Source: an uncultured virus (IMG/VR IMGVR_UViG_3300000115_000010)
Taxonomy: Duplodnaviria > Heunggongvirae > Uroviricota > Caudoviricetes
Reading direction: 5' to 3' (one strand)
DNA: 20,000 nt
Virus record (IMG/VR): IMGVR_UViG_3300000115_000010
Coordinates: 58,041 to 78,040 of that record
Positions 1-20,000 of this stretch are shown here, piece after piece. Below the pieces are notes generated by a model that made no database searches, was not told the origin of the DNA, and saw nothing but the letters and a program-made list of their open reading frames with translations. Position numbers and translations under genes: made by a program. The number at the start of each line of letters is the position of its first letter. The first letter of the stretch is position 1.

Positions 1-249
1 CGTAGTTGTGATGTTGATATGATGCGTGATACATTCCATAGTATTGTAGACGGAGAGTACGCAGAGTTGTTATTTAAACTATTCGGTAAAGAACGTGTAG
101 AAGCAGAACTAGAAGAGTTCCTCAAGTTTGACTTCTTCCAAAGAGTAGGCGGCGGAATTGGTATTACACGTATGATACCTGCACTAGAAAAAATAAATGC
201 ACTGAGTGAGCCAATGGGTATGATTCAACCCATGCTTCGTTCAGCATAA
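1..249 (+). CDS. C-terminal part of an AsnA-like / class IIb aminoacyl-tRNA synthetase catalytic-domain protein (5' truncated by the window edge)
   Basis: Frame 1 is open from base 1 (RSCDVDMMRDTF...) to TAA 247-249. It contains FFQRVGGGIGITRM, matching class II aaRS motif 3 (AsnA GGGIGxSR; Asp/AsnRS GxGxGxER). A tRNA-Asn follows directly. Confidence 0.7.
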   Translation, partial: RSCDVDMMRDTFHSIVDGEYAELLFKLFGKERVEAELEEFLKFDFFQRVGGGIGITRMIPALEKINALSEPMGMIQPMLRSA

Positions 250-256
250 AGTTTAT

Positions 257-357
257 TCCAGGGTGGAGAAATTGGTAGACTCGCACGACTGTTTATCGTG
301 TGATAGATGTTCCGCAAAATATTTATCGTGTAGGTTCGAGTCCTACCCCTGGAGCCA
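257..357 (+). tRNA. tRNA-Asn(GTT), atypical class II structure with long variable arm, encoded CCA
   Basis: Acceptor TCCAGGG(257-263)/CCCTGGA(347-353), G73 and CCA(355-357). D arm GAG-AAATTGGTAGA-CTC. Anticodon stem CACGA/TCGTG with loop CTGTTTA (GTT 291-293). Variable stem 302-311/318-327. T arm GTAGG-TTCGAGT-CCTAC. Confidence 0.92.
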
Positions 358-363
358 ATAAAA

Positions 364-408
364 TATGACCTACAGATCATAAAACTATAATATGGTCTAT
401 AGGTCATA
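364..408. repeat. Imperfect 18-bp inverted repeat (hairpin) just downstream of the tRNA
   Basis: TATGACCTACAGATCATA (364-381), a 9-nt loop, then TATGGTCTATAGGTCATA (391-408): 16 Watson-Crick pairs, one G-U and one mismatch. Confidence 0.8.
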
Positions 409-418
409 AATATGTGTA

Positions 419-1015
419 ATGAATTACATTGAAAAATTAGAACAATCAGATATATTTCGTTATATAAAAGACAAAAAAGTACTAGAAATTGGTACTGCAG
501 AAGGTTACTATTGGAATCTTTACAAAAAATATAATCCTTTAAATATAACCGGATTAGATCCAGATGATAGATGGAGTCTGACAGATGGTGTAAAAAGAGA
601 GAATATAATAAAATACGGCTGGGAAAAATATTTGCCAGTAACTGGCTATGACGTTATTATTGCATATGGTGTAATATACAAGTTAAGCAGTCCATTACAT
701 TTTTTAGAAACATTAGTCAGGTCTGAGCCACAAGTTATAATGATCGAACAAGTAGATCGTTGGGGCCAACCAGGTATTTCAAAATATCAGTCTATTAGAG
801 ATGGACGACGGGGAGATATTATCTATAGTGATAGGTATAATAGTAAAATTCATATGCATGCACCGGAAGATTTAATTGTAAAAGCAATGAATAATATGAA
901 TTATGAATTAGTTCAAAAAGAAGTTATCAGGGCAACTGATGATGATGAGTTTTGGATGATTAGAGGCAAAAAAAGCACAAAACAATTTACATTTTTAAAT
1001 AAAAATAATATATAA
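419..1015 (+). CDS. Class I SAM-dependent methyltransferase
   Basis: Motif I KKVLEIGTAEG, acidic residue after beta2 (ITGLDPD), and YDVIIAYGVIYKL..P..FLE post-II pattern. Confidence 0.8.
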   Translation: MNYIEKLEQSDIFRYIKDKKVLEIGTAEGYYWNLYKKYNPLNITGLDPDDRWSLTDGVKRENIIKYGWEKYLPVTGYDVIIAYGVIYKLSSPLHFLETLVRSEPQVIMIEQVDRWGQPGISKYQSIRDGRRGDIIYSDRYNSKIHMHAPEDLIVKAMNNMNYELVQKEVIRATDDDEFWMIRGKKSTKQFTFLNKNNI

Positions 1016-1033
1016 AAACACTGGAAACAAAAC

Positions 1034-1062
1034 TTGACAATACCCTCGATTGTTGCTATTAT
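1034..1062 (+). promoter_or_regulatory. sigma70-type early promoter
   Basis: TTGACA(1034-1039)-N17-TATTAT(1057-1062) with extended -10 TG. Confidence 0.8.
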
Positions 1063-1089
1063 AGGTAGATAAACAATTGAGGGTTATTC

Positions 1090-2070
1090 ATGACATATAT
1101 TCTAGTAGACACAGCAAACATGTTTTTTCGTGCAAGGCATGTAGTACGTGGAGATGATATTGATACCAAAATTGGTATGGCATATCACATTATGTTTGCA
1201 AGTATTTTAAAAGCATATAGAGACTTTAACGGCAGTCATGTTGTATTCTGTTTAGAAGGACGCAGTTGGCGTAAAGACTTTTATGAGCCTTACAAAGCTA
1301 ATCGCAAAGTAGCTCGTGATGCACTTACTCCTAAGGAAGAGGAAGAAGATAAGGCATATTGGGAAGCATTTGACAATCTTAAAGAGTTTATGGAAACTCG
1401 AACAAATTGCACAGTACTGCAACACAAACAATGTGAAGCTGATGACTTTATTGCACGTTGGATACAGAATCATCCTGATGATGAACATGTTATTATTAGT
1501 AGCGATAGTGACTTTTATCAGTTACTCACAGACAAAGTAACACAGTACAATGGAATTAGTAATCAGCATATTAAAATAGATGGTATTGTAAACGACAAAG
1601 GCAAGCCTGTAATTGACAAGAAAACTAAAGAGCAAAAACAAATTGGTGATCCTAGTTGGTTGCTGTTTGAAAAGTGTATGAGAGGCGATAGCAGTGATAA
1701 CGTGTTTAGTGCTTTTCCAGGTGTTCGTAAAAAAGGTACAAAAAACAAAGTTGGTCTACTTGAGGCATTTGCTGATAAAGATGCAAAAGGCTTTGACTGG
1801 AACAATATGATGCTACAACGTTGGGTGGATCATAATGGTGATGAACATCGAGTACTAGATGATTATCTACGCAATGTAACACTAGTCGATCTCACACAAC
1901 AGCCTGATGATATTAAAGTAGCATTGGATGATGTCATTACTTCACAAGTACAAGCTACTCCAGTTAGTGGTGTAGGTATTCATTTTATGCGGTTTTGTGG
2001 AACATATGATTTACAACGTATCAGCGATAACTCTCAAGCACATGCAGAATATTTAAATGCAGCCTACTGA
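1090..2070 (+). CDS. rnh: T4 RNase H-like 5'-3' exonuclease (FEN/PIN fold)
   Basis: N-terminal ILVD, SWRKDFYEPYKANRK, EADDFIA, IISSDSDFYQL and GDSSDNV.SAFPG motifs of the 5'-3' exonuclease/T4 RNase H family. Confidence 0.9.
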   Translation: MTYILVDTANMFFRARHVVRGDDIDTKIGMAYHIMFASILKAYRDFNGSHVVFCLEGRSWRKDFYEPYKANRKVARDALTPKEEEEDKAYWEAFDNLKEFMETRTNCTVLQHKQCEADDFIARWIQNHPDDEHVIISSDSDFYQLLTDKVTQYNGISNQHIKIDGIVNDKGKPVIDKKTKEQKQIGDPSWLLFEKCMRGDSSDNVFSAFPGVRKKGTKNKVGLLEAFADKDAKGFDWNNMMLQRWVDHNGDEHRVLDDYLRNVTLVDLTQQPDDIKVALDDVITSQVQATPVSGVGIHFMRFCGTYDLQRISDNSQAHAEYLNAAY

Positions 2071-2566
2071 TACGTATAAATATAATGCGAAGAGTGTTAT
2101 AGAAGATAGTTTCTGGATTGTAGAAAATCGTGGTAATCGAGTTGGAACAATTAGAAAAAATTTAGATAGCTATACGTTTTATAATACTTTAGAAAAGACA
2201 GAAACGTTAGTGGATATCAAAGACTTTAATATTACAACTGTTACTACAAAGACTACAAGTAACAATCAATCAGTATTAGGGTTTCCAACTAACCAGGATA
2301 TAGTGTATAACGGTCAGCTACTAGATAATGTGCCTGCTTACACAAAGACACCCAAAAGCAACACATATTTTGTGGCTGGGTATTGGGCATTATTATTTGC
2401 TACAGGATGGAGGCCGAGCTTTTGTCCAAGACATAAAACACAGCAAGGTTACACTAGCTTAGGACCATTTAAAAACGAAGCTGACATGCATCTTGCTATA
2501 AAAAGACAAGGATCGGATTATGAAACTCTTACTAGCAGGGGCAATAGCACTACTACCAGTTATTAG
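2057..2566 (+). CDS. Hypothetical phage protein
   Basis: 169-aa ORF overlapping the rnh stop and collinear with its neighbours; no motif recognised. Confidence 0.75.
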   Translation: MQPTDTYKYNAKSVIEDSFWIVENRGNRVGTIRKNLDSYTFYNTLEKTETLVDIKDFNITTVTTKTTSNNQSVLGFPTNQDIVYNGQLLDNVPAYTKTPKSNTYFVAGYWALLFATGWRPSFCPRHKTQQGYTSLGPFKNEADMHLAIKRQGSDYETLTSRGNSTTTSY

Positions 2567-2900
2567 TGTTGCACAAGAAAACCCCAAAGCTCTAAAATCG
2601 CCAACTGCAAGAACATTTTTTGCTACACATGCATGTGACAATGTCATGACAATGACAGATCTAGTAGTGGGAAAATACAGAGAACAACCATTATTTAAAG
2701 CAATGGGTCTGCAATTTTCTGCACAAGATGGAAAGGCATATGCTGGTAGTATGATGATGTTTGTTAATCAGGATACTGGCACATGGAGTTTGATCACACT
2801 ATACCCAGACGGTACTGGATGTATGGTTGCTACTGGTAGAGAGTTTGAACCTTATAATGGACCTAAAATTAATCCTTCTAAAAAGGAATATACTCCATAA
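2520..2900 (+). CDS. Hypothetical exported protein with signal peptide
   Basis: MKLLLAGAIALLPVISVA-Q looks like a Sec signal peptide; two Cys; AAGGA upstream. Confidence 0.75.
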   Translation: MKLLLAGAIALLPVISVAQENPKALKSPTARTFFATHACDNVMTMTDLVVGKYREQPLFKAMGLQFSAQDGKAYAGSMMMFVNQDTGTWSLITLYPDGTGCMVATGREFEPYNGPKINPSKKEYTP

Positions 2901-3088
2901 TGTGGACATTAGTTTTTATATACTTCTATGAAATAACACCTTATGTAGAGTTAATAAGCACCCATACCAATATGGTAGAGTGTTTCCAAGCAAGAGAAGA
3001 GTTAAGTGAATTTCATGGTATGGGAGGTGGCTATTTCAAACCAGAACAGCAAGCCATATGTATTAACATGAATGGGTCAGATATATAA
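2900..3088 (+). CDS. Small hypothetical protein
   Basis: TAATG coupling to the upstream gene; hydrophobic N-terminus and two Cys. Confidence 0.65.
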   Translation: MWTLVFIYFYEITPYVELISTHTNMVECFQAREELSEFHGMGGGYFKPEQQAICINMNGSDI

Positions 3089-3158
3089 TTTAAATATCAC
3101 AATTATATGGTGTTTTAACTAAATACATTAAAGCAGTATACAATGATGGAATTTAAAA

Positions 3159-3470
3159 ATGGCAAGACCTAAACCAAAAATATTAATGGAATTTACCGAC
3201 CCTAAAAGTTATCGTAGCGAACAGATACTAGATGCAGATGCTATCTATGCAGTGTTTCATAATAACAAACCTATTAATTTGCGTAGCTTAAATAGCTTAG
3301 TAAATTTTCCAGGACCTAAATATAAAAAAGTTAGCTTTAGTAATAGCGGCCATGCTTTCAACTTAGCAACTCGATTAAACAAGTTATTTAAAACAGATTC
3401 ATTTACAGTAGTAAAGTTACTCGAGGGACAGATAGTAATAGAGAAAGATGACAACGGAAGCCTTTTATAA
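3159..3470 (+). CDS. Hypothetical phage protein
   Basis: 103-aa basic ORF (MARPKPKILME) after an intergenic gap containing TAAATA and GGA. Confidence 0.75.
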   Translation: MARPKPKILMEFTDPKSYRSEQILDADAIYAVFHNNKPINLRSLNSLVNFPGPKYKKVSFSNSGHAFNLATRLNKLFKTDSFTVVKLLEGQIVIEKDDNGSLL

Positions 3471-3810
3471 TAGCATACTAACACATGCAAAAAATTCACA
3501 TTGGGCTGACGAGAATATTTCATTACGTAATCTGTTTAAAAATTATCGTAATAATAGCGGTCTTAGTTTAACTAGGCTTGGACTTCGTATAATGCAAGAT
3601 ATGGGCATAGAATACGAAACATTTAAAAGTAATGATGAAATTAAATTTACTGCAAAATTTAGAATTGTCATGGACAGATATAATCAATATCCATATTACT
3701 TTACTAAGAATCAGTTAATATTATTTGGTAGTGAAGATCGTATAATGTATAAATTATATGGTAAAAATCTTGATGCATGGATCGAACATATGGAAGAACA
3801 ATTGAATTAA
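3448..3810 (+). CDS. Hypothetical phage protein
   Basis: 120-aa ORF overlapping the upstream gene. Confidence 0.7.
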   Translation: MTTEAFYNSILTHAKNSHWADENISLRNLFKNYRNNSGLSLTRLGLRIMQDMGIEYETFKSNDEIKFTAKFRIVMDRYNQYPYYFTKNQLILFGSEDRIMYKLYGKNLDAWIEHMEEQLN

Positions 3811-3824
3811 TTTCATTTCTGCTA

Positions 3825-3853
3825 TTGACACTTGGATATATTGGTGCTATAAG
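3825..3853 (+). promoter_or_regulatory. sigma70-type early promoter
   Basis: TTGACA(3825-3830)-N17-TATAAG(3848-3853) with extended TG; AGGAG RBS downstream. Confidence 0.8.
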
Positions 3854-3882
3854 CCAAATATACGTTAACAAGGAGAGTTGAA

Positions 3883-4302
3883 ATGGTACTTGAAGCAAAA
3901 CTAGTTAATTATATTTTAGCCCAGCATGCCGAAGCAGATGCATTTGAAGCAGAAGCTCCAGGTAATTGGATGGGCCGTTTGCCATCACCACAAGATACTG
4001 CATACTGGACAGCCCGTGTCCCAACTGGAACGTTTGCAGAGTTTAATCGTATTGAACTTGAAGAGTCAGCATATTATGCAACCGCAGATGCTTACAGTAA
4101 GTCATACGCTCGTAGCTTTGATTTCTCAACTATGTCAGATGCCCAGTTGGACGCTGTTATTACAGAAGCATGTAATGAAATGGATTACCAGCATAAAGCT
4201 GAAGAAGCTTATAAAAAAGCTGAAGAACTTAAAATGACAGAACTTGCAAATTCACTTAACGTAGATATGAATACTCTTAACAGATGGATGGAGGCAGCAT
4301 AA
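3883..4302 (+). CDS. Hypothetical early protein
   Basis: AGGAG RBS and upstream promoter; 139 aa, acidic and helical. Confidence 0.8.
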   Translation: MVLEAKLVNYILAQHAEADAFEAEAPGNWMGRLPSPQDTAYWTARVPTGTFAEFNRIELEESAYYATADAYSKSYARSFDFSTMSDAQLDAVITEACNEMDYQHKAEEAYKKAEELKMTELANSLNVDMNTLNRWMEAA

Positions 4303-4511
4303 TGACCGAATATGATGAAATACATGGTGGACCGTTTGATAGGGGGAGTGCAGATAGTTATTACCGACGTCCACCAGAACCACATTATTATCCGCAAGGA
4401 ACGTATACTGGACCGAGAATTGAAGAACATCAAATGACACCAGAACAAATTAAAGCATATTGTGCTGGTTTTGATGATAATGAAGCTAACGGCATGTATA
4501 AGGAGTGGTAA
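4302..4511 (+). CDS. Small hypothetical phage protein (HGGPFDRGSADSYY motif)
   Basis: TAATG coupling with GGAGG upstream, so the start is placed at 4302 rather than 4284. Confidence 0.75.
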   Translation: MTEYDEIHGGPFDRGSADSYYRRPPEPHYYPQGTYTGPRIEEHQMTPEQIKAYCAGFDDNEANGMYKEW

Positions 4512-4512
4512 A

Positions 4513-4761
4513 ATGTTCGATACATTAAATTTTAAACCAGTTCGTGAAGGACATTGGCAAGCAAAGGAACAGTTTGGCAAATACCAGTTGAGTATTGTTT
4601 TACTACCTGGAAAAACTTTATATGAAGCTGCCATATTTAAAGATGGTGATTTTGTACAATTGCCAGGTATCAACTATGATGACGATGTTATTCCAGGCTT
4701 GACAAAGAATATGGTAACTGCTATTATGCAAAAATTGGAACTTATAAAAATAGCAAGTTAA
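4513..4761 (+). CDS. Hypothetical protein
   Basis: AGGAG at 4501-4505 precedes ATG 4513 (MFDTLNFK), preferred over 4462. Confidence 0.7.
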   Translation: MFDTLNFKPVREGHWQAKEQFGKYQLSIVLLPGKTLYEAAIFKDGDFVQLPGINYDDDVIPGLTKNMVTAIMQKLELIKIAS

Positions 4762-4971
4762 ATGAAACCTAAATGGGCGGCATGTGTTGGACTTAGTAGA
4801 ATTGGTGACAGTCGTTGGCCATGGAAACAACAACGAACAGAATGTTGGAATGATATGGTGCGCCGTCCGTATCCATATTATTTAAGATTAGTACCAAATC
4901 GATGGATATGGTATACTATTCGTGGAGCAAAAGTCTGCTTTTGGAAAAGAAAAAGAAAGGATATGAAATGA
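4762..4971 (+). CDS. Small basic Trp/Arg-rich hypothetical protein
   Basis: Fills the gap exactly between neighbours and has an ATGA overlap with the next gene. Confidence 0.5.
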   Translation: MKPKWAACVGLSRIGDSRWPWKQQRTECWNDMVRRPYPYYLRLVPNRWIWYTIRGAKVCFWKRKRKDMK

Positions 4972-5375
4972 CACCTGTATTATATATTTTGATGAGAACT
5001 GATTTGGGTTCAATGAATCCTGGTAAAGCTATGGCTCAAGCCAGTCATGCTAGTAATGCATTTGTACATTCAGCAGAGCCTGGATACAATGTAGATGAAA
5101 AACTGTTTGAAGAATGGCGACAGTCAACAACACAAGGTTTTGGTACTGTGTTGGTACTTGGTGTAAATGAAGCTCAAATGAGAACCGCAGTTGATGTTGC
5201 ATCCAATTGTGGCATAGATAAGTTTCCATGTGACATTATACATGATCCAACTTACCCACTACAAGATGGCGACACCACACATTTTATTCCTGTGGACACT
5301 TGTGGTTATATATTTGGAGATAAAGATAATGTATTATTGCAATCAATATTAGGAAACTTTGAATTACACTATTGA
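4968..5375 (+). CDS. PTH2-family peptidyl-tRNA hydrolase-like protein
   Basis: YILMRTDL.SMNPGKAMAQASHA matches the PTH2 N-terminal signature (VRxDLxMxxGKxxAQxxHA); later VLVLGV and IIHD..; AAGGA RBS and ATGA overlap. Confidence 0.78.
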   Translation: MTPVLYILMRTDLGSMNPGKAMAQASHASNAFVHSAEPGYNVDEKLFEEWRQSTTQGFGTVLVLGVNEAQMRTAVDVASNCGIDKFPCDIIHDPTYPLQDGDTTHFIPVDTCGYIFGDKDNVLLQSILGNFELHY

Positions 5376-5400
5376 CAACAGATTATAATGGCATTATAAG
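5372..5400 (+). promoter_or_regulatory. sigma70-type early promoter
   Basis: TTGACA(5372-5377, overlapping the upstream TGA stop)-N17-TATAAG(5395-5400). Confidence 0.75.
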
Positions 5401-5435
5401 CAAAGAGTAAGTTAACACAAACTAGGAGAAATAAA

Positions 5436-5702
5436 ATGGTAGATATGAATACAGCAATTAATCAAGTGCGTAATATGGACTCAGATCAACTTAATGAAAT
5501 GATTGCAGAAATTAAATTACGCCGAAATTACATTTCTAGTACTACTGCCCGTAGTTTAGTTAAAGGCGCAAAAGTACAATTTACAGGCCGGGGTGGTGAA
5601 GTTATAACTGGCACTGTTACTAAAGTTAATCAGAAAACTGTTGTTGTAGACGCAGGCGTGATTAAGTGGAAAGTTACTGCAAGCATGTTAACACAAATTT
5701 AA
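5436..5702 (+). CDS. Small hypothetical protein with SH3/KOW-like C-terminal beta barrel
   Basis: AGGAG RBS; LVKGAKVQF...GTVTKVNQKTVVV..WKV pattern. Confidence 0.7.
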   Translation: MVDMNTAINQVRNMDSDQLNEMIAEIKLRRNYISSTTARSLVKGAKVQFTGRGGEVITGTVTKVNQKTVVVDAGVIKWKVTASMLTQI

Positions 5703-5706
5703 TAAT

Positions 5707-5735
5707 ATAGGGGCTTGACACTCAAGCCCCTATTT
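5707..5735 (+). terminator. Hairpin (putative intrinsic terminator) overlapping the next promoter's -35 box
   Basis: ATAGGGGCTTGA-CAC-TCAAGCCCCTAT, a perfect 12-bp stem followed by a short T run. Confidence 0.7.
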
Positions 5736-5743
5736 GCTATGAT
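5715..5743 (+). promoter_or_regulatory. sigma70-type early promoter
   Basis: TTGACA(5715-5720)-N17-TATGAT(5738-5743) with extended TG. Confidence 0.8.
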
Positions 5744-5766
5744 TACGTGTAACGAAGGAGAAAACA

Positions 5767-5979
5767 ATGTCAGACCAAAATGTAAAAAGAGACCGTGCTC
5801 GTAAATCACTTACTGCTATATCCAAAGCGGCAGAAGCCAAATATGGCGACAATGCACCTTCATACATGTCGGGCTACTTGGAAAGTGCAATGGTTGAGGC
5901 AATGCTTAAGATGTCACAAAAAGATTTTGATAATCGTCTAGCACAGTTTGCGACAGCCACAGTTAACCTTAGCGTATAG
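5767..5979 (+). CDS. Small hypothetical early protein
   Basis: AAGGAG RBS and upstream promoter. Confidence 0.75.
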   Translation: MSDQNVKRDRARKSLTAISKAAEAKYGDNAPSYMSGYLESAMVEAMLKMSQKDFDNRLAQFATATVNLSV

Positions 5980-5990
5980 GAGATATACAC

Positions 5991-6392
5991 ATGTTAGATT
6001 CAATAGTAAAATTTGAAGATGTAGACGAAACAGTTTTGTGGAACGAATGGTTTGATGAAATTTCTATTCACACTGCTGACCTCCAAGAAGAACTAGGATA
6101 CGACACTATTTGGAGCATTAGCGAAACTGGATGTGCTGGCCTAGACCATAAGATTTTTAAAGGTGAGAACTACTTGGTACATTACCGTTGCATTAAAGAA
6201 ATTATTAGCATGGATGATGTAACATACGTTGGTTATACTGCCGTTGCTAAAGATGGTTCAATTGGAGAGCTTTGGAAAGCTGCTGAAAGTTGCTTCCAAC
6301 AAGCCCAAGCACACAACAGTGATTGGCATCACTTCATTGAAGACTTTGAAATGAAAGATGATGGAACACTAGAATTAATTACGGGATCATAA
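5991..6392 (+). CDS. Acidic hypothetical protein
   Basis: AGGAG RBS; 133 aa ending DWHHFIEDFE...ELITGS. Confidence 0.8.
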   Translation: MLDSIVKFEDVDETVLWNEWFDEISIHTADLQEELGYDTIWSISETGCAGLDHKIFKGENYLVHYRCIKEIISMDDVTYVGYTAVAKDGSIGELWKAAESCFQQAQAHNSDWHHFIEDFEMKDDGTLELITGS

Positions 6393-6400
6393 TTAAGGTG

Positions 6401-6429
6401 TTGACACTTTAATTGTAACCTGCTAATCT
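6401..6429 (+). promoter_or_regulatory. sigma70-type promoter, -35 box within an inverted repeat
   Basis: TTGACA(6401-6406)-N17-TAATCT(6424-6429) with TG; flanking AATTAAGGTG/CACTTTAATT inverted repeat at 6391-6414. Confidence 0.65.
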
Positions 6430-6460
6430 AGTAAAGTAATATAAAACAGAGGAAAATAAA

Positions 6461-7561
6461 ATGTTAGATACTACTGAAACCCGTAGCGTTAAATTAAGTG
6501 AAGTAAGCAAGTATGCAAAGCATCACTTTAAAACTAAACGTCCCATGTTTGTTTGGGGACCTCCAGGAATCGGAAAATCAGAAACATTTCAACAGATTGT
6601 AGCAGATTACAATAAAAGTGGTAAAAAGGCAAAACTAATTGATTGTCGTTTAGCACTATGGGATCCAACAGATCTCAAAGGTTATCCTTATTATGATCCA
6701 AAATCAAATAAGATGAAATTCAGTGCACCTGATGAACTTCCAGATGAAGAGATGGCTGCTGAATACGATATTATTGTACTGTTCTTAGACGAACTTAATG
6801 GTGCCGCACCAGCAACGCAAGCCGCAGCATATCAGTTGATCCTTAATCGTGCAATTGGTAAATATAAACTGCCAGACAATGTAGTAATTGCCGCTGCAGG
6901 CAACCGTGAGACAGACAAGGGTGTTACATACCGTATGCCTAAACCACTAGCTAATCGCTTCTTACATTATGAGGTACGTGTAGAATTTCATGATTGGTTT
7001 GACTGGGCTGTACGTAATCATATACATCCTGATGTTGTAGGATATGTGACTACATTTAAAGAAGATCTTTATAACTTTGATCCAGGCTCAAGTGAGCGTA
7101 GTTTTGCAACACCACGTAGTTGGACATTCGTAAGTGAAACAATTGAGGACGTAGAAGGATTTACTGAAGAAGAAGTAACTGACATGGTTGCCGCTGGTAT
7201 TGGTGAAGGCATTGCACTAAAGTTTAAAGCACATCGTGAGATTGCTGGACAACTTCCTAATCCAAGCGATATACTTTCAGGAAGTATAAAAGAATTAAAT
7301 ACTGATAATGTTAGTGCTAAGTATAGTTTAACAACTGCACTATGCTACGAACTTAAATCAGCATTTGATAATGATGAAGAAGAAAAGCACAAATGGTTTG
7401 ACAATTTCTTAGCATTTATCCAAGCAAACTTTGAAGCAGAAATGGTTGTTATGGCTACTACTATTGCTCTTAGCAAATATGGTATACGTGTAAAGTTTAA
7501 CCAACTTAATAACTATAAGCCATTTATTGCAAAGTATGGAAAACTTATAGAACAGGCATAG
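6461..7561 (+). CDS. MoxR-like AAA+ ATPase
   Basis: Walker A WGPPGIGKS, Walker B VLFLDE, sensor AAGNR, arginine finger LANRF, TPRSW. Confidence 0.92.
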   Translation: MLDTTETRSVKLSEVSKYAKHHFKTKRPMFVWGPPGIGKSETFQQIVADYNKSGKKAKLIDCRLALWDPTDLKGYPYYDPKSNKMKFSAPDELPDEEMAAEYDIIVLFLDELNGAAPATQAAAYQLILNRAIGKYKLPDNVVIAAAGNRETDKGVTYRMPKPLANRFLHYEVRVEFHDWFDWAVRNHIHPDVVGYVTTFKEDLYNFDPGSSERSFATPRSWTFVSETIEDVEGFTEEEVTDMVAAGIGEGIALKFKAHREIAGQLPNPSDILSGSIKELNTDNVSAKYSLTTALCYELKSAFDNDEEEKHKWFDNFLAFIQANFEAEMVVMATTIALSKYGIRVKFNQLNNYKPFIAKYGKLIEQA

Positions 7562-7570
7562 GCGACTATG

Positions 7571-7600
7571 GATAGTAGGGCAATGCCCTACTATCATTTT
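7571..7600 (+). terminator. Putative intrinsic terminator
   Basis: GATAGTAGGGC-AAT-GCCCTACTATC 11-bp stem followed by ATTTT, just after the ATPase stop. Confidence 0.75.
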
Positions 7601-7614
7601 AAAGGACACTCTTT

Positions 7615-8298
7615 ATGAATCATATTAGATTAAAAAGCAAACTACCAAATACACATTTTGCTCCTAGCTACGACATTAGAATGGGAGACTTTCAATTTGA
7701 TAATGCTTCTGTATATGAAAATGTGCAGAATTTTTTATTAGAAAAAGAGCCTGACATACTAAAATTAGAATCAAATAATGATGCTGGTACTGGAGTAGCT
7801 GAAAATGACATTACTAGTAGATTTGGAATGTATAATGTATTCGATTTTGTAGACGAATGTGCAGATTTAACGGTATTACTTGATTGGTTGAGATGGTGTT
7901 ACTTAGAGTTTATGCGATCAGAAGACACTCCCGTAATTGAATGTGATATGGTATGCTGGTACAATGTACTTAGAAATAACAAAAATTTAAATGAACATGT
8001 TCATAGTAGTAATGAAAATAGTTACCTAAGTGGAAATATGCAATTTAGTAAATTTGAAACCAGTACATATTATAGAGCTCCTCTTGATCCGTTTAATGGT
8101 GTAAACATAATGGGTCCGCCAGGAAAACTGGTAATATTTCCTAGTTATGTTCCTCATGGTGTTAAAACACAATGGCAAGGAGAACGCATAAGTTTAGCAT
8201 TTGATTTATATTATTCACATTCAAATACCCAACCAGATTGGGGGAACAGTTTAAGATTTATGGATCAAGACATTTTAAAAAGGTTGACAAGTAAGTAA
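7615..8298 (+). CDS. Putative 2OG-Fe(II) oxygenase (TIGR02466-like)
   Basis: WYNV..EHVH...YLSG, PGKLVIFPSYVPHGV and ERISLAFD motifs. Confidence 0.8.
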   Translation: MNHIRLKSKLPNTHFAPSYDIRMGDFQFDNASVYENVQNFLLEKEPDILKLESNNDAGTGVAENDITSRFGMYNVFDFVDECADLTVLLDWLRWCYLEFMRSEDTPVIECDMVCWYNVLRNNKNLNEHVHSSNENSYLSGNMQFSKFETSTYYRAPLDPFNGVNIMGPPGKLVIFPSYVPHGVKTQWQGERISLAFDLYYSHSNTQPDWGNSLRFMDQDILKRLTSK

Positions 8299-8311
8299 AT
8301 AATGCTATAAT
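8284..8311 (+). promoter_or_regulatory. sigma70-type promoter for the VWA gene
   Basis: TTGACA(8284-8289)-N16-TATAAT(8306-8311) with extended TG; AGGAG RBS downstream. Confidence 0.8.
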
Positions 8312-8339
8312 ATAATGGTAACCAGAACAGGAGTTCATT

Positions 8340-9548
8340 ATGGAATATACAAACGCTCGAGAAAAACTACAAGCCGCCCGTATTAAAATGCTATTCCAAC
8401 AGCCGTTTTTTGGTAATATTGCGTGTCGTTTAAAGTTAGTAGAAGAAGATCCAGATGGTTGGTGTAATACAGCCGCTACAGACGGGCGTAACTTTTATTA
8501 TAATCCAGAGTTTGTAATGCAACTGGATATTGAAGAAACTGTATTCCTAGTTGGACATGAACTTGGACATTGTATGTATGAACATTTTTTACGTGTAGGA
8601 GATCGTAATAAATCATATTGGAACATGGCTGGTGACTATAAAATTAATGCTATGCTAGTAAAAGAAAAAATTGGACGTCTTATTACTACAGTAAAAATAC
8701 TATATGATCCGATGTTTGCAAGTGATGATTGGTGGACTGAAACAGTATATGATTATTTAATGAAAACTAAGCCGCCAATTGAAATGCCATTGGATATACA
8801 TTTGGATATGGATGGTGACAGTGACGGAAATAAAAAAGATGGTAAAACAAAAGGCAAGCCTACTATTAGTAAGGACGAAGCTAAAGCAATTAGTGACGAA
8901 CTTAAAAATGCAATGATTCAGGCGGCACAGGCTGTAGGTGCTGGTAATGTACCAGCAGATATTAAGCGGATGATTGGACAACTTACTTCACCTAAAATGG
9001 ATTGGCGGCAATTAATACGTGTTAGTTTAGAAAGTAATGTTCAAAGTGATTTTACTTTTATGACACCAAATCGTAAAAGCCAGTTTAGCAGTTGCGTAAT
9101 TCCAGGTATGGTAAATGATCAAGAGATTGACATCTGTATTGCACTAGATGTGAGTGGCTCTATTAGTAAGCAAGACATAACTGACTTTATGAGTGAAGTA
9201 CAAGGAATTATGGATCAGTTTACTAGCTATAAAATTCGTGTATGGTGTTTTGATACTAATGTTACTGGTTATGATGAATTTACAAGTGATGATGGTCGCA
9301 GTATTACTGAATATCAGATTAGAGGTGGTGGTGGTACTGACTTTGTTTGTAATTGGGATTATATGAAAAAATATGATATCGAACCAGATCAGTTTATTAT
9401 GTTTACAGATGGTGAGCCTTGGAGAAGTTGGGGCGATAAAGACTACTGTGATACTATATTCCTTATTAAAAATAGCTTTAGTAAGCCAGTAGCACCATTT
9501 GGACAAAGTGTATATTATGAAAGTGCAAAAGTTAAAGAAGCAGCATGA
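8340..9548 (+). CDS. DUF2201-type protein: HExxH metallopeptidase-like N-domain plus VWA domain (MoxR partner)
   Basis: TAATDGR, HELGH, MIDAS DVSGS, GGGGTDF and FTDG motifs. Confidence 0.9.
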   Translation: MEYTNAREKLQAARIKMLFQQPFFGNIACRLKLVEEDPDGWCNTAATDGRNFYYNPEFVMQLDIEETVFLVGHELGHCMYEHFLRVGDRNKSYWNMAGDYKINAMLVKEKIGRLITTVKILYDPMFASDDWWTETVYDYLMKTKPPIEMPLDIHLDMDGDSDGNKKDGKTKGKPTISKDEAKAISDELKNAMIQAAQAVGAGNVPADIKRMIGQLTSPKMDWRQLIRVSLESNVQSDFTFMTPNRKSQFSSCVIPGMVNDQEIDICIALDVSGSISKQDITDFMSEVQGIMDQFTSYKIRVWCFDTNVTGYDEFTSDDGRSITEYQIRGGGGTDFVCNWDYMKKYDIEPDQFIMFTDGEPWRSWGDKDYCDTIFLIKNSFSKPVAPFGQSVYYESAKVKEAA

Positions 9549-9853
9549 TGCATTGGGTAGTATGGTCATACGAAGAGTATAACAGATACCATTTTGAATA
9601 TCGCCAGCAAGATATTCAAAATGCGTATTCTGAGAGTATGAAAGTTAAAGTTTTAGAGAGGTTTCTAAAATCTGATCTTGCAGATTTTTATGTGGACATG
9701 GGAATACCGTTAACAGTTGAAGAGCGTGTTACATTAGGATCAGATCCAAAAAAACTATTGTTTGAAGTGATAGCACACACTATTACTGAAGAACAGACTA
9801 ATCGAACGAGAGAAAAACGTATAACGGATAAATTAATTAATGCGTATAATTGA
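9545..9853 (+). CDS. Hypothetical protein
   Basis: ATGA overlap with the VWA gene; 102 aa. Confidence 0.65.
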   Translation: MMHWVVWSYEEYNRYHFEYRQQDIQNAYSESMKVKVLERFLKSDLADFYVDMGIPLTVEERVTLGSDPKKLLFEVIAHTITEEQTNRTREKRITDKLINAYN

Positions 9854-10118
9854 ACAACAATTTAGTTTAAGTGATGATGATCTAGGACTACTCGCTGGTA
9901 CTAAAATTTTAGAGGCAATGCTTAAACAACGATTAATTGTAGAATTTGATGAAACACCAAATATTGAAGAAATTGATTTTGCAGGATGTACTGGTTTTTA
10001 TCACGCAAAAGTATTGGGTAAAAAAAGATACCAATTTTGGTTTGAAAAAAAACAAGATTATGATTGTTTTAGAGAAAATATGATAGCATATAAATTGTCC
10101 AATTCAATCGAATTCTAG
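9840..10118 (+). CDS. Hypothetical protein
   Basis: Overlaps the upstream stop; 92 aa. Confidence 0.7.
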   Translation: MRIIEQQFSLSDDDLGLLAGTKILEAMLKQRLIVEFDETPNIEEIDFAGCTGFYHAKVLGKKRYQFWFEKKQDYDCFRENMIAYKLSNSIEF

Positions 10119-10163
10119 ATGGATAAATAACTACGTATATAACTTATAAGGAATATAAAAAAA

Positions 10164-10415
10164 ATGAATGACGAAGTTCAAACAGATAACAATAAGCAAG
10201 AAGCTGAAGTGCCAACACCAGGTGATCAACCGTCTACGGAAAATGTAACATTGGGTGTTGGAGATCTTCAAAATGCAATTCAAATAATTGATATTGCAAT
10301 GACCAGAGGTGCATTCCGTGCTAATGAAGCAGCGCAAATTGGTACAGTATTTGATAAACTCACAAAGTTTGTTGCAAGTGTACAAAATAGCATGAATGCT
10401 GATGATAACACTTAA
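10164..10415 (+). CDS. Small acidic hypothetical protein
   Basis: AAGGA RBS; TAAATA motif upstream at 10124-10129. Confidence 0.75.
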   Translation: MNDEVQTDNNKQEAEVPTPGDQPSTENVTLGVGDLQNAIQIIDIAMTRGAFRANEAAQIGTVFDKLTKFVASVQNSMNADDNT

Positions 10416-10427
10416 AGGAGAGTTATA

Positions 10428-11078
10428 ATGGCGAATAAAAAACATATTGGAAAAGTCAAGAACACAGGACTAAATTGTGTTGTTGTATTTAGAGCAATTT
10501 ATGACGAGCGTGGGAATATCCAAGACGATACACACTGCTTGGTTCTTGAAACTGACAGATTGCCAGACATGGAACATGACGATATTGTTCGTGTATGTGA
10601 AAGCATAAACGGGCAGGAAGCAAAAGAATTCTATGAAATTGCTTCACGCCAACAGTTTAGTGACGGTAGTCCAATGTTACAAAAATTACACAAAATGGGT
10701 TGGCTTAAAAAACATCCCACTGATAACATTTTAATGACACCAAATAGTAGTACTAGTGTTCTACTAAGTGAAGTTAACGAAATTATTAAAAAAAGTGCTA
10801 GTGGTATGTCGCCAAACGATATTAAAAATAGTATGGTTGATGACACAGACAGTGCGCCAAGATCACAAACTAGTCTAAATACACAACCTAGTGGTGAACC
10901 TATTCCTTCAAATGACGGAGTACTTGACGATAGTGCGATTGCAAAAAGTATGTTAACACAAGCAGAAACATTCCTGTCAGAAGCAGCAAGACTCAAAGAA
11001 GAAGCATTTACTATGGATCCAAGTTTAAAACCCAAGCGAGGACGCAAGCCGAAGGCTGTAGTTGATGCCAGTTCATAA
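10428..11078 (+). CDS. Hypothetical phage protein with basic C-terminal tail
   Basis: GGAG RBS; 216 aa; ends KPKRGRKPK. Confidence 0.8.
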   Translation: MANKKHIGKVKNTGLNCVVVFRAIYDERGNIQDDTHCLVLETDRLPDMEHDDIVRVCESINGQEAKEFYEIASRQQFSDGSPMLQKLHKMGWLKKHPTDNILMTPNSSTSVLLSEVNEIIKKSASGMSPNDIKNSMVDDTDSAPRSQTSLNTQPSGEPIPSNDGVLDDSAIAKSMLTQAETFLSEAARLKEEAFTMDPSLKPKRGRKPKAVVDASS

Positions 11079-11400
11079 GAGAGACAGAAACTTTCAAAAT
11101 ATTGTTCGTGATTTAAGTATTAGTAGTGTTCCAGCAGATTACATTCAATCGCTTAGTCTGATAACTATAGATGGAGATAAGATCACATTTCAAGGAGAAG
11201 ATATTAGTTTAAATATTGAATCTGATAATCAAACTGACGTAGTTAGTCTTCTAATTGCTATGGTTGAAGAAAATGGTGATATTTCAGATGAAATAGCAGA
11301 TGTTGAAATTATTATTGATTATAAAAAACTTGAAACCGATATTGCAGATCTTACCAATAAATTATTAAAGGCAAATAAAAATGACAGTAAAACTAGTTAG
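11065..11400 (+). CDS. Acidic hypothetical protein
   Basis: Overlaps both neighbours; ATG 11065 (alternative TTG 11062). Confidence 0.7.
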   Translation: MPVHKRDRNFQNIVRDLSISSVPADYIQSLSLITIDGDKITFQGEDISLNIESDNQTDVVSLLIAMVEENGDISDEIADVEIIIDYKKLETDIADLTNKLLKANKNDSKTS

Positions 11401-12046
11401 CTATTCAAAAGCTACAGACGACTTTGCAGCAGAAGGGCTATCAGATCTCCAAGAGCTTATTGCATTTTGTGCAAAAGTATCAAACCCTTCGGCGCAGATT
11501 AATACTGAAACAAGTGAACGACTGATTAGATATCTAATTAAACACCAACATTGGTCACCATTAGAGATGGTTAATGCTACACTTGAAATTAATACTACCA
11601 GAGATATTGCACACCAAATTGTACGTCATCGTAGTTTTGCATTTCAAGAGTTTAGTCAACGATATGCGAATCCTGCAGAGTTTGGTGAAATGTTTGTCAC
11701 CAGAGAAGCACGTCTGCAAGATACAAAGAACAGGCAAAATAGTGTAGAGATCGACAGTGACGAAGATATACATTATGCTTGGGCTAGTAAACAACAAGAA
11801 GTAATTGATAAAGCTCGAGAAGTATATGACTGGGCGATCAATGCCGGTATTGCAAAAGAACAGGCAAGGGTTGTGCTTCCCGAAGGTAATACCAAGACAA
11901 GATTATATATGAATGGAACCATTCGCAGTTGGGTACATTATATTGACTTACGTGGCGCCAATGGCACACAAAAAGAACATATGGACATTGCTCATGCCTG
12001 CGCCAAAGTTATTGCTGATATCTTTCCGCTTATGAACGAACTATAA
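11381..12046 (+). CDS. thyX: FAD-dependent thymidylate synthase
   Basis: HWSPLE, the ThyX motif RHRSFAFQEFSQRY, AKEQARVVLP and TQKEH. Confidence 0.96.
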   Translation: MTVKLVSYSKATDDFAAEGLSDLQELIAFCAKVSNPSAQINTETSERLIRYLIKHQHWSPLEMVNATLEINTTRDIAHQIVRHRSFAFQEFSQRYANPAEFGEMFVTREARLQDTKNRQNSVEIDSDEDIHYAWASKQQEVIDKAREVYDWAINAGIAKEQARVVLPEGNTKTRLYMNGTIRSWVHYIDLRGANGTQKEHMDIAHACAKVIADIFPLMNEL

Positions 12047-12056
12047 AGTACAAGCT

Positions 12057-12638
12057 ATGGGCGTTTTTGAAACAGTAATACTAAGTTACATAATTTATAT
12101 GACAGTTGCATTGTATGGAATCACACGTGGTTATCATAGATGCTTTAGTCATCGAGAGATTAGTACATCAGTTGTACAAGAAACGCTCATGCTATATTGT
12201 GGACTACTGTGTGGGGTTAGAAGCCCGCTAGCATGGGCTGGCTTACATCGTATGCATCACGCATATAGTGACACTGAACTAGACCCACATAGTCCCATAC
12301 TAATGTCCAAATGGCGAGTGTTCTTTAGTGTGTACAAAGTACCAAATATACCAAGAAAATTTATCAAAGACTTATTGCGCAATCCACGAGTTATGTTCTT
12401 TCACAAACACGGAAAAATTATATGGATTGCACATTTTGTAATCACTTATTTTGTATTTGGACCCATAGCTATTGCTGTAAACTTTTTAATAATCTTTTAC
12501 AGTTATATTGGATACGGTGTACTCAACACGTTTGGACATGACAACAATGGTCCAGTTAATAGGTTTTGGATTAATTTAATTGCACCGTTTGAGGGCCAAC
12601 ACAGAGATCATCATGAAAGAAGCCATATTAAATCTTAG
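12057..12638 (+). CDS. Membrane fatty-acid desaturase family protein (delta-9-like, compact)
   Basis: Three His boxes (HRCFSH, HRMHH..SD...DPHSP, HRDHH) and hydrophobic segments. Confidence 0.85.
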   Translation: MGVFETVILSYIIYMTVALYGITRGYHRCFSHREISTSVVQETLMLYCGLLCGVRSPLAWAGLHRMHHAYSDTELDPHSPILMSKWRVFFSVYKVPNIPRKFIKDLLRNPRVMFFHKHGKIIWIAHFVITYFVFGPIAIAVNFLIIFYSYIGYGVLNTFGHDNNGPVNRFWINLIAPFEGQHRDHHERSHIKS

Positions 12639-13362
12639 CACTGCAATACGCACACCAGTATTACCAGAAGTAAAAGATACAATAAAACATATACCAATAG
12701 ACTACGACGGTGTTGTAAAATACAACACCAATATTTGTGAGTGGCTCAAGCCAGTAATTGATCTCAGTAATTATCATGTGTATCCAAGAAATGGTATTAC
12801 GGAAGGGTTAGACTGGTGGTACAACCAAGAATCCAGAAGTGTATACATGGATAACGGCGATTACCAATGGATAAATCCTAGAGGTAATATGTACGATGAA
12901 AGTGTAAAGTACCAAAGCATACCCAGTAGTATTGACGGAAACTGGAGAGCAACTACAGGCGAAATACTTGACCTTGCATATGTTGGCAGTACAAGTATAC
13001 AAAAGATTGATCACGATGCAGATATAGTTTTTTACAGTTTGAGCAAAAGTTTTGGTGTACGCAACATCAGAACTGGATGGATATTTACACGTATGCCAGA
13101 TGCGAGACTAGAAGCACTTACTCACAGTGCAAAATATTACAACTACTATGCTCACAGTGTTGCAGAAAATATTATAAGTAACTATGACATAGACTATGTT
13201 CACAGAAGATTACACAGTCAACAAGTAGATGTATGCAAGAAACTTGATATTATAGCCAGTGACAGTGTGTGGCTTGCTACCAGCACACATGATGATTATA
13301 GTAAATTTAGACGTAACGGAAATGTAGCAAGAGTCTGTTTAGCAGGAGTATATGAATTATGA
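12613..13362 (+). CDS. Compact fold-type I PLP-dependent enzyme (aminotransferase class I/II-like)
   Basis: NGITEGL, ILDLAY (PLP Asp), YSLSKSFG...RTGW (Schiff-base Lys) and C-terminal ARVC. Confidence 0.75.
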   Translation: MKEAILNLSTAIRTPVLPEVKDTIKHIPIDYDGVVKYNTNICEWLKPVIDLSNYHVYPRNGITEGLDWWYNQESRSVYMDNGDYQWINPRGNMYDESVKYQSIPSSIDGNWRATTGEILDLAYVGSTSIQKIDHDADIVFYSLSKSFGVRNIRTGWIFTRMPDARLEALTHSAKYYNYYAHSVAENIISNYDIDYVHRRLHSQQVDVCKKLDIIASDSVWLATSTHDDYSKFRRNGNVARVCLAGVYEL

Positions 13363-13970
13363 AAAAACACCAATTGCCAAGTATGGCTAATTTAAACTTA
13401 GATATTGATTTAAATAAATTGCAAGGAGAAATGATTAGACTTGCTGAAAAGTTTGTAGATGTACGCACTGCGAATCCAATGTTGTGTGATAATCACATGG
13501 AACTTGTTGATAGTGTATACGATAACTTTGAACAAATTAATCTAACAACACCTAGTGAAATACTACCTTACGAAGCAAGTATTAAAGAACGTATCAGGCG
13601 CAGAGAAGAACACTTATACAATATTCCTACACCAGAATACAAAGGCAGTTACTTTGAAGAAATAGTAACACAACTTAAAGCACCTGCAAGTCGTGTGCGT
13701 ATTACAAAACTAGCACCAGGAAAAACTATTCCGTTTCACGTAGACTATGATGTGAACTATGCTGTTAGATGCATTGTTCCTATTTACGGAGACAAGAATG
13801 TTGTTAATTTGTTTAGGCGTGACAGGGAATTAGAAGCATATAATTTAGAAAACGGCAATGCATATTTTCTAAACATAGGATATCCACATGCTGTTGTTAA
13901 CATGAGTAAACATGCTAGAATTGCGCTGATGTTTAGTTTGGATGGTACAGGTGATCTGGAAACTCTGTGA
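13359..13970 (+). CDS. AspH-like (Asp/Asn beta-hydroxylase family) 2OG-Fe(II) oxygenase
   Basis: RVRITKLAPGKTIPFHVD, FLNIGYPHAVVN and RIALMF motifs. Confidence 0.85.
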   Translation: MKKHQLPSMANLNLDIDLNKLQGEMIRLAEKFVDVRTANPMLCDNHMELVDSVYDNFEQINLTTPSEILPYEASIKERIRRREEHLYNIPTPEYKGSYFEEIVTQLKAPASRVRITKLAPGKTIPFHVDYDVNYAVRCIVPIYGDKNVVNLFRRDRELEAYNLENGNAYFLNIGYPHAVVNMSKHARIALMFSLDGTGDLETL

Positions 13971-14433
13971 AATAGATCCATATATAGCTGACATCGAGGA
14001 TCTGTTTTCTAAAAATGCCGATCACAAACATGCGCAGAATTATAGTAAGTATCCTTTGTTTCAATACACTGTATTTGCTCGTATGGGATGGGATCAAGGG
14101 CGTATGGTTTACTACAGTGCGGCAGTAGAGCGTCCAGAGTATAACGGAAGTATAAGAATAATTTGCAGACACACTAGAGATAGAGAATACAACTTTGGAG
14201 GATGGCGAGCTGATTTAAAGCGTGGACTAGAAACATTAGACAAGCTAACCCTTCGTGCCAAAGACTTGGGATATACTGATATATGGGTAAGCAGAGAAGA
14301 ATCACCCGAGCTACTACACTACTTTGCTGAACATAGTAAATACTCATGGAATGTAACGCACCAATCTATGCCTGGAAGCGAAAACTGGAATACAGGAGTA
14401 CAACATCAATATGTCTTACGAATACAAACTTAA
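13942..14433 (+). CDS. Hypothetical protein, possibly GNAT-fold acyltransferase
   Basis: Size and pattern (RIICRH..., RGLETLDKLTLRAKDLGYTDIWVSRE) resemble GNAT beta4-alpha3-beta5, but the acetyl-CoA motif is not canonical. Confidence 0.45.
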   Translation: MVQVIWKLCEIDPYIADIEDLFSKNADHKHAQNYSKYPLFQYTVFARMGWDQGRMVYYSAAVERPEYNGSIRIICRHTRDREYNFGGWRADLKRGLETLDKLTLRAKDLGYTDIWVSREESPELLHYFAEHSKYSWNVTHQSMPGSENWNTGVQHQYVLRIQT

Positions 14434-15163
14434 ACTAATACTACTAGCAAATCATCTAGCACTGGTACTTGGCCTACTATATACTGACTGGACATGGCTT
14501 GCTTTAAGTTTTGTAGGTTGGATATTATTTGGTAAAGTAGGAGGTGAAATTGCACTACATAGATATCTATGTCATAACAGTTTTAAAACAGGATGGATTA
14601 GGCATCGTTTGCTGATAGCTCTAAGTGTATTCAATTGTTTTGGATCTCCTGTAGCATGGTGCGGCATACATCGTAAACATCATGCTAAAAGTGAAGGACC
14701 AGATGATCCACACGGCGGACAATCAGGTTGGCGTATATGGAGTACATTTTGGGAACCATTTACAATCGAAAGAAGATATGTAGTTGACCTTGTACGTGAC
14801 CCTACTATCAAACTAGTACATAAACATTATCTAAAAATACTTTTAACTAGCTATGCAGTGGTAGCACTTATTGATTGGCGTATTGCGGTATTTTTGATCA
14901 GCGTTCCTGCTACACTGACATTTCACAGTGCTGGACTAGTAAATGTGTTTTGTCACAAGTGGGGATACAGACACTACGATACACCAGACCATAGCACAAA
15001 CAACACATGGGTTAACTTGTTAACACTTGGTAGTGGATTACATAACACACATCATGCAAAGCCAAAAGCGTGGGATAATCGTGTTAAATGGTGGGAAATA
15101 GATTTACCTGCTATAATCATAAAATATTTGTTAATCAATGACTCAAAAACTCAAACTACTTAA
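14411..15163 (+). CDS. Membrane fatty-acid (acyl-CoA/acyl-lipid) delta-9-like desaturase
   Basis: HRYLCH, HRKHH...DDPH, VNVFCHKWG, STNN, GLHNTHH and WWEID motifs. Confidence 0.92.
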   Translation: MSYEYKLKLILLANHLALVLGLLYTDWTWLALSFVGWILFGKVGGEIALHRYLCHNSFKTGWIRHRLLIALSVFNCFGSPVAWCGIHRKHHAKSEGPDDPHGGQSGWRIWSTFWEPFTIERRYVVDLVRDPTIKLVHKHYLKILLTSYAVVALIDWRIAVFLISVPATLTFHSAGLVNVFCHKWGYRHYDTPDHSTNNTWVNLLTLGSGLHNTHHAKPKAWDNRVKWWEIDLPAIIIKYLLINDSKTQTT

Positions 15164-15650
15164 TCAAATAGCTGAAAAATACAACTACAGCCTTAGTCAC
15201 TTTTTAGTGCCTACAACTCAACGACAGGGATTACAAGGAGTGGGTAGATTCAGTGACGAAAATATTTCTCCGGATACAGTAATAGCTATTATAGGTGGCG
15301 TCATAGTAGATGAGCCAGATCAAATGATATGCATGCCAATTGGTAATAAATTATATTTACATCAAGTACACTCATTGTTTAGAGCAACAACTAATCACAG
15401 TTGTGAACCAAACTGCCGCATACGTGGATTTAATGAACTTGTTAGTTTTATAGACATTAGTCCAGGCGAAGAACTTACAATTGATTATGGCACAGTTAGT
15501 GTTGGTGACGGAAAAACTATTATTGATAAGTGTACGTGTGGTAGTAAATACTGTAGAGCCACAATACGCACAGATGATTATAAACAATTGCCTAAAGTAT
15601 TACTTGCTGCTTATCCAAGATATATGAGAGACAACAATGTGGATGATTGA
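15138..15650 (+). CDS. SET-domain methyltransferase with post-SET Zn motif
   Basis: GVGRF, NHSCEPN, GEELTIDY and CTCGSKYCR motifs. Confidence 0.9.
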   Translation: MTQKLKLLNQIAEKYNYSLSHFLVPTTQRQGLQGVGRFSDENISPDTVIAIIGGVIVDEPDQMICMPIGNKLYLHQVHSLFRATTNHSCEPNCRIRGFNELVSFIDISPGEELTIDYGTVSVGDGKTIIDKCTCGSKYCRATIRTDDYKQLPKVLLAAYPRYMRDNNVDD

Positions 15651-16215
15651 TTTTGAACATATAGGTGATCATGTAATACATGTGTTTGATTACAAAGATT
15701 ACAATCAACAACAACTACTAGACGAAGCGTATAGTAGACAGTACGAGCCTTTTGTTGTGCCAATGGATGACGAAAACAGTGATCCAAATTGGTTTGAGAA
15801 AGACAGTGACGTGCAGATGAATAATTGGACACAAGCTAGATTTTTTCAAGAGCAAAAAGACGGCAGTGATCATTTAATTAACTATCCTGAAACAAAAAGG
15901 GTAACTAAATACTTTGCTAGTATAATACAAACCAATGATATTAGACCTAGATATTATAAACTAGAAGCAAACACTAGCGTTCCTGAACATGTAGATCACA
16001 ATACCAAATGCGGTGTAAATATCATTTTAAATGACAATGCAGGTCCAGTAGAGTTTGTTGGTGTTGGCTTGTTTGATTATCGTGTTGCACTGTTGAACAC
16101 TAGTGAATTACATCGTGTACCTGCACATCCACAAGAAAGAATACTATTAAAATTAAGCATAATGGACGTAGACTATGACACTGCTAAAAAGAGGATTAAA
16201 CAAAATGTATCATGA
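15637..16215 (+). CDS. AspH-like 2OG-Fe(II) oxygenase
   Basis: RPRYYKLEANTSVPEHVD, LLNTSELHRV and ERILLKLS motifs. Confidence 0.78.
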   Translation: MWMIDFEHIGDHVIHVFDYKDYNQQQLLDEAYSRQYEPFVVPMDDENSDPNWFEKDSDVQMNNWTQARFFQEQKDGSDHLINYPETKRVTKYFASIIQTNDIRPRYYKLEANTSVPEHVDHNTKCGVNIILNDNAGPVEFVGVGLFDYRVALLNTSELHRVPAHPQERILLKLSIMDVDYDTAKKRIKQNVS

Positions 16216-16843
16216 ACATGCTGACCCTATTAACTTTAAAATATGTAAGTCAATGCCAGTTGAATGGCACAACAAACTAAATGAAATATATGACAGATGT
16301 GCTACACATATACTAGAATTTGCGTTCCATGCTAACCATGGAGACTTTGTTTGTGATCAAATATGGTGTGAAACACAACAAGATCAACAGTGGATTATTG
16401 ACACTATACTTCCATACTATGGCATAGACTATGAAAATGTTGCTGAACTAGACTACAGTAATGCAGTAAGCAGTGACAGAAGCGGAAGTTTTACTGAAGG
16501 TTTTGCACCTCCTTATCCAAAAAACAGTATCAATTTTACACGTTTTGTAGCAGGTAAAGCTGCTATTATGCAACATAATGCTGGCGTGGATCATGTATTA
16601 TGCAAACTTAATGTACCAGTTAAGAACATTGAAGCAGGTACATGTCGTTGGATTGAAACTCAAGAAGGTTGGAACTACAAAGATAACACTGCACTATTAC
16701 TAAACGTGCAAGCGGATCACACTGTGGACGGTTTAGAAGACCTAAAAGAAGATCGGGCATTCCTTAGTATTGCGCTTAAAACAACTTTTGCAGAAAGTAT
16801 AGCAGATGATAAAGTCTTACGATCTATACACAAACAAAAATAA
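16205..16843 (+). CDS. AspH-like 2OG-Fe(II) enzyme with HxA in place of HxD (candidate halogenase)
   Basis: RFVAGKAAIMQHNA aligns with the HVD/HRD of neighbouring paralogs; KLNVPV, LLNVQADHTV and DRAFLSI are retained. Confidence 0.62.
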   Translation: MYHEHADPINFKICKSMPVEWHNKLNEIYDRCATHILEFAFHANHGDFVCDQIWCETQQDQQWIIDTILPYYGIDYENVAELDYSNAVSSDRSGSFTEGFAPPYPKNSINFTRFVAGKAAIMQHNAGVDHVLCKLNVPVKNIEAGTCRWIETQEGWNYKDNTALLLNVQADHTVDGLEDLKEDRAFLSIALKTTFAESIADDKVLRSIHKQK

Positions 16844-17309
16844 ATTGTGGGACATATATCGTAGGTGTACTCGCAGTGAAGATTACTATAATTTAAACGT
16901 AGCAAGTACCACAAATGTTTTTATTGACAATCCTGAGGATTGTGAGTATATAGAACAAAATATTGTTGAGCCATTAGGTATTGATGTACAGTGGTTAAAC
17001 AATCAATATGACGACAGTGTAGGATATAACTTTAATGTTGTCAAGCCCACAGGCTTTGTAAAGCCTCACAGAGACGTAAACAGTACTAAAGTAAATATTT
17101 TATTAAACCAAAAAACACTTGCACCATTTTTGTTTGTGGAAACACAACAAAGATACTATTACGAACACCCAGTATTACTGGATGTGAGTCAACTACACAC
17201 TGTTGATAATTGTGCTAGCATAACTAAAGATAGAGTAACACTGCAATTATTTTTAACAAAACCATATGATGAATGTGAAAGGATGATAAATGAAAATAGA
17301 AGATATTAA
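16806..17309 (+). CDS. AspH-like 2OG-Fe(II) oxygenase
   Basis: VVKPTGFVKPHRD, KVNILL, LLDVSQLHTV and DRVTLQL motifs. Confidence 0.78.
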   Translation: MIKSYDLYTNKNKLWDIYRRCTRSEDYYNLNVASTTNVFIDNPEDCEYIEQNIVEPLGIDVQWLNNQYDDSVGYNFNVVKPTGFVKPHRDVNSTKVNILLNQKTLAPFLFVETQQRYYYEHPVLLDVSQLHTVDNCASITKDRVTLQLFLTKPYDECERMINENRRY

Positions 17310-18267
17310 AAGTAGTAGCGGATATACCGTAGCTGCAAGAGTACTAACACCATATAAAGATATGAAGGAACAAGACTTTATTGATCTTGTACGTGAGTAT
17401 GGTACTGTGGTATGGAAAAAAGACACAGCTACAGTAGACGAATACATTGATTTTCAGATGCGAGTAGGTTATCATCAAGCAGCAGAAATCTGGTGTAATG
17501 ACGACAAGTATCCACAAATTTATCGTGTTACCAATCTTAAAGTAAAAGACGAACACGAATCAGAAGGTTTGTTTGGACACGGAGAACTAGACTGGCACTG
17601 TAATATATTGTTTACACCTGATAGCGAGGAAATGGTGGGCTTACGGGCAGTTGAAATACCCAAAGGAAGTCAAACAATTATGGCCAACAGTATTCCTTTT
17701 TGGAATAATCTAAGTGAAGAAAAGCGTGAATTATATGACACACTGCATTTGAGTATCACAAATAAAATGGAAGACACGTATGAAAATCGTCTAGCACACT
17801 ATGTACTACCTACTGCAGAGCTCAAAGACTTTGACAAAAAACGTGCAAGCAGAGCTATACAAAGAAGTTTAAACTATGATCAACCTGAAGACAAATTTGC
17901 TGAGCCACGTTTTGAAAAAACGAACACTCTTAAAATGATCAGTAGACATCCACTGGGTACCAAAGGTGTATACTTTCCACATTTAAATCTAAGTTATATA
18001 TGTGACAAAGATGGAAACAAACTGGAAAACCATCGTGAAATTTATGAAGAAATTAAAGCAGAATATATTGATAGTGATCAATATCATTATGCACATGAAT
18101 GGGAAGTTGGAGACATTTGTTTTATGGAACAGCTAACAGGCGTTCATAGACGTAATAATGTATGGTTAGAAAAAGGATTAGATCCAGAAACTGCCAAACG
18201 TGAATTACAACGTACTAGCTTCTGGTACAAAACACCTTATAGACTGCACACAGAACGATGCATCTAA
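17290..18267 (+). CDS. TauD/TfdA-family 2OG-dependent dioxygenase-like protein (HxN variant)
   Basis: LVREYGTVVW, LDWHCN, HPLG, HEWEVGDICF...HRR and RELQRT follow the TauD family layout. Confidence 0.78.
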   Translation: MKIEDIKSSSGYTVAARVLTPYKDMKEQDFIDLVREYGTVVWKKDTATVDEYIDFQMRVGYHQAAEIWCNDDKYPQIYRVTNLKVKDEHESEGLFGHGELDWHCNILFTPDSEEMVGLRAVEIPKGSQTIMANSIPFWNNLSEEKRELYDTLHLSITNKMEDTYENRLAHYVLPTAELKDFDKKRASRAIQRSLNYDQPEDKFAEPRFEKTNTLKMISRHPLGTKGVYFPHLNLSYICDKDGNKLENHREIYEEIKAEYIDSDQYHYAHEWEVGDICFMEQLTGVHRRNNVWLEKGLDPETAKRELQRTSFWYKTPYRLHTERCI

Positions 18268-19301
18268 GTAGCACTTTTTGTAGTAAGGCATGGAGTGATG
18301 TAAACATAGACTTTGCTCGACGAAGTGTTAGACATTGTTGTAAAAGTGTGAATGAATATATGCCCGAGCAACTTGATACTGAATTTTTCAATGCAAGTCC
18401 TGGTATATTAGAACGCCGTGAAGCATTGCAAGCAGGCATAGAACATACAAATTGCAAACACTGCTGGAGCAGTTATAGAAAGTCAGGCGGAGCCTACAGA
18501 GATGTTTACAACACAGGCAAGATTGAACCTATAAAATTTGTAGAAGTGAAACTAGACAACTTGTGTGATATGACATGTCAGTATTGTGATGCTCGTAGTA
18601 GTCATAAAATTGCACAAAAACTAGGAATTAAACAATCAGTACTACAAGCTGATGACCAAGATTACGCTGTGTTTTTAGATTGGTTGCAAACACTTAAAGA
18701 TCCTTATACACTAAGTTTTCTTGGCGGTGAAGTTACATACAGCAAAAACTTTGTAAAGTTTGCAGAACTTATGTTGCAAAAATTATATAAGCAAGACTTA
18801 TTCATTTCTATTATGACAAATGCAAATACCCTACCAAAACAACAACAGAAATTTTTTGAGCTATTAGATCGATTTCCTAACAACTGGCGTGTTATTGTTG
18901 TAATTAGTAATGAAAGCACTGGCAACGTTAGTGAAACTGTTAGAGAAGGATTAAGTTGGCCAAGATTTGAAACTAATGTACGTAATTACTTTGCAAGAAC
19001 ACAACTAGAGTTTATAGGACTATGTCCAACACTTAGCACACTTACTGTGGATCATTTCTCAGACTACATGTACTGGGTGGGTGAACTTGCACGTGAATAC
19101 AATATACAACTTTATATCACAGGCAACAGTGTAGATCACAGTGGTCCATTAAGTTTACAATACTGCGACAACACAAAACAATCTTTGGTAAACGACTGGC
19201 ACAAACTGTTCAATCAGTATGCGGATGTCATTATGAATTTAGATGACTGTTTAATTTGGTTGGAAAAAGTACGAAAAGAAATTACAAGCAATGCTGTTTG
19301 A
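18258..19301 (+). CDS. Radical SAM protein with N-terminal Cys-rich twitch/SPASM-like domain
   Basis: CDMTCQYC (CxxxCxxC), FLGGE and TNA; N-terminal FCSKAW...HCC...CKHCW. Confidence 0.88.
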   Translation: MHLSSTFCSKAWSDVNIDFARRSVRHCCKSVNEYMPEQLDTEFFNASPGILERREALQAGIEHTNCKHCWSSYRKSGGAYRDVYNTGKIEPIKFVEVKLDNLCDMTCQYCDARSSHKIAQKLGIKQSVLQADDQDYAVFLDWLQTLKDPYTLSFLGGEVTYSKNFVKFAELMLQKLYKQDLFISIMTNANTLPKQQQKFFELLDRFPNNWRVIVVISNESTGNVSETVREGLSWPRFETNVRNYFARTQLEFIGLCPTLSTLTVDHFSDYMYWVGELAREYNIQLYITGNSVDHSGPLSLQYCDNTKQSLVNDWHKLFNQYADVIMNLDDCLIWLEKVRKEITSNAV

Positions 19302-19962
19302 GTAGATCAAATGCATCACTATGTACAGATAAAAAGAATTGATATGTACTTGAATCGCCTTGACTGCGAGCTGTGTGTATTAAGCTAGTGTCTACAATAT
19401 ATATCCTGCCTGGTTCAATATCTCCCTGCCAATCTACCATGTCAGGTTCCATACTACTAACTGTTCCTGGTGTAGGAGCTCTGCGAAATTCTCTATCAAA
19501 TTGAAACTTTACATTATCTGGATCTGTAGTTCCCCATAGTCTCAGTATTGGGCTAGGAAACCATGTATCGCTATGTGGATAAAAGAATGATTCACTATCC
19601 CATCTCAGTATACAACTACGACACCAATAATCATCAAAACATTTAAGAGGATCGAATACACTGTGTTCAAACACTGGAGTTTTTTGTGTAAAGTCTCTGT
19701 CAAACACCCAGTCTTCTTCTGCTAATGGTTCTAGCCATTCATCTAATGGATAACACACAGGCTCTGGATTGTTGTACATACTGCCGTTTTGATTTACCAA
19801 TGGTAATCCGTATCTAGGAAAGTGTTTTTTCTTTTCACCCCAACTGCGAAATGCATATTGGTGCTGTTGCATAAGACTTTCAAACTTATCGGGATCGATT
19901 ACTATGTCTGTCGCTACAACAGGAGAAGTGTGCAATTGTAGATATTTGTCTAGTTCTATCAT
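19282..19962 (-). CDS. AspH-like 2OG-Fe(II) oxygenase
   Basis: RSCILRWDSESFFYPHSD and PGRIYIVDTSLIHTA; ATG 19962 has an ATGA overlap with the upstream stop. Confidence 0.75.
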   Translation of the reverse strand: MIELDKYLQLHTSPVVATDIVIDPDKFESLMQQHQYAFRSWGEKKKHFPRYGLPLVNQNGSMYNNPEPVCYPLDEWLEPLAEEDWVFDRDFTQKTPVFEHSVFDPLKCFDDYWCRSCILRWDSESFFYPHSDTWFPSPILRLWGTTDPDNVKFQFDREFRRAPTPGTVSSMEPDMVDWQGDIEPGRIYIVDTSLIHTARSQGDSSTYQFFLSVHSDAFDLLKQHCL

Positions 19963-20000
19963 AGCAGACAAGCAACCATGTGTATGCGATCTTCGTTACT
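19959..20000 (-). CDS. C-terminal tail of a further probable AspH-like oxygenase (runs off the window)
   Basis: Minus-strand frame reads SNEDRIHMVACLL-stop. The xRIHxV ending is typical of AspH-like C-termini, and the stop overlaps the next ATG. Confidence 0.5.
   Translation of the reverse strand, partial: SNEDRIHMVACLL

Follow-up and report, generated by a model that had tools for sequence, protein, structure and literature searches.

What can a virus gain from a synthetase-like protein whose gene runs, with a gap of a few bases, into the gene of an oddly built tRNA? This question is raised by the left edge of a 20,000-nucleotide stretch of DNA from an uncultured virus—the whole stretch is called the window in the following—which forms the right-hand 20 kb (G000 58041-78040) of a viral record of 78,040 bases with a CheckV completeness estimate of 22%. 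A sequence-only reading of the window had noted that a protein with class II motif 3 stops at position 249 and that an odd tRNA-Asn begins at 257 on the same strand. Both are confirmed by the open reading frame, by Rfam, and by covariation. The protein gene is referred to as X and the tRNA as the captive tRNA.

Layout of the locus

The features at the left edge of the window are the following:

1-249, plus strand: 3′ part of gene X (C-terminal 82 codons and stop codon; TAA at 247-249; the ORF enters at the left edge)
G000 57417-58289, equal to L001:877-1749: gene X as a whole, 290 amino acids, starting 623 bases left of the window
257-357, plus strand: captive tRNA(GUU) with encoded CCA, based on Rfam (46 bits), fold, and covariation
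364-381 and 391-408, no strand assigned: two imperfect palindromic 18-mers, read by eye, immediately 3′ of the tRNA
419-1015, plus strand: methyltransferase-like ORF of 198 amino acids with borderline Pfam matches (Methyltransf_23, 1.4e-06; Methyltransf_9, 2.4e-05)
1034-1062 (L001 2534-2562), plus strand: strong sigma-70-like promoter (TTGACA, 17 nt, TATTAT, with TG) ahead of the exonuclease gene
1090-2070: 5′–3′ exonuclease gene (Pfam 5_3_exonuc_N)

The stop codon of X and the tRNA are separated by 7 nt. The proposal that this leaves no room for a promoter stands insofar as the gap contains no promoter-like site; as an argument it is weak, since the scan overall performed no better than on shuffled sequences (10 sites found versus 9.6 expected). 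A contig from an RNA library covers X and runs into the tRNA of an L005-type variant, which fits co-transcription, with DNA carry-over being possible and contigs giving no transcript ends. The promoter at 1034-1062 marks the downstream end of the X–tRNA unit. The palindromes at 364-408 may be a termination or processing hairpin or may mark an insertion boundary, and elements resembling them lie 3′ of the tRNA in L006 and L011, as judged by eye. The methyltransferase-like ORF was found in none of 80 related loci. At the nearly identical locus L005, the tRNA continues directly into the sequence of window positions ∼1020-1080 and the ORF is absent at that place, which identifies it as inserted behind the tRNA and ahead of the next promoter. 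The ORF upstream of X has no Pfam family and is common to just 2 of the 80 related loci; hence, it is not a domain split off from X. The window also encodes a peptidyl-tRNA hydrolase of the PTH2 type. Megablast found nothing in the phage collection that matches window positions 1-3000.

The captive tRNA

The captive tRNA (257-357) is genuine: a tRNA(GUU) built on a long-arm (class II) scaffold of the Leu type. The Rfam tRNA model (RF00005) matches positions 257-354 with 46 bits at a gathering score of 29 (E 3.9e-07), and CCA is encoded at 355-357, following G73 at 354. The acceptor stem comprises 7 bp (257-263 with 347-353) and begins with U1–A72. The D arm features a 3-bp stem and a Leu-type loop, and the T arm is standard. 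The anticodon loop reads CUGUUUA—the anticodon GUU followed by U37—and the variable region of 29 nt carries an arm whose stem of 10 bp is capped by the 6-nt loop CCGCAA. ARAGORN reports no tRNA in the window, in the 78-kb record, or in L005, L051, L085, and L086; because it misses this long-arm tRNA, its silence is uninformative here. Rfam with the fast "gathering" filters also misses the captive tRNA in L001, probably because of the 29-nt variable region. A tRNA model of our own, R1, built from homologs, gives the captive tRNA 110.6 bits, a score obtained with the captive tRNA itself in the model; in other phages, the next-best match of R1 is tRNA-Leu. Across 34 distinct homologous tRNAs, 96.4% of the cells are paired and 20 of 30 pairs have changed on both sides. 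None of 500 shuffles reaches these values, and slid controls remain at 39 to 63% paired. Covariation is found in all helices of the cloverleaf and the variable arm.

The identity marks are highly conserved in this alignment: U1–A72, G73, and GUU are invariant (34/34), and the pair 2–71 is C–G in 28 of 34. According to the available part of PMC9976931, bacterial Asn identity consists of the anticodon and G73, amidation by GatCAB depends on U1–A72, and the antideterminants are G73 in the case of LeuRS and TyrRS and C2–G71 in the case of SerRS. On the basis of that part of the source, the captive tRNA combines a Leu-like body with the full set of marks for Asn loading and is shielded from LeuRS, TyrRS, and SerRS, the usual partners of long-arm tRNAs.

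The anticodon loop and the variable arm are less constrained. Among the 120 long-arm tRNA(GUU) matches listed, position 37 is occupied by U 89 times, by A 28 times, and by C 3 times, and positions 32 and 38 vary too. A pyrimidine at position 37, as carried by 92 of these 120, is unusual in a decoding tRNA and is expected to weaken the decoding of AAY codons. The variable arm ranges from 3 bp (e.g. GAC-GAAA-GUC) to 10 bp among close relatives, with variable regions of 13 to 32 nt. The suggestion that the protein reads the long variable arm finds no support in view of this range and of homologs of X that are 45 to 60% identical and have no such tRNA.

Gene X, a stand-alone synthetase core

Judged by its sequence and predicted fold, X is a stand-alone class IIb aminoacyl-tRNA synthetase catalytic core. 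A single Pfam domain, tRNA-synt_2 (PF00152), spans residues 12-271 (4.2e-16), and motif 3 reads RVGGGIGITRM, with GGGIGITRM at window positions ∼145-171. A check of the full gene for an N-terminal OB fold had been called for; Pfam and the single-domain AF2 model show no such anticodon-binding domain in the 290 residues. The AF2 model has a pLDDT of 94.2, and Foldseek ranks the catalytic domains of AsnRS and AspRS highest (TMq 0.7-0.76), with AsnRS being the best (3.8e-17, TMq 0.73-0.76). Residues 1-271 match nearly the entire phage family phrog_29758, whose function is not assigned (profile positions 1-266 of 267, E 4.1e-130). The X family is distinct and comprises, at 50% identity, 681 clusters, almost all with lengths of 270 to 300 amino acids; more than 8000 clusters at 90% identity were matched in one search. 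In the cultured cyanophages P-SSM2, P-SSM5, and P-SSM7, X is annotated merely as "tRNA ligase"; the P-SSM2 gene is PSSM2_198. Sullivan et al. 2010 (PMC3037559), in the part available, list a "tRNA ligase" in two cyanophage genomes and nothing more.

The label "AsnA/AsnRS-like," under which the protein had been introduced, divides on closer comparison: The profiles place X as AsnRS/AspRS-like and not as AsnA-like. With the X-family profile, the best matches among structures are AsnRS of the eukaryotic and archaeal types (2.7e-15), followed by archaeal AspRS (1e-12), EpmA (5e-6), and archaeal AsnA (3p8t, 8e-6); E. coli-type AsnA is not matched. X stays below the cut-off of each curated model, with 33.1 bits for asnS (TIGR00457, cut-off 342.6, match confined to residues 139-220), 19.7 bits for archaeal-type AsnA (NF005055, cut-off 389), and 14.7 bits for EpmA/GenX (TIGR00462, cut-off 286.9).

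The active site appears intact. Among 42 family representatives, Q61 is kept in 42, R256 in 41, E106 in 40, L67 in 39, E68 and R265 in 37 each, R88 and R209 in 35 each, and E42 in 34. Class II motifs 2 and 3 are thus present with their ATP-binding arginines (R88 and R265), and family-wide conservation extends to these arginines and to the acidic residues that bind metal. E42 and Q61 align with the Glu and Gln that bind the alpha-amine in class IIb enzymes, and the motif-2 region fits the class IIb pattern. In the sequence alignment, L67–E68 coincides with the "LE" of the AsnRS stretch "QLYLE," where AspRS has "KQ." The available part of PMC7387524 names Glu, Arg, and a Leu-held water as the amide readers of AsnRS and Lys and Arg as the readers of AspRS, in the alignment numbering of that paper. 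The side-chain pocket of X (L67–E68 and R209) looks AsnRS-type and agrees with these readers as far as that part of the source describes them. X is probably AsnRS-derived and catalytic, and its conserved residues suggest that it forms adenylates of an asparagine-type substrate whose amine is free.

These comparisons bear on the idea that X acts as an AsnA-type asparagine synthetase, which would form Asn from Asp, NH3, and ATP and boost free asparagine, with the tRNA-Asn belonging to the same supply theme. AsnA enzymes are indeed synthetase catalytic cores that have no anticodon domains, and weak matches to archaeal AsnA exist (NF005055 and 3p8t). The score for NF005055 is, however, far under its cut-off, the E-value for AsnRS is lower than that for archaeal AsnA by nine orders of magnitude, the pocket apparently holds a Leu where Asp-binding enzymes have a Lys, and the fusions to PyrD and PyrF described below would be left unexplained. 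An AsnA-type function is very improbable.

Co-inheritance of X and the tRNA

The linkage of X and the captive tRNA was followed in both directions. An IMG/VR scan yielded 597 stretches with an X relative; 80 loci were kept, 3 of which were dropped because of fewer than 110 nt downstream. In 76 of the 77 testable loci, the tRNA lies behind X: A structural parser finds it in 71, and 5 more (L005-L008 and L011) have a one-base bulge in the T stem. The sole exception is L051, where X has no tRNA. L070, L096, and L101 carry the tRNA. The cultured Prochlorococcus phages P-SSM2, P-SSM5, and P-SSM7 (3/3) feature a tRNA-Asn of 85 to 86 nt directly after the "tRNA ligase" gene; in the P-SSM2 record, the coordinates of the tRNA-Asn feature are misplaced. 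The reverse scan, started from long-arm tRNA(GUU) genes, gave at least 120 loci, 16 of which were dropped because of fewer than 300 nt upstream. Among the matches listed, X lies upstream on the same strand in 100 of the 104 testable loci, and the four long-arm tRNA-Asn that have no X all carry A37 and all sit inside ordinary tRNA arrays. The two sets overlap in contigs and are not independent. The co-occurrence that the sequence-only reading had wanted checked is, thus, borne out in both directions. The flanks differ between loci, with the downstream exonuclease common to 7 of 80. In a quick tree with midpoint rooting, the tRNA-linked X sequences form essentially one clade (SH-aLRT 94), with L105 just outside. 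X and the tRNA are one cassette that is tightly co-inherited. No paper describing the pair was found in the literature searched, which did not cover subscription journals.

This linkage could indicate a private translation pair, the idea of the sequence-only reading, in which X would be a minimal, anticodon-blind AsnRS that charges only the captive tRNA and provides a supply of Asn-tRNA independent of the host. The seemingly AsnRS-type pocket and the apparently intact catalytic residues fit such a pair, as do the conserved GUU, G73, CCA, and standard D and T loops and the tight linkage both ways. An altered anticodon loop or body might, in addition, let the tRNA escape host tRNA-cutting defences; one study reportedly found that phage tRNAs evade defences through changes in the anticodon loop. 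The prevalent pyrimidine at position 37 speaks against such a pair because it should weaken decoding, and so do the A37 and the ordinary array setting of the four long-arm tRNA-Asn that lack X. With the family context given in the next section also considered, a private translation pair is less likely than not but a strong rival of the explanation preferred below.

The opposite view takes the tRNA out of the enzymatic reaction. X would be a tRNA-independent metabolic enzyme—one that turns, for example, a substrate of the Asn or Asp type into a precursor of the pyrimidine ring—and an odd translation tRNA would ride on its transcript. The RNA-library contig that runs from X into the tRNA fits co-transcription here as well, subject to the same possible carry-over of DNA, and tRNA genes often mark mobile cassettes in cyanophages according to the available part of PMC3037559. 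Co-transcription within a mobile cassette could, indeed, explain the close linkage and counts against a joint function of X and the tRNA. Against this view, the tRNA almost never occurs on its own among the matches listed, despite varying flanks; moreover, the X-linked tRNAs are relaxed at position 37 while the unlinked ones carry A37, and X retains E42, Q61, and the class IIb-like motif-2 region. That X works independently of the tRNA is unlikely, even with the support that its wider family lends to this view.

Relatives and the pyrimidine context

Most of the X family has no long-arm tRNA, from which it follows that the tRNA is not needed for the basic chemistry of the family. Relatives that are 45 to 60% identical to X are instead fused to PyrD or PyrF or reside in pyrD–pyrE–pyrF operons. 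P0126 is a fusion of DHO_dh and X that is 55% identical to X, and P0144 is a fusion of X and OMPdecase; the fusion homologs with PyrD and PyrF are 47 to 55% identical to X. The huge phages LR756501 and LR756508 carry X homologs and no long-arm tRNA-Asn. A scan of species-representative genomes with an 8-row alignment gave 402 stretches with an X relative, the best 80 of which were examined. Six of these 80 are phage-like marine contigs with the tRNA, and 74 are without a long-arm tRNA. PyrD-, PyrE-, or PyrF-like genes lie within ∼4 kb of X in 16 of the best 80 of 402 loci. L140 and L112 contain X–pyrD–pyrE–pyrF operons; this arrangement is tight in Midichloriaceae, and the order X–pyrF–pyrE–pyrD occurs in a Rhodospirillaceae MAG. 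In the quick midpoint-rooted tree, the operon-type alphaproteobacterial X sequences are the nearest neighbors of the phage clade. Among the same best 80 loci, Dus is adjacent to X in 13 and PEPCK in 9, in each case inside related lineages; each may, hence, go back to a single inherited arrangement and carries little weight.

The phage of the window itself encodes a DHO_dh-like protein of 230 amino acids and a phosphoribosyltransferase at G000 48286-49531, 9 kb upstream. The former is 33% identical (E 9e-43) to the protein beside X in L140 (Midichloriaceae) and is a member of an abundant marine family; the phosphoribosyltransferase is not similar to the one in L140. The ORF of 266 amino acids after the phosphoribosyltransferase was considered as PyrF and rejected, as it has no detectable PyrF likeness. 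Against a tie of the pair to pyrimidine metabolism, the complete genomes of P-SSM2 and P-SSM7, with X and the tRNA, contain no DHO_dh gene, and none of the 80 phage loci has a DHODH-like gene within 2.5 kb of X.

Five X-bearing cellular genomes (G003-G007; MAGs except for G006) were inspected for the Asn and pyrimidine pathways. GatB is present in all five, and AsnRS above the curated cut-off in none. The MAG G003, which features the X–pyrD–pyrE–pyrF operon, has no match to OTCace_N, CPSase_L_D3, or pyrC_multi, with dihydroorotase of the dimeric type lying outside this search. G006, a complete Saccharibacteria chromosome with X, has no match to DHO_dh, OMPdecase, OTCace_N, CPSase_L_D3, or pyrC_multi; pyrimidine synthesis is, thus, not the only setting of the family. 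X occurs in 2 of 151 genomes of one sampled phylum, a number that gives no power for a cross-tabulation of X versus AsnRS.

For the private translation pair, this context cuts both ways. In the five cellular genomes, which have GatB and no AsnRS above the cut-off, a direct AsnRS would add the missing route. A plain AsnRS would, however, have no reason to be fused to PyrD or PyrF or to sit in pyrDEF operons; the phage clade has its closest relatives among the operon forms; and the occurrence in 2 of 151 genomes argues against a general substitute for AsnRS. For a tRNA-independent enzyme, the fusions, the operons, the DHO_dh-like gene of the phage, and the many tRNA-free relatives are all favorable.

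The same neighborhoods could also suggest that X is a non-catalytic regulator in the style of HisZ for HisG, which would bind an amino acid or a tRNA and control a phosphoribosyltransferase or another pyrimidine enzyme. Synthetase paralogs with no anticodon domain can be regulatory subunits, as in the case of HisZ, and short phosphoribosyltransferase genes adjoin X in L140 and L112 and lie near it in the phage of the window. HisZ has, however, lost its catalytic residues, while the X family as a whole keeps the arginines of motifs 2 and 3 and the acidic residues for metal binding, which favors catalysis; furthermore, the fusion partners are PyrD and PyrF and not the transferase. A purely regulatory X has very little chance of being correct.

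A proposed function and its significance

The explanation preferred here is that X and the captive tRNA form one unit tied to pyrimidine-precursor metabolism; it is put forward tentatively, at somewhat less than an even chance. In this explanation, X would descend from AsnRS, use ATP, and bind a substrate of the asparagine type whose alpha-amine is free. Having lost the anticodon-binding domain, X cannot read an anticodon and would have to engage a tRNA at its acceptor end or body. The captive tRNA would keep exactly the marks that the Asn pathway reads—GUU and G73 for AsnRS or a non-discriminating AspRS, and U1–A72 for GatCAB—and would block LeuRS and TyrRS by G73 and SerRS by C2–G71, with position 37 left free (U, C, or A). 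X would act on the 3′ end of the captive tRNA, either loading Asn itself or handling Asn placed there by host enzymes. The purpose of the pair would be metabolic, namely the supply of a pyrimidine-ring precursor as suggested by the fusions and operons of the family, and would go beyond that of a spare decoder. We infer that X binds the tRNA, which amino acid it would use, and what the metabolic output would be.

The conservation of the loading marks and of GUU, the relaxation at position 37, and the rarity of the tRNA without X fit a tRNA that is kept for being loaded with Asn and handled by X. The fusions, the operons, and the DHODH-like gene of the phage itself say that the chemistry of the X family is useful to pyrimidine synthesis. 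The invariant GUU is, on the other hand, exactly what a decoding tRNA would show and counts against a metabolic role.

The boldest explanation is a tRNA-dependent shortcut to pyrimidines, in which X would close the Asn skeleton on the captive tRNA into dihydroorotate. It is a long shot. The captive tRNA(GUU) would be loaded with Asn by a non-discriminating host AspRS and GatCAB, by host AsnRS, or by X; X would then use ATP and CO2 or bicarbonate to form dihydroorotate, and the small DHODH-like enzyme and the phosphoribosyltransferase would continue from there. Carbamoyl-phosphate synthetase, aspartate transcarbamoylase, and dihydroorotase would be bypassed, and the PTH2-type peptidyl-tRNA hydrolase of the window could free an N-blocked product from the tRNA. 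Asn holds five of the six atoms of the pyrimidine ring, and the synthesis of threonylcarbamoyl-AMP is a precedent for the adenylation of an N-carboxy-amino acid. The shortcut would explain why the tRNA keeps all of its loading marks but not its decoding marks, why G003 has the X–pyrD–pyrE–pyrF operon and no match to the three families OTCace_N, CPSase_L_D3, and pyrC_multi, and why GatB is present and AsnRS above the cut-off absent in all five X-bearing cellular genomes.

The X family is very abundant in the ocean, and cultured model cyanophages, namely P-SSM2, P-SSM5, and P-SSM7, carry members of it. Should X charge its tRNA regardless of the anticodon, nature would offer in it a minimal AsnRS with a private tRNA, of relevance to the evolution of synthetases and to the engineering of orthogonal pairs. 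A role of the pair in feeding pyrimidine synthesis would, if true, constitute a new tRNA-dependent metabolic step, and the pyrimidine reading as such would add a new way of making nucleotides for phages, reduced symbionts, and giant-virus-like entities.

Comparison with known systems

Canonical class IIb AsnRS (PDB 2XTI/2XGT, 8TC7, 1X54, and 9SH8) shares with X the catalytic fold and the motifs, and X seems to have its Leu-Glu and Arg at the side-chain pocket. It features, in addition, an N-terminal OB domain, whereas X lacks one, constitutes a family of its own, and is fused to or located beside pyrimidine enzymes.

Archaeal asparagine synthetase A (AS-AR, 3P8T) and E. coli AsnA are, like X, stand-alone class II cores of ∼290 amino acids with no tRNA-binding domain. 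X differs from them in its seemingly AsnRS-like pocket and in a gene joined to a tRNA gene, and its similarity to them is far weaker than to AsnRS.

Bacterial tRNA-Asn has GUU, G73, and U1–A72 in common with the captive tRNA, as far as the available part of the source on Asn identity goes. The bacterial elongator tRNA-Asn has a class I body with a short variable loop and A37, whereas the captive tRNA is a Leu-like class II tRNA with a 3-bp D stem, an arm of 3 to 10 bp, and usually U or C at position 37.

EpmA/GenX, which acts on EF-P, GluQRS, which acts in the queuosine modification of tRNA-Asp, and HisZ, which regulates HisG, are truncated synthetase cores with no anticodon domain and with non-canonical jobs. 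X resembles them in its truncated core; none of them is known to have a dedicated tRNA gene or a tie to pyrimidine genes.

PylRS/tRNAPyl and SepRS/tRNACys are dedicated synthetase–tRNA pairs, and recognition by PylRS is independent of the anticodon. The X–tRNA unit resembles them in that the gene of a synthetase-type enzyme is coupled to that of an unusual tRNA. Unlike in these pairs, the anticodon of the captive tRNA is a normal sense anticodon that implies no recoding, and the X family also exists without the tRNA.

Divergence of the long-arm tRNA and gene X

The cassette, which consists of the AsnRS-like gene X and the long-arm tRNA(GUU), is also carried by the nearest relative, locus L005, where the tRNA occupies positions 3381 to 3480. 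The X protein is 100% identical at this locus, but the tRNA is clearly different: its acceptor and anticodon stems are altered by compensated changes, and its T stem carries a one-base bulge, a feature likewise present in L006 to L008 and L011. The tRNA therefore evolves faster than the gene or recombines apart from it. The P-SSM2 record (L003, AY939844.2) puts its tRNA-Asn feature, PSSM2_199, about 2 kb off, within a CDS; the actual tRNA sequence follows PSSM2_198 directly. The tRNA arrays of other phages also include long-arm tRNA-Asn genes in which position 37 is the normal A (L201, L211, L214, and L219, from a scan of at least 120 long-arm tRNA(GUU) genes), with no X nearby at any of these four loci. 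Class-II-shaped forms of normally short-arm tRNAs thus exist independently of the cassette.

Genes flanking the cassette

Two further genes of the window are related to tRNA or methyltransferase families:

419–1015, + strand, methyltransferase-like ORF, 198 aa, borderline Pfam match to Methyltransf_9
4902–5375, + strand, 157-aa ORF, Pfam match to PTH2 (peptidyl-tRNA hydrolase), 1.5e-08

Methyltransf_9 is the CmoB-type tRNA U34 family. Compared with L005, the methyltransferase-like ORF is an insertion, and palindromic 18-mers at 364–408 form its upstream border. With the PTH2-type ORF, a second gene related to tRNA lies 4.5 kb away from the cassette. Its product could free a tRNA of N-blocked aminoacyl groups. 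Among the 80 related loci kept from at least 597 IMG/VR stretches, no PTH2-type ORF lies within 2.5 kb of X.

DHO_dh-like, PyrD-like and auxiliary genes

The phage record carries, outside the window, a group of three genes:

48286–50332 of the record (8286–10332 of its stretch L181), DHO_dh-like gene, phosphoribosyltransferase, and unassigned 266-aa ORF

The DHO_dh-like gene is small (230 aa), features the NISCPN motif, and is overlapped by the phosphoribosyltransferase (186 aa); adenylosuccinate synthetase, GTP cyclohydrolase I, SAM synthetase, and an ABC transporter are encoded nearby. Two phage-like marine MAG contigs (L096 and L105) bear X and the long-arm tRNA together with a PyrD-like gene within 2 kb, the only ones to combine all three among the best 80 of 402 genome stretches. 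The window itself contains:

11381–12046, 7615–8298, 13359–13970, and 17290–18267, ThyX thymidylate synthase, several oxygenases of the 2OG-Fe(II) and TauD types, and two genes resembling fatty-acid desaturases

This set is an auxiliary load typical of a large marine myovirus-like phage.
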